Origin: Felis catus
Lineage: Eukaryota
Direction of reading: 5' to 3'
Assembly (NCBI RefSeq): GCF_018350175.1
Contig: NC_058368.1
Coordinates: 51,151,815 to 51,215,814 of the forward strand
DNA length: 64,000 nucleotides
Shown here in pieces: positions 1-64,000 of the stretch. Both the position numbers and the translations under genes were made by a program. The notes beneath the pieces are model-generated. The model was not told the DNA's origin and ran no database searches. It saw nothing but the letters and a program-made list of their open reading frames with translations. Each line of letters starts with the position of its first letter. The first letter of the stretch is position 1.

Positions 1-2819
1 ACGCACACTCAGGGATCACCAGAGGAACTTTGGGAACTCAGCAAAGAGTTGCACTCTGGTTAAGGGTTATACAGTGCAAGGTTACGTGACAGGGTCAACT
101 GGAGTAAAAGACACTGGCAGAGTCTGGAGGTTTGTGACGCCCCCTCCCACCAGCGAGGAGACACGTGAGTGTGTTCCTCTCTCCAGGAGTGAAAAATTCA
201 CTGAAGTCGGTACACTGTGTCTGCCCTGGGAAGAGACTCTGCACCCAAGGCTTTTAACAGTGTCTGGTCACGTAGGTCCCCTCCACCCAGCAACGATCAA
301 AATCGCCAACTCCAAGAAGGCGAGAACAGCGATGTCTGCACAGCCTAGGCCAAGCGAACCAGTTTTATGAGTCAGGGAGTGTGTATGTGCCAAGCTCCCA
401 GACGCCAGCCGAGATGAACCAAAGGCAGCAGCTTATGGCCTCCTATGGTCTCCTTTCTGCACAACTTTTCCCAGACTAAAATGCCTTTCTTTCCTATTTG
501 TGTGGCTTTGTGGGGGACAGACACATGACGACCAACTGGACTTTGCCTCCACCCCAGGAATTGTCTCTGCGCTGTAGCACTTGAGCTGTGTGTTCCATCA
601 CAGTATTAACTAAAACTGGTATCCCTGGGGCTTAAAGCTGTCACAGACCAAAGAGCTGTCGTGATTTTAACCCAGGCACTGAAAACGAAAATGTGACTTT
701 AAAGAGAAATTTTATATATTATGTTTTATAACAACTTTACTTGCAACCCTTTATCTAAAAAAGTTATCAGATAAGTCTCTTCCGACCCCACCTTAAGGTC
801 TGTAATGGCTCATGGAGGGAATCTCTTTGGAGAAGCTGAGTAGCTAGTGGGCATTCATTACCAACAAATTCATATCAAGGGCCTAATACAACAGAGGATG
901 TTCTCAGTGCAGGTGATAAAGCAGTCAATAGAATATTCAAGAACCTTTTACAATCATGAGCTTATAATCCAGTATGAGTAGAGAGCCCAGCAAAACAAGT
1001 ACCTAGGACAAGGAAAGTGCTCCATACCTATTCCGGCCTGGCTGTGCTTCCTTCATGCTTCCCCGGAGCGAATGTGAACCTTCCTTCAGTGGACTTCATA
1101 GTTTCTAGCTCTTCTGGGCCGGAGCATGACCTGTGACATTAAAAGATTTGTGGCACTGTAGAAATGCAGCTTCCCTGTCAATTCTGGAAGGACTTCCCTG
1201 CAGAGAGCAAAGCTACAGGGATCAGAAGACGGGGGGGGGGGGGGGGGTGCAAAGCCACAATAAGATACCCCACTTTCCCTACAGCAGAGGTGTGCCCCTG
1301 TACACACACACGTGTTGTGTCTTCCCATCATACGAAATCTACCAGCAGTGTTGCAGATTTTTATCACTCGGTGAAATTGTTTCATTCTCCCTCTCTTCTC
1401 CTATCCCATATTAAAAAACAACAAAAAAACCCCACACAAAACAGTATAGCGGTAGTTCACAGCTAGTGATCGTTGAAAAGACATCCAAAACAGAGGAGTG
1501 TTGCACAGGCTACTCTGGTTCCTGCTAAAGCCTGGGTGCCCAGCGACTGACAGCTGAACACTGAACACGTCAAAAGAATGTATGATACACAGTAACTTTA
1601 AGAAGGGTCCTGGCTTTATCTGAATCGTAAAGAACAGAATACCTTCACAGAAATCATGAAGATTAGTCATCTAGTTCAGTTGTAAATGCTGAAATCAACA
1701 TTCAGAGGTGAGCATCTCACTTAAATTCTCCCTGCTTTCTGTTGCAGTTATTATTAAAAATAATCCAACCCACCCCAGCTACAGCTGGTGTCCGTACAGG
1801 AACCAAACTGGAGGTTCAGGAAAAAGCCTTTGGAACAGCCCAACGCCCATCTGTTTGAAACACGGCATGAGAGTGTTGTTTCCGACTTTAAAAAACGAAA
1901 GACAGAAATGAAAGCGTGCTTGTTTAGAAACCATGTATCTCTGAATGATTCAGTGATGGTTATTTAATCTTTGAGCCAAGATCACACTGAAAGTTCCTAT
2001 CAGTAAGTGACAAAGTGGGTACTTCATTTGGCTGGAGCTGAATCTTTTCACTTGAACAATTTCTTCTAATTATTATAAGTAAAATATCACTTTTCAAATC
2101 CATTACAAAACATTATAAAATAGCCATTCTTCCTATTCCTTCAAAAAGCTCGTGCAGAGGGGCAGCACCTGTGCGGCTCGGACACCCCCGCCCCCCGCAG
2201 CCGTGTTTGCATCTAGGCTTCTGTGCAGCCGTGGCTCCAGCAGCATCACCGAACCTATCAGAAGAGGGGACAACGGAGTGGAGGAAAATGCTTCTTCAGC
2301 AACAGACAGCAGGACTGTGAAGAGAGTTACAATGATTAGCTTGCACTGGCCTCTCAAATGCTGCAGTGTGGAACAACAGCCCACGGGCACTCTGCACATA
2401 AAGTATCTGTTCTGACACGTGGCTTCATTTAAATATTCCCTTCGTAAGAGAAATGAAGGCTGTATGTACTAGGATCAATAGGAAATAATAAAGCAAGTAT
2501 AATTTGATCCATACAGCTGAATGGTATCACACAAGAGAATTGCTGCATTGAAATTTGCTTCTTACAGAGAAAGCCAATATATGTTGAAAGAATATTTTCC
2601 CTATGATTCAAAGCCATCTGGTGTCATCATCTTAAATCACTGTCCCTTACCATGTCCGCCCCCCCCTGCCCTAATGCCAATCACCAAATATGGCAACCCC
2701 ACAATGAAAGATGATTTGTTAAGTAGTCACATTTATATTCATCTGGAGGAAGGAAAATAGGAAAGCACTGTAGAGCCTGCTTACCCAGCAGTAAGCTTTT
2801 CATCCTTTTCTCCCCTTCC

Positions 2820-2987
2820 ATCCACACTGAATAGCGTGACCCACTGTGACTTCACAAGCAGGAAGGTTGTAGCTGCCAGCACACTGGAAATGAAGCACCC
2901 GCTGATAGGCATCTTGGCACAGCGGAGGGCTGAAAGAGTCCTTTACAGAACTGTTGACAGGGCAGTTCTGGGCCACCCCAAAACCAC
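2820..2987 (-). pseudogene. ES1/GATD3-like pseudogene, internal exon B (frameshifted)
   Basis: Acceptor tttgtag|GT. Reads GGFGVAQNCPVNSSVK, shift, TLSALRCAKMPISGCFISSVLAATTF, shift, PACEVTVGH. This matches GATD3 GGFGAAKNL...[26 protein letters not shown]. Confidence 0.82.
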
Positions 2988-3056
2988 CTACAAAGACAAG
3001 GAACCCAGGATTATTTGAGGCAGCTGACAAGAAGAACCTATGAACAATTAATTCTT

Positions 3057-3650
3057 TTTTTTGGTAATTTTTATTCATTTATTTTTAATATTATTTTTAA
3101 TTTTTTAAATTTATATCCAAATTAGTTAGTATATACTGCAACAATGATTTCAGGACTAGATTCCTTAGTGCCCCTTACCCAGTTAGCCCATCCCCCTCCC
3201 ACAACCCTCCAGTAACCCTCAGTTTGTTCTCCATATTTATGAGTCTCTTCTGTTGTGTCCCCCTCCCTGTTTTTATATTATTTTTGTTTCCCTTCCCTTA
3301 TGTTCATCTGTTTTGTCTCTTAAAGTCCTCATATGAGTGAAGTCATATGATTTTTGTCTTTCTCTGACTGACTAATTTCACTTAGCATAATACCCTCCAG
3401 TTCCATCCACGTAGTTGCAAATGGCAAGATTTCATTCTTTTTGGCTGCCAAGTACTACTCCATTGTATATATATACCCCATCTTCTTTATCCATTCATCC
3501 ATCAATGGATATTTGGGCTCTTTCCATACTTTGGCTATTGTTGATAGTGCTGCTATAAATGGGGGTGCACGTGTCCCTTCCAAACAGCACACCTGTATCC
3601 CTTGGATAAATGTCTAGTAGTGCAATTGCTGGGTCGTACGGTAGTTCTAT
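3057..3650 (-). mobile_element. 5'-truncated LINE-1 3' end (carnivore L1)
   Basis: L1 3' UTR and ORF2-end sequence with a T-rich tail. TSD ctatgaacaattaattctt at 3038-3056 and 3647-3665. Confidence 0.9.
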
Positions 3651-3834
3651 GAACAATTAATTCTTAAGCAAAGAATTAAGGTATATGAGAGCAATAACAC
3701 GTTATTAGAAAGGAAAAATAGCATTTCTTTAAGACTCTGGGGTTGACAATGACTCTAGTTAATTCATTAACTTCATTTTACAAAGTCAGAGTTGCAACCT
3801 CTATCTGTCAAAGTTGTTCAGAGATCATTTTGAC

Positions 3835-4032
3835 TTTTATTTTTTTAAGTTTACTTATTTATTTTGAGAGTGAGAGAAAAAAGAGAGCGCGCGCACGTGC
3901 ATAAGCAGGGGAGAGAGAGAATCCCAAGCAGGCTCCAAGATCGGCACAGAGCCTGGTCCCACGAACCGTGAGATCATGACCAGAGCCAAAATCAGAGTCA
4001 GATGCTCAACCAAGCGAGCCACCCAGGCGCCC
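3835..4032 (-). mobile_element. CAN-SINE (SINEC_Fc type)
   Basis: Reverse complement of ggggcgcctgggtggctc...(CT)n...aaataaa. Confidence 0.85.
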
Positions 4033-4604
4033 CTCAGAGATCCTTTTGTAAAGAGCTGATGCCAAATGCTAAAACACCAACCCAATTATTAGGGAGTTTA
4101 CATGGCTTCAATGTAGCCCTGTAGCAAATGGATTTTACAGATATAGAGGGTTTATATTAACCAAATAATAAGCACCATTTTGCATCAACAGTAAAATTCT
4201 GAAGACACAAGCTGGGATACCCATGTTGATAATAATTTTTGCTAAATACTTCAAGCGTGGTACAAATAGAACTATGTATTTTTAAAAAGCATTGGGGTAA
4301 TTTCATTTCTTCTAAAAACAAAATGCATCTTCATGTGTTAGAATAAAATACTTTTTTTTCAAATCACAGTAATTTTTAAAAATTGATTTACAAGTAACAC
4401 CATTTTAGATGTGAAAATACTAATTTTAACATCAGACCTCAAGGGCAATCATCTTTACAAACTGTCTCAGGGCATGCCTATTGGCAGTGAAAGAAAAAAG
4501 AATACAACTAAAAGACACCAGCAACTCAAATAAAATTATCTCCTTTACTGCCCTCACCCTGCATTTGGTAAATAGATATTTTAATTTATGTTATATATAT
4601 AGTA

Positions 4605-5090
4605 TGTAGAAAGTCTTCAAAGATGGTGCCCTAATATGCACGCCTCCTGGTACTCGTGCCTTTTGGTATTCTCCTTTCTTTGAACCTAGTCTCCCTTTTG
4701 ATCAACAGAATGTGGCATAAGTGATTCTGAGGGACATCTGTGGCTAGAGCAGAAGAGGAAAGCCTGGGTCTCTTGGAATGCTTGCTCTGGGGGATGCCAG
4801 CTTGCATGTGAGAAGCTCAGACACCCCAAGGTCTGTAAGTTACAAAGAAGCCCAAGATTGCCACATGGAATGGCCAGATGGCTGCACAGCCAACCAATCC
4901 CGACTCAGGCATCAGACTGGAGCCTGATTGAATCTTCAGATGTCTGCAGCTCCAGCCACCATGCAGCTGCAGGAGAGGCCTCAAGCAAAGCTCAAGCTAA
5001 GCCTAGTCAACCAACAGAACCAGGAAAGATAATAAATTATTAAGACACTAAATTTTAGTGGTAATTGTCATATAGCAACAGATATCTGGA
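4605..5090 (-). mobile_element. MaLR (MLT1-like) LTR, diverged
   Basis: Ends with taaattttagtggtaattgtcatatagcaacagatatctggaataca-like sequence, a reverse-oriented MLT terminus. Confidence 0.55.
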
Positions 5091-5162
5091 ATACTTTATA
5101 TGTAAAATAGCAGTAAGCAACCTGCTCAGATAAATATGTATAAGCATCCACAAGTGGCACAC

Positions 5163-6183
5163 TTTTGTTTTTTTACATTTACCTATTTTTGAGAGACAGA
5201 GAGAGACAGAGCACAAGTAGGGGAGGGGCAGAGAGAAAATGAGACGCAGAATCCCAAGCAGGCTCCAGGCTTTGAGCTGTCAGCACAGAGCCCGACGCGG
5301 GGCTCGAACTCACAAACTACAAGATCATGACCTGAGCCAAAGTCGGATGCTTAACCAACTGAGCCATCCAGGTGCCCCCTCACTTTTTTTAAATGTTATT
5401 TATTTTTGAGAGAGAGAGAGAGAATGAGCAGAGGAGGCACAGAGAGAGGGAGACACAGAATCTGAAGCAGGCTCCAGGCGCTGTGCTGTCAGCACAGAGC
5501 ACAGTGCAGGGCTTGAACTCACGAACTGTGAGGTCATGACCTGAGCTGAAATGGGACACTTAACTGAATGAGCCACCCAGGTGTCCCAGCACACTTCTTA
5601 CCTAAAACGATGATTTCCGATTCTCACTGTGGGACATCTCCTAACTGCCTCCATAGATTTCAACAATATTGTGAATGTTTAAAATACTCTTAAAATAGGG
5701 TCACCTGGGTGGCTGAGTCAGTGAAGTGTCTGACTCTTGATTTCGGCTCAGGTCATGATCTCACAGTTTGGGAGATGGAGCCCTGCATCAGGCTCTGCAA
5801 TGGCAGTGTGGAGCCTGCTTGGGATTCTCTCTCTCCCTCTCTCTCTGCCCCACCCCCATGTGTGCATGTGTGCACGCTCTCTCTCAAAATAAATAAATAA
5901 ACATTTAAAAAAAACAAAATAATCTTAAAATAAAACTGATTGTTAGTGTTTAAACAAACTAAACCAACTTGGGACACCTGGGTGGCTCAGTTGGTTGAAC
6001 ATCAGACTCTTGATTTCCTGGCTCAGGTCATGATCTCACGGTTCGTGAGTTTGAGCCCCACGTTGCTCTCTGCGCCAACAGTGAGGAGCCTGCTTGGGAT
6101 TCTCTCTTTCCCTCTTTCTCTCTCTGCCCCTCCCCTGCTCTCTCCCTCTTTCAAAATAAATAAATAAATTATATATATATATG

Positions 6184-6216
<33 letters not shown>

Positions 6217-6626
6217 GTATGTATATATGTATATGTACATATATACATACATGTATATATGTATACATATATATATAATTAAACTAAAACTGGTTAGTTT
6301 GAAAAATAAATATATAACATTGAATTCCTTATGAGGGGATTAAATAAAAGGAAAAAAAATACTTAAGACAATTATACTTGTAAGTCAATATTTATTTTAT
6401 TTTTTAAAGAAATTTTTTAAACGTTTTTATTTATTTTTGAGACAGAGAGAGACAGAGCATGAGCAGGGGAGGGGCAGAGAGAGAGAGGGAGACACAGAAT
6501 CCGAAGCAGGCTCCAGGCTCCGAGGCATCAGCCCAGAGCCCGACGCGGGGCTCAGACTCACGGAGTGTGAGATCATGACCTGAGCCGAAGTCGGACGCCC
6601 AACCGACTGAGCCACCCAGGTGCCCC
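5163..6626. mobile_element. Cluster of five CAN-SINEs (5163-5378 -, 5382-5587 -, 5697-5915 +, 5970-6170 +, 6405-6626 -)
   Basis: Each has the tRNA-like head (cctgggtggctcag), a (CT)n tract and an A-rich tail. A (TA)/(CA) microsatellite lies at 6170-6280. Confidence 0.88.
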
Positions 6627-6889
6627 AATCATTTATTTTAAAAGGTAGGTATACATCCATATGTACAGGCATGTAGATAGGCAGGTCACCTATCTATAAA
6701 GTGATCACTGTGCTGAAAAGGTCTAGAAACAGGCAACCCTCCACTGTGATTTCCAGAGTCTTGAGGCCTCAAAATGTGGGCTGCATGCCACATGCCACCT
6801 GTCACCTGAGAGCTGAATAAGAATCTGCACTGTAACAAGATCTCCAGGTGAATCACCTACCAATTAAACTTAGAGATATGCCGTTCTAG

Positions 6890-7225
6890 TGCAGTGGATC
6901 CCAAATTTGTCTGCATATGAGAATCACCTAGGAACCTTAAAACTTCCGAAATTTTGGGAGGGAGGACACAGGCATTGGTGGTTTTAAAGCCTACCAGGTG
7001 ATTCCAGGTGCAGCCAAGTCTGGGAACCACTGGTCATTCTTGATAGAGCACTGGTTCTCAATCGTTGCTACACAGTGGAAGAACCTGTAAAGCATCAAAA
7101 AGCACTGACATCTGTTTCCACCCCCAGAAAGTCTGATGTAACTGGTCTGAGATGTGACCCAGGCACTGAGACTGTTTAAAGGCTTTCCAAGTGACTTTCA
7201 TGTGCAGCAAAGTTTGAGAACCATG
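6890..7225. mobile_element. Two adjacent MER5-like (hAT-Charlie) MITEs
   Basis: cagtggatcccaaa...tgggaaccactg and ctggttctcaa...tttgagaacc termini with gaatcacct cores. Confidence 0.6.
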
Positions 7226-7354
7226 ACCTACCTCCTGGCACAGAGGCTTCAAAATGGCAGCTGAATCTGTGCAGCTTTTGCTGGAAGAGGGTTTAGAGTC
7301 AGTGAACATTAATTAAAATGAACAGTTGGCCTCAACAGCTTTCAGCTAACTCAC

Positions 7355-7525
7355 CGGTGTAATGGCAGCTTCAAGCTTGCTGGAGTTCAGGTCTGCCAAA
7401 TCTTGTAGGCCCCCATGGGCTCTTCTGGCACTTTCCTTTGGTACATTTCTCTTCTCTTCTGTTGGGCTCCCTTTCAAGTGATTAACAATGTACATCTGCT
7501 CAGCATTAGGAGCAAATAGCTTCAC
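7355..7525 (-). pseudogene. ES1/GATD3-like (DJ-1/PfpI superfamily) pseudogene, internal exon A
   Basis: Flanked by tttttgaag| and |gtgagt. Encodes VKLFAPNAEQMYIVNHLKGSPTEEKRNVPKESARRAHGGLQDLADLNSSKLEAAITP, which aligns by eye with GATD3/ES1 [58 protein letters not shown]. Confidence 0.85.
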
Positions 7526-7812
7526 CTTCAAAAATAGAAATAAAAACAAATGATGTCATTGCCTCTTTGAAAACAATCAAGCAAATCAATCTTAGAGCCT
7601 AAATAAACCAGGAAGGAAAGTCAGAAAACCACTAAGTAATTCCGTATGCCTTCAGGGCCAACACCAACTACAAATATCAGCCACAAGAAAGAAACTGCAG
7701 GGGACTTCTAGAGGGGAAAAAAAGAGCTATAAATTAGCTTCTAGAAAGAAAGTAGAACAGAAACAGGTTGCTTTCCAAATACATCTATCTATCTATCTAC
7801 ACACATACAGAA

Positions 7813-7813
<1 letters not shown>

Positions 7814-7857
<44 letters not shown>
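7814..7857. repeat. (TG)n microsatellite
   Basis: Uninterrupted TG dinucleotide run of about 22 units. Confidence 0.95.
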
Positions 7858-7859
<2 letters not shown>

Positions 7860-7861
<2 letters not shown>

Positions 7862-8640
7862 CAGTTTACCCTTGAACAATACAGGAGTTAGGGACACTGA
7901 CCTCCTATGCAGTCAAAAATTCATCTATTGGGGCACTTGGATGGTTCATGCAGTTAAGCATCTGACTCCTGATTTCAGCTCAGGTCATGATTTCACAGTT
8001 CATGGGACTGAGTTCTGCACCCAGCTCCGTACTGATGGCACAGAGCCTGCTTGGGATTCTCTCTCTCCCTCCCTGCACCTCCCCTGCTTACATATGTGCA
8101 CTCTCTCTTAAAATAAATAAATAAACATTCTTAAAAATTTTGTGTATAGGGGCACCTGGGTGGCTCAGTCAGTTGGGCCTCTGACTTTGGCTTGGGTCAT
8201 GATCTCACAGTTTGTGAGTTCAAACCCCGCATCGGGCTCTGTGCTGACAGCTCAGAGCCTGGAGCTTGCTTTGGATTCTGTGTCTCCCTCTCTCTCTGCC
8301 CACCCCCCCCCCCCCACTTGCACTCTGTCTCTCTGTCTCTCAAAAATAAATAAACATTAAAAAAATTTTGTGTATAACTTCTGACTCCCCAAAAACTTAA
8401 CTACTAATAGACTACTGTTGACCAAAAACCTTACTGATAACATAAACTGTCAATTAATACATATTTTGTATGTTATATATATTATATACTGCACTCTAAC
8501 AATATAGTAAACTAGGAGAAAAGAAAATGTTAAGAACATCATAAGAGAAAATACATTAACAGTACTGTATTGTATTTATTTGAAAAAATTCTGCATATAA
8601 GTGGTCCCACGCAGTTCAAACCCATGTTGTTCAAGAGTAC
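7860..8640. mobile_element. Tigger3/MER7-like non-autonomous DNA transposon split by two SINEs
   Basis: Terminal inverted repeats cagtttacccttgaacaa...ttgttcaagagt. SINEs inserted at about 7930-8125 and 8148-8365. Confidence 0.75.
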
Positions 8641-9335
8641 ACAATTTTTAAAGAGATATAAGAGAGGTTCCAATTTTATAGATAGGAACATATAGGGCTC
8701 AAAACCATAGGAGGGTTGATTAAATTTAGCTTTAAAATCTTTCTAAAGCAGGGATTCTCAACCCTGGCTGCGTATTAGAATCACTTGGGCAACTTGAGGC
8801 CCAAACAGAACAGGTACATGGAAATTTCTGGGAATGAAGCACCATCTTGGATGGTGGTATGTCTTAAAATCTCCTTAAAATCTTCCATCATTTGCAGGGT
8901 TAGCAATGACTGATCTAAAGCAAATGGAAAATAAAACTCACAAACTCAGGGCTCTGAGTTAAAATCTCAAGGGTTTAAATGCCAACAGCCCAAAGTAGAC
9001 CATTTGGAAGCCCTTGCTTGACCCACCTTCACACATCCAGCCCAACCAAGCTCTGGATTGACACCCCCAGTCTGCCATCAGAAACCGTTCCTCTTTCCCC
9101 AACTGTTGGATCCTGCATGGGCGCTGATCTGGGGAGCCATGAGGATTTGGAAGCAAGGAAGGAAGCTCAGGGTGGGCACCTATATACTAGGGGGCCTTGG
9201 TGTCCTACCTTCTTCACTGACTTCTACCCCACCTCAAAACTTGCAGGTGTACTTCTCCAGGAACTGGACAAGACTGGTCTGAGTCAAACGTCCCTTGGCT
9301 TTCTGAGAAGGCATCATTAAGACCTGAAAGCATAT

Positions 9336-9540
9336 GGGTGCCCGGGTGGCTCAGTCGGTTGAGCATCCAACTTTTGATTTTGGCTCAGGTCATGATCCCA
9401 GAGTCGAGGGATTGAGCCCTGCATGAGCGTGGAGTCTGCTTAAGATTCTCTCTCTCTCCCTCTGCCCCTTTCCATGCTTACACACTCTCACACTCTCTCT
9501 CAAATAAAAAAAAAAGAGAGAAACTTTATTTAAAAAAAAG
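9336..9540 (+). mobile_element. CAN-SINE
   Basis: SINE head, CT tract and A tail. Confidence 0.8.
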
Positions 9541-9705
9541 ACTAGAAAGTGTATGACTATGTCTTAGCTTCCTGTTATTAAACTTTGTATTTGATTAAAA
9601 TATATATTAATATTCTAAACATTCTCTCTTCCCTGTAGTTTTGGTTTTACAAAATTGAGCAATATCTCCTGTCTGTGGGATAGATCTCTCTATGGGAGAG
9701 ATTCT

Positions 9706-9937
9706 TTTTTTTTTTTTTTTTAATTTTTTTTTTTCAACGTTTATTTATTTTTGGGACAGAGAGAGACAGAGCATGAACGGGGGAGGGGCAGAGAGAGAGG
9801 GAGACACAGAATCGGAAACAGGCTCCAGGCTCCGAGCCATCAGCCCAGAGCCCGACGCGGGGCTCGAACTCACAGACCGCGAGATGGTGACCTGGCTGAA
9901 GTCGGACGCTTAAGCGACTGCGCCACCCAGGCGCCCC
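9706..9937 (-). mobile_element. Young SINEC_Fc with perfect TSD
   Basis: CpG-rich near-consensus body. TSD tctatgggagagattct at 9689-9705 and 9938-9954. Confidence 0.92.
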
Positions 9938-11504
9938 TCTATGGGAGAGATTCTAAGCACAGATACAACCCATTATTAGTAAAAAGAGAAGAAGAAAAAA
10001 AAAACCCTTAAAACATTCTGAAGGTCAAGAAAGATGCAAAAAAAAATGTGGATTGGTTTTTAAACCAATAATTCCGGAAAACAGACTGGCTTGCTGTTGC
10101 TTTGTGAAATTAATCAGATCCACCTGCCTAAGGTGGAAGTGAAGATGAAAACTTAAATTTCACCTAACTCTACCCTGCCCCAGAATTCTATAACTCTATT
10201 TTTTCCTTTAAGAAGATGCCATACAGTTCCGCTGGTGTGCAACAGTTCAATGGTTGATAAACATGATTTTATCAGACTACAGTAATGTTCTGAGTGTTCT
10301 TAAGCTAACTGAGCAAGGACCCAGAGGGAAAAAATTGGATTAAAATTCAACCTATTTTTTGATGAAATCTTCAAAGATTAAAAATCATGAACTGCACAAT
10401 GAGGGATCAGGCAACAATAGTCTACAAGCATCTTTAGCCTGGGGTGCTGGGGTCATAGCCAAAAGGAACAGAAGGCAGAACCACACCACAGCAGATGGGA
10501 GCTAGTGAGAGGCTGATTTAGGGCTAATTTGAGGAACTGCTTTCTTGCCATTAGAGCCCACTGCTCACGGAATGAAGAGACTGCAGTCCCAAGAGAGGAG
10601 ATCCCCACCACTGACCGTGGTCAACTTGAAGCTTGTTTCTGCAGCTCTGGGAAGTCTTGAGTAGGATGGGAAGCTCCACTGTGGCCCTCTAGCGTGTTCC
10701 ATTATTTGTAAATTGTTACTCTGGAGAGGTGTCTCAGTTTTAAGCCATGTTCAAGTACATGCCCAGTGGGAATGCCCTGGTGCCCTTCAAATTGGAATTT
10801 CAGCTGTTATAGCTAGGATGTGTCCCCACGCCCTCACTTTTTGTGGGTCTTTAGGAGAGGCTTAGTTTAGGCTAGGTGATTTTGAACTGGGCCATGGTAT
10901 ATGGAGGAGAGCTAGGATTGGAGCCACCTAAACACTTAGATAAATGGGTGTTAAAATGGTGCCCTGCTTGGATCTCCACAGAATTCCTCAACCCAGTGCA
11001 GCAAGTGGTCAAAGGTGGGGGGGGATGGGGTGCGAGGGTGCAGGGAGGGTTAGGGGAGAACTAATTCCCATCAGCCCTCAGAAAACCTTGTATGCTTAGG
11101 GAAGCACCCCACGCTCCTGCCATCCCCAGCAAGGGTCATTGGTGGTCACCTATGGCCACTGCAGCCACCTCACTTATTCCATTATGCTTACAAATACCAT
11201 GAGGGTTCACTCATGTTGTGAGTGAAGGCATGCTGCTCTCTTGTAAAAAAAAAAAAAAAAAAAACGTGACTATAAGTTATTACACTTTTAATGCACTACT
11301 TATAGACATAAGTCAGTATCTTTGTATGAAAGTATGACAGGCCACAAATATCTCACCAGAAACAAGGCAGTTGATCCCATTGTCTTCAAGTGGATGAAAG
11401 GCCAAAGAAAGGGTAATGCAGAATCTTCTCCTCTGTTCACGTGGTAGAGCCCAACAAGGACGACCATCTGGGGATAAGGGGCCGAGGGCATTACAGAGCA
11501 TTTA

Positions 11505-11695
11505 GGGGTACCTGGGTGGCTCAGTTGGTTAAGCATCTGACTCTTGATTTCGGCTCAGGTCATGATTTCCCGGTTTGTGAGAGGAAGTCCTGCATTGGGC
11601 TCTGTGCTGACAGCGTGGAGCCTGTTTGGAATTCTCTTTCCTCTCTTTGCCCCTCTCCTGCTTGCACATGCTCTCTCTCAAAATAAATAAATTAA
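11505..11695 (+). mobile_element. CAN-SINE
   Basis: SINE head and tail, flanked by agagcattta / aaagcattta. Confidence 0.85.
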
Positions 11696-12059
11696 AGCAT
11701 TTAGAGTAGTATTATGGGCTATATATAGTAAGTGCTGGCCATTGTTCTCACTGGCTTAAGACTGAGGGGGGGGAGGGGGGGGAGGACCAGTCATTCCTCC
11801 ATTATTGTCTTCCTCACTGCACCACCACCTCCAAATAATGATTCTTATACTCAAATGTTTGTTGTCACCTAGTCTGGGCCCTGTGTGGCAGGGTAAGAGT
11901 TCCGTGCTAGAGAAGCCAAAGGAAGAGCCCAAAGTTGGATTGGTTTCTTGGTTTGGTTTGGTTTGGCTGGTAGTTACTGCGCAGAGGTCAGAAAACAGCT
12001 CCAAACACGCGGTGATCTCTACACAGACGCGGGGCCAGAAGAACAAGGCATTCTGAGTC

Positions 12060-12720
12060 AGTTTCAGAAAAAGGAGGCCCCACGGCGCGGATGGAGTGCG
12101 CCAGGGTGCCGGGCCCCAGCGCCGCGGCACGGTCTGCTGAGGGCAGGGGAAATGGCTGCACTGCAGGGCTCCAGTGTCTCACCCCCAGGCCGGCGCCCCG
12201 CGCCCCAGTCTCCGGTCAGGGAGAGGGCGGGACCAGGCCGACCAAAGTGGCCCAGTCCAGGGTTCACAAGGCTCGCGGGGGGGGGGGGGGGGGGCGGGGT
12301 TCCGTGCGCATGCTCAGCTCGCGGGCCCTTCGCGTCGCCGGGCTCGGGAGGCGCCGGAAGCACCGGGAGACGCCACATGGCGCAGGCGGGGAGCGCTGGC
12401 CGGGGGGCCGCGGGGCAGAAGCCCGCGGGCGCGGCCCCGGGGTGCGCGCTTTGGCGCTGGGCCCTGGGGCTGCTGTGGCTGGCGTTGGCCGCCGCGGGCT
12501 CCTCCCGGCGCCAGTGGCCCGTGCCCTACAAGTGAGTGCGCGCGGCGCGCGGGCGTGGCGGGGCGGACGCGCGCACTGGCGGGGCGCGGTGCCGGGGTCG
12601 GGAGGCGGAGGCGGCGCGGTGGAGGACCGAGTTGAGCTGTTCGCTGCGCGTCGCCCAGGCCCTTTCTTCCTCTTGGGACACTTGAACTGCTTTCTAGGTG
12701 GCTTAGGCTCAGGGCAGGCC
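12060..12720. promoter_or_regulatory. CpG island / CLN5 promoter
   Basis: Very GC- and CpG-rich. Contains GC boxes, an NRF1-like TGCGCATGCTCA (12305-12316), an ETS core CCGGAAG (12354-12360) and a G18 run (12277-12294). Confidence 0.85.
12377..12531 (+). CDS. CLN5: CLN5 coding exon 1 (signal/transmembrane N-terminus)
   Basis: ATG at 12377 gives MAQAGSAG...LWRWALGLLWLALAAAGSSRRQWPVPY(K), matching the CLN5 N-terminus (RRxWPVPYK). Donor AA|gtgagt at 12531/12532. Lies in a CpG island. Confidence 0.93.
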
Positions 12721-13348
12721 GGAGTCATGGAAGAAACGGGAGTAATGTAATTTTATTTGAGTGACTTTTAGACGCAAGTGATCAACTCTTTGAATGGTTA
12801 GAGGAGACTTTGAATATCGTGCTTATTACTTGACGTCATGCATGTCATTAGTTATCATGAGTACGTACCCATTGGCACAATATACAACATGACCTACTGG
12901 TCTTGGTTCTCTGGGAATTTCCATTTTTAGCCGTAAAAGTCACGCGTCCTGGGAATTCCCCGCTCCCTTTGTCTGGGGCTCACCGGAAGGGTTGGTGACC
13001 TCGTGTGTCCCCCGTTTTCAGTCTGGTCTTAAGACGAGGACAGAGACTGCACACCTGTGGAGCTGATTGGAGCCTTTGACCTAGAAGAGTATCTACACGG
13101 CCTTAGATGTTCAGGTGGCTAAACAGAAAGAAAACACGCTGCTAACATCAGGCGAAAGGCCAACAGATTTTGAAAACACGGCTATTTCGGATGACAAAAT
13201 AGTGAGCGGGGAGGCAGGATAACCTAGTGGTCAGGAATGAGTTCTGGGTTCCAGTCGAATCAGGCACCACCAGCACCAGCTTTTGAAATTGGCAACGTGA
13301 TTCAGTGTCTCTGTGCCCATGTGACCTGCCCTAGAAAGTAGGAATGGA

Positions 13349-13565
13349 TGGGACGCCTTGATGGCTCAGTCCTCAGGCGCCCGATTTTGGTTCAGGTCAT
13401 GATATCAGGGTCTGTGAGTTCAAGCCCTGCGCGTGGGGACTCTGTGCTGACAGCCCAGAGCCTGGAGCCTGCTTCAGATTCTGTGTCTCCCTCTCTCTCT
13501 GCCCCTCCCTGGCTCACACTCTGTCTCTCTCTCCTTCAAAAATAAATAAACATTAAAAAAAAATT
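13349..13565 (+). mobile_element. CAN-SINE in CLN5 intron 1
   Basis: SINE body with flanking agaaagtaggaa duplication. Confidence 0.85.
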
Positions 13566-14955
13566 TTTTTTTTTAAAGAAAGTAGGAACGGTAACAGCAT
13601 TTCCCCCAGGCTTGTTAGAGGATTAAATCTAATAAATGTCAGCTATTGTCAAGCGAGGATAGGAGTGTATTCTGTTCACTGGAATGCTTTGCACCACTTC
13701 CTTGTTTTGCTTGATATATATGAAAAGAGAAGTTTGGGTTTTCTTGAAAAGAAAAAGTTAATAAAACGTTCATAAGAAGTAAAATTAAATGTTCAGTAAA
13801 ATAAGGAAGAGATTGTAAATGCAAAACTACTTGATTTATAGTTAGGGCAAGGTATTGACGATACCTTAGGGTTTCTATTAAAGTTTCAAGTATTAAGTAC
13901 CTGTCCCCATTTAGTCTTCTCAACTGAATATAATAAAATTTAACTTTATTAAGTTATGCTTTTGAAATTACCTTTGACCTAAAAGATTTTGCTTCAAGCA
14001 AGTGAAAACTAAATAGTTACGTGTTTAAACAACCCGTTGAGCATCTATAAAAACAAGGAAGTATGTGTAAGTTTCATAAACATTGGGGGGTTGTTAATAC
14101 TCTTGGCTAACATCAAGATATTAACTTCTTAAAATAGAATTTTTTGTTGATGTGTTAAGATTGTAAAAAAATAGATCTGCCTAAAATTTTAGAGATCCGT
14201 GGTGCCTAGAAGATAGATAGAAGCAGTGTCTTTCTTTCTTCCGTCTTTCTCTTGCCAAATATGGAAGGTGACCAGTGTCTGTTGAGCCGACTTCAGCAGT
14301 AGTCCCTCCTCTCGTCTTACTGCCATGGCTCTCTCTGGGGGCCTTCTCTTCTTGTTACATTATTGCTGTAACCTCCTAATTGACCTCTGCCTTAATTTCG
14401 CTTCTCTCACCGCTCTCCTGTAACTCATACAAATAAGGTTTGTTTCATAGCAAATTCAGTCATATCAGGTCTGCTACTTAAAATCCTTTAAGCTCACTCC
14501 TGGGCTCAGCCCTCACCGGCTGTAGGAGTCCCGTGGTGCGGTTCACACTGCATCAGGGCAAAATGACAGCCCCTGCCTGTCTCTCCTACCTTGAAGCCTG
14601 AATTCCAGCATTATTTACCTACTGTCTTCTAAGCCTTAATATTGTCCCTTTTATGTCCTAACCGTCGAAAGTGTTTTAAAAGCCTAAGCCAGATCTTCAT
14701 CCCTTTCTTTGCTCTTCTCACTCCCACCCATTCCACATCAGGTAAAAGTGATTTCTCTCTTTTTTGTGCCCATAGGACTTTGTATATTTCTTTAGCACTC
14801 ACCACACTGCGCCATACTACTTATTTAATGTCTTCCCAGTCCCCACCTAAATGTCCTTGAGAAAGGGAACGTCATTTTAATTTTGTTTCCCTCCTTCCTA
14901 CTATAGTGTCCTACATATAGTAGATCCTTAGTAAATATCTATTGATCGCTGGCTA

Positions 14956-15910
14956 TTTTTTTTTTTTAACGTTCATTCATTTTTGAGAGACAGAGAGAGC
15001 AGGGGAGGGGCAGAGAAAGAGAGGGAGACACAGAATCTGAATCAGGCTCCAGGCTTCAAGCTGTCAACACAGACACAGGGCTCAAACCCACAAACTGCAA
15101 GATCATGACCTGAGCCAAAGTTGGACACTTAACCAACTGAGCCACCCAGGTGCCCCAAATTTTTTTTTTATTTTAAACTCTAATTGGCTTTATTAAATGA
15201 TTCACGAATTGGGCAGCATTCCATCTAGCAAATAGAAGGACACTCCTGTCAGTTAATTTTTTTTTATGTTTATTTATTTTCAGGGAAAGAGAGAATCCCA
15301 AGAAGGCTCTGCACTCTCAATGCAGAGTCAGACATGGGGCTCAAACCCAGGAACTATGAGATCATACCTGAGCTGAAATCAAGAATCAGACACTTGGGGC
15401 GCCTGGGTGGCTCAGTCAGCTAAGCATTCGACTTTGACTCAGGTCGTGATCTCATGGTTTGTGAGTTCGAGCCCCACTTCAGGCTCTGTGCTGATAGCAC
15501 TGTGCTGATAGCACTGAGCCTGGAACCCACATCAAGTTCTATGTCTCCCTCTCTCTGCCCCTCCCCTGTTCGTTCTCCTCTCTCTCTCTCAAATGTAAAC
15601 AAACATTAAAAAAAAAAAGAATCAGACACTTAACTGAGCCACCCAGGCACCCCCTGTTGGTTAATTCTTTAGAAAATAGAAAATATAGTGGGGCGCCTGG
15701 GTGGTGGCTCAATCGCTTAAGCATCTGACTTCAGCTCAAGTCATGATCTCACAGGTGATGAGTTCGAGCCCCCGTCAGACTCTGTGTTGACAGCTCAGAG
15801 CCTGGAGCCAGCTTCAGATTCTGTGTCTCCCTGTCTCTCTGCCCCTCCCCTGCTCGTGCTTCTGTCTCTCTCTGTCTTAAAAATAAATAAACATTAATAA
15901 ACATTAAAAA
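14956..15910. mobile_element. SINE cluster in CLN5 intron 1 including a SINE nested in a SINE
   Basis: 14956-15157 (-). 15257-15653 (-) is split by 15396-15616 (+), with TSD aagaatcagacactt. 15689-15910 (+). Confidence 0.88.
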
Positions 15911-16329
15911 AAGAAAATAGAAAATATATTCTATTTAATAATTATTTTGAAATAATCTTAACATGTGGACTGTTTATGAAATTAAATGTCATTTGAAAAA
16001 TATTCCTTTATTCAGTGAATGTTTGTCTATAAATAAATGTGGATCTATAGACATTCTAAGGTATGGCCCCTGTGTTCAAAATTCTCACAATGAGAGCAGA
16101 TAACAGAGAAGCATGCCTTTATCAAAGTGCTTATAATATATCATTTGCTATTAAAGACTTCGTCGGAGGAGTTGTTGACAGAATAGCAAAATGTTTAAAC
16201 ACTATAACCTTTGAATGTTTTCTCTGAAAGTGTTATTGATGGTGATACTAAAATCTGGATTCTAAAATGTGCAAGAAGAACCAAATTCCTGTTGGAATCT
16301 AAGTTTGTGGTTTCTTTTTTCTTTATTAG

Positions 16330-16495
16330 ACGCTTTTCCTTCCGCCCAGAACCAGATCCTTATTGTCAAGCTAAATACACTTTCTGTCCAACCGGCTCAC
16401 CTATCCCAATTATGAAAGATGATGATGTCATTGAAGTCTTTCGGTTACAAGCCCCAGTATGGGAATTTAAATATGGGAATCTCCTGGGACACCTG
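16330..16495 (+). CDS. CLN5: CLN5 coding exon 2
   Basis: Acceptor ttattag|A. Encodes [55 protein letters not shown]. Donor CTG|gtaag. Phases fit the neighbouring exons. Confidence 0.97.
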
Positions 16496-17082
16496 GTAAG
16501 CCTGCATCTTGATCTTGTAACTTTGGTTAATTAAATTATTTATTAAGTGGATTTGAGGGAATAATCGCTGTTCAAAGGGCTGATTTTAGATCATGTATAA
16601 TTGCTGTTCCTCTTGGCATATTTAAAATGAGTAGTCAAAAAATATTATCGTGTTTTGTGATTCTGACAGTAACAAATGCAGTTGCTTTAATCCTTTTTTA
16701 ATAATCTGAATCCATACCCAACTCCTGGACCTAGCTCCTGGCAGGTAAGAAAGGAGGAGGCCCAGCGGAACGGGCAAGGCAGGCAGGAGACACTTCATTT
16801 CCAGTCCCTGCTATACACATTTTCCTAGCTTAGCTCACCAGTTGAGCCTCTGTCACCCTGTGAAGCATGTAGACTTCCTGAGCCTGTGGCATGGAGCTTC
16901 TCCAACCCATTTTAAAGTGGAAAGAAATTAAGAGTGTGTCCATATAGCATATCTGAGATAAGCAGCAATGGTCAAAACCAGAGTGGAAGAGGGCCTGGAA
17001 TTGGAGGAGCCACAGAGTGGACACAAGAATAGCAACATGGAAGAGGAACAGCTGAGTCGTTCTACTTGATGTCCAGTTGTGA

Positions 17083-17439
<357 letters not shown>

Positions 17440-17569
17440 TGAAAAAAATTGCTTTCCTTGAGGCATTTCAGTCATGTTCTACTCTTTAGAGGTCAGTTTA
17501 CAAAATGTACTTCTGGAAGCAGTAGGTTTGATCCAAACTATTACTCATGCAAAACGTTACCTTTAGTTT

Positions 17570-17780
17570 TCTTTTTTTAATGTTTATTTATTTTTGAGAG
17601 AGAGAGAGAGCGAGCGTGAGAAGGGGAGGGGCAGAGAGAGAGGGAGATACAGAATCTGAAGCAGGCTCCAGGCTCTGAACTGTCAACAGAGCCCGATGTG
17701 GGGCTTGAACTCACAGACTGCAAGATCATGATCTGAGCCGAAGTTGGATGCTCAACTGACTGAGCCACCCAGGCTCCCTG
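17570..17780 (-). mobile_element. CAN-SINE in CLN5 intron 3
   Basis: SINE body with flanking tgcaaaacgt(t/c)acctttag duplication. Confidence 0.88.
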
Positions 17781-19264
17781 CAAAACGTCACCTTTAGGTG
17801 ATGAGTAGTGTATCTCCTCTATTCCATAGTAAAAAATGAAATGGTAAAATGTTTTCTGCAATTGAATTGGACTTTCTAAATAAACATGTGGAAGAAAATC
17901 CACAAAATGCCTGTGAAAATATTTGATCAAAGGACCTGTTAAATGTATCTGGAAAAAGACTTTGAGTGATGACAAAATGTTTTTATGTCAAGAAATAATA
18001 ACAGCTACCACTCATGGGGACTTACTCTGGGTCCAGCAGTGTTCCGAGTGCTTTACCTATATCATGTCATTTATCATCACAACAACCCCCTGAGATAGTT
18101 ACGGTTATTTCCCTCATTTTACAGATGGCTAAAGTGAGGCACAAAGTGGTTAAAATCACACAACCAAGAAGTAGGTGGGACCCTAACTCTGGCAGTGAAG
18201 CTTTATTGGCCATTTTCTTAACTACTTCTCTACATTGCTTCCCAAAACACATACAGTCTTAGCATTTGAGGCTCCTTGAGCAATCAAAATACTTTATCTT
18301 TGAGATTTTCTGTTCTTTTGGATGTATTGGAAAGTTGCTGAAACACTTAGAATTTTGCTGCATGTGTTGCATTGTTGGTTAATGCTGAAGAAAGGAGTTC
18401 AGAACTTTTATCAGAAACTGGTATGTGACCTTGGGTCATATTTTTACTTTGACTCATTACGTCATGTGTAGAACAGGGATGAGACTGCCATTGCATTCTG
18501 GAGGTAGGGAGCTTGCCCATATGATTTAGAGAGCTCTGCATTATAATTGTTGTTCTCCAAGAAAATGGAAATATCTGAAATGAAAGTACTGTTTGTGATA
18601 AGAATTATTCAGTGAGCCATAGATCTTGAGGAAGTTATCAAGCTTTCCACTTGGATAGCCCTTTACAAAGCATTTTGGAGCATGTTATCTCACAGCTCAG
18701 TGGGGAGGAGAAAACACTCTTCTTCCTTTTAAAAATAAGGATTTGAGGGTCAGCCAGGTAGCATGACTTGCCAGTCACAGATCTGGATGTAGAACCAGGA
18801 ATAGAATTGTGTCTTAAATGTAATCTGGGGATCTTTTAACTCTACACCATGCTGTTTTCTAATCTTCCTTCCTTCTTTCTAATTAATATGCCCCAACCAT
18901 CCCAAGCAATATCAAAGCCCGTTTCTCTTTTAACAGTGCTCAGTGTGATACTTTTTTTTTTCATCCCAAGCCAGTTCACATTGCTCTTTTCTCCTTGTCC
19001 ACCTATTTCATTATCTGAAAACTCTTCCTTCTGACATCAGTATATGATATGAACAAGTGATCACTATTTCATGTAAAATAGTACTAATATGCTAGTACTT
19101 AAATCTTTCAAGTTTTCCGTCTGCTTTGTGATTAATCGTGTTCATTGACATTTTCTCATGTTACAGAATAGTGTTTTGAAGTATTCTCTTAATTACAGCA
19201 GTAACTTTTCAAGGTTGAAGAACACTAAGAACAGTATACCCAGTTCTAAGAAAACAAGCTTTAA

Positions 19265-19470
19265 GGGTGCCTGGGTGGCTCCATCTGTTAAGCGACTGAC
19301 TTTAGCTCAGGTCACGATCTTGTGGTTCGAGCCCCACATCAGGCTCTGTGCTGACAGCTCAGATCCTGGAGCCTGCTTTGGGTTCTGGTCTCCCTCTCTC
19401 CCTCTTTCTCTGCCCCTCAACTGCTCATGCTGTCTCTTTTTCTCAAAAATAAACAACAACAACAACAAAA
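19265..19470 (+). mobile_element. CAN-SINE in CLN5 intron 3
   Basis: SINE body with flanking aagaaaacaagcttta duplication. Confidence 0.85.
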
Positions 19471-20450
19471 AGAAAACAAGCTTTATATTATTCCATAGTT
19501 TTAATTCTAAAAAATTGATAAAGGCAGCCGCTGTATTCATTTTATAGGACATGAAATATTGATTTCATGGACTCAAGTTGGAGCACTTAAGAAAGGTTCA
19601 CATATATGGTGACAAATTGAAATGCTGTAGTGAAGCTTTATTAGGCACTGTAAATGCCCAGATGAGGTTGTAACCACGCAAAGTATAGTGTTTTGTTAAC
19701 ATTTGGAGAGATTCCTTTGGTCGGGTACAAGGTCGTAGGAGAGCGTGAGCTGTTCCGGAGTCTGTAATAGGCCACGAACGTGGCCGAAAACATTTCCAGT
19801 TTAAGTTGATTCATTGGAAGAATTTGTATGGTTAGTGGGAAGGTTGTGAGCAGAATCCGAACAGTTGCAAGTACAAAAAGAAAAAGGAAATACCAGGTAT
19901 TCGGGGTGGACAGGGTATGGTACTTTCTCTTGTAACATTAGTAGGCCAGCCTTCTAAAGTAGCTGTTCCTCTGGCTGCCGTTCGTACTGTACACACGCAA
20001 TGCCTTGTGACAGAAAAGCTCTGCGTTTCACCCTCCTCCATTCTTACACTGCCTTTGCTCCACTCTCTTTTCCCTCTATCCACAATTTTTCCTTGTTTTC
20101 TTTCTTTACCTTTGAATCCAAGATTTGTTGGGTGGGGTAAAGAGGGCTTCTGCATGTGTATGATTTTGCTTTTATAGCTTAAATGATTACAGAATTGGTA
20201 TGTAAGACTTGATACCCCTATTATATCTAAGGTTTACAATTCAGAAATACCTTGTGCTTTGAAAAATGGAATAAAAATTGGCTAAGCTTGGATTCCTATT
20301 GTGAGTACAGGTTTGGAACTGATATTACAAATAATTTAATAATTTAATAATATTATTTATTCATGACCTTAATCAGGTTAGAACATTTGACATAAGACTA
20401 ATGATTGGCTTTGATGTTCACATAGGAATTTTTTTTTTTTTTTTAACTAG

Positions 20451-20962
20451 GAAACACATTTAACAAGATGGCAAAGTGGGTAAAATGGGACAATGAAACA
20501 GGGATTTATTATGAGACATGGACCGTCCAGGCCAGCCCAGAAAAGGGGGCGGAGACATGGTTTGAATCCTACGACTGTTCCAAATTTGTGTTAAGGACAT
20601 ATAACAAGTTGGCTGAACTTGGAGCAGAGTTCAAGAAGATAGAAACCAACTACACAAGAATATTTCTTTACAGTGGAGAGCCTACTTATTTGGGAAATGA
20701 AACGTCTATTTTTGGGCCAACAGGAAATCAGACTCTTGCTTTAGCCGTAAAAAGGTTTTATTACCCCTTCAAACCACATTCATCAACTAAAGAATTTCTG
20801 TTCAGTTTCTTGCAAATTTTTGATGCAGTGATTATACACAGACAGTTCTATTTGTTTTATAATTTTGAATATTGGTTTTTACCTATGAAATTCCCTTTTA
20901 TTAAAATAACATATGAAGAAATCCCTTTACCTAACAGAAACGACACACTCTCTGGTTTATAA
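20451..20962 (+). CDS. CLN5: CLN5 coding exon 4 (terminal); lysosomal CLN5 protein / BMP synthase
   Basis: Poly-T tract then ctag|GA. Encodes [24 protein letters not shown]...[11 protein letters not shown]...[12 protein letters not shown]. Spliced CDS 155+166+226+512=1059 nt, 352 aa. Confidence 0.97.
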
Positions 20963-22465
20963 AATTTTAATTCTTCTGCTTTTTTTTTTTTTTCTCCTAT
21001 CACCAGCATATATGTTTTTGAGGTAGTGGTTTTACATTCATGGATTTTCTTAGGCCCTTCTTCCTTGGAGCAGAAAGGTAGAATGTACTTGGGCAGAACT
21101 GCAGCATATCATCTCAGGACCTTTTTTGGAGAGGAGCTGAAACTCTCATTGCATTAGCCTAAGTGAGCCCATTAGGTGATCTTGATTTCAAACTCCAAGG
21201 CTTTGTTAAAATGAATTACAGTTCATATCAGATACATAGGATCTTTGGACCCCATATTTTTTAATTGTGGATATGGTGTGCCCAGATTTAAAAATACCCT
21301 CAGTGACATTTTCATGGTGGGGGCTACTTTTCTCTGGTACAGTTACACTTTTTCATTTAAGTACTTTTTGATGGTTTAGACTGACTTTGCAACTTTTGTG
21401 ACTTTGGGGACCAGGTCTAGTAGTTTGATTTTTTTCTTTTACTTAAAGACTAATTTGGATACCACGGCTGGAGTGGTTTTGCTTCCAGATGTGGTAAAAA
21501 GTGTTAAAGAGCACAAGTTCCTAGCTAGCATTTTAGAACTAGCCAGTAACTGGCATTTTGTGATGTAGGCAGCTTAGCATTTCTGAACCTTAGTATCCTT
21601 ATCTCTAAGAGGAGTCATCCGTCAGGATTGTTGTAAAAATTGAAGCCATGTATGTTTGGCATAGGAAAGTTACAGAAAACGGTAGCTACAATGATGAATC
21701 AAAGAACAAACTGCCGTCTTTGATCTGGCTTAATGTAGTTTACATGCCAACCTTTCCTGGGTTTTATAGTAATAATCTAAACTTTGAGCTGACAGCTTTA
21801 ATGCTTCTGCAGTTGTTTATGCACATTGGGACATGGAAGTATTTGACTGCAGACACGTCTGGGTGAATAGGCACCATATGACTCCTTTACTGCTTCATGT
21901 AGTCCTTCCACCCTAGTAGAGGTGCCAGCTCAGTAGGAGGGTACACTTCTCAGGGGACAGGTCTTTGTCAAGGGTCTCCAAGTAGCTGTGCTTCCATTTA
22001 GGGCCATCAAACAAGGTTTCAGGGTCCTTTAAATGCCTAATGACCAACTGAACACTGTCTATTCATGGAAAAAAGGCCAGTCAGTAAGATGATGAAGCAG
22101 AGACCATCTGTTTAATATGTAAACTATGTTGTTCAGTTTCTACCAACATTTGAGTGTCTCCTGAGAGGTTAGTACATTGAGTTCTCCTACAAAGCCTAAA
22201 CACAGGTATTATTTACCTGATCAAATGAGTAAATTGGGGCTTAGAAAGTCTAAATGACCTTTCCAGGGCTACCCTGCTATTGGTAATGGAGCCACATCTT
22301 GAACCAGTTCTGACTGGATGGGATACATGACCAAGCAAGGTTTCATTGTCAGTGTAGTCCTCAGACCCATGCCTGTACCATAAGTTACTAACACCGCAGG
22401 TTACTGGTCAAGCACAGATACTGGTGGGAAACTTCTTTTAAAGTAATTTTGTTTTTGTTGAATCT

Positions 22466-22471
22466 AATAAA
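22466..22471 (+). terminator. Candidate CLN5 polyadenylation signal
   Basis: AATAAA followed by a GT/T-rich tract (ttgtatttttgtatgtgtttt), about 1.5 kb after the stop. A second AATAAA lies at 22571. Confidence 0.55.
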
Positions 22472-23364
22472 AAAATGGGGCTTGTATTTTTGTATGTGTT
22501 TTTATTTCATTTGTCAAGGACTTCACTTTTATTGTCTTTTTCAAAACTATAGGCACTGCCACAGTCTGAAAATAAAAAGCCAGCCCTTTACCACAGATAG
22601 CTTGAGAAGCACTGGGTTATCCTGCCTACTGCACAGAGGCAAAGCCAGGCTGAAATACATAAGGAGAACTTTACTTCACTGCCTCCCATTTAGCCTTTGT
22701 ATTCCTGTCAATAGTGTAAACACTAATTAATTTTGCCTCTAACTTGCTGGTTGTCTTCAGAATGTCACAAACTTGGATCTTTGCGTTATCACCACCTAGT
22801 GGCTAAAATCAGGCAATGCCAACTTCTCCTGGATTCTTAAAATTGATCTGGGAAAACAGAATTTTGGATTTTCTAGAACTGCATTGGGGTAACATGCAAG
22901 AACTCTTGTGCCACATCTGTGTTAACTGTAAAGCACAGAATCTGGTTCTGTAGCAAAGACAAATGAGGACACTTGGATGTGGAGCCTGAATTTTAAAGCA
23001 AGATTCTAAACAGTTAACATTTAAAAAGTAGTAAAGATTTTTCAGTTCCTATGAATATTAACAAATGAAGAAATTTTGTGAAAGTAATAGACTCAGGTGA
23101 CTATAAAATAGAACAAAATTCATATTGAGTACTTAAGAGTTTATCAAACTTGTCAACTGTACTTAAAAGGTGAAGTAGGGCTTTTGGAGTAGAGATGATT
23201 CAAGAACATGCTTTCAAAATGGTAATTGAGAAGCCAAAATATGGCCAGGCAGGAATTTGCCAATTCTACCATATAACTTAAATGTGATTTATATTTTTCT
23301 GTTATAAATGTATAAAATTTACTCTCTAAGAAACCATTGTGTTGGAAGTTTGAATTAGGGCTTT

Positions 23365-23578
23365 TTTTAAAATTTTTTTAACATTTATTTATTTTTGAGA
23401 CAGAGACAGACCAAGAACGGGGGAGGATCAGAGAGAGAGGGAGACCCAGAATCTGAAACAGGCTCCAGGCTCTGAGCTGTCAGCACAGAGCCCAACGCGG
23501 GGCTCGAACCCACGGACCACAAGATCATGAACTGAGCTGAAGTCAGAGGCTTAACCGACGGAGCCACCCAGGCGCCCC
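23365..23578 (-). mobile_element. CAN-SINE
   Basis: SINE body with flanking ttgaattagggcttt duplication. Confidence 0.88.
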
Positions 23579-24297
23579 TTGAATTAGGGCTTTAAATATG
23601 TCCTCACTTACTATTTCTGGCTAGTATTAAGTAGACCCATAAAGTGTCATCAAATATATTTTAATATCCACATACAGGAAAATGGTCCAAAGGTTAAAAC
23701 TACTAAACATTAAGTATTTGTAACTTTCAATATTGGCTCCTTTGAAATCAGAAAAAAAAAAAGTCTTAGTAAACTTCAGTTTTATAATCTGAGACTTCAG
23801 TTCCTTTAAGATGACTATTTTTTTTAATAACTTGTTGGTATGTTATACAAAGAACAATGTTCCAAAACTACCACACATCTTTTCCCCTGTTCAGAGTCAA
23901 AGGCAAATGGGCTGGCCAAAGTTTGTTTCCAGCATCTGCCTATTTACCCTTAATTGTCCAAATAGTTTCCTGTGCTCTCAAACTTTCCTATCTACATTTT
24001 CTTTCCCCTACTTAAAACAAGATAGGCTATTACCCTTATATTCTTTTACTTGACTGATTATTCTAAGGATAAGCTTTTAGTTCACTTTTGGAGTAAAGGG
24101 CTTTGTGTCCATTTTATATGCCCTAAGATATGTCCTTATGTTTAAAGTAAAGTTGGGTGTCAGGAAGCAGGTAAGGCTTTTCTGGCTGCTTGATAACTTT
24201 AAAACCACAGATAAACTGAAGCTGGAGTCCGCAAAGATTGTTCCCAGCTACGTATGGGGTAGGGGTGACTTATAGCTTCTTACAAGACCTAGGTCAC

Positions 24298-24520
24298 AGG
24301 GCACCTGGGTGGCTCAGTTGGTTGGATGTCCGACTTCCGCTCAGGTCATGATCTCACCCTTCATGGGTTCGAGCCCCACACCGGGCTCTGTGCTGACAGC
24401 TCAGAGCCTGGAACCTGCCTCAGATTCTGTGTCTCCCTTTCTTTCTGCCCCTCCCTGCTCGTACTCTGTGCCTCTCCCTCTCTCAAAAATAAATAAAAAC
24501 GTTAAAAAAAAAAAAAAAAA
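24298..24520 (+). mobile_element. CAN-SINE
   Basis: SINE body and polyA tail. Confidence 0.88.
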
Positions 24521-25187
24521 AGACCTAGTTCAGGCCTAAGCCTTGTTCACATCAACCCCTCCCATCTATCCTAAGCTTTTCCATAAATATAAAAAGTTAT
24601 TTTTGAATGCAATAAATTGATTAATCTTTAGTCATGCCTTTTTTTTTCCTGATAGTATTGTTAAAATAGCCCAGATTACCAAGAGAAATTGAAGTTATCT
24701 TCTGGAAGCTGTTAAGACAGGAAATGAAAATAATTTCAATAGTTTAAGAACTAGTCTGATTGTAGGAATTTATATAAAACATTTCTCTATGAAAAGGATA
24801 CCTGGGTTCAAAGGACTTTGACTAAGAATTCTATTTCAAAATCTGTTTTATAAATTCTTATTCTAAAAACAAAGAGCCTATTCTTTTTAATTTAACCATT
24901 TTCTGTATAAAATGTGAAAAATAAATTTACATTTCATGGCCAATTTTTATTTCCTATCACTTTAGTCATCAGAACTTATTTCTAAGAATAGATTTCATTT
25001 ACCTTATCTTACACCTTTATAACAGTCATCCTACCATAAACTTATTCAAAATTAAACATTGTATTCATCAAATATAAATTTGAAACTAAACCCATAAATC
25101 TGTAAGTTTACCTTGTTGTAAAACCAAATATGTATGTTAGTGTCATTTTTAAAAACTATTAATAATACAACAGCATTAGTAACTATC

Positions 25188-25193
25188 TTTATT
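25188..25193 (-). terminator. Candidate FBXL3 polyadenylation signal
   Basis: AATAAA on the minus strand about 1.9 kb after the stop, at the end of an AT-rich, repeat-free 3' UTR with upstream TGTA motifs. Confidence 0.55.
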
Positions 25194-27082
25194 CTCAAAT
25201 TGATAAAAGCATTTAACATATATACTTTACAGTATAAACAAAGTAAGTGCTATGCATTTTGCTTATAAAGTGACTTAAAGTATTTCAAGCATTATATAAT
25301 TCAATTTGTACAAAAAAGTAAATTTCCGAATAAAGCTTTGGTTAGTAGAACTGATTATGCACTGTCAAATCCATTTTCCAAAGTTGTTCAAGGGAAAAAA
25401 GGCTTCATCCACTATCACATGTATTTCTTGTACAAAGCTTTTTAACTATTTAGTAAGGGGAAAATATTACAATAATTGCTTTTAATTTCCCAGTCTGGAT
25501 CAACCTTTTTTCTTCTCATTTACATGTGGCCGGAACACCATGACTTTTGAAAAGTATAAATTAGGTACAAAATCACCTTTTACTTTTTTCTTAGGAAGGT
25601 GATCTATTTAAAAAATAGATTCGATCTGTAAGACTGATAGCTTCCATTATTACCAAGATGCTTTCTAAAAGTTTCAAGCATTACTATATTATTCCATTGG
25701 GGATAAATCACTTCTAATTTCCCTTAGGAAGGTAATATCTACTAGCACTAGTGCTCAGAATCAAAGCTTATATAATATCTAAAAACAAAAACAAAACTAA
25801 ATGTAACCCCAAACTTAATATTCTTATAGCAATGTATGTTTTACCATTATTCATATGAAAGTAATAAAAATGCTACCTAACTTAAATAATATAAAATAGC
25901 GTTGTAACCAAATTAACAATCACAAAACTGCAGACATTTTTCTATTAAAATTTTCCAGTCCACTGAGCAATATTTACTCAAAAATATGATTATGAACTTA
26001 AATATATCCTCTTTTAAGTTCACTTGTTTATACTGAACAAGTGGTGCTCCTTTTATGATTTTTGAAAATTCTACTTACATAACTAATTCCAAAATGGAAA
26101 ATGAACCATCACTAAAATTCACTGGAGAATATTCTTTCATGGAAATAATTTATAAACATTTTAAAGTTCTACCTTTAATTATTTCAATTTGGCTTTTTTA
26201 AATAGATAAGCTTTTCATTTCAATTACTGTAGTATAATACTTCAAACCTAGCTTAAACAAAGATAAACAAAACCAAGGAGAACTGGCAAAGCATTCCTTG
26301 CTTTACATAGGATGCCTCAAAGTGTCACATACATAGTAACATATCACAGAAGAGAATTTATATGGTTTAGCAGATTATAGAGCAAACCTGAAAGTTTATA
26401 CAAAACTAAACACTGCCTCGCTTCTATTCTGTTTATTTTCTTTTAATTTGATCTTGGCTCTGTTTATTATCTGTCTATAATAACCATTGTGTGACACATA
26501 CCAGTTTTCTAAGAAATCCGATTACTTATACATACCTCTTCAAACAGCTCTGTAACATATTTGAGAACATTCAACCAATCTCTTTCATTCAATATGATAC
26601 AGCCTACATTTTTCTCACAAAATGCTCACTGTCCTGAGCTATATTAAACACCTTATAACAGGTGTATGTATAACTGAAGACCCTAAAATGTCAAGTTTAC
26701 ATTTAAAAAAAAATGCATAGAGAACATAACATTTGGAAAACTTCTTAGTACTCACTTCTCGGATATTATAATATATAGGTGTTGTTTCTTTCAGACTGTA
26801 AAATGTTTCATCTTTATAATTGACTTACTTTCAGATCTGAACCACAGTTTAAAAAATTTTTCTGAGATTTGACTGCTGTTAGGCTAAAGAAACAGATGAA
26901 GTTTTCTGACCAAAACTGGTCCATGGGTCTTCCAATAAACAATCCTTATATATTCAATGCAGATATCAAATTTCCATGCCACAAAATAGAATTACATCAG
27001 AACTACAAGAAATAAACTCTTATCATAATACAGTATTCTTAATGTAAAGGTGCTATTCATCATGCCCTACATCATTCAGTCT

Positions 27083-27726
27083 TTACCAAGTGGGCATCAT
27101 GTCTGGAAACCACACCCTACCAAGATGCTTGGACACCTCCCAATGGATTTGCTCCAGGCTATATTTTTGGTCAGGAATTAATACTTCTTCCATAATGGAT
27201 AATTGAGACAGGCGGCCACCACACATCTTCACAAACTCAACAAAGGCACTACATGAGACTTCACATTCCCCTAGTCCAATAGCTGACAAATTTTTACAAC
27301 GTTCTGCAATGCGAATTAACTCTTCATCAAGTGGCCGTAAGCCATTAGCACACACTACTAGTTCAACTAGTCTAGGGCATGTCATTCCCACACGGCCAAG
27401 CACATCTTTGCTTACTGATCTCCCAAAGTAAAGATGGGTGGCAGGTATTTCATACCGAAAGAATGGATCAAATTCCTCTTCATATAAAAAAAAATACATC
27501 ACTAAGTTCACTTTTGGTGAATGTCTGATGAAAGCATCCCAGCTGCTTTTCTGAATAGTATGGAAGTGTGTCTGTCCAGGATTCTCACTGACTACATCAA
27601 TGCGCAAATGTTCTAATCGAACGTGTTTTTCAGAAGATAAAGCCAGCAGCAATTCATCACTTAACAAGTGGTAATTCAGGGCCAGTTCACGTAAGCCATG
27701 ACATTGATCAGCCACACAAAGGATAC
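27083..27726 (-). CDS. FBXL3: FBXL3 terminal coding exon (LRRs and CRY-binding tail)
   Basis: Acceptor cctag|GT. Encodes [19 protein letters not shown]...[12 protein letters not shown]. Spliced CDS 348+123+172+644=1287 nt, 428 aa, the known FBXL3 length. Confidence 0.97.
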
Positions 27727-27999
27727 CTAGGAAGAAATAGTGTCTAATTATTTACAAATTTTTGTACGAGTTCATCACCTGTTCAAAAAATTTAATCAAA
27801 TGCATGTCTCAAAATTTTACCATATTTCCCTATCATAAAGCTATACAATTTAAAATTTAGTTATATGGTTGAACTAGCAGAAAGTCACATTTAAAAACCT
27901 ACTACTAAATCTGTCTATAAGAAAATGAGACTAATTCTAAACCTGATACCATAAAAAGAAATAAAGCTCACTTATAAACTTACAATTATAAATTTGTTT

Positions 28000-29672
28000 T
28001 ACAGTTTATTTATTTAGAGAGAGAGAGTGCGAGTAGGGGAGGGGCAGAGAGAGAGGGCGAAAGAGAATCCCAAGGAGGCTCCAGATGCCAGTGCTGAGCC
28101 CAATGCGGGGCTCGAATCATGAAATCGTATGACCATGACCTGAGCCGAAACCAAGAGTCAGACGCTTAACCAACTGAGCCACCCAGGTGTTCCAACAATT
28201 ACAAATTATTAATAAATACAGATGACCCTTAAACAACACAGGGGTTAGGGGCACTGACTCCTGTATAGTTGAAAATCTATGTATAACTTTTGACTCCTCA
28301 CTCAATTACTAATAGCCTAGTGTTAGCCAGATGCCTTACTGATAACATAAACAGTCAATATATATTTACTTATATTCTTACAACATTCTTACAATAAGAA
28401 TACTACATTCTTACAACAAAGCTAGAGAAAAGAAAATCATAAAAGGAAATATATTTACAGTATAATATTGTATTTACTGAAAAAAATCCACAGGTATATG
28501 GACCCACAGTTCAAACCCATGTTGTTCAAGGATTAGCTACATGTACCATAACTAACGTTTACCCCAGTAATGCATGGACAGTGTTATATTTTTTTAAAAA
28601 AACTGATTACAAACACCAAACCTATAGGTTAAGCAAGAAAAATTACATGATCATCACTACAGAGGCCAAAAGACATTTTTGGAAATTAAAAATTTAATTC
28701 TAATTAAAAAGAAAAAAGAGGTAAAGCCACATAAAAGAATCTATGTAACTAAAACATTTGAAAGGTTGTTAAAAAAGATTTCTATCGGGGCTCCTGGGTG
28801 GCTCAGTCGGTTAAGCGTCCAACTTCGGCTCAGGTCATGATCTCGCGGTTCGTGAGTTCAAGCCCCCGTCGGGCTCTGTGCTAACAGCTCAGAGCCTGGA
28901 GCCTGTTTCAGATTCTGTGCCTCCTGCTCTCTCTCTGACCCTCCCCTGTTCATGCTCTGTCTCTCTCTGTCTCAAAATAAATAAACGTCAAAAAAAAAAA
29001 AAAAAGATTTCTATCAAGGGAGCAAAATTTTTTTAACAGCTTATTAGTGTCTAATAAACTCAACAAATTTCTCAGAAAAAAATACCAAGATACCACTAGA
29101 TAAATGAGTCAAAGGTAACCAATTCACATTAATGGAAATAGTAATTATAACTAACAAATTCTTAACATATCCAGAAAGCAGTTCCACAAATGGTCCCTAT
29201 ACTTAGCATGCTATGCTTCAGAACTGTCCAAACCCCTATCAAGCAGATCTTACCAAAGGTCAGCATCTGATTTCTGAAATGGCCTAATACTAAAATTCTA
29301 CCCCAGACAGCCTATAGTACTTGATAAACGACCCATTCAAACCATTTCTTTCTGGTGTTTAGAAACAAGGATAGGAACAAAACACACATCATATTATCTA
29401 TTATTTATTGTACAGTATGATATGTCAGGTACTAAATATACTCAAAAATCTAGAAAAATAAATTATTTCAACGTTTAGTTATTTTTGGGACAGAGAGAGA
29501 CAGAGCATGAACGGGGGAGGGGCAGAGAGAGAGGGAGACACAGAATCGGAAACAGGCTCCAGGCTCTAAGCCATCAGCACAGAGCCCAATGCGGGGCTCG
29601 AACTCACGGACCGCGAGATCGTGACCTGGCTGAAGTCGGGACGCTTAACCGACTGCGCCACCCAGGCACCCC
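28000..29672. mobile_element. Three CAN-SINEs in the FBXL3 last intron (28000-28192 -, 28787-29005 +, 29465-29672 -)
   Basis: SINE head/tail structure. TSDs aaaaagatttctatc and gaaaaataaattattt. Confidence 0.85.
28217..28540. mobile_element. Tigger3/MER7-like MITE, second copy
   Basis: cagatgacccttaaacaacac...cccatgttgttcaagga. Internal sequence resembles the 7860-8640 copy. Confidence 0.75.
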
Positions 29673-30439
29673 GAAAAATAAATTATTTCTATTTTGAAGT
29701 TGATGCAACTAAAGACAAACACAAACTGAGTGACTCTTAAGTTCATGTGCTTAACTACTGCTTGAGAAGTGACAAGACAGAGGCACCAATAAGGCAAAGC
29801 TTAAAAGCAGTGGGAGGAGAATCAGTAAAGAGGTAAACTGAATCACCAGTGTAAGAGTCACCAAAAGACATCTGTGCTTTACTATTCAGCCACTACAAAG
29901 TTTCTGTTCTCTACAAGGTTTCTGTGTACTTTGAAATAAACCTTCATAACCTGAACACTTCTGTTCTTTGCAATCTTATAAAGCTTGATATAAAAAGAAA
30001 ATAAATACACAGGGAATGGAAACCAAAGATGCAAATAAAAGAAACTGAGATATCATTTAGTAACTATTAAAGCAGTTGTGGCAGGCATAATTCTAAAAGT
30101 CCAAGTCCCCAAGATTCTACAACCTAATCCCCAGCACCTGTAATGTGAGGAGATACCACTCCCATGATTATATTATATTGCACAGTTGGCTTTAAAACAA
30201 GATTGTCCAGGCAGTTCTAATCTAATCACATGAGCCCTTTAAAAGCTGAGTTTTCTTTGGCCAGTTTCAGAAAAGAAGTCAGACTCACAGCTTCCCTGGC
30301 TAGGCAGAGAAGCTAGCTAAGCAATGGCTATATCTGTGACCTACAGAGCTGTGACACTACCAAATGAGTGCTGGTTTAACGTGCTAAATTTGTAGTTGTT
30401 GGTTATGCAGCAATAGGAAATTTAATTAAACAGTTACTA

Positions 30440-30660
30440 TATAATTCAGCAATTCCACTCCTAGGTACATACCCAAAAGAAATTACACCATTTATCTACA
30501 CAAAATCTTACACAGGAATTTTCATAGCAGCATCATTCATAACAGTCAAAAGGTGGAAACAATGCAAATATCCATCAAATGATCAATAGATAAATGTGGT
30601 ACAATCCATACAATGGAACATTATTTGGCAATAAAAAGAAATGAAACACTGATACATGCT
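30440..30660 (+). mobile_element. Old L1 3' fragment
   Basis: cagcaattccactcctaggtacatacccaaaaga...ccatacaatggaacattatttggcaataaaaagaaatgaa is typical of the L1 ORF2 end. Confidence 0.75.
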
Positions 30661-31559
30661 AAAAAGTGTATAGAAATTCACTGTTGGTACTATTGTAAAT
30701 TCACACAACTCATTTAGAAGAAAATACAGCAAAAAGCTGTATATAAAAAAGATCTGGACCCTCTGATCTACTTCTTCCACTTTACCATCTGTCCTATGGA
30801 AGAAACTGGTAGAAGCAAACTGCTTCGTGCCAAAATGGTTCATTTTTTAAATCACAGCAAAAATGTAGAAACAAGTATCCAACCTTAAAAGAATTATAAG
30901 ACAAATGTTGGCTTACCAACAGCATAGAACACTAAGTAACTAAATGTTCATTAGTTCAACTAATAATGAGTGTCAAGCACTGGTGCTAAGATGGTAAAGA
31001 TGCAACATGAACAAGACATCCTTATCATAATAGCAGGCAGCAGAGAATTAAACAAGGATGCTCTGGGTGTCCTAGCAAGGGGATCAGGGAAGATTTCCCA
31101 GAACTAACACAGTGAGACATAAAGAATTAGAAGTATCAAGCTAGGGCAAAAGATAGGGGAGAAGGAAAGTGAACTTTATTTCCTGTGTGAACACCCACAC
31201 ATGGAAGAAACACAAGCATTCCAAGAACTGAAGCATTCCAAGCCTTCAGGTCAACATACAGTATGCAAGTAAGGTAACATCTTAAAGGATGAAGCCCCAT
31301 AGAGAGGCAAGGGCTAGATCATATGGGACCTTGTCAGCCTCAGTAAGTAAGGAGTTTGGATCTTATCTAAAGCATAGTGAGAACATTTGAAGAAAACTGG
31401 AGAAAAATATCTGATTTATATTTTAGAAAGATTACTCTGTAGCATAGAAATCACATTAGAGAAGAATAAGCTGCAAGTTAGGAAATCAGTGTAAGAGGGT
31501 ACTGCACAAAGATTACAGAGACCTGTACTACAGGAGTAAGAGTGGAGATGAAGAAGGCA

Positions 31560-31900
31560 GAGTGTCTTAGTTCAAGTTGCTTAACAGAATACCACAGACA
31601 GGGTGGCTTAAGCAATAAACATTTACTCTTCACAGTTCTGGAGCCTGGAAGTCCAATCTGGATGGTCAGGTTCTGATGAGGACCACAACTCTTCCTGGCT
31701 TGTGGATAGCCACCTTCTTGCTGTATCTTCACATGGTGAAAAAGAAATCATCTCTCTCCTGCCTCTTCTTATAAGGGCACTAATGCCATTTATGAGACCT
31801 CCACCCTCATGACCTAACTATCTCCCAACCGAACTCCAAATACTACCACACTGCAGCTTAGAGCTTTAGCAATATGAATAGAAGGGGATCAGAATAAATC
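31560..31900 (+). mobile_element. MaLR (MLT1-like) solo LTR
   Basis: ataccacagacagggtggcttaa...cacagttctggagcctggaagtcc...cttataagggcactaat are MLT1 hallmarks. Confidence 0.75.
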
Positions 31901-34172
31901 ATCAGTCCACAGTGTAGACTCAAGGCCTATTTCAATGATGGAATCATCAGACCTTGGTGACTGAAAGGATGTAGAAAGTAAGGGTAGGAAGAATCAAGGA
32001 TGTCTGTCAGGTCCCTGACAACCAGATGGATGGAGCCATTTACTGAGATAGCACAAAGGAAAAAGCAAGAGATTTAGACAGGGGGAGAAGAAAGTTCATT
32101 CATCTGAAGCACCAGTGAGACATTCTAGAGGAACTGGGCCACTGGCAGCTCAACACATAGCTCTGGAGTTCCAGAGACACTGTAAGTGGGAAGTATTAAC
32201 ATACAGAATGTAACTGACACAACAGATGATGACGACAGCCCAGAGTTTACATAGTAAAACAAAAAAGGACTCAGCACAGAACACAGTGAAACACCAAAAT
32301 TTAAGGAATGAAAAGAGAAATCAGCAAAAGAAATGGTAGGAACAATCACAGAAGAAGGAAAACGACATAATATGGTATCAGAGTCAACAGTCACTAGCGT
32401 TGAATGGTGCCTAAACATCAAGCAGTAGACAACTGTAAGGACTATATAAAATAGGAGAAAAGTTTGATAAAATATTCAGTGACTAAAGAACAGAAAAAAA
32501 TCCTTGATTTCAACTTAGAAAAAGAAATAGTTTTGCATAGTCCCAATATGCAAAATATGGATAGAAAGTAAATATGCAAATATATTAAATTTTAAATTAT
32601 AATCGTCTAAGGTTATACTCTTAAATTTAAAAGTATTTGAGGTGTACAACTTGCCCAAAAGCCATGAGGTAAGACCAAGCAAGTTTATACTACCCTCTCA
32701 GAATTGATGTGTATATTTAATAAAAGTAAATTAACATGAGATGTACCAGGATAAAAAGAATAATGAACTCATAGTCTCACTGAGAACCCAGAGACCCAAA
32801 AGCTCTCATAGAGTGTGGGAAGTGCTGAAGTTACATTCAGAGTGCTATGGAAACAACACATGGTGGTTCTAAACCAGAGAGGAGAAAATAAGAACAAAAC
32901 CAGATCATCTGAGTTGAATTCTGAAGGCTGGCCTGGACTCGGCTAGATGAAGAAGTGGGAGGAAAAAACATATTCCACAAGTACAGTGTACTAACCACAC
33001 ACACACAGGTACAAAGAACCTTAGTTATTATAGGACTCAAGTAAAAGCTACACATGAATGAGTAGCAAACAAGATTAAAGAGATAGGTGGAGGTGAGGAT
33101 ACAAAGGACCTTGTACAGTATGAAGCTACGAGGTATGGACCTCACTCCCATGGCAACCCATACAGTAAACAGAAAATGTGACCAAGGTCATGTAAGAAAT
33201 AACTGCCAAAAGTCCATTCTTCCTAAGTTCCAGACTGTTTAGATTATCACCTTCAGGAAAAATCTAGAAGTGGCAGAAACAGCTAGGGAAATACTACAAT
33301 AGACTAGCCATTCCTGTCACCAAGACCTTCCCTGTAGGAGACAAAGAACACTAAGAAATCTCCATCCAAGAAGAAATCACTTTCTTGGGGGAAGTCCGGG
33401 CTTTAGTCATGGCAAGAAGGTAGGAAGTATTTTGTAAAGATATCAAGGATTTAACACTGTCTTTTAAAAACGGGTTTCCCAAGTAACACAGCCAAAAGAC
33501 TGGGAGGGATGTCAACAGTGGGAGGATATGTCAGAAGTGAAGCATCAGAAAGTAATAATACCAAGTGTGAGTTTATACTTATTTTATAATACAAACTATT
33601 TGGAATTTAAATAATCTGAAACTGAATAATGCAGTAATGCTTAGAAAATTCTATGTAAGAAAAGTTGGAAAGAGCTTTCACAATGCTATTCCCCATTTGA
33701 TGGGTTCTTGGCTCCAAGATTCAAGTTAGGAAAAGGGTTATCTTGCAAAATGTTAAGGTGGCAACTTCAGCACAACTCTCCTCCCTCTACATAGTGAGAA
33801 GAAAAGCAATTATGAGATTGCTCTGATTCAAAACCTACCCTGCTGGCTCAACTACAATTAAAGAAAGTTCTATATTATCTAAAGGGCACCTCAGGCAAAT
33901 CTAATACTGTCCTTTTTTTTTTTTTTTTAATCCATATTCTAACAGTTTGGACACAAGCTGACAAGTAAGAGTAAAAAATAAGTTGAAAATAAGTGTCTAG
34001 GCTAGGAATGTTACAGAAATTTATGTTACTGTATCATGACATTAAAAATGTTTATGCAAAAGGGATGAAATAATCATATTAACCCACCCTCAAGGTTAAT
34101 GATCAGTTTTTAATTCGATAAATACATCAGTCCATTTTAGTAAGATGTTACCTGGCAAAAAACACAACATAC

Positions 34173-34344
34173 CTGCTGGAGAGACATGAGGACAGCTGCT
34201 CATTTTCAGCAGCTTGAGTGTATCGCTGTTGTTGGCCACTAGTACTTTGAGGGATGGATCATCTACTGGGGTATCATCTATCTTAAGCGACGACAAGGAT
34301 TTGGAATTTACAAACACTACTGTCAGTGCAGAAATAAAGTGAGA
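34173..34344 (-). CDS. FBXL3: FBXL3 coding exon 3
   Basis: Acceptor tttttag|TCT. Encodes [57 protein letters not shown]. Donor G|gtatgt. 172 nt. Confidence 0.96.
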
Positions 34345-36513
34345 CTAAAAAGCAAAAAAAATGGAAACAGTTTCAACTTTCAGGCATGAGAATTGAGGGG
34401 TGTTCACATAAGACATATAGTTCACATATAGTTCATCTGAACCCTAATGATGTATCCCATAACTGTTTTAGGGGTAGCATCCTTTCACTCTGTTGTTGGG
34501 GGTATGGTAAAAAAGGGAGGTGACTATTTGCTATCTTTGAGAAAAGTCTTTTTACCTGTAGCAAAATGAGATTTCAAGCCTCTAAATCACAATAATCACT
34601 GGTAAGTAAAAAGTAAAAAGATGAATTACAGAATCGGGGATGAGAATACCTCCAGTGTTTTGTAACACTGAACTGCATTCTTTTTTGGTCTGATAGTTAA
34701 CCATTAAAATAGTAATAAAATTACTAGCATAATCATTAGAAATTAGAATATCAACTCAGGCTCACTTGAAACAAAAAAGCTCACAGAAAATTTGATTCTA
34801 AAATAAGCAAAATCATACCTAAATAAAATTCCAAGTTTAAAACTCCTTTAAATATGTTAAATTATCTACAGTATTTTCAAGCCATTCATTTTAATGTATT
34901 TTTCCACAAATATACCACTTATTATTCCATTTATTATATACATGTAATTATCTCTTGGACACAGAATCTGACCTCAAGGAACCACTGTAGGGCAACAGGA
35001 ATTAAAGCATGGTCAGAGTATGTAACGTGGAATCAGCTAAAACCAATGGGCAAAGGATCCAGGAGTAGGAAAGAGAGGTCAACATATGCTCCGACACCTT
35101 CCTCTACATAACCAATCTCACCCTCCACTTACCTTTATAAATTCACTACAGCAATGAAAAGGAATGAGGGCAAGCTAACAGCCAAGAAAGTACAAAGAAA
35201 CACCATTTGCATGATCACATTCGCTAACTTAATTTTCCTCTACAATTAAATAACTGGTTAACCACTTAAATTTTGATTAGGTAACTTTCTGCCTATTTAA
35301 ATGTTAACTCTTTCTAATATTTTCACCTCAAACTCAATTATACCTTGTACAGTCCCATTTCATTAGTATACTCATGACTGCATCTTCATGACTGCATCCC
35401 TGCCTTTTTTTTTCCATTTCCCTCAGATTTATCTGAGGTCAAATATACTTCTTTCATGTTTTCTACAGTTCTTCCAGGACTTCCAAGGTACAGTAACACC
35501 CTACTTCAATCTTCTACAAGAGCTAAAATGGGGGGGGGGGGCGAGGTGAAGAACAACATAAGCATCTTAGGCCCATTTAATAAGGAAGGAAGCCATCCCA
35601 GATGCATCATAGTTCCCAAAGACAAAACTACTTCATGTAACTACAGTACTAGTACTACATCTGTATAATGATAATCTTGAGTAACAAGAAAAAAAGGAAA
35701 TTAAATTTGTTAAGCATACCTTTTCATGTGGTATATTTTACTATACCATATCTATTTGTTTTTTTAACTATGGTATGTACACAGAAAATCAATTCAAAAT
35801 ATATCATTTCCCATATGAAGCTTGAACAAGGTGCTACTATACCATGTCAGTCAGTCCTCTGACTTAATAAGAATCTCCTGGATGTCTCATAGGAAGGGGA
35901 AATTTGAAACAGGGAATGTAACCCAAAATTTCCAAGTTTCTTAGATGATTTTTATGCACATTAAGTTCAAGAACCTCAGTGCTCTGACTCATGTACTTAG
36001 AATCTTAAAATGCTGAACAGAATCTCTTACCTATTTCCCTTATTTTATAGGAGGAAAACGTTTTAACTCAAATGTATATATTTAAAGAACCTTTTTAAAC
36101 ACCAATTAAGACTTTGAAATCAACTGGTGATACATTTGTTACAAATATTCCATTCCATAACCACCTGAGTTATAATACACACTCAACTTAGTACTATTTC
36201 TTCCTGAATCATTCTAGTAAATTAAACTGTTAGATATGTAAAGGGGTATCTATATCTTAGTTTGCAGTGTACTCTGAAAAAAACCTTTCAAATTACTGTT
36301 GCATGCTAACCTACCCAACATTAGTTAACATACTCAGGAGGCCTTTATCAGCTGCCTTCTAAAAATGCACTTATTTTTTTTCTATTTTAAGAGTCTAGTT
36401 ATTAGAGACACTATCTTACTATACGCAGGATCATGTTAGAACATATATATGAACATAAATAGTTCACTGTTCACCAAAAAAAAAAAAAGCTTTCTTTAAA
36501 TAAAATCTGTAAA

Positions 36514-36745
36514 GGGGTGCCTGGGTGGCTCAGTCGGTTAAGCAGCCGACTTCAGCTCAGGTCATGATTTCACGGTCCGTGAGTTTGAGCCCTGCGTCGG
36601 GCTCTGTGCTGACAGCTCAGAGCCTGGAGCCTGTTTCAGATTCTGTGTCTCCCTCTCTCTGACCCTCCCCCGTTCATGCTCTCTCTCTGTCTCAAAAATA
36701 TATTAAAAAAAAAAAAAAAAGTTAAAATAAATAAATAAATAAAAT
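36514..36745 (+). mobile_element. CAN-SINE
   Basis: SINE body with flanking taaataaaatctgtaaag duplication. Confidence 0.88.
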
Positions 36746-37211
36746 CTGTAAAGTAATCCAAGTATACTAAATTTGCTCAGGAATAAATCTATACACAATT
36801 ACCAGAAGATTTTATAAATAAGCTATACCTGTTCTCACTACTGGCACTGTCTACTTTTCTTTGATTGTAATTTCACAAATCTGCTCTGAAAGTCCAAAAA
36901 GGAGCTGCTATATGTCCTTTTCCTAATTTGCTTCTCAGTTTTAGTCACTTTTAGTACATCTCTTTGCTGAATCCTCTGCAAATTCACTCACTCTTTAACT
37001 TTTCCCATCAAGAAGCACAAGGTGATCAGAAAAAGGAAAAGCTTTATTAAAACTCCTATTGTCTGACATTCTAAATAAACAGTAACTAGTTTTCCATTAT
37101 GTATACTATTTTTCTTACACTCCCATGGTCACTACAAGAAATGACCACTACAAGGGCAGGGCTTCTATCGGATTTCTCAGTAACTGCCAACAACATAAAA
37201 CCAGCAAATAC

Positions 37212-37334
37212 CTTTGGTAAATCCATAAAGCTTGGCCGAGCCGTTGAAATAAGTCCAAGTGTTTTTAATGAGCAATTTACCAGTTGCGATAATATATCAC
37301 AAGCTGCTTCAGCTGATTCTTTGCTGCTGTCCAC
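37212..37334 (-). CDS. FBXL3: FBXL3 coding exon 2
   Basis: Acceptor ttttctaag|GTG. Encodes [41 protein letters not shown]. Donor AAG|gtatt. 123 nt. Confidence 0.96.
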
Positions 37335-37877
37335 CTTAGAAAAGAACACACCATTTACCTATGCATATATTTACATTTCTCTGTGTGACCTTAATTTTAC
37401 AGAAGAAACAGTTATTAGTTTATTACATTACAAATAATCTCCATCTAAGAAGGAATGATGTGAGAGCAGACAAGACTAGTTTTGGCAAAGAACTTGAATT
37501 AAGAACCACTGCTTTATCTAGGTTTAATGTGACCTGTTAAATAAATGCTAGCTATGGGTAATCAGGTATTCATGTGTTACTTTTCAAAAATTATCAGGTA
37601 GGTTAAAGATTTAGTAAACATGCCTACATTCCATTATTCATCCCCAAAACAAAATACTATAAGCCTCTGTACTCCTATAAACCACTGTGATTCCTTAAAC
37701 TACTCTAGACATCTCAAAAAGCCACCCCACTTCAATTATCTCATCACTGCATGAATTCCAGTATGTCCCTTCTGGCAATGAAAAGAAACAAACGGTTCTC
37801 TTTGGCATTCTTCCACGTCCTTTTTTCTATTTCTCTCTAAAATATATTCATCTAAACCTTTTACATAAAATTTCTGA

Positions 37878-38810
37878 GGGATGCCTGGGTGGCTCAGTCG
37901 ATTAAGCATCCGACTTCGGCTCAGGTCATGGGGTTTGTGAGTTCGAGCCCCTGCTGGGCTCTGTGCTGACAGCTTGGAGCCTGGAGCCTGCTTCAGATTC
38001 TGTGTCTCCCTCTCTCTGCTAACCCTAACCCTAACCCCGCTCATGCTCACTCACTCTCTCTCAATAACAAACATTAAAAAATTTTTTTTATCTCCTTTTT
38101 CTTTGAAAACCCCATATCATAAAGCCATCAATAAGCAGAATTCAGTCTCTATTAAACAGTAATAGCAATTAAGTTTTAGTCAATCATAATCTCCATTTTT
38201 TTTTTTAAGAGAGTGAGCACAAGCAGGAGAGATGGGCAGAGGGAGAGAGAGAATCTTAAGCAGGCTCCACACTGAGCATGGAGCCCAATGCGGACTTGAT
38301 CCCACAACCCTGGGATTATGACCTGAACGAAATCAAGAGTCAGACGCTCAAATGACTGAGCCACCCAGGCACCCCTTCACATTTTTTATTTATTTTATTG
38401 TATATTTTTTCCTCAAACTTATTGAAAATAATTCAATGTGACTGACAGCTTTAGTAAATGATTTATGCTTATTTAGTAGCTGCTTCTGTTCTTTTAATAA
38501 ATTATGAATTATGATAAAAATAAAAAAATAACTATGTTAAAAATTATGATAAAAGTAACAGCTGGAATTAGTTCTGCAGCTTCTAAATGATATAAAAAGT
38601 ATTTTTTTAATGTTTATTTATTTTTGAGAGACAGAGACAGACTGGGAGCAGGAGATGGGCAGAGAGAGAAGGAGACACAGATTCCAAAGCAGGCTCCAGG
38701 CTCTGAGCTGTCAGCACAGAGCCCAACGCGAGGCTCGAACTCAAAAACAGCGAGATCATGACCTGAGCCGAAGTCGGATGCTTAACCGAATGAGCCATCC
38801 AGGTGCCCCT
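37878..38810. mobile_element. Three CAN-SINEs in an FBXL3 intron (37878-38080 +, 38195-38375 -, 38602-38810 -)
   Basis: SINE head, CT tract and tail structure. Confidence 0.85.
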
Positions 38811-38960
38811 CTGCAGCTTCTAATGTATACAACAATTCTAATCATTAAGAACTTTCTCTAAAAAGGCAATATTTTAAAAACATGAGAACATATTTTGGCT
38901 TAGGATAAAAAAAGCCACTGAATATACTTTATTTTTTAAAAGAAGGATTTAAAGTATTAC

Positions 38961-39308
38961 CTTGAAGCTGACATATTGCAGATGGTTTGAATGTCTTTTA
39001 ATAATCTGTTTGATCAGCTCCGGGTGTGTAGCTTTCAAGTAAGATGTAGCTGGCTGATTCAGTTCAAATTCAAAACATCTCCACAAGTCAGGCATGTGAA
39101 ATACCTGGTTCCAGTTGCGGCAAACTTGTGAAGCATGAGCCCGGTCAAGAAGAGGCAAATACTTAAATACTTGGAGAATAATGTCCTGAAGGAGATTACC
39201 CCAATCACAAGTCTGAGATTGCTCATTTGTAGTCCTCAGTTTCTTAGATTTCTCTGCAGTACCTTCTTCTGATAAATTATGGTCACTATCTCTTCCTCCT
39301 CGTTTCAT
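38961..39308 (-). CDS. FBXL3: FBXL3 first coding exon (contains the F-box)
   Basis: MKRGGRDSD...[33 protein letters not shown]...YVSFK. Acceptor tag|G-ATG (exon starts at 39309). Donor AAG|gtaat. 116 codons. Confidence 0.97.
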
Positions 39309-40439
39309 CCTATTCAGAAAAATGCATCATTTTTTTCATACTTAACTTTTGAATAGCAATAAATCCAACATTCGTTTTGCCACTGAGATACATATATGGA
39401 TGTTTATAAATGCAAACACAAACATGAGGAACCGGATCAGTAATTCAAGAATATCAAAACAAAATATAATGAAAAGTGCCAGTGGAGACCAACTGTTGTT
39501 TTACAAATTCTATACAGGTATTTTTAAACATTTGTGTTTATACTGCACTACTGGCAGGGGGAGGGAGAGATATCATGATTTTGAAACTAAACCAAAAATT
39601 ATAGTCAACTAAAAGCAATATTAAAAAAAAAAAAAAAAACCCTACAGTGACACCTGCTAAAGCTTTCTTAAAAGTCATCTAAGGATACCTGCTATATTTG
39701 AGTTCTGGAATTCAAGGAACCACAGTCCCAGGAATCTCTAGAGAAGATACGAATTAAGTAGCCAATAGATCTCTCCACGTTGAATAGTCTGTGATATGTT
39801 ACTGCCAGACACAATCTCTACTTAAGATAAGCAAACCCATCCCTACTATGCATGGTTTGGTCTGAAATGTGGTTTCTTCTTCCAACACATCTCTTAGTAT
39901 GGCAATGTTTACCCTAAGTTGTATTTCCGAATGATAGGTATATGTTTATTCTGTGTATTTGTACGATCTTCATTGCATTTGTTTCTTTGAAATAGTCTTA
40001 CTGCAAAATAGTAGTATGGTTAAAAGAATGGGCTCTGGAATCAAGCTCCCTGGGTTTGAATTGTGGCTCTACCTCTCCCTGGTTATGTGGCCTTGAACAA
40101 ATTATTTGGCCTTCCTGTGCTTTGTTATTATCCCCACTTTGTAAAGTGGGGATAATAACACACAGGATTCTTGTGAGGAATTAAACAGTAGGGCTTAAAA
40201 AGAGACAGAGGATGTTGAACTCAAATACAGGAAAGTAGTCCAGTATTAAAGACTTTAAAGTGTATGACAAAGAAATGAAACGTGTGAGAAAATACAAGAA
40301 CACATGCTTATATATGAGAAACACACACTGGTGCTGGATTCACCACACTAAGGTAGTAACTAACCATAATTAAGTGGGATTATACTGTACCGTATTATAT
40401 AAATACAGTAGTAGGATGATAGTGGTGGCATTACAGGTG

Positions 40440-40441
<2 letters not shown>

Positions 40442-40473
<32 letters not shown>

Positions 40474-40650
40474 CAGAGAGAGCACAAGCAGGGGAAGGGC
40501 AGAGAGAGATGGAGAGAAAATCCCAAGCAGGTTCCACGCTGTCAGCACGGAGCCCAAGGTAGGGCTCCAACTCACCAAACCGTTGAGATCGTGACCTAAG
40601 CTGAAATCAAGAGTTGGACACTTAACCACCAAGCCACCCAGGTGCCCCTA
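40442..40650 (-). mobile_element. CAN-SINE
   Basis: Long poly-T followed by a reverse SINE body. Confidence 0.85.
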
Positions 40651-42289
40651 TCTCATACACATTCCTTTTAACGTCAATGAATTACACTGTAATCAGACAA
40701 ACAGGTCTTGTTTTGATTTGTTATCTGGAAAAATAAGTATTGCAAACTAAGGGGGGTAATTGCAGACTGCTCACTAGTACCCCTTTAGTTTAGGGCCTGC
40801 GACACTTTGATATCTACAGAGTAGTTCTGGCAGAGCGGTACTTCGGATTTGGAGTCATAGCTTGTGAAAAGGAGGGCTTGTGGCTCCAATTCCCTTCTTC
40901 TGGCATATCTGTGTATAAGAATTTGGTTCCTGTGTGGGATGAAGGATGTGTATGTGTATGACTCTTAACCAAATAGATCTCTGTGGGATCTCTTTACCCA
41001 ATAGCTAGTAAAACTTGTGAAAGGGACTGGGGGCTGGAAGGAAACAAGCCGGCAAAGCCTCCTGGCCTTCTTGCCGTTAAAATCTGCCCAGGAGATCTCA
41101 GCATGTATGCAACGAATTCCTCATTGATCCTACTTCCAAGTCTGTGAGTTGGATGATGTAAATGAAGTGAAGTAAATGATGTATATTCTACTGAGCAAGG
41201 AGAGACGAAAGGAGAAAACAGAATGACAAAGGTGATGGCAAGAGGGTAGTTTTATGGAACATTAAAACTTACTTGTGAATCTGAGAATACGTTTTGTAAT
41301 GTGTTTAGTGAAAAGGTAGTATAATCCACAATACAACCTTTAATATAAAAAAAAAATCTCTTCTAGTAATAATGTCCCACTAGAGGTTGAGGTAACAGTG
41401 TCATTATGACCCATTTTTCTGCTTTACCTTACCCTGAAGGCTTAATTTTAGCATAGAAAATATGGGTCAAAGAACAAAGAACAAAATCATAATGTGGCTT
41501 ATAATTTCTCTGACTACCTGAAACTACTCACAATTTTGGAATACGGAGACTCAAAAAAGAATGAAACTGTCTTTATAATTTCTTCTCCTTAGTAGAGCAC
41601 CCAAACCAGACCTCTTCAAGGCTCCAGCAGTTCAATTTCAAACTGCAACTTTTCTAGGCCCCAAATAATTGATGCAACTTAGGTCACTAGAGCATTTGGT
41701 GAGGGACTGATATTATGAAGCACCAAAAGGAAAGACAAACAAACAAACCATTAATGAGGAAAAACTAGAGTAGTTGAGCAGCACAGGGAGTTACTGAACT
41801 AATCTTAGTATTTCCATACCCTCGGAAAGTAGTAGTAAATTTGTTCATCAGAGAAAGAGTGGAGAATACTTCAGCTGTGTGTCCGTCACTGTATTAAACA
41901 CTTTTAGTAAACTGTACATTGAGTAAACTGTAGCACTTTTAAAAGCCCATTTGTACACAGCTCTAAAAAGCTTGTTTTGGCATCACATTTCCTTTCCATT
42001 TGCCTAATATCAAAATTAACTTGCATTCTTTGGCTGGAATACAAGAAAAAAAAAAAAAAACAGTGGGACGAGATTAACTCTCAGAACTAGATGGTACGAA
42101 GAGTGTGGTGGCGAAAATGTGGCTAGGTGTCATCTGTAGATAACTCGGAGTTGATGGCATTTTTATAAATATTTCAAAAGAAGAGGACAAAAAGACTCTA
42201 TTTAAAAGATCTGGCTCACTGAAAGAATTGGACATCAGCAGCAACAAAATAATAGTAATCTAACCTCTTGGCTTGGAGACGCAGGTCAA

Positions 42290-43340
42290 TCACCGAATAG
42301 GCTGCTTCCTGATCCCCGTGGCCAGCCCCACCTGAACCCGCTGCCCACGCCCAAGGCAGGCGCCAAGCGGCTCCTCCTCACAGGCGACCAAGTTTTCCAC
42401 TGGGCTCCGGGACCGGGACGTCCCCTCCTCCCGCGCCACCTCCACGGATTGGCTCTCCCTGACGTTTCTCACGCGCCCTACCGTGAGCAGTGTTTTGACA
42501 TCTTTAACGCCCCTCGTTTTTTCAAGCTACACGCACGGGCACAGCCCACGCCGGGAAGAGCCTGGCAGAGCGCGAGCTCTAAGGTGCCTGTCGCCAACCC
42601 TGCCAAGGGTAATAAAACCGGGCGACAGCAGCCGCGAGCCCGCATGCACACCACGCCTTGTTGACATGTTTTGAAGCAGACATCGCGGGGAAACGCCCCC
42701 AAGCAGGCTCTAAGGTCTGGGCGCCGCGCCCGGGACCCCGCGCCCCCGATCCGCCCTGCCGCCCACGAAGGTCGGCGGACCCACCCCAGCCCCGCAGTCA
42801 CAGCGGGGCTCCGGCCCTGCCCCTCCGCCGTTACCTGCTGCCGGGGGCGGCTTCCCCCAAGCACCACCCCGGGCTCCGAGGACGGCGGCGGCTGGTCCCG
42901 CGGCTCTCACATGAGGCCCCCAGGGAGCCCCGCTTCGCGCTCCCGCCGCCGCGACCCCCCACGCTCAGCCCGCATCCGAGGCGCTGGTCCCGCGGCGGAA
43001 GCCAATGCGGCTCCACCTTTGCGGTTCTGGCTGCTCCAGGAGAAGCCTCCTTTCTCAGTCCCACGCAACCCACGTTCTCCTTCCGGGACCCCTCGTAGCT
43101 GCGAAAGCCTCCTTCGGCGAGCCGCGGCCACAGCGTAGGGCCCCGCCGCCTCGGCCCACACAGCGACTCCAAAATGGCGCCTGGAGCTCGCGGCCGCGCG
43201 CTTTCGCCGGCGCGTCTCCGCCCGTGGGGGCGAGCGCGTGTCCGCCGGGGCGGGCCCGCGGAGGGAGGGGGAGGGCGGGAGTGGGTCGCGCCCGCCGAGA
43301 GCGCGCGCCGCCCGGGCAGATGGGGGCCTCCGCCTCTTGG
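42290..43340. promoter_or_regulatory. CpG island / FBXL3 promoter
   Basis: Very high GC and CpG density with GC boxes and a YY1 motif, upstream of the FBXL3 coding exons. Confidence 0.85.
42835..43190 (-). other. FBXL3: FBXL3 non-coding exon 1 (5' end approximate)
   Basis: Strong donor CAG|gtaacg at 42835/42834 inside the CpG island. YY1-type GCGCCATTTTG at 43170-43180. The ATG-bearing exon starts at a splice acceptor, so an upstream exon is required. Confidence 0.7.
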
Positions 43341-43859
43341 TTCCAGGAGAGTGGGCAGCTTTCCTCCCTGCGACGCTACTGCTACCCTTAGGGGATTTTT
43401 TCCTTTTGAAGCCAGTGTGGGAGGGCTGGAGCTAGCTAGATGGCCAAGAGACTATCTGCTGTCGAAACTGGAAAGTTTAGGGAGGTGGAGCAGGAAAGGA
43501 AAAAGGAGGGAGTGTCTCTGAGCCTGCTGCATCCAGCAGCTGGTTCTCCGAGGCAGAAAGACAAACTGTAGCTGCTGACCGCTGACATACCTCTGCACCG
43601 TGAGGCTCGACCTGGAATGGCCACGACAGCACCACGGAACTCAAGGGGTTAAAATACAGGCTCTAAAAATTTACACACAGCATATGTACATAAGGTGTTC
43701 TTAAAAACTGCGAGGAATTATCGCAGAATGGTGGCAGTGTTAACACTGGGATTGCAAATGATTTTTATATTTAAAATATTTGTATTTTCTAATTTTTTAA
43801 AACAATTTTTATCATCGTTATTACTTTTTAAAAACAACTTATAAAGGAGATAGACTCCT

Positions 43860-45037
43860 GGGACGCCTGGGTGGCTCAGTTGGTTAAGTGTCCATCTTGA
43901 CTTTGCACAGGTCATGATCTGGTTCATGAGTTTCAGCCCTATACGGGGCTCTTCGCTGACAGCATGGAGCCTGCTAGGGATTCTCTCTCTTCCTCTCTCT
44001 TTCTTCCCCTTCCCTGCTCATGCTTGTTTGCTCGCTCACTCGCTCTCTCGCTCTCTCTCAAAATAAATAAAAAGAAAAAAGTAGATAGACTCCTGAAGTT
44101 TGTAAAGCTTTCTGAAACATAATAAGGAAAGCATAAAGGACTAAATGGCTATTTAAAAAATAACCCACAAGTGAAGCCTTTTATCAATCCAGGCATTTTT
44201 GTGTGTAAGTGCTACCAACTTAGCTTGTTTTAACAGTTTGGATTTGGGATACTGGGTTTTCTTAAAGTGAGAAATGTCCTTACATACAAAATCATAACTT
44301 GAATCATGTGTCATTCCTCTTTCCTCCCTCAAAAATAAAGTAATTTTTCACCCAGAGAGGTCTTGTCAATGATCTGACCCATTTGTAAGAGACTGAAAAG
44401 CAGTGATGCCCAGAGACCGTTCTACTCTTCCATTGCAAAAATCGAGCTAGGAAGCCATGTGTAAAATTACATTAAGATTCAGTGTGGGAAAATGCGGGTG
44501 TTTTTTGTTAAGGGCCTGGTATCTGATCAACAGATCAAGCTGAACAAAGTCGCTAGCAACATAATAACGTGGATGTACCTGAACTGCAACATTTTTTAGG
44601 TCCCCCTCAGTAACTAAATGATGAAGAGTAGTAATAGGAAGTTATTAAAACTCTCACACTCCCAGTTGTAGTCTCTTTTAAAATCCTCTTCCTAGTCTAT
44701 TCTCTCCCTAAAGAAGGCGAGGATCTTGTAATTTTATGTATTGAATGTTCCCTCTCCTTCCCTATTACTGTGTTTTAATGATTTTATTTCACCTTTTTGC
44801 AACTTGTGTTTTTTTTTCAATTTTTTTTTAACGTTTATTTATTTTTGAGACAGAGAGAGACAGAGCATTAAAGGGGGAGGGTCAGAGAGAGACAGAGGGA
44901 GACACAGAATCTGAAACAGGCTCCAGGCTCTGAGCTGTCAGCACAGAGCCCGACGCAGGGTTTGAACTCACGAACCTCAAGATCATGACCTGAGCCGAAG
45001 TCAGACGCTTAACCGACTGAGCCACCCAGGTGCCCCG
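43860..45037. mobile_element. Two CAN-SINEs upstream of FBXL3 (43860-44080 +, 44810-45037 -)
   Basis: SINE bodies. TSD-like atagactcctg and aacttgtgtttt. Confidence 0.85.
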
Positions 45038-45628
45038 GAACTTGTGTTTTAAAACTTGTGTTTATTTTTAAATCAGTCAATACTTATTTACATTTATTAG
45101 TTGTATTAGTCAAGATCAATGCCATTTTAGGGGAAGGAAGAAGAAGGTGTATGTGGGATAGTTTGGTCCAGCACAGAAGAATGTTTTATTGCTAATCCTG
45201 TTTAGCATTGCCAATATATGTGATAATAAAAGGCATACCAATATTTAGTTAGCATTATTATTGCTTTTAAATTCTCTACAGACAATGTACCCCCTCTACC
45301 AGGGACGGGCTATTCCCACTACCTTCATGAGGAAATAGACATAATAAAATACTTTTGGAAGCAATATAAATTTGAAATATAAAATTTTTGCATGAATAAA
45401 TGAGATTATCATGGAAAAAATTGACATTTAAAATTTTTATTAGGTGCCTACAGTATTATTTTCATGTGTGAATGAGGATAATAGAGACCATTTTTATCAG
45501 CATTTGACCTTGTATTTTTTCCGTTGCTAAAGATGCTATAATTCTGACATATCACAGTCATGTTACGTATGACAATTTACAGACTTTTGTTCACCTTGGC
45601 ACTCCACTGATTAAGATAGGTTAGGTTA

Positions 45629-47029
45629 TGGCACAAAAACAGACACATAGACCAATGGAATAGAATAGAAACCCCAGAACTAGACCCACAAACGTATGGC
45701 CAACTCATCTTTGACAAAGCAGGAAAGAACATCCAATGGAAAAAAGACAGCCTCTTTAACAAATGGTGCTGGGAGAACTGGACAGCAACATGCAGAAGGT
45801 TGAAACTAGACCACTTTCTCACACCATTCACAAAAATAAACTCAAAATGGATAAAGGGCCTAAATGTGAGACAGGAAACCATCAAAACCTTAGAGGAGAA
45901 AGCAGGAAAAGACCTCTCTGACCTCAGCCGTAGCAATCTCTTACTCGACACATCCCCAAAGGCAAGGGAATTAAAAGCAAAAGTGAATTACTGGGACCTT
46001 ATGAAGATCAAAAGCTTCTGCACAGCAAAGGAAACAACCAACAAAACTAAAAGGCAACCAACGGAATGGGAAAAGATATTCGCAAATGACATATCGGACA
46101 AAGGGCTAGTATCCAAAATCTATAAAGAGCTCACCAAACTCCACACCCGAAAAACAAATAACCCAGTGAAGAAATGGGCAGAAAACATGAATAGACACTT
46201 CTCTAAAGAAGACATCCGGATGGCCAACAGGCACATGAAAAGATGTTCAGCGTCGCTCCTTATCAGGGAAATACAAATCAAAACCACACTCAGGTATCAC
46301 CTCACGCCAGTCAGAGTGGCCAAAATGAACAAATCAGGAGACTCTAGATGCTGGAGAGGATGTGGAGAAACGGGAACCCTCTTGCACTGTTGGTGGGAAT
46401 GCAAATTGGTGCAGCCGCTCTGGAAAGCAGTGTGGAGGTTCCTCAGAAAATTAAAAATAGACCTACCCTATGACCCAGCAATAGCACTGCTAGGAATTTA
46501 TCCAAGGGATACAGGAGTACTGATGCATAGGGCCACTTGTACCCCAATGTTCATAGCAGCACTCTCAACAATAGCCAAATTATGGAAAGAGCCTAAATGT
46601 CCATCAACTGATGAATGGATAAAGAAATTGTGGTTTATATACACAATGGAATATTACGTGGCAATGAGAAAAAATGAAATATGGCCTTTTGTAGCAACGT
46701 GGATGGAACTGGAGAGTGTGATGCTAAGTGAAATAAGCCATACAGAGAAAGACAGATACCATATGGTTTCACTCTTATGTGGATCCTGAGAAACTTAACA
46801 GGAACCCATGGGGGAGGGGAAGGAAAAAAAAAAAAAAACAAAAACAGGTTAGAGTGGGAGAGAGCCAAAGCATAAGAGACTGTTAAAAACTGAGAACAAA
46901 CTGAGGGTTGATGGGGGGTGGGAGGGAGGAGAGGGTGGGTGATGGGTATTGAGGAGGGCCCCTTTTGGGATGAGCACTGGGTGTTGTATGGAAACCAATT
47001 TGTCAATAAATTTCATAAAAAAAAAAAAA
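45629..47029 (+). mobile_element. Young 5'-truncated LINE-1 (ORF2 C-terminal part, 3' UTR, polyA)
   Basis: Open ORF2 frame 45629-46789 including [24 protein letters not shown] plus pure polyA tail. TSD aagataggttaggttatg at 45613-45630 and 47028-47045. TT/AAGA nick site. Confidence 0.96.
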
Positions 47030-48439
47030 GATAGGTTAGGTTATGTTGAGTAGCTCCTAAAACACTATTTTGATTCCTTGTTTTAATGACTTTCACAGTT
47101 TTTAGGAATATTGCTTCAGTATTTTGTATAGTTTTCCTCAATCGGGGATTGTCTCTTGTTTTTCTCATGATTAGACCGGGAAGAAGATCACAGATGTATG
47201 AAGTACCATTCTCATCACATCACGTCAAGGCTACATGTTGTCAAAAGGACTTAATCCCTCTTGATGTTCATATTAATTAGGGTGAGGTCAAGTTGCTCCA
47301 CTGTGAAGTTACTTTTTTCCCTCCATTTCCCTACTTCACGGTTTGGAAGGAAATCACTAAGCACATCTCACACAAAAGGGTTGGGGAGTTACGCTCCATC
47401 TCCTTGAGTGGGGAGATGTCTGCATAAATTATTGGGACTTACTCTGCATGACAGGATTGCCTCCATATCTCTTAATTTCATATTGTTAATGTTTTTATTG
47501 ATCTGTACTGAAATCTTTGTAATTACCTCAGATATGTCTGCCAAGTCACTTTTTCTTCAGATTGGTATAGTTTCTATTAAGCCAATCTGTGCCTATATTT
47601 TTTATTTCTAAAAGTGACACTTGGATCTTTTTGACATCTGCTTGATTTTTTCTGATTTTTTTCCTCTTGTTTTTAATTCTTTTTTTTTCTTTAATCATTT
47701 TAATCACATGAAATAATTGGGGGTCTAATCCTGATTTTTGTAAATGTTTGTTCATGGTGGGTTGTTATTCATGTTGTTACTCATGTTATTCATGAGTTCA
47801 TCTTCTGTGAAGCTTCAGGTGTAGGAATCCTGTGCAACCTGGTTAAGGGTGTGTCACTCTAGGGAGGATTTTTGTGTTTGCTTCTGCTACATGCTGCAGG
47901 GTATTACTAGCCAGGAACAACTTTTTATAATAATTTCTTGACTCCTGGGTTCTTGGGTCATGACAGTATAAATTCAGGCGCCAACCTGTGTGAGGGCAGA
48001 GCCACGGTTATGAATTCTCAGAAAGACTTTTTTCCTAACCTAGAGCTCAAGCTAAAACAGGTTACTCAAGCTAAAACTGGCTCATCTCCCTGTGAGCTCA
48101 GCCAGCTATTCCTTGAAGAGGATAAAGATCTTTAAAATTCCGTCTTTATGCACACATCTCAGTTACAACTTCTCTTGCAAACTCATCTCCAGTCCTCATA
48201 TAAGTCACTGTCTCTTCAGATAGTTCTTTCCTATCAACCCCTCCATTTTGCTGTTACGGACTTCACGCTCACTCCTCTCGATTCATCCTCTATGTCTTTT
48301 AACTGCTCTTTCATATTTTTCTTTCTTTGTTTCTCTTTGTTGCATCATGTATTATCTTCTAACTCAATGATTTTCTCTTTGCCACCAATCTAGAGTTCAT
48401 ACCAGCTGTGAAGTAAAATTGAAAATTCTTCTTTTTTTA

Positions 48440-48653
48440 TTAAAAAATTTTTTTTTAATGTTTATTTATTTTTTTGAGACAGAGAGAGACAGAGCATGAA
48501 CAGGGGAGGGTCAGAGAGAGGGAGACACAGAATCCAAAACAGGGCTCTGAGCTATCGGCACAGAGCCCGGCGCAGGGCTAGAACTCACAGACTGTGAGAT
48601 CATGACCTGAGCCAAAGTTGGACGCTCAACCAACTGAGCCACCCAGGCACCCT
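48440..48653 (-). mobile_element. CAN-SINE
   Basis: SINE body with flanking aaattgaaaattct duplication. Confidence 0.85.
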
Positions 48654-48849
48654 GAAATTGAAAATTCTATTCCCCAAATTTCTCATTTGTTTTTCATACT
48701 CATCTAGTCTTAAAATAATCATTCTTTATGAATTTCACAAACATGTATATGATTAATATAAATATATAATAACCATGTGGGAAGTATATATAGAATTGAA
48801 AATAAATGAATACATAGAAATCCGCAGTAATAATCCTAGTAGCTGATGA

Positions 48850-50850
48850 AATAGAAGTCAATCCAAATGATATAAGGGAAAAGATGCATTAATAAAAGTA
48901 ACAGTACTAATAAAGGAAACAATAGAGCAAGAAGATGGCATTGTCGTGAACGTATATGCACCTCACAGTGTACAAAATGCATGAAGCAACAACAGATAGG
49001 ACTGCAGGAAGAGATTAATCTACAACTCTAGTTGAAGATTTTAACACACCCACCTCAGAAACTGATACATCAAGCAGGCAAAATATAAGCAGAATCATTG
49101 TAGAGCTGAAAAATACAGACAGTAACTTTAAGCTCTTGGGTATATGGAATTTTATACTGCAGAGTCATTGTAGAGAAACAAAACATTTACGAAACAGACC
49201 ATGTATTAAGCCACAAAAGAGGGTAAAATCCAGAGTTTCAGTATCATACAAACTATGATTGTTAGCCATAATGCAATGAAGTTAGCAATGAATAATGAAA
49301 GAAGAGCTAAAAATGCCATCTGTTTAAAAACTAAATAAAATAAATTACTACACGAGTTAGAAAAGAAATCATAACAGAGATTAAGAAATGTCTTTGTTTT
49401 AAGATAATTAAAATACCACATATATTAGTATTTAATCATACATCAGTAGAAAAACATCTATACCAACACTTAAAATGAAATTCAGAGTTTTAAATATAGC
49501 TATCCAGAAATAAGGACAATTCAACAAAAGCAAAGTATTTAAATCAATAAGTCGAAAGAAAAAGAAAAGCAACAGGAAAAAGCCAAAACATTCAGAACAA
49601 ATGTATAATGATAGTCTACAAGGTGGCCACCCCGTATTCCTCCCTCCCCCACAGCATCATGCTGTGCCTCACATTAGGTATGAAGTCCAGTTACCTTGCC
49701 CTTGAACCCAGACTTGCCCTGGTGATTTGCTTTACTGGTAGCACAAGACAGAAGTGATGTTTTAAAACTTCTGAGGCTTGGGGCACCTGGGTGGCTCAGT
49801 CGGTTAAGTGGGCGACTTTGGCTCAGGTCATGATCTTGCGGTCCGTGAGTTCGAGCCCCGTGTCAGGCTCTGTGCTGACAGCTCAGAACCTGGAGCCTGT
49901 TTCAGATTCTGTGTCTCCTTCTCTCTGACCCTCCCCCATTCATGCTCTGTCTCTCTCTGTCTCAAAAATAAATAAACGTTAAAAAAAAAAATAAAAAAAA
50001 AAAACAAAAAAAAACTTCTGAGGCTAGATCATAAGAAACCTTACAGCCTTCATTTGGGTCTTTTGGAATGCTTACTTTTTGCATAGTGTGTCAGAACAAT
50101 CGGTCACCATATTATAAAAAGACAAAGCCTCATGGAGCAGTGCACAGTGAGTCCACAGAAACTTGAGAGATAATAATACACTGTTTTAACCCATTAAGCA
50201 TTGAGTGGTTTGTCATATAGTAGTGGATAATTGGAAGAGATTTAATAATAAAGACAAGGGCAGGAATCCATAAAATAGGGAAAAAAATAAATAGAGAAGA
50301 TTATAATAAACAAAAGCTGTTTCAAATAAAAGTGAATAAGGTAGATGCAACTCCGGTCAGATTGATTAAGAAAAAAAAAGGTTGCAAATTGAAAAGAATA
50401 GAATTTTTAAGAGGGGAAACAAATACAGCCACCACAGATATTTGAAATTATAAAAGTATGATATATTAACTAATAAACTTGAAAGCCTAGATAAGTTAAT
50501 TCCTAGAAAAATATAAAATGCCAAAGTTGGCAGGAAGAAGTAGAGAAGTTGAATAAAACAATAGTCTTTGTAGTAATTATCAAAGCCCTCTGCCCCCAAA
50601 TAGCCCTAGGCCCTGATGGAATTACAAGTGAGCCCTACCAGATTTCCAAGAAAGAGTTAACCCTTCTATCTGACACAAGTTACTGGAGAAAAAGATGAAG
50701 AGGAAAAGCTGCCCAGGTCATTTCATGATGCAAGTATAATCATGATTCCCAAACCAAATACAGAAAAGAAAACTATAGTCCCACTTGTCTTACAAAAACA
50801 CATGCAGAAATTCTAAAAGAAATATTAGTTATCAAATCCAATAATGTACT
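48850..50850 (+). mobile_element. Ancient degraded L1 ORF2 fragments interrupted by an MLT-like LTR and a SINE
   Basis: A-rich L1-like motifs (gaagattttaacacacc; ggccctgatggaattacaagtga; catgattcccaaacca). LTR-like block about 49605-50240 contains a SINE at about 49780-50015. Confidence 0.6.
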
Positions 50851-51452
50851 ACTAAAACTAAAAAATAAATAAAATTTAAAATTTAAATAAATAAGGCAAA
50901 AAGTAAACAAAAGTGACAATAACACTCCAGAGGCCCCTGTCCTTTTGCCTTTTTCACAACACATATTGCCAGCTGGCATATAATAGACATAATGTATATC
51001 TGTTTAATGTCTGTCTCCCTTACTAGAATATAAGCGCTAGGAAAATGTGAACCTTGGGTCTGTTTTGTTCATGGATCCTAGGCTCCTATGACAGTTCCTG
51101 GCTCAGTAAATGTTTCTTTGAATAAAGAAAGAATAGGACAGGACAGGGCTTATGTTGGTATTACACACTGCAGTGCCTGGACATGAGCCTTATTGTGACT
51201 CAAATCTGTCATGGGGAATAATTAGACAGGCAGTTTGATGTCACAAGGAGGGGAGAATCTCAAGAGGTAAACAGGACGGTGACAAGAAAACAGTCATAAG
51301 TGAGCTTGCTTATGGACCAGGGGACCCAAATTATAGAGTTCTGTGCTTTTCTGACTCACCAATTTCACATGTCCTCCTGGGAATGGGAAACCTCACGGCA
51401 AACAGGAAATCTGTTCACAGAACACAGGAGAAAGAAACTGTAGCTCCTGTGG

Positions 51453-51615
51453 TCCTCCTCCTCCTCCCCCTTCCCCTCCTACCTCCTCCTTCCATTCTTC
51501 TTCCTCCTCCTCCTCTCTCTCTCTCATTCTCCTCCTCCCACCTTCTCCTTGCTTCTTCTTCCTCCTCCTCCTTTCTTCTTCCGTCTTCTTCTCCCCTTCC
51601 TCCTTTTTTTTCTTT
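51453..51615. repeat. Pyrimidine-rich (CCT/CTT)n low-complexity tract
   Basis: About 160 nt of almost exclusively C and T on the + strand. Confidence 0.9.
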
Positions 51616-51951
51616 ACTGTCTACAGGGAGCTTGGTGGTTGCAAAGGAGGGAAAAAAAACCAAGGTCTCCATCCTTCTATAGCTGTCTAAACTATTGGGA
51701 TAACACCCACTGGTGAGATTAGAAAATATTATGTACAACTATGTATGAATAGGTTCCTAATAATAAGATTAACATTGTATACAAAGGTGCTGAGGGCATT
51801 CCTACAATAGGAATAGACAGGGAAAGCTCATTCATTTAAGAGGTCAGTTTTGAATCAAATCTTGAAGAAAGTAATGGGATTTGGCAGAAGAGGGGCAAGC
51901 AATCTATCCAAGTGGCAAGAAAAGCACAGAGTTAGTAAGTTCACAGAATCA

Positions 51952-52985
51952 TGGGGAACCTGGGTGGCTCAGTTGGTTAAGTATCCAACTCTTGATTTTG
52001 GCTCAGGTCACGATCTCATAATTTGTGAGATCCAACCCTGAGTTGCACTCTGCGCTGACTGTGCAGAGCCTGCTTGAGATTCTCTGTCTGCCTCTCTCTC
52101 TGCCCTTCCCCTGTTTGCATACTCTCACTCTCTCAAAATAAGTAAACTTAAAAAAAAAAGTAATTCTTAAAAAAAAAAAAAAAAGACCACAGAATCATCA
52201 TTAGAAGTTCATCATGTTCACTTCCTATCCAGGACTGAAGTCTGTTAGCGCATCTGTTGTGGACACCTATTCACATGTCTATCTAGCAGCTCCTTGGTGG
52301 GGAGCCCTTCCCCATCTATTTGGTTTTAGTCATAGCTTCCTGTAGCTCGTGAACCTGACCCCTATGCATCCGGTCTAAGACAGTCTTGCCCCAAGGAATT
52401 TGGAATTAATTCTGAAGGAAAGGGAGTAGTCCCTTCCTTGAATGCTTGGACTTGTAATATTTAGACCCAGAAGCAATAGGTGGTCTTTTTCTACCACATG
52501 GTCTGGAAAGCAATAAAAGATGCTCTGCAGTGAGAAAGAAGAACAAAATAGATGCAGAGAGGGGCACCTGTGTGGCTCAGTCGGTTGAGCACTGTACTTC
52601 AGCTCAGGTCATGACCTAATGGTTCATGAGTTCGAGCCCTGCATCTGGCTTGCTTCTGTTAGCCCAGACCCTGCTTCAGATCCTCTATCCCCACCCTGCG
52701 CTCTCTCTGCCTTTCCCCCACTCATGCTGTTTCTCTCAAAAATGAATAAACATTGGGACGCCTGGGTGGCTGAGTCGGTTGAGCGTCCGACTGCGGCTCA
52801 GGTCATGATCTCACAGTTTGTGAGTTTGAGGCCCGCATGGGGCTCTGTGCTGACAGCTGAGAGCCTGGAGCCTGCTTCGGATTCTGTGTCTCCCTCTCTC
52901 TGCCCCTCCCCCACTCATGCTCTGTCTCTGTCAAAAGTGAATAAACATTAAAAAAAAAATTTTTTTAATGAATAAACATTACAAA
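51952..52985 (+). mobile_element. CAN-SINEs (51952-52185; nested pair 52561-52985)
   Basis: The second SINE of the pair sits in the tail of the first (aatgaataaacatt duplicated). Outer TSD aaaatagatgcagaga. Confidence 0.85.
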
Positions 52986-54357
52986 AAAATAGATGCAGAG
53001 AGAGGACCTACAAGAGATACAGCCAGAGCCCCCAGCCCTGGAGGTATCCCAGCGATTGCATTTGTTTTGTTTGTTTTTTGCTTACTGAAGTTATTTTAAA
53101 TTTGCTTTCTTTTGCTTGCAATCAAAACGCCTAACCAGTATACACGTGACCTGGAAAGGCTCCTCCTTGGGTCTCAAATGATGTTTCCTTTTACCTGAAA
53201 GGTGATTGTGGAGTTTGGTCTCACTGTGTCCCATGTCTGGGCACGTGGGTGGGAAGTGGCATCTTCTCCGTAAGTGCCATTAACTGAGGGTGATTCTGCC
53301 TCGTTATACAGGGATGGTGGAAGGCTGGGATGGGCCTGACTCGGCTGGAGTCCCGGGAAAATGAGTGGGCATGATGACTGCCTCTTTTTCCTGCCATCCA
53401 CGTGGACAGGTCCACCAAATCTTACTATAAGAAAGACACATGAAATTCTTTCCCGAGGGGCAGGCAGCTCTCCCACGATCCTGTTCTGCGTTCACAGGAT
53501 GTGCAAGCTGGAACAAACTACTCGACATTTTTTGTGCTTCAGTGTCCTCACCTGTCAAGTGGGAATAATAATAATAAAAATAACAATATCTACCACGCAG
53601 AGTTGTCATTAGAACTGAGTTAATGCCTGTAAAGCATGTGGGTCAGCGGCAGGCATACAGTAAATGCCCAGTAAATGTTAGTCAGCGCTGCTATCATTAT
53701 TACTGGTTCTGATTCCTCTGGTGAGGACGCTCACTCCTCTAGGATGGCTTGCCTCAGCAACACCACTTCTCTGGGTTTTTCCAGAGAAAAATAGCCTAAT
53801 GAAACTATTTCGTTTTAGGCCATCTCTATTTTAATTCTGTCTAGGGTTAGATTGTAAGCTTCTCAAAGGGAAGAAGTGACAGGAACCTTGTCTTTCAAGC
53901 CACTGTCTGACCCATTTTCTGCATTATCTTCCCAAAACACGTGTGTTTCCTCAAAAAAATCTGAAGATCGGTGACAAAATTCAGACTGTTGAGAATGGGA
54001 TTCTAAGCCAGTATTGTTTATTAGAAATATATACAAGTCACATATGCAATTTAAAATTTTCTAAATTAAAAAAATTTAATTTTCTAAATTAAAAAAAAAG
54101 TAAAAAGGGACAGGTAAAATTCACTTCAATAATATGTGTTATTTAACCGAGTCAGTCCCAACTATTATATTTCAATATGTAAGCAATTTAAAAAAATAAC
54201 TTGATAGTTTCAATTCTTTGCCTTTTAGTACTAAATCTTTGCAAACCCTTGGGCTGGTTGTTTAACCTCTGTGAGTCTGAGCTGCCTCATCTGCCAAAGA
54301 AAAACAGTTGTTCACAGGTTTGTGGAAGAAGAAAGTGTGATAATGCCCATGAAGCCC

Positions 54358-54840
54358 ATTGTATTTGTTCTTACTGCTGCTGTAACATATTACCACAGAC
54401 TTAGTGGTTTCAAACAATACAGATTTACTAATGTATATAGTTCTGGAGACCAAAGTCCAAATGGGCTAAAATCAAGATGCTGGTAAAGCTGCATTCTATC
54501 TAGAGGTTCTAGTGGAAAATGTGTCTCCTTACCTTTTGCAGCTTCGACAGGCTGCTTGCATTCCTTGCGGGCTCACCCCTTCCTCCATCTTCAAAGCCAA
54601 GCAGTGTAGGGTCTTCTAGGCTCCTTCTCTGGCTTTATTCTTCTTGCCACATTTTTCCCGTATTAGGACTCACATGTGATTACACTGGGCCTGCTGGATT
54701 AATCCAGGAAACTCTGCCCATGTCAAGGCCTGTACCCTTAATCACATCTGCAAAGTTCCTTTTGCTGCTAGAGGCCACCTAGTCACATCTCCCGGGGATT
54801 AGGACGTGGGCATCTTTGGGGGCTGTTATTCTGCCTCCCA
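54358..54840 (+). mobile_element. MaLR (MLT1-like) solo LTR
   Basis: gctgctgtaacatattaccacagacttagtgg...aatcacatctgcaaagttcctttt...ggattaggacgtgggcatctttggggg. Confidence 0.75.
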
Positions 54841-55267
54841 TGCTCATGCATTGGCACAGGGGTTGGCTACTGTAAGCCCTCAACAAATATTCTCTCGTTA
54901 GAAAACCTCGATTATAGTTCTTAACAACAGTGTATTATTTACACGCTTTTGTATTTGTGTTCTGTGAAGGTCTTATTTCTAGCACTTGGCCCACCACGTT
55001 GCACATATTAACTCAGTAACTCATGTTCATCGAGTAACTTCTATGTGTAAATCATGGTTACTAAGCAGCTGGGAACACAGTTCCCACCCTCATGAGCATG
55101 CACTGTCAACTGTGGATACAGAACGGTGCTCAAATATTTATTAAATGGATTAATAAAGCAAAACAGCTTACGTCCACTTCAGGGGACACATCATTGGTTT
55201 GGTTTTTACCATGCTCTCGCCCTGGGATGCTCTTTCCTACTTTTGCTTGTCAAAATTTATCAATTCT

Positions 55268-55470
55268 TGGAGCGCCTGGGTGGTGCAGTCAGTTGAGTGT
55301 CCAACTCTTGATCTCTACTCGGGTCATGATCTCACAGTTCATGAGTTTGAGCCCCGCATCAGGCTCTGATCCCTACTTGGAATTCTGTCTCTCCTTCTCT
55401 CTGCCCCTCCCCCACTTGTTCTCTCTCTCTGTCTCAAAATAAATAAATAAACATTAAAAAAATTTAAAAA
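55268..55470 (+). mobile_element. CAN-SINE
   Basis: SINE body and tail. Confidence 0.8.
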
Positions 55471-58400
55471 ATGATCCATTCAAGACTAGGCTCATATACC
55501 TGCACTTTGCTTTTTTTGAGGAAATGGACATTGCAAGTTGTAACTGAACATGCTTCCTGTCTTGCCTTGTTAGCCAAGAAACTTGTTTCAAAATTTTTGG
55601 CCTGTTCTCTAGCAACTATTTAAGACTATGTGGTTACTTACTTGACACTCATCTCTAACCTTGGGTTTCCTTTCATAATTTTTTTCAGCATAACTCCCTT
55701 CAGTATTGACCTGTTACAGACTCTGAATTTTTTCTAAGCTACGTTATGTCATTTGTGAAATGAAGACACCATGAGTAAGTCATTTAAAATCTAGTACCCT
55801 CCTGTGTCAGTCAGGCCCTCTGGGAAAAGATGCCAAGATAGAGTTAGAAGTGCAGTAAGTCTGTTTGGGGTAGTGCCTATGAGAGATGAAGGGCAAGGGT
55901 GCAGTGAGAATGGAGGGCCGTCAGACTGTGACTTGGGTGTGGCATCTATGAAATGGTAGAGAGAAGGAAGGTTGGGTAGGAAGAGCTTCCAATTGTAGCG
56001 CTGCTCTAAGAAAGTCTGGGCTGGCCCAGGTTCTGGTGGTTTGCCCAGAAGGGAGCGCTGCCTTGGGCAGAAATGGCCAGGTCCTAGCTCTCCACAGCCC
56101 TGCCACTGGCCAGGGCTTCCCCGGGGAGAGTGCAGCTTTGGACCAAATGCTGTGGCAGGTGTGGAGCTGGAGGCTGTCAGCTAACCATGCTCTGTGACGT
56201 AGGGGCCGCCCCACAAGGAGATCTGAGCTGTGCACTGTCATGTTCCCTTTGTGACTTTGCCTGTGTTGCAAGTGTCCAGTTACTATTTCATAAATTACTT
56301 TTTTGTCATCGAACCAGTTGGTGATGTAATAGCAATAGCATGATGTGGGAGAAAGAGCTTGGGTTTTAGAGACAAAAAGAACTGGATTCACATCTCAGGT
56401 TTTTGTTTTTTTTTTTTTTTTCAGACAAATCTAGATTAGATTAGCTGGGATCTGATGCAAGTCATTTAACTTCTCTAAGCCCTTAAGGTCATGAAATGAG
56501 ATGAACCATGCTGTAGCCTAAAGAATTGCTGGGAGGATTAAATGAAATGCCTACAATTTGGTATCTGCCATTTAGAAGGTGTTGAATAAATGTTCTTTTC
56601 TCCTTTACGTTTCACTTTCAAGTAAGATTTTATTGTGGGAGAAAGTGCTTGTGTAAATACTTTCTCACAAGTATTTTTGACTTAGATTAGGTATTATTTT
56701 TTCTAAGAAATTGTGATTAAAAAAGGGTAAGTGGCTTACTCAAGTTCACAAGTTCGCAGAGGCAGACGCAGGACCCAAACCCAAGCCTTCTGGCTTCAAT
56801 TTCAGCTCTTTAAGTACTGTTGGTGTTTTTCAGGAAAACGAGCTGCAATGTCCCATCTGGGAGCTACTGTCAGAACCACATGACCATGTGCAGGTGGAAC
56901 TCAGTGACAAAGTGGGGAGAGACGTTGGGGCTGAAAAGTCTGAAAAAGAAGGGGAATCAACACCTGTTGTGAATGGAAAGTGAACAGAGAATACAGATTT
57001 TTCAAGTAAACTTATTGACTCTAAGAGTTTTTAGACCTAAGCAGTCTGGCCAGAAAACTGCTTAAAACATGGCTTTTCCTAGGCCTGCAAATATAACAGA
57101 AAAGGGTTTCTTTCCGGATTCCCTAACTCCTGCTATTGTGATTCTGTTGTTTCTTGTCTTTTTCTTGGTGCACAGTATGCTTGAGCCAAAAAGCGTGCCA
57201 AGGCATTTCCCTTCTGTACTTTGTCGTAACTTATTCCTAAGGTTATGTTCTCTGGTTTTGAGATGCTTGGGATATGATTAAATATAGCATCCTCATAAAT
57301 GGAGGTAAGTTTTATCCTTTTGATTTCTAGAATGTTGATTTGAGATGGCTCATTCTACTCAAGCATCTTGTTAGTTTCCTGTTTCCTTTCTTTTCCATGC
57401 CAATTCACACACTGGAACTGATCAATCTGCCAGCTAAGTTAACGGATACAAAATGGTATTCTCTTCAGTTCTCAAGCGTCCGTGATGTCTCCTCTCTGTG
57501 TGACATTCTGAAGGTTGGCTTCATTCCTGTGGCCTGTGATTTTAAATCCACTGTAATTACAATGGCCTCACCACATTCTCCCCTCCAGGTGTCCTGGATA
57601 TTCCTAGGAACAGCTTCCATCTCTGCTCCTACTTTGTGTTTCTTGGAAACATTTAAAGCCAGTTCTGAGCCTGTACCTTCCTTCAGTCTTCTCCCACAGG
57701 ACTTGGCATGGGATGAAGAGGACTGAGGAAGAAGGGAGACACAGCTTCCTAAGTAGATCCTGAGAGTTAGATTCTGGGGCTGAGGGGTTGTCTCGGGAGC
57801 AGGGTCATCCCTTTCTGATGCCTGTTGCCCAACATCCTCACGGCACAATGACTTGTTCTGAAGAAAAAGACTGTATTGCCCTGAAGGTTCTAGAATCTCT
57901 TTTGAACACAGGCAGCCAGTCCCAATTGGCCCTTTGAGGATATAAACATGCCTTCAGAACACTTCTCTTCTTAAAGCTCAAGATTTCTTCATGAAATATT
58001 AACCCAAGGTATTCTGCAGGTTCAGAGTGGATTAGTTCTGCCTGCAACCCTTTTAGCTTGGCTTGGAACCACCAAGAGTGCCCTTAATGACAACAGATTA
58101 CTCCTGCTTTCAAACACATTGGGGCAATTAAAAACTGCTTGCAACTCTGGGGCAACATCACCCAATGCAAAGGGAGTTTGCATAATCCGCTTAAGAGATT
58201 TTAAAAGAAAGTGTTATCATTACTTTTTCAGTGATGGGTCAGATGTATCTTATTTAGATTAAGGGGGACCTGCTTCCTTGCTCAGCAAGCCCAAGAGCTT
58301 GCACATCCAGCAGACCCACAAACTGCATCATGAAGAGATCAATCTGTGATATTCCGATTTTATTTTTGCAGTAAAGTCTCCAACATCAGGAGTTAGACTA

Positions 58401-59210
58401 CTCACACTGCTCTATTACATTTTAGAATGTTCTGCTTACATATTTTTTTTTCTCATGCCTTTCTCTGCCCCTTGAAATGCTACTTATTCTTCAAGATGGA
58501 GCTCAAATGGCCTCTCAGCTATTCCTCTCCTAACAACAACAAAAACCATTAACAGCGATCTTTCCTAAAGCCTGAAGGATAAGACTTGGGCATGTTTATG
58601 AAATTTATTAGAAGATTCTCTAAAGAGTTACCTGTGTTCAGATTTGATCTCTTCATTTTAAGTTTCTTCAAGGCAAACATTATATTGACACATCAATTTA
58701 TGTATTTCCAACAATTGGGAATATACAACAAAACTGAAAAAAACTTTTGTCATTCTCATGAAATAAATAGAAACTGATTTATGATACTTATAAATAACAA
58801 TTGTCAATTTTATGAGTTAACTATAAAAAAAGATCCACAGAAACACACTGTAGTCTGTGAAGAAGAGACAAGTGATTTTGTTGATGATAAAAGTCCAAAA
58901 AGGTTCTGGTTAGTAAGGTAGAGGTTGGTCAATTTCCTAGATGGTTTTTTTCCTGTCTTTGGCATGTGTCTGTTTATTAATACATATATTTATTTGTTCT
59001 TCCCAGTGTTTAATTAAGATTCCAAAATGTACTTCATTACTAGTCTTATTTTCCCTAAGAGTTATGAAAGTTATCTTTGTGTTGTGTCAGTGAATTTTTT
59101 TACAAGGAAAATTGGATGGAATTTAGACCTTAAAGGTATTTAAATTTTGTTTCTGAAGAAACACCTCACACAGTTGTTAGACTTCATCACTGTATAAAAA
59201 TGTACAGTGG

Positions 59211-59216
59211 TTTATT
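59211..59216 (-). terminator. Candidate MYCBP2 polyadenylation signal
   Basis: Minus-strand AATAAA about 680 nt after the stop, flanked by TGTA motifs. Confidence 0.7.
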
Positions 59217-59892
59217 GACATGTACATTCCAATATGTTTACAGCTGCAAGATAATGAGGCACACTCAGTATTGCACTTCATTAAAATTTCAGGCTCAACT
59301 TAACCTAGAAGTTTAAATGAAACTGCATTTGTAATTTAGTAATTCTTATACAGAACAAACATTGATATCTTTATATACAGTGTGATACTTATTACATTTA
59401 TATGCCAGTCCTAACACAATTTTTTTTTTTAAATAACAGTCTAGGAAATAAACCAGAATATTCTTCTTTTCATCCCCACCCGTGATGCAATTATACAGGA
59501 TTACAAAAAAGGCAGTATACAATAAACAATGATTATTTTTCTTTTTTGCTTGAAAGCCAGCATCATTCTTAGTCCATGGGCATGGCGATTCTTTTATATC
59601 AATTATCTATAAATGTTCAATGCTTCACAGGCCAATGACGGTAATGGCCACATGCAAACACCTCACAAGTTTGATGTCTTGGTTCAAAAGAAAATAAACT
59701 GAAATAATGGGGATACTTTCCATAGCAAGAATTATGTACATGGTATTTGGCATCCTTCTTGCACTGTGAATGGTTCATTTTCATGGATGTAAAAATGGTC
59801 CCGTCCTTATCCTGAGCAGAGTTTAAACTTTACCACATCCATTTGGGGGATGAAGGCAACTTCTTCTCTGTAGACAAAGGAATCTGAGTGTT

Positions 59893-60008
59893 CTAAAAAG
59901 TGTGAGCATTTCTGCACACTCCACAGCCCAGAGCAAATTCTTCCCCAGTGGGTGGATGAACAACATGGAGTGGACATTCAGTTCCTTCTAATTGTTTGCC
60001 TTTGGGAC
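59893..60008 (-). CDS. MYCBP2: MYCBP2 (PAM/PHR1 RING-Cys-relay E3 ligase) last coding exon; rest of the gene lies beyond the window
   Basis: Acceptor tatacag|GT. Encodes (G)PKGKQLEGTECPLHVVHPPTGEEFALGCGVCRNAHTF*, the MYCBP2 C-terminus. Too short to appear in the ORF track. Confidence 0.95.
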
Positions 60009-60244
60009 CTGTATACGTTTTGAAGGAGGCAAAAGCATATAATTAAAAAAACACACACATATATACAAACCTAATGTAAATATAAATTACTGATAAGATA
60101 TGCAAAGAAATAACAGGACTACGGTTACACAAATACAAATTTTAAAAATGACAGAATCTACCTACAACATCTTGCCTAGAAATCACCTCTATGAGCTATA
60201 GATTTTATTCTATCAATGAATGAGATACCTCATCTTAAACATTT

Positions 60245-61132
60245 TTATTTTTTTTTTAATGGAAGTACAGTTGACACACATGCTACTTTAATTTCAGGTG
60301 TGCAACATAATGCTTCCACACAGCTATACATTATGCTATGCTTACCCCAAGTGAGCCATACCATCTGTCACCATACAAAGCTATTATAATACCACTGACT
60401 ATATTTCCTATGTTATACCTTTCACTCTGGTGACTTATTCATCCCATAACTAGAAGACTGTATCTCCCACTCCCCTTCACCCATTTTGTGCCTACTTCCC
60501 CCACTCAGAACCATCAGACTGTTCTCTGTATATGGATCTGTTTCTGCTTTTTTGTTTCGTTTAGTTTTTTAGATTCCACATTTAAGCGAAATCATATGGC
60601 ATTTGTCTTTCTCTGACTTATTTCTTATTACTTAGCATAATACCCTCTATGTCTCCATCCATGTTATCACAAAAGGGAAGATCTCTTTCTTTTTATGGCT
60701 GTGTAATATTCTACTCTGTGTATGTGTGTGTGTGTGTGTGTGTATACACATCTTCTTTATCCATTTATCTCTTGATGGGCACCTGGGTTGCTTCTATATC
60801 TTGGCCATTGTAAATAATGTTATAATAAACATAGGAGTACATATATCTTTTTGAATTAGTGTTTTCATTTTCTTTGGGTAAATACCCAGTAGTGGAATTA
60901 CTGGATCATATGGTATTTCTATTTTAAATTTTTTGAGAAACCTCCATATTGTTTTCCACAGTGGCTGCACCAGTTTGCATTCCTACCAATAGTGCACAAG
61001 GGTTCCTTCTAGTCCACATCCTTGCCAACACTGGGTATTTCTTGTCTTTCTGATTCTAACCATTCTAATTGGTGTAAAGTGACACCTCATTGTGGTTTTG
61101 TTTGGCATTTCCCTGATTAGTGAGGTTGAACA
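60245..61132 (-). mobile_element. Older LINE-1 3' fragment in the MYCBP2 last intron
   Basis: L1 ORF2-end and 3' UTR similarity (ttttccacagtggctgcaccagtttgcattcc) with a T-rich tail at the left and an internal (TG)n. Confidence 0.85.
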
Positions 61133-61580
61133 TTAGATATATCATTTTAAAGCAAAGAACAATGAACAAAAATCGTCATGAAAATCTGTCAGTTCAGTTG
61201 AATCGAACACTATTCTGGATGAGAAAATATGGAGACTTTTTAATAGAATGTTTTTCTGCAGGTAAAAACAAATTTAAATGTAAATAAGCCATGTTAGTTC
61301 TCTGAAGAAAACGCACACACTGATGAAATGGAAAGAGTGATTATTAAAGACTGTTATTTTAAAAGTATCTGAAGGAAGGAAGATTAGTAGAAAAATGAAA
61401 ATCAGCTTAAATACATGAATGGTAACATAATATAAAATATAACAATCTGGAAGAAGCACTTAGGGAAAATAGAAAATGAGGCTTAAAAATGTACATAAAA
61501 CTATACTTTTCTATTTTAAAAGACTTGCTATATCATTGTGCTTCATGTCATGTGTTTCTTATCATTTAAAAAGGACTTTT

Positions 61581-61790
61581 AGGGGCACCTGGGTGGCTCA
61601 GTTAAGCGTCCAACTTCAGCTCAGGTCATGATCTCATGGTTCATGGGTTCGAGCCCCATGTCAGGCTCTGTGCTACAGCTCAGAGCTTGAAGCCTGCTTT
61701 GGATTCTGTGTCTCCCTCTCTCTCTGCCCCTCCCCTGCTCGTGCTCTGTTTCACTATTTCTCAAAAATAAGTAAACATTAAAAAAAAAAA
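61581..61790 (+). mobile_element. CAN-SINE
   Basis: SINE body and tail. Confidence 0.85.
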
Positions 61791-62819
61791 AGTAAAGGAC
61801 ATTTAGCTCCTTTATAAATGAGGAACTTGACTGTGTAGGGAATCCTGGCTGGGCTTATACCTGAATACAAGAGTCTCTAACAGCAGAGGAAGAAACAGAA
61901 GTATGCATTTGTTTCCTACAGCTAGTAACCAAAACGATAAATGTAAATTTTGACTCTGAAAGAAAAGTATGAGATTGGATGGAATAAGCTTACCCAGATG
62001 AATGGGGAATGAGATCTTAACTGAATTTAGCTCTTCTAGGTTTAAAAGAAGGAAAACAGGAGGGATAAAAGGCTAGTGTTTATGAAGCTCTTAGCCTGGC
62101 GCAGTATGTTAGCTGTTATTACTACCACTGAACAAGTACAAACTGCCTCTATCCATATAATAGTAAGACCGAGGCAAGAGGGTAAGTATCACACAGGTCA
62201 TCTCAGAGGGAGAAGTCAACTGCTGGTTTCAGCTACCAGACATAAGAGCAGCAGTTAAAACCTACAAAGGTAATTATTCCGGTTATAAATTATAGTGTGT
62301 ATCAGTACCTGCCACCCCAAATCACACTGCACACTGATATTCTGCCCACCCCACTGGTGGGTGGGGGAGACTTGTCAGGAAGAGGGACACTCAAGTACAC
62401 GACACCATAAATGATGGTTCCTGCAAACCGCAGTCCTTGTTTTTTTCTGGGAGAAAATAAACGATCACTTACTCAACAAATATTTACTCAGTGCCTAATG
62501 TGTGAATGGTGTTACATTAGGTGCTTGGGATGTAAAAATGAATAGTACATGGCCCTATCTTCAAGGAGTTAGTAATCTAATCATGAAGGTAAAAAATAGT
62601 AATATAATCATGATGCTAAAAAAAATACAGTGAAAGTAAAAACAAAAGAAAAATCACCCGCAGACACTTGTGTGCTTGCTATTGAGGTACTGCTCTAGTA
62701 TGTCAACTCAATCTTCTACCAGTCATAGAGGCAGGAACTATTGTCCCCATTGTGCAGATAAGAAAAGTGAGGCAAAGTTAACTTAATCTTTCTTGATTCT
62801 TAGGTCCCTCATCTTTTAT

Positions 62820-63042
62820 TTTAGTTTTTTATTTGAAAAAAAATTTTTTAACACTTATTCATTTTTGAGACAGAGTGTGGGTGGGGGAGGGGTAGAGGGA
62901 GAGGGAGACACAGAATCTAAAGCAGGCTCGAGGCTCTGAGCTGTCAGCATGGAGCCTGATGTGGGGCTCAAACTCATGGACCGTGAGATCATGACCTGAA
63001 CTGAAATTGGACGCTTAACCTACTGAGCCACCCAGGAACCCC
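62820..63042 (-). mobile_element. CAN-SINE
   Basis: SINE body with TSD ttaggtccctcatctttta. Confidence 0.88.
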
Positions 63043-64000
63043 TTAGGTCCCTCATCTTTTAAATAGGCACAGCAATATTTAACTCTAAGTATTCTAGCAC
63101 TAAGAAGGTGGTTAATAATTATTTTAGAAAGTAACAGAGGAATGGTCTACTTTAACTTCTTAATCTGGACTCTTGTTCTTATCCATATATTAAAAATTGG
63201 AATTAATGGGTTGACAGTGGTTACAGAATCAATCCCTCCGTCCTTCTAAGTAAAATGTATGGCCATCTTCCCTGCTGATTTCACTGTGGGGTCTGCTTTA
63301 ATTCTATTCCAGTTCTCTATAGGAATGGATGAGTTAATGAGTTAGATGAATGTGAAAGGCTGGGAGAGCATGCCTCAGTCTAAGTGTTACGATCTTAGGC
63401 CAGCTACTGAATTTCTCTGGGCCTTAACTTTCTATCTGTGAAGGTGAGAATAACACCAGCTACCTTGTAGGTTGTAAAAACTAGGTAAGAAAATGTATGT
63501 GAAAATGCCCAGGATTGATGTCAGTTCCCTCCTTCTGTCATCTCTGTAAATCCTCTCCTGCCTCATCCCTCTGGCTCATGGTTGTTTCCAGGGTGAAGTC
63601 CCTGTACTGGCAGAGCTCAGTGATCATGTGAATGTGTGAGGGAAGCCTTGCCTTTGCTGGAACCTCTCAGCGACTATCCACCTCTGTGTTCTCCACACTT
63701 GTTTTATTGCTAGCTAACCTCTTGATTAATTTTAGTGTTTGGTTGTTGTTTTGTCTTCGTTTCTGAACATAGAAGAAACTTTCTTTCATTAAGTAAAAAT
63801 GTGAATTTTCCCTGATGATAATTGCTTGCTTCTAAACTTTCTCAACTAGAAGCTGCTTGTCTCTTGAGCTCCTCTGTGTCATGAAGCCAGGAAGCAAGAC
63901 CGACTCTCCTGGTTCCCATTTACTTCTAGACCACTGACTTACAACTTTCAATTCAATAACCCTCTTCCCGTGAAACTAATATGAGCCAGAAAACTGCCCC

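What the first reader, a model, noticed from the sequence alone, without database searches (positions are those of the whole stretch)
2820..7525. Hidden intron-containing ES1/GATD3-like (DJ-1/PfpI family) gene remnant upstream of CLN5
Seen: two minus-strand segments about 4.4 kb apart, each preceded by a polypyrimidine-AG acceptor, encode consecutive parts of an ES1/GATD3/ElbB-type protein (FAPN...HLKGSPTEEKRNVxxESAR, then GGFGVA...KMPI...VLAA...EVTVGH). Known: GATD3/ES1 proteins belong to the class-I glutamine-amidotransferase-like DJ-1/PfpI superfamily, and canonical GATD3 is not at the CLN5 locus in human. Inference: the retained introns exclude a processed retrocopy, so this is probably an old paralog that died in place (a unitary pseudogene). 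I recall GATD3-like models near CLN5 in some other vertebrates but cannot verify that here.
Basis: partly seen in the sequence, partly recalled or inferred. Interest (0 to 1): 0.88.

Follow-up and report, generated by a model that had tools for sequence, protein, structure and literature searches.

The report
Dead glyoxalase-like gene beside ACOD1
This is the broken remains of a gene that is still intact in marsupials, platypus, birds, reptiles, amphibians and fish, that likely encoded a detoxifying (glyoxalase-type) enzyme, and that likely died once in an early placental-mammal ancestor right next to the immune gene ACOD1.

Summary
On the minus strand between ACOD1 (about 5 kb left of the window) and CLN5 lie three collinear exons (7525-7355, 2987-2815 and an unreported one at 2254-2113) of an ES1/ElbB-type gene. 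It is not a copy of canonical GATD3, which is intact elsewhere in this genome with different introns. It is the orthologue of a pan-vertebrate paralogue (chicken GATD3AL1, fish zgc:162944): closest to marsupial proteins (66%), whose gene models splice to neighbouring FBXL3. Here exon 1 (catalytic Glu) is undetectable, and there are four frameshifts, 30- and 36-nt losses, a dead donor and an early stop. A 30-nt deletion is shared by carnivores, bats and deer, and exon 2 changes without regard to conserved sites, so it is a unitary pseudogene, inactivated before the Laurasiatheria split. It is still spliced from a new first exon, and databases carry it as short 'GATD3-like' proteins. No intact placental copy turned up, but only laurasiatherians were named. 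Extra lead: a GAT-domain gene is reported beside invertebrate IRG1 and IRG1L, so this may be the lost partner of ACOD1. New member of a known kind.

The parts
7355..7525 (-). Ancestral exon 2, 171 nt, no internal stop; one base shorter than the 172 nt implied by the intact proteins, so splicing to exon 3 shifts the frame
2815..2987 (-). Ancestral exon 3, 173 nt against 205 expected: 30-nt deletion, -2, -1 and +1 frameshifts; the segment with the Cys-Cys-Ile elbow is out of frame and its second Cys codon reads Phe
   Evidence: end point inferred from the alignment and the phase of exon 4
2943..2945 (-). Premature TAA that ends the 79-codon frame of the spliced RNA (new exon + exon 2 + exon 3)
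   Evidence: a 79-aa RefSeq model (P0057) differs from this read at 1 of 79 residues
2813..2814 (-). Position of the ancestral exon-3 donor, now GG instead of GT
   Evidence: sequence; position inferred from alignment
2113..2254 (-).
11357..11380 (-). 3' end of a new, non-homologous first exon (ATG in frame with exon 2, GT donor); 5' end not mapped; intron of 3,831 nt to exon 2
   Evidence: joint in one contig of run X3; same N-terminus in felid and pinniped models
12001..12600 (.). Context: CpG island at the CLN5 start (ATG 12377, + strand), about 0.6-1 kb upstream of the new first exon, head to head; likely source of the residual transcription (inferred)
   Evidence: CLN5 identity from Pfam PF15014 E 4e-84 on 20447-20959
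37209..39308 (-). Context: first two coding exons of FBXL3; in marsupial and grouse models these exons are spliced to exon 2 of the intact gene, which ties the orthologues to this locus

Best explanation
The locus is a broken, intron-retaining remnant of the vertebrate gene GATD3AL1 / zgc:162944, likely a unitary pseudogene inactivated once before carnivores, bats and even-toed ungulates split, which is still spliced but is predicted to make no working enzyme. How it worked: the intact gene has four coding exons (inferred from exon ends here and from where database models break off) for a 224-226-aa ElbB/ES1-type protein with invariant Glu20 and Cys136-Cys137 (shown, 96 of 96) and, in tetrapods, no N-terminal leader (shown), so it likely is a non-mitochondrial glutathione-independent glyoxalase/deglycase (inferred from GATD3A, mouse ES1 and ElbB; not tested for this paralogue). 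How it died: exon 1 with the Glu became unrecognisable and exon 3 lost 10 conserved codons and its frame (shown; order of events unknown); later lineage-specific lesions piled up. What is left: transcripts from new first exons near the CLN5 CpG island reuse the surviving exon-2 acceptor (joint shown in one contig; promoter inferred) and stop after 79 codons.
For: Family and collinearity. Orthology: window read 65-66% identical to marsupial proteins, 53-64% to other members of the clade, 47-54% to the sister paralogue, 45-47% to canonical GATD3; inside the GATD3AL1 clade with FastTree support 0.996; in a 16-taxon IQ-TREE run it joins the marsupials and AU tests reject grouping with canonical GATD3 (p 2.6e-6) or the sister paralogue (p 0.006). 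Synteny: FBXL3-spliced models in 3 marsupials and 2 grouse (matched to window FBXL3 exons); ACOD1 on the left, CLN5 on the right. Canonical GATD3 is intact on C18 with seven exons and other intron positions. Death: lesions; exon 1 not found (control exon of GATD3 found at 4e-11). The 10-residue block is absent in 9 of 10 placental-type models checked (1 unreadable) and in 0 of 96 intact proteins. Branch length 0.59 against about 0.06 for marsupials. In 17 placental-type exon-2 reads, fish-invariant columns change as often as variable ones (ratio 1.06, p 0.87), in 17 intact amniotes far less (0.37, p 0.0015). None of 200 intact-looking proteins falls in the placental clade.
Against: Position inside the clade is unstable: in the 45-taxon FastTree the placental group sits near the base of the clade and in the large tree it pairs with one divergent lizard protein, as expected from a long branch. 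Synteny in non-placentals is read from spliced gene models, not from genomes. Named placental remnants are all laurasiatherian; primates, rodents, afrotherians and xenarthrans were not seen in either state, and only the best 120 of 7,708 and of 569 hits were listed. Exon 2 stays open in many lineages and its first third plus the acceptor change little. The neutrality test is on proteins, on hand-picked reads, without phylogenetic correction, and can only see open frames. The splice joint rests on one contig of a run only guessed to be RNA; two other runs gave nothing.
Confidence: 0.88

Rival explanations
1. The protein gene is dead but the locus was kept as a non-coding RNA or regulatory element: the exon-2 acceptor region would matter for a spliced RNA running antisense from the CLN5 promoter towards ACOD1.
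For: Models from carnivores, horse, deer, camel, bat and pangolin all enter at the same acceptor; the 24 intronic bases before it translate alike in 10 unnamed genomic-type entries listed; the first 19 codons of exon 2 change less than half as often as the rest (counts); joint seen in run X3.
Against: First and last exons differ between lineages; start-codon choice and word-based search bias the entries seen towards a conserved 5' part; the 5' part is CpG-poor; contig depth is only 3-5 and a raw-read run gave 0 reads in the 2% read.
Confidence: 0.1
2. The short database proteins (74-240 aa, 'GATD3-like' or 'glyoxalase ElbB-like') are real functional microproteins built on exon 2.
For: Exon 2 is open and has an in-frame ATG from the new exon in felids and pinnipeds; RefSeq calls them coding.
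Against: Both catalytic residues are missing; conserved sites are not spared; N- and C-termini differ between lineages; a 2-codon deletion in mustelids; inter-order identity 66-79% against 74-86% among intact proteins from much older splits.
Confidence: 0.04
3. Same gene, different timing: the loss is limited to Laurasiatheria (or happened several times) and other placental groups keep an intact copy.
For: No primate, rodent, afrotherian or xenarthran remnant was named; the shared lesions date the loss only to the laurasiatherian ancestor.
Against: An intact placental protein should rank above fish, where listed hits go down to 67% identity; the intact-mammal clade holds only marsupial- and monotreme-type sequences; the placental group has a long stem (0.28).
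Confidence: 0.15
4. It is a decayed duplicate or retrocopy of canonical GATD3.
For: Same family; 45-47% identity; database names say GATD3/3A/3B.
Against: Introns present and at other positions than in this genome's GATD3; AU test rejects it (p 2.6e-6 and 4e-19).
Confidence: 0.01

Closest known systems
Chicken GATD3AL1 (UniRef E1BQD1), zebrafish LOC569993 / teleost zgc:162944, and marsupial and monotreme orthologues
   Same: Same clade, same exon boundaries as read from spliced models, linked to FBXL3; chicken protein is listed in a broiler liver proteome table (PMC12262841, one passage seen).
   Different: Those are intact; here exon 1 is gone and exons 2-4 carry frameshifts, deletions and an early stop.
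Canonical GATD3/GATD3A (ES1 homolog), mitochondrial deglycase / glyoxalase III
   Same: Same ElbB/ES1 family and catalytic Glu/Cys layout (PMC8935817 and PMC10209487, passages seen).
   Different: Separate clade, seven exons with other introns, N-terminal leader, other chromosome (C18), intact in this genome.
Sister paralogue: teleost si:ch211-153b23.5 and, probably, the Salmonella-induced chicken 'ES1' (LOC422305, chromosome 4)
   Same: Nearest paralogous group in the trees; fragments break at matching exon ends. Infection-induced in chicken caecum (PMC4256799, PMC4574724, passages) and listed beside irg1l in a Shigella zebrafish figure legend (PMC6980646, one passage).
   Different: Different clade (AU p 0.006); no trace in this genome. 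That LOC422305 belongs to this group is my inference; I had no sequence under that name.
E. coli ElbB (PDB 1oy1, 1vhq; NCBIfam NF008747)
   Same: Marsupial orthologue aligns over residues 4-225 at E 7e-55, ElbB's elbow Cys on the second Cys of the Cys-Cys-Ile motif.
   Different: Bacterial; the window keeps only fragments.
Unitary pseudogenes of placental mammals (general class; examples such as GULO or vitellogenins are recalled, from no call)
   Same: Orthologue intact in outgroups, remnant in place with introns, shared lesions, relaxed selection.
   Different: I found no paper describing this one.

Membership tests
ES1/ElbB family (DJ-1/PfpI superfamily) | Significant sequence match to family members or profile | tested here: met
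   Exon 2: PDB E 2e-6, NF008747 E 2.9e-13; exons 3 and 4. Pfam PF01965 does not hit the fragments.
ES1/ElbB family (DJ-1/PfpI superfamily) | Catalytic Glu (N-terminal DGxE) and elbow Cys present in one reading frame | tested here: not met
   Exon 1 not found; Cys region out of frame, second Cys reads Phe. Met in 96 of 96 intact relatives. So: derived from the family, not a working member.
ES1/ElbB family (DJ-1/PfpI superfamily) | Glutathione-independent glyoxalase/deglycase activity (of the intact orthologue) | not testable with these tools
   Shown for mouse/human GATD3 in PMC8935817 and PMC10209487 (passages); no assay of GATD3AL1 found.
GATD3AL1 / zgc:162944 orthogroup | Falls in this clade, alternatives rejected | tested here: met
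   exact place within the clade unstable.
GATD3AL1 / zgc:162944 orthogroup | Same genomic position | tested here: met
   Indirect: FBXL3-spliced models in 3 marsupials and 2 grouse. ACOD1 and CLN5 adjacency in those species not viewed.
Unitary pseudogene | Disabling lesions | tested here: met
Unitary pseudogene | No intact orthologous copy elsewhere in the genome | tested here: met
   Own-genome searches with marsupial and lizard proteins give only this locus and canonical GATD3 (5 matches of 9 candidates; 6 of 10); only best candidates are scored.
Unitary pseudogene | Relaxed selection | tested here: met
   Protein-level only; dN/dS not computed, no DNA of other mammals at hand.
Processed retrocopy | Introns absent | tested here: not met
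   Introns of 4,367 and about 560 nt with AG acceptors.
Zebrafish cone es1 orthologue | Groups with es1 in a tree | not tested
   No es1 sequence in my set; the zebrafish member of this clade is LOC569993, 224 aa without leader, whereas es1 is a 31 kDa protein with a leader (PMC4772128, passages).

The most novel reading that the evidence does not exclude
An ElbB-type enzyme gene has travelled with the itaconate synthase gene since before the vertebrate genome duplications (GAT beside paleo-IRG1 and IRG1L; GATD3AL1 beside IRG1/ACOD1). It is a co-induced partner that clears a reactive by-product of the itaconate/innate-immune burst, and placental mammals are the lineage that lost both IRG1-linked copies, leaving ACOD1 to work without it.
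Probability: 0.18. Interest if true: 0.78.

Novelty: new member of a known kind. Interest (0 to 1): 0.5.

Why it matters
It documents a loss of an enzyme gene that is strongly conserved from fish to marsupials, on or near the placental stem, which my searches did not find in print. It explains a set of misleading database entries named GATD3/3A/3B or ElbB-like in carnivores, bats, horse and deer. And it puts a GAT-domain gene next to ACOD1/IRG1, where a preprint on IRG1 evolution says in its text that GAT genes flank only paleo-IRG1 and IRG1L; with the infection-induced sister paralogue this gives a direct test of whether itaconate-making cells of birds, fish and marsupials have a partner enzyme that placentals lack.

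Tried and rejected
Exon 1: a candidate at 11126-10981 (used in mustelid models) and the whole of 7600-12370 scored no better than shuffles (23.0; 14 of 15 shuffles as high); an exon-1 HMM over the window plus 50 kb of left flank gave best i-E 14. My recalled lead that this is the Salmonella-induced chicken 'ES1' failed: that gene is LOC422305 on chromosome 4, and I take the CLN5/FBXL3 block to be on chicken chromosome 1 (recalled). One search's spliced read looked in frame only because my exon-3 boundary was one base off; corrected. The first IQ-TREE run timed out; FastTree and a 16-taxon IQ-TREE run replaced it. Earlier findings of this scan: none by sequence or words. No fold or complex prediction was run, since sequence evidence settled the family.
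Full report
Observation. Segment 1 is an open exon of 171 nt, 7525-7355, with an AG before and a GT after. It matches ElbB/ES1 chains in the PDB (best E 2e-6) and the NCBIfam ElbB model (E 2.9e-13). Segment 2 begins at 2987, 4,367 nt further on; its motifs lie in two frames. Pfam does not hit the fragments.

Intact relatives. A search of 50%-identity representatives with a placental-type model (663 hits, best 150 listed) led to bird proteins, and a search with one of them (7,708 hits among 8,000 scored candidates, best 120 listed) returned a coherent family of 224-226-aa proteins from birds, turtles, lizards, amphibians, fishes, platypus and marsupials. Cluster look-ups name echidna, opossum, koala, dunnart and wallaby members, chicken GATD3AL1 and zebrafish LOC569993; teleost entries are labelled zgc:162944. 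In three marsupials and two grouse the database models splice the first FBXL3 coding exons to exon 2 of this gene; those FBXL3 exons match window 39308-38958 and 37337-37209 at 87% and 100%. This is indirect but specific synteny. In this genome the order is ACOD1 (last exon ends about 4.9 kb left of the window), the remnant on the minus strand, CLN5, FBXL3.

Anatomy. A frameshift-aware profile from 96 intact proteins scores them 179.8, 120.0 and 66.3; 0 of 20 shuffles reached any of these. An HMM scan of 114 kb gives i-E 2e-23, 7.5e-4 and 2.1e-3. Lesions: exon 2 is one base short at its end; exon 3 lacks 10 codons and has -2, -1 and +1 shifts, its Cys-Cys-Ile motif is out of frame with the second Cys read as Phe, and the inferred donor is GG; exon 4 has a net loss of 36 nt and stops five codons early. 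Exon 1, which carries the catalytic Glu, was not found in 7600-12370 (14 of 15 shuffles scored as high) nor in the window plus 50 kb of flank (best i-E 14, while the matching exon of canonical GATD3 scored 4e-11). Glu20, Cys136 and Cys137 are invariant in 96 of 96 intact proteins; ElbB's elbow Cys aligns with the second Cys.

Which gene. Canonical GATD3 is intact on contig C18 with seven exons, other intron positions and an N-terminal leader. Read with X or gaps at its breaks, the remnant is 65-66% identical to marsupial proteins, 53-64% to other clade members, 47-54% to the sister paralogue and 45-47% to canonical GATD3. FastTree on 45 sequences puts it in the GATD3AL1 clade (0.996) within a placental group (0.990), but near the base of that clade; a 16-taxon IQ-TREE run joins it to the marsupials, and AU tests reject canonical GATD3 (p 2.6e-6) and the sister paralogue (p 0.006); in a larger FastTree it pairs with one divergent lizard protein. 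The clade is firm, the exact branch is not. Two own-genome searches found no other copy and no trace of the sister paralogue. Zebrafish cone es1 was not in my set.

When it died. Short models of this locus are named from pinnipeds, mustelids, felids, two bats, horse, deer, camel and pangolin, all Laurasiatheria. Of 10 placental-type models that I chose because they run into exon 3, 9 show the 10-codon loss and 1 is unreadable; 0 of 96 intact proteins have it. Named carriers span Carnivora, Chiroptera (Rhinolophus) and Cetartiodactyla (Cervus). The first frameshift is shared with Cervus and a RefSeq model whose species name was cut off, but not evident in Rhinolophus; the second shift and the read-through of the donor are shared with Rhinolophus. 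None of 200 intact-looking proteins (of 223 examined) falls in the placental group, and the intact-mammal clade holds only marsupial- and monotreme-type sequences. Other placental orders were not seen in either state, so the placental-stem date is inferred.

Is anything still selected? The remnant's branch is 0.59 against about 0.06 for marsupials. In 17 placental-type exon-2 reads (hand-picked, roughly one per lineage, several unnamed and assigned by similarity) columns invariant in 31 fish proteins change as often as variable ones (1.62 vs 1.52, p 0.87); in 17 intact amniotes they are spared (0.38 vs 1.04, p 0.0015). This argues against a functional peptide. Against my reading: the first third of the exon and the acceptor change little, which may be search bias, low CpG or a real non-coding constraint.

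Transcription. Of 4 runs laid on 7340-7560, one contig (X3, only guessed to be RNA, depth 5) leaves exon 2 at its acceptor and continues with 20 letters that match 11358-11377: a GT-AG intron of 3,831 nt from a new first exon. The same contig runs on into the next intron, so it is not a retrocopy. A second run holds the exon with its unspliced acceptor; two gave nothing. Splicing on to exon 3 gives 79 codons ending at 2945-2943, matching a RefSeq model at 78 of 79 residues. The new exon lies 0.6-1 kb from the CLN5 CpG island, head to head; a shared promoter is inferred.

Function of the lost enzyme. Human/mouse GATD3 is a mitochondrial deglycase and glyoxalase III (PMC8935817, PMC10209487; passages seen). 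Tetrapod GATD3AL1 proteins start at the domain without a leader (alignment), so a cytosolic glyoxalase-type role is my best inference; I found no assay. The chicken protein is listed in a liver proteome table (PMC12262841, one passage). A preprint on IRG1 evolution (10.1101/2022.06.17.496652; passages and the Results section read; its synteny figure and supplements not seen, and they may already show this gene under a human name) says that GAT, VOC, YrdC and oxygenase genes flank paleo-IRG1 and IRG1L but not IRG1, and that IRG1L was lost in therians. Here a GAT-family remnant ends about 7 kb from the ACOD1 stop. The sister paralogue si:ch211-153b23.5 is listed next to irg1l in a Shigella zebrafish figure legend (PMC6980646, one passage), and a chicken 'ES1' on chromosome 4 is induced 20-30-fold by Salmonella (PMC4256799, PMC4574724; passages). 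That the preprint's GAT gene, the fish gene and the chicken gene are the same paralogue, and that the two pairs are ohnologous, is inference. PMC4772128 (passages) covers cone es1.

In print. Searches for GATD3 + CLN5 (0 papers), gene names (9 papers, incidental mentions in the two I opened), unitary pseudogene/gene loss terms, ACOD1 + GATD3 + synteny and irg1l cluster terms gave no description of this loss; for most of these I saw the listing only, the library lacks most subscription journals, and genome-wide gene-loss supplements, which I did not open, may list it.

Verdict. The class is ordinary, the case seems undescribed, and the ACOD1 link gives a testable but unproven question. Interest 0.5.

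Noticed in passing
P0187, P0295, P0296 (marsupials), P0182, P0298 (grouse); window 39308-37209 and 7525: Database models in marsupials and grouse join FBXL3's F-box exons in frame to exons 2-4 of the intact gene, jumping over CLN5 on the other strand: an F-box/ElbB chimera of about 350 aa that lacks the catalytic Glu. The FBXL3 donor and the exon-2 acceptor survive in the window; whether the splice occurs here was not tested.
   Followed up: partly
window 7526-7550 and 7525-7470: The acceptor region and first third of exon 2 look more conserved across placental-type entries than the rest of the exon; may be bias or a non-coding constraint.
   Followed up: partly
P0357 (Cervus elaphus hippelaphus): A predicted protein fuses exon 2 to a KCTD8/12/16 domain, consistent with KCTD12 lying further down the same strand (its position is recalled, not checked).
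   Followed up: no
window 11126-10981 and about 1260-930, minus strand: Stretches used as exons in mustelid, pinniped and bat models of this locus; no similarity to the ancestral protein found.
   Followed up: partly
P0233-P0287 (percomorph fishes): Many fish orthologues carry an extra N-terminal stretch of about 29 residues that tetrapod and cyprinid orthologues lack; it may be a mitochondrial leader.
   Followed up: no
G000:C18:2320100-2329750: Canonical GATD3 of this genome, seven coding exons, catalytic motifs intact.
   Followed up: yes
window 45620-46790, + strand: A 389-codon open stretch that reads like the end of a LINE-1 ORF2 (recalled resemblance, not searched).
   Followed up: no
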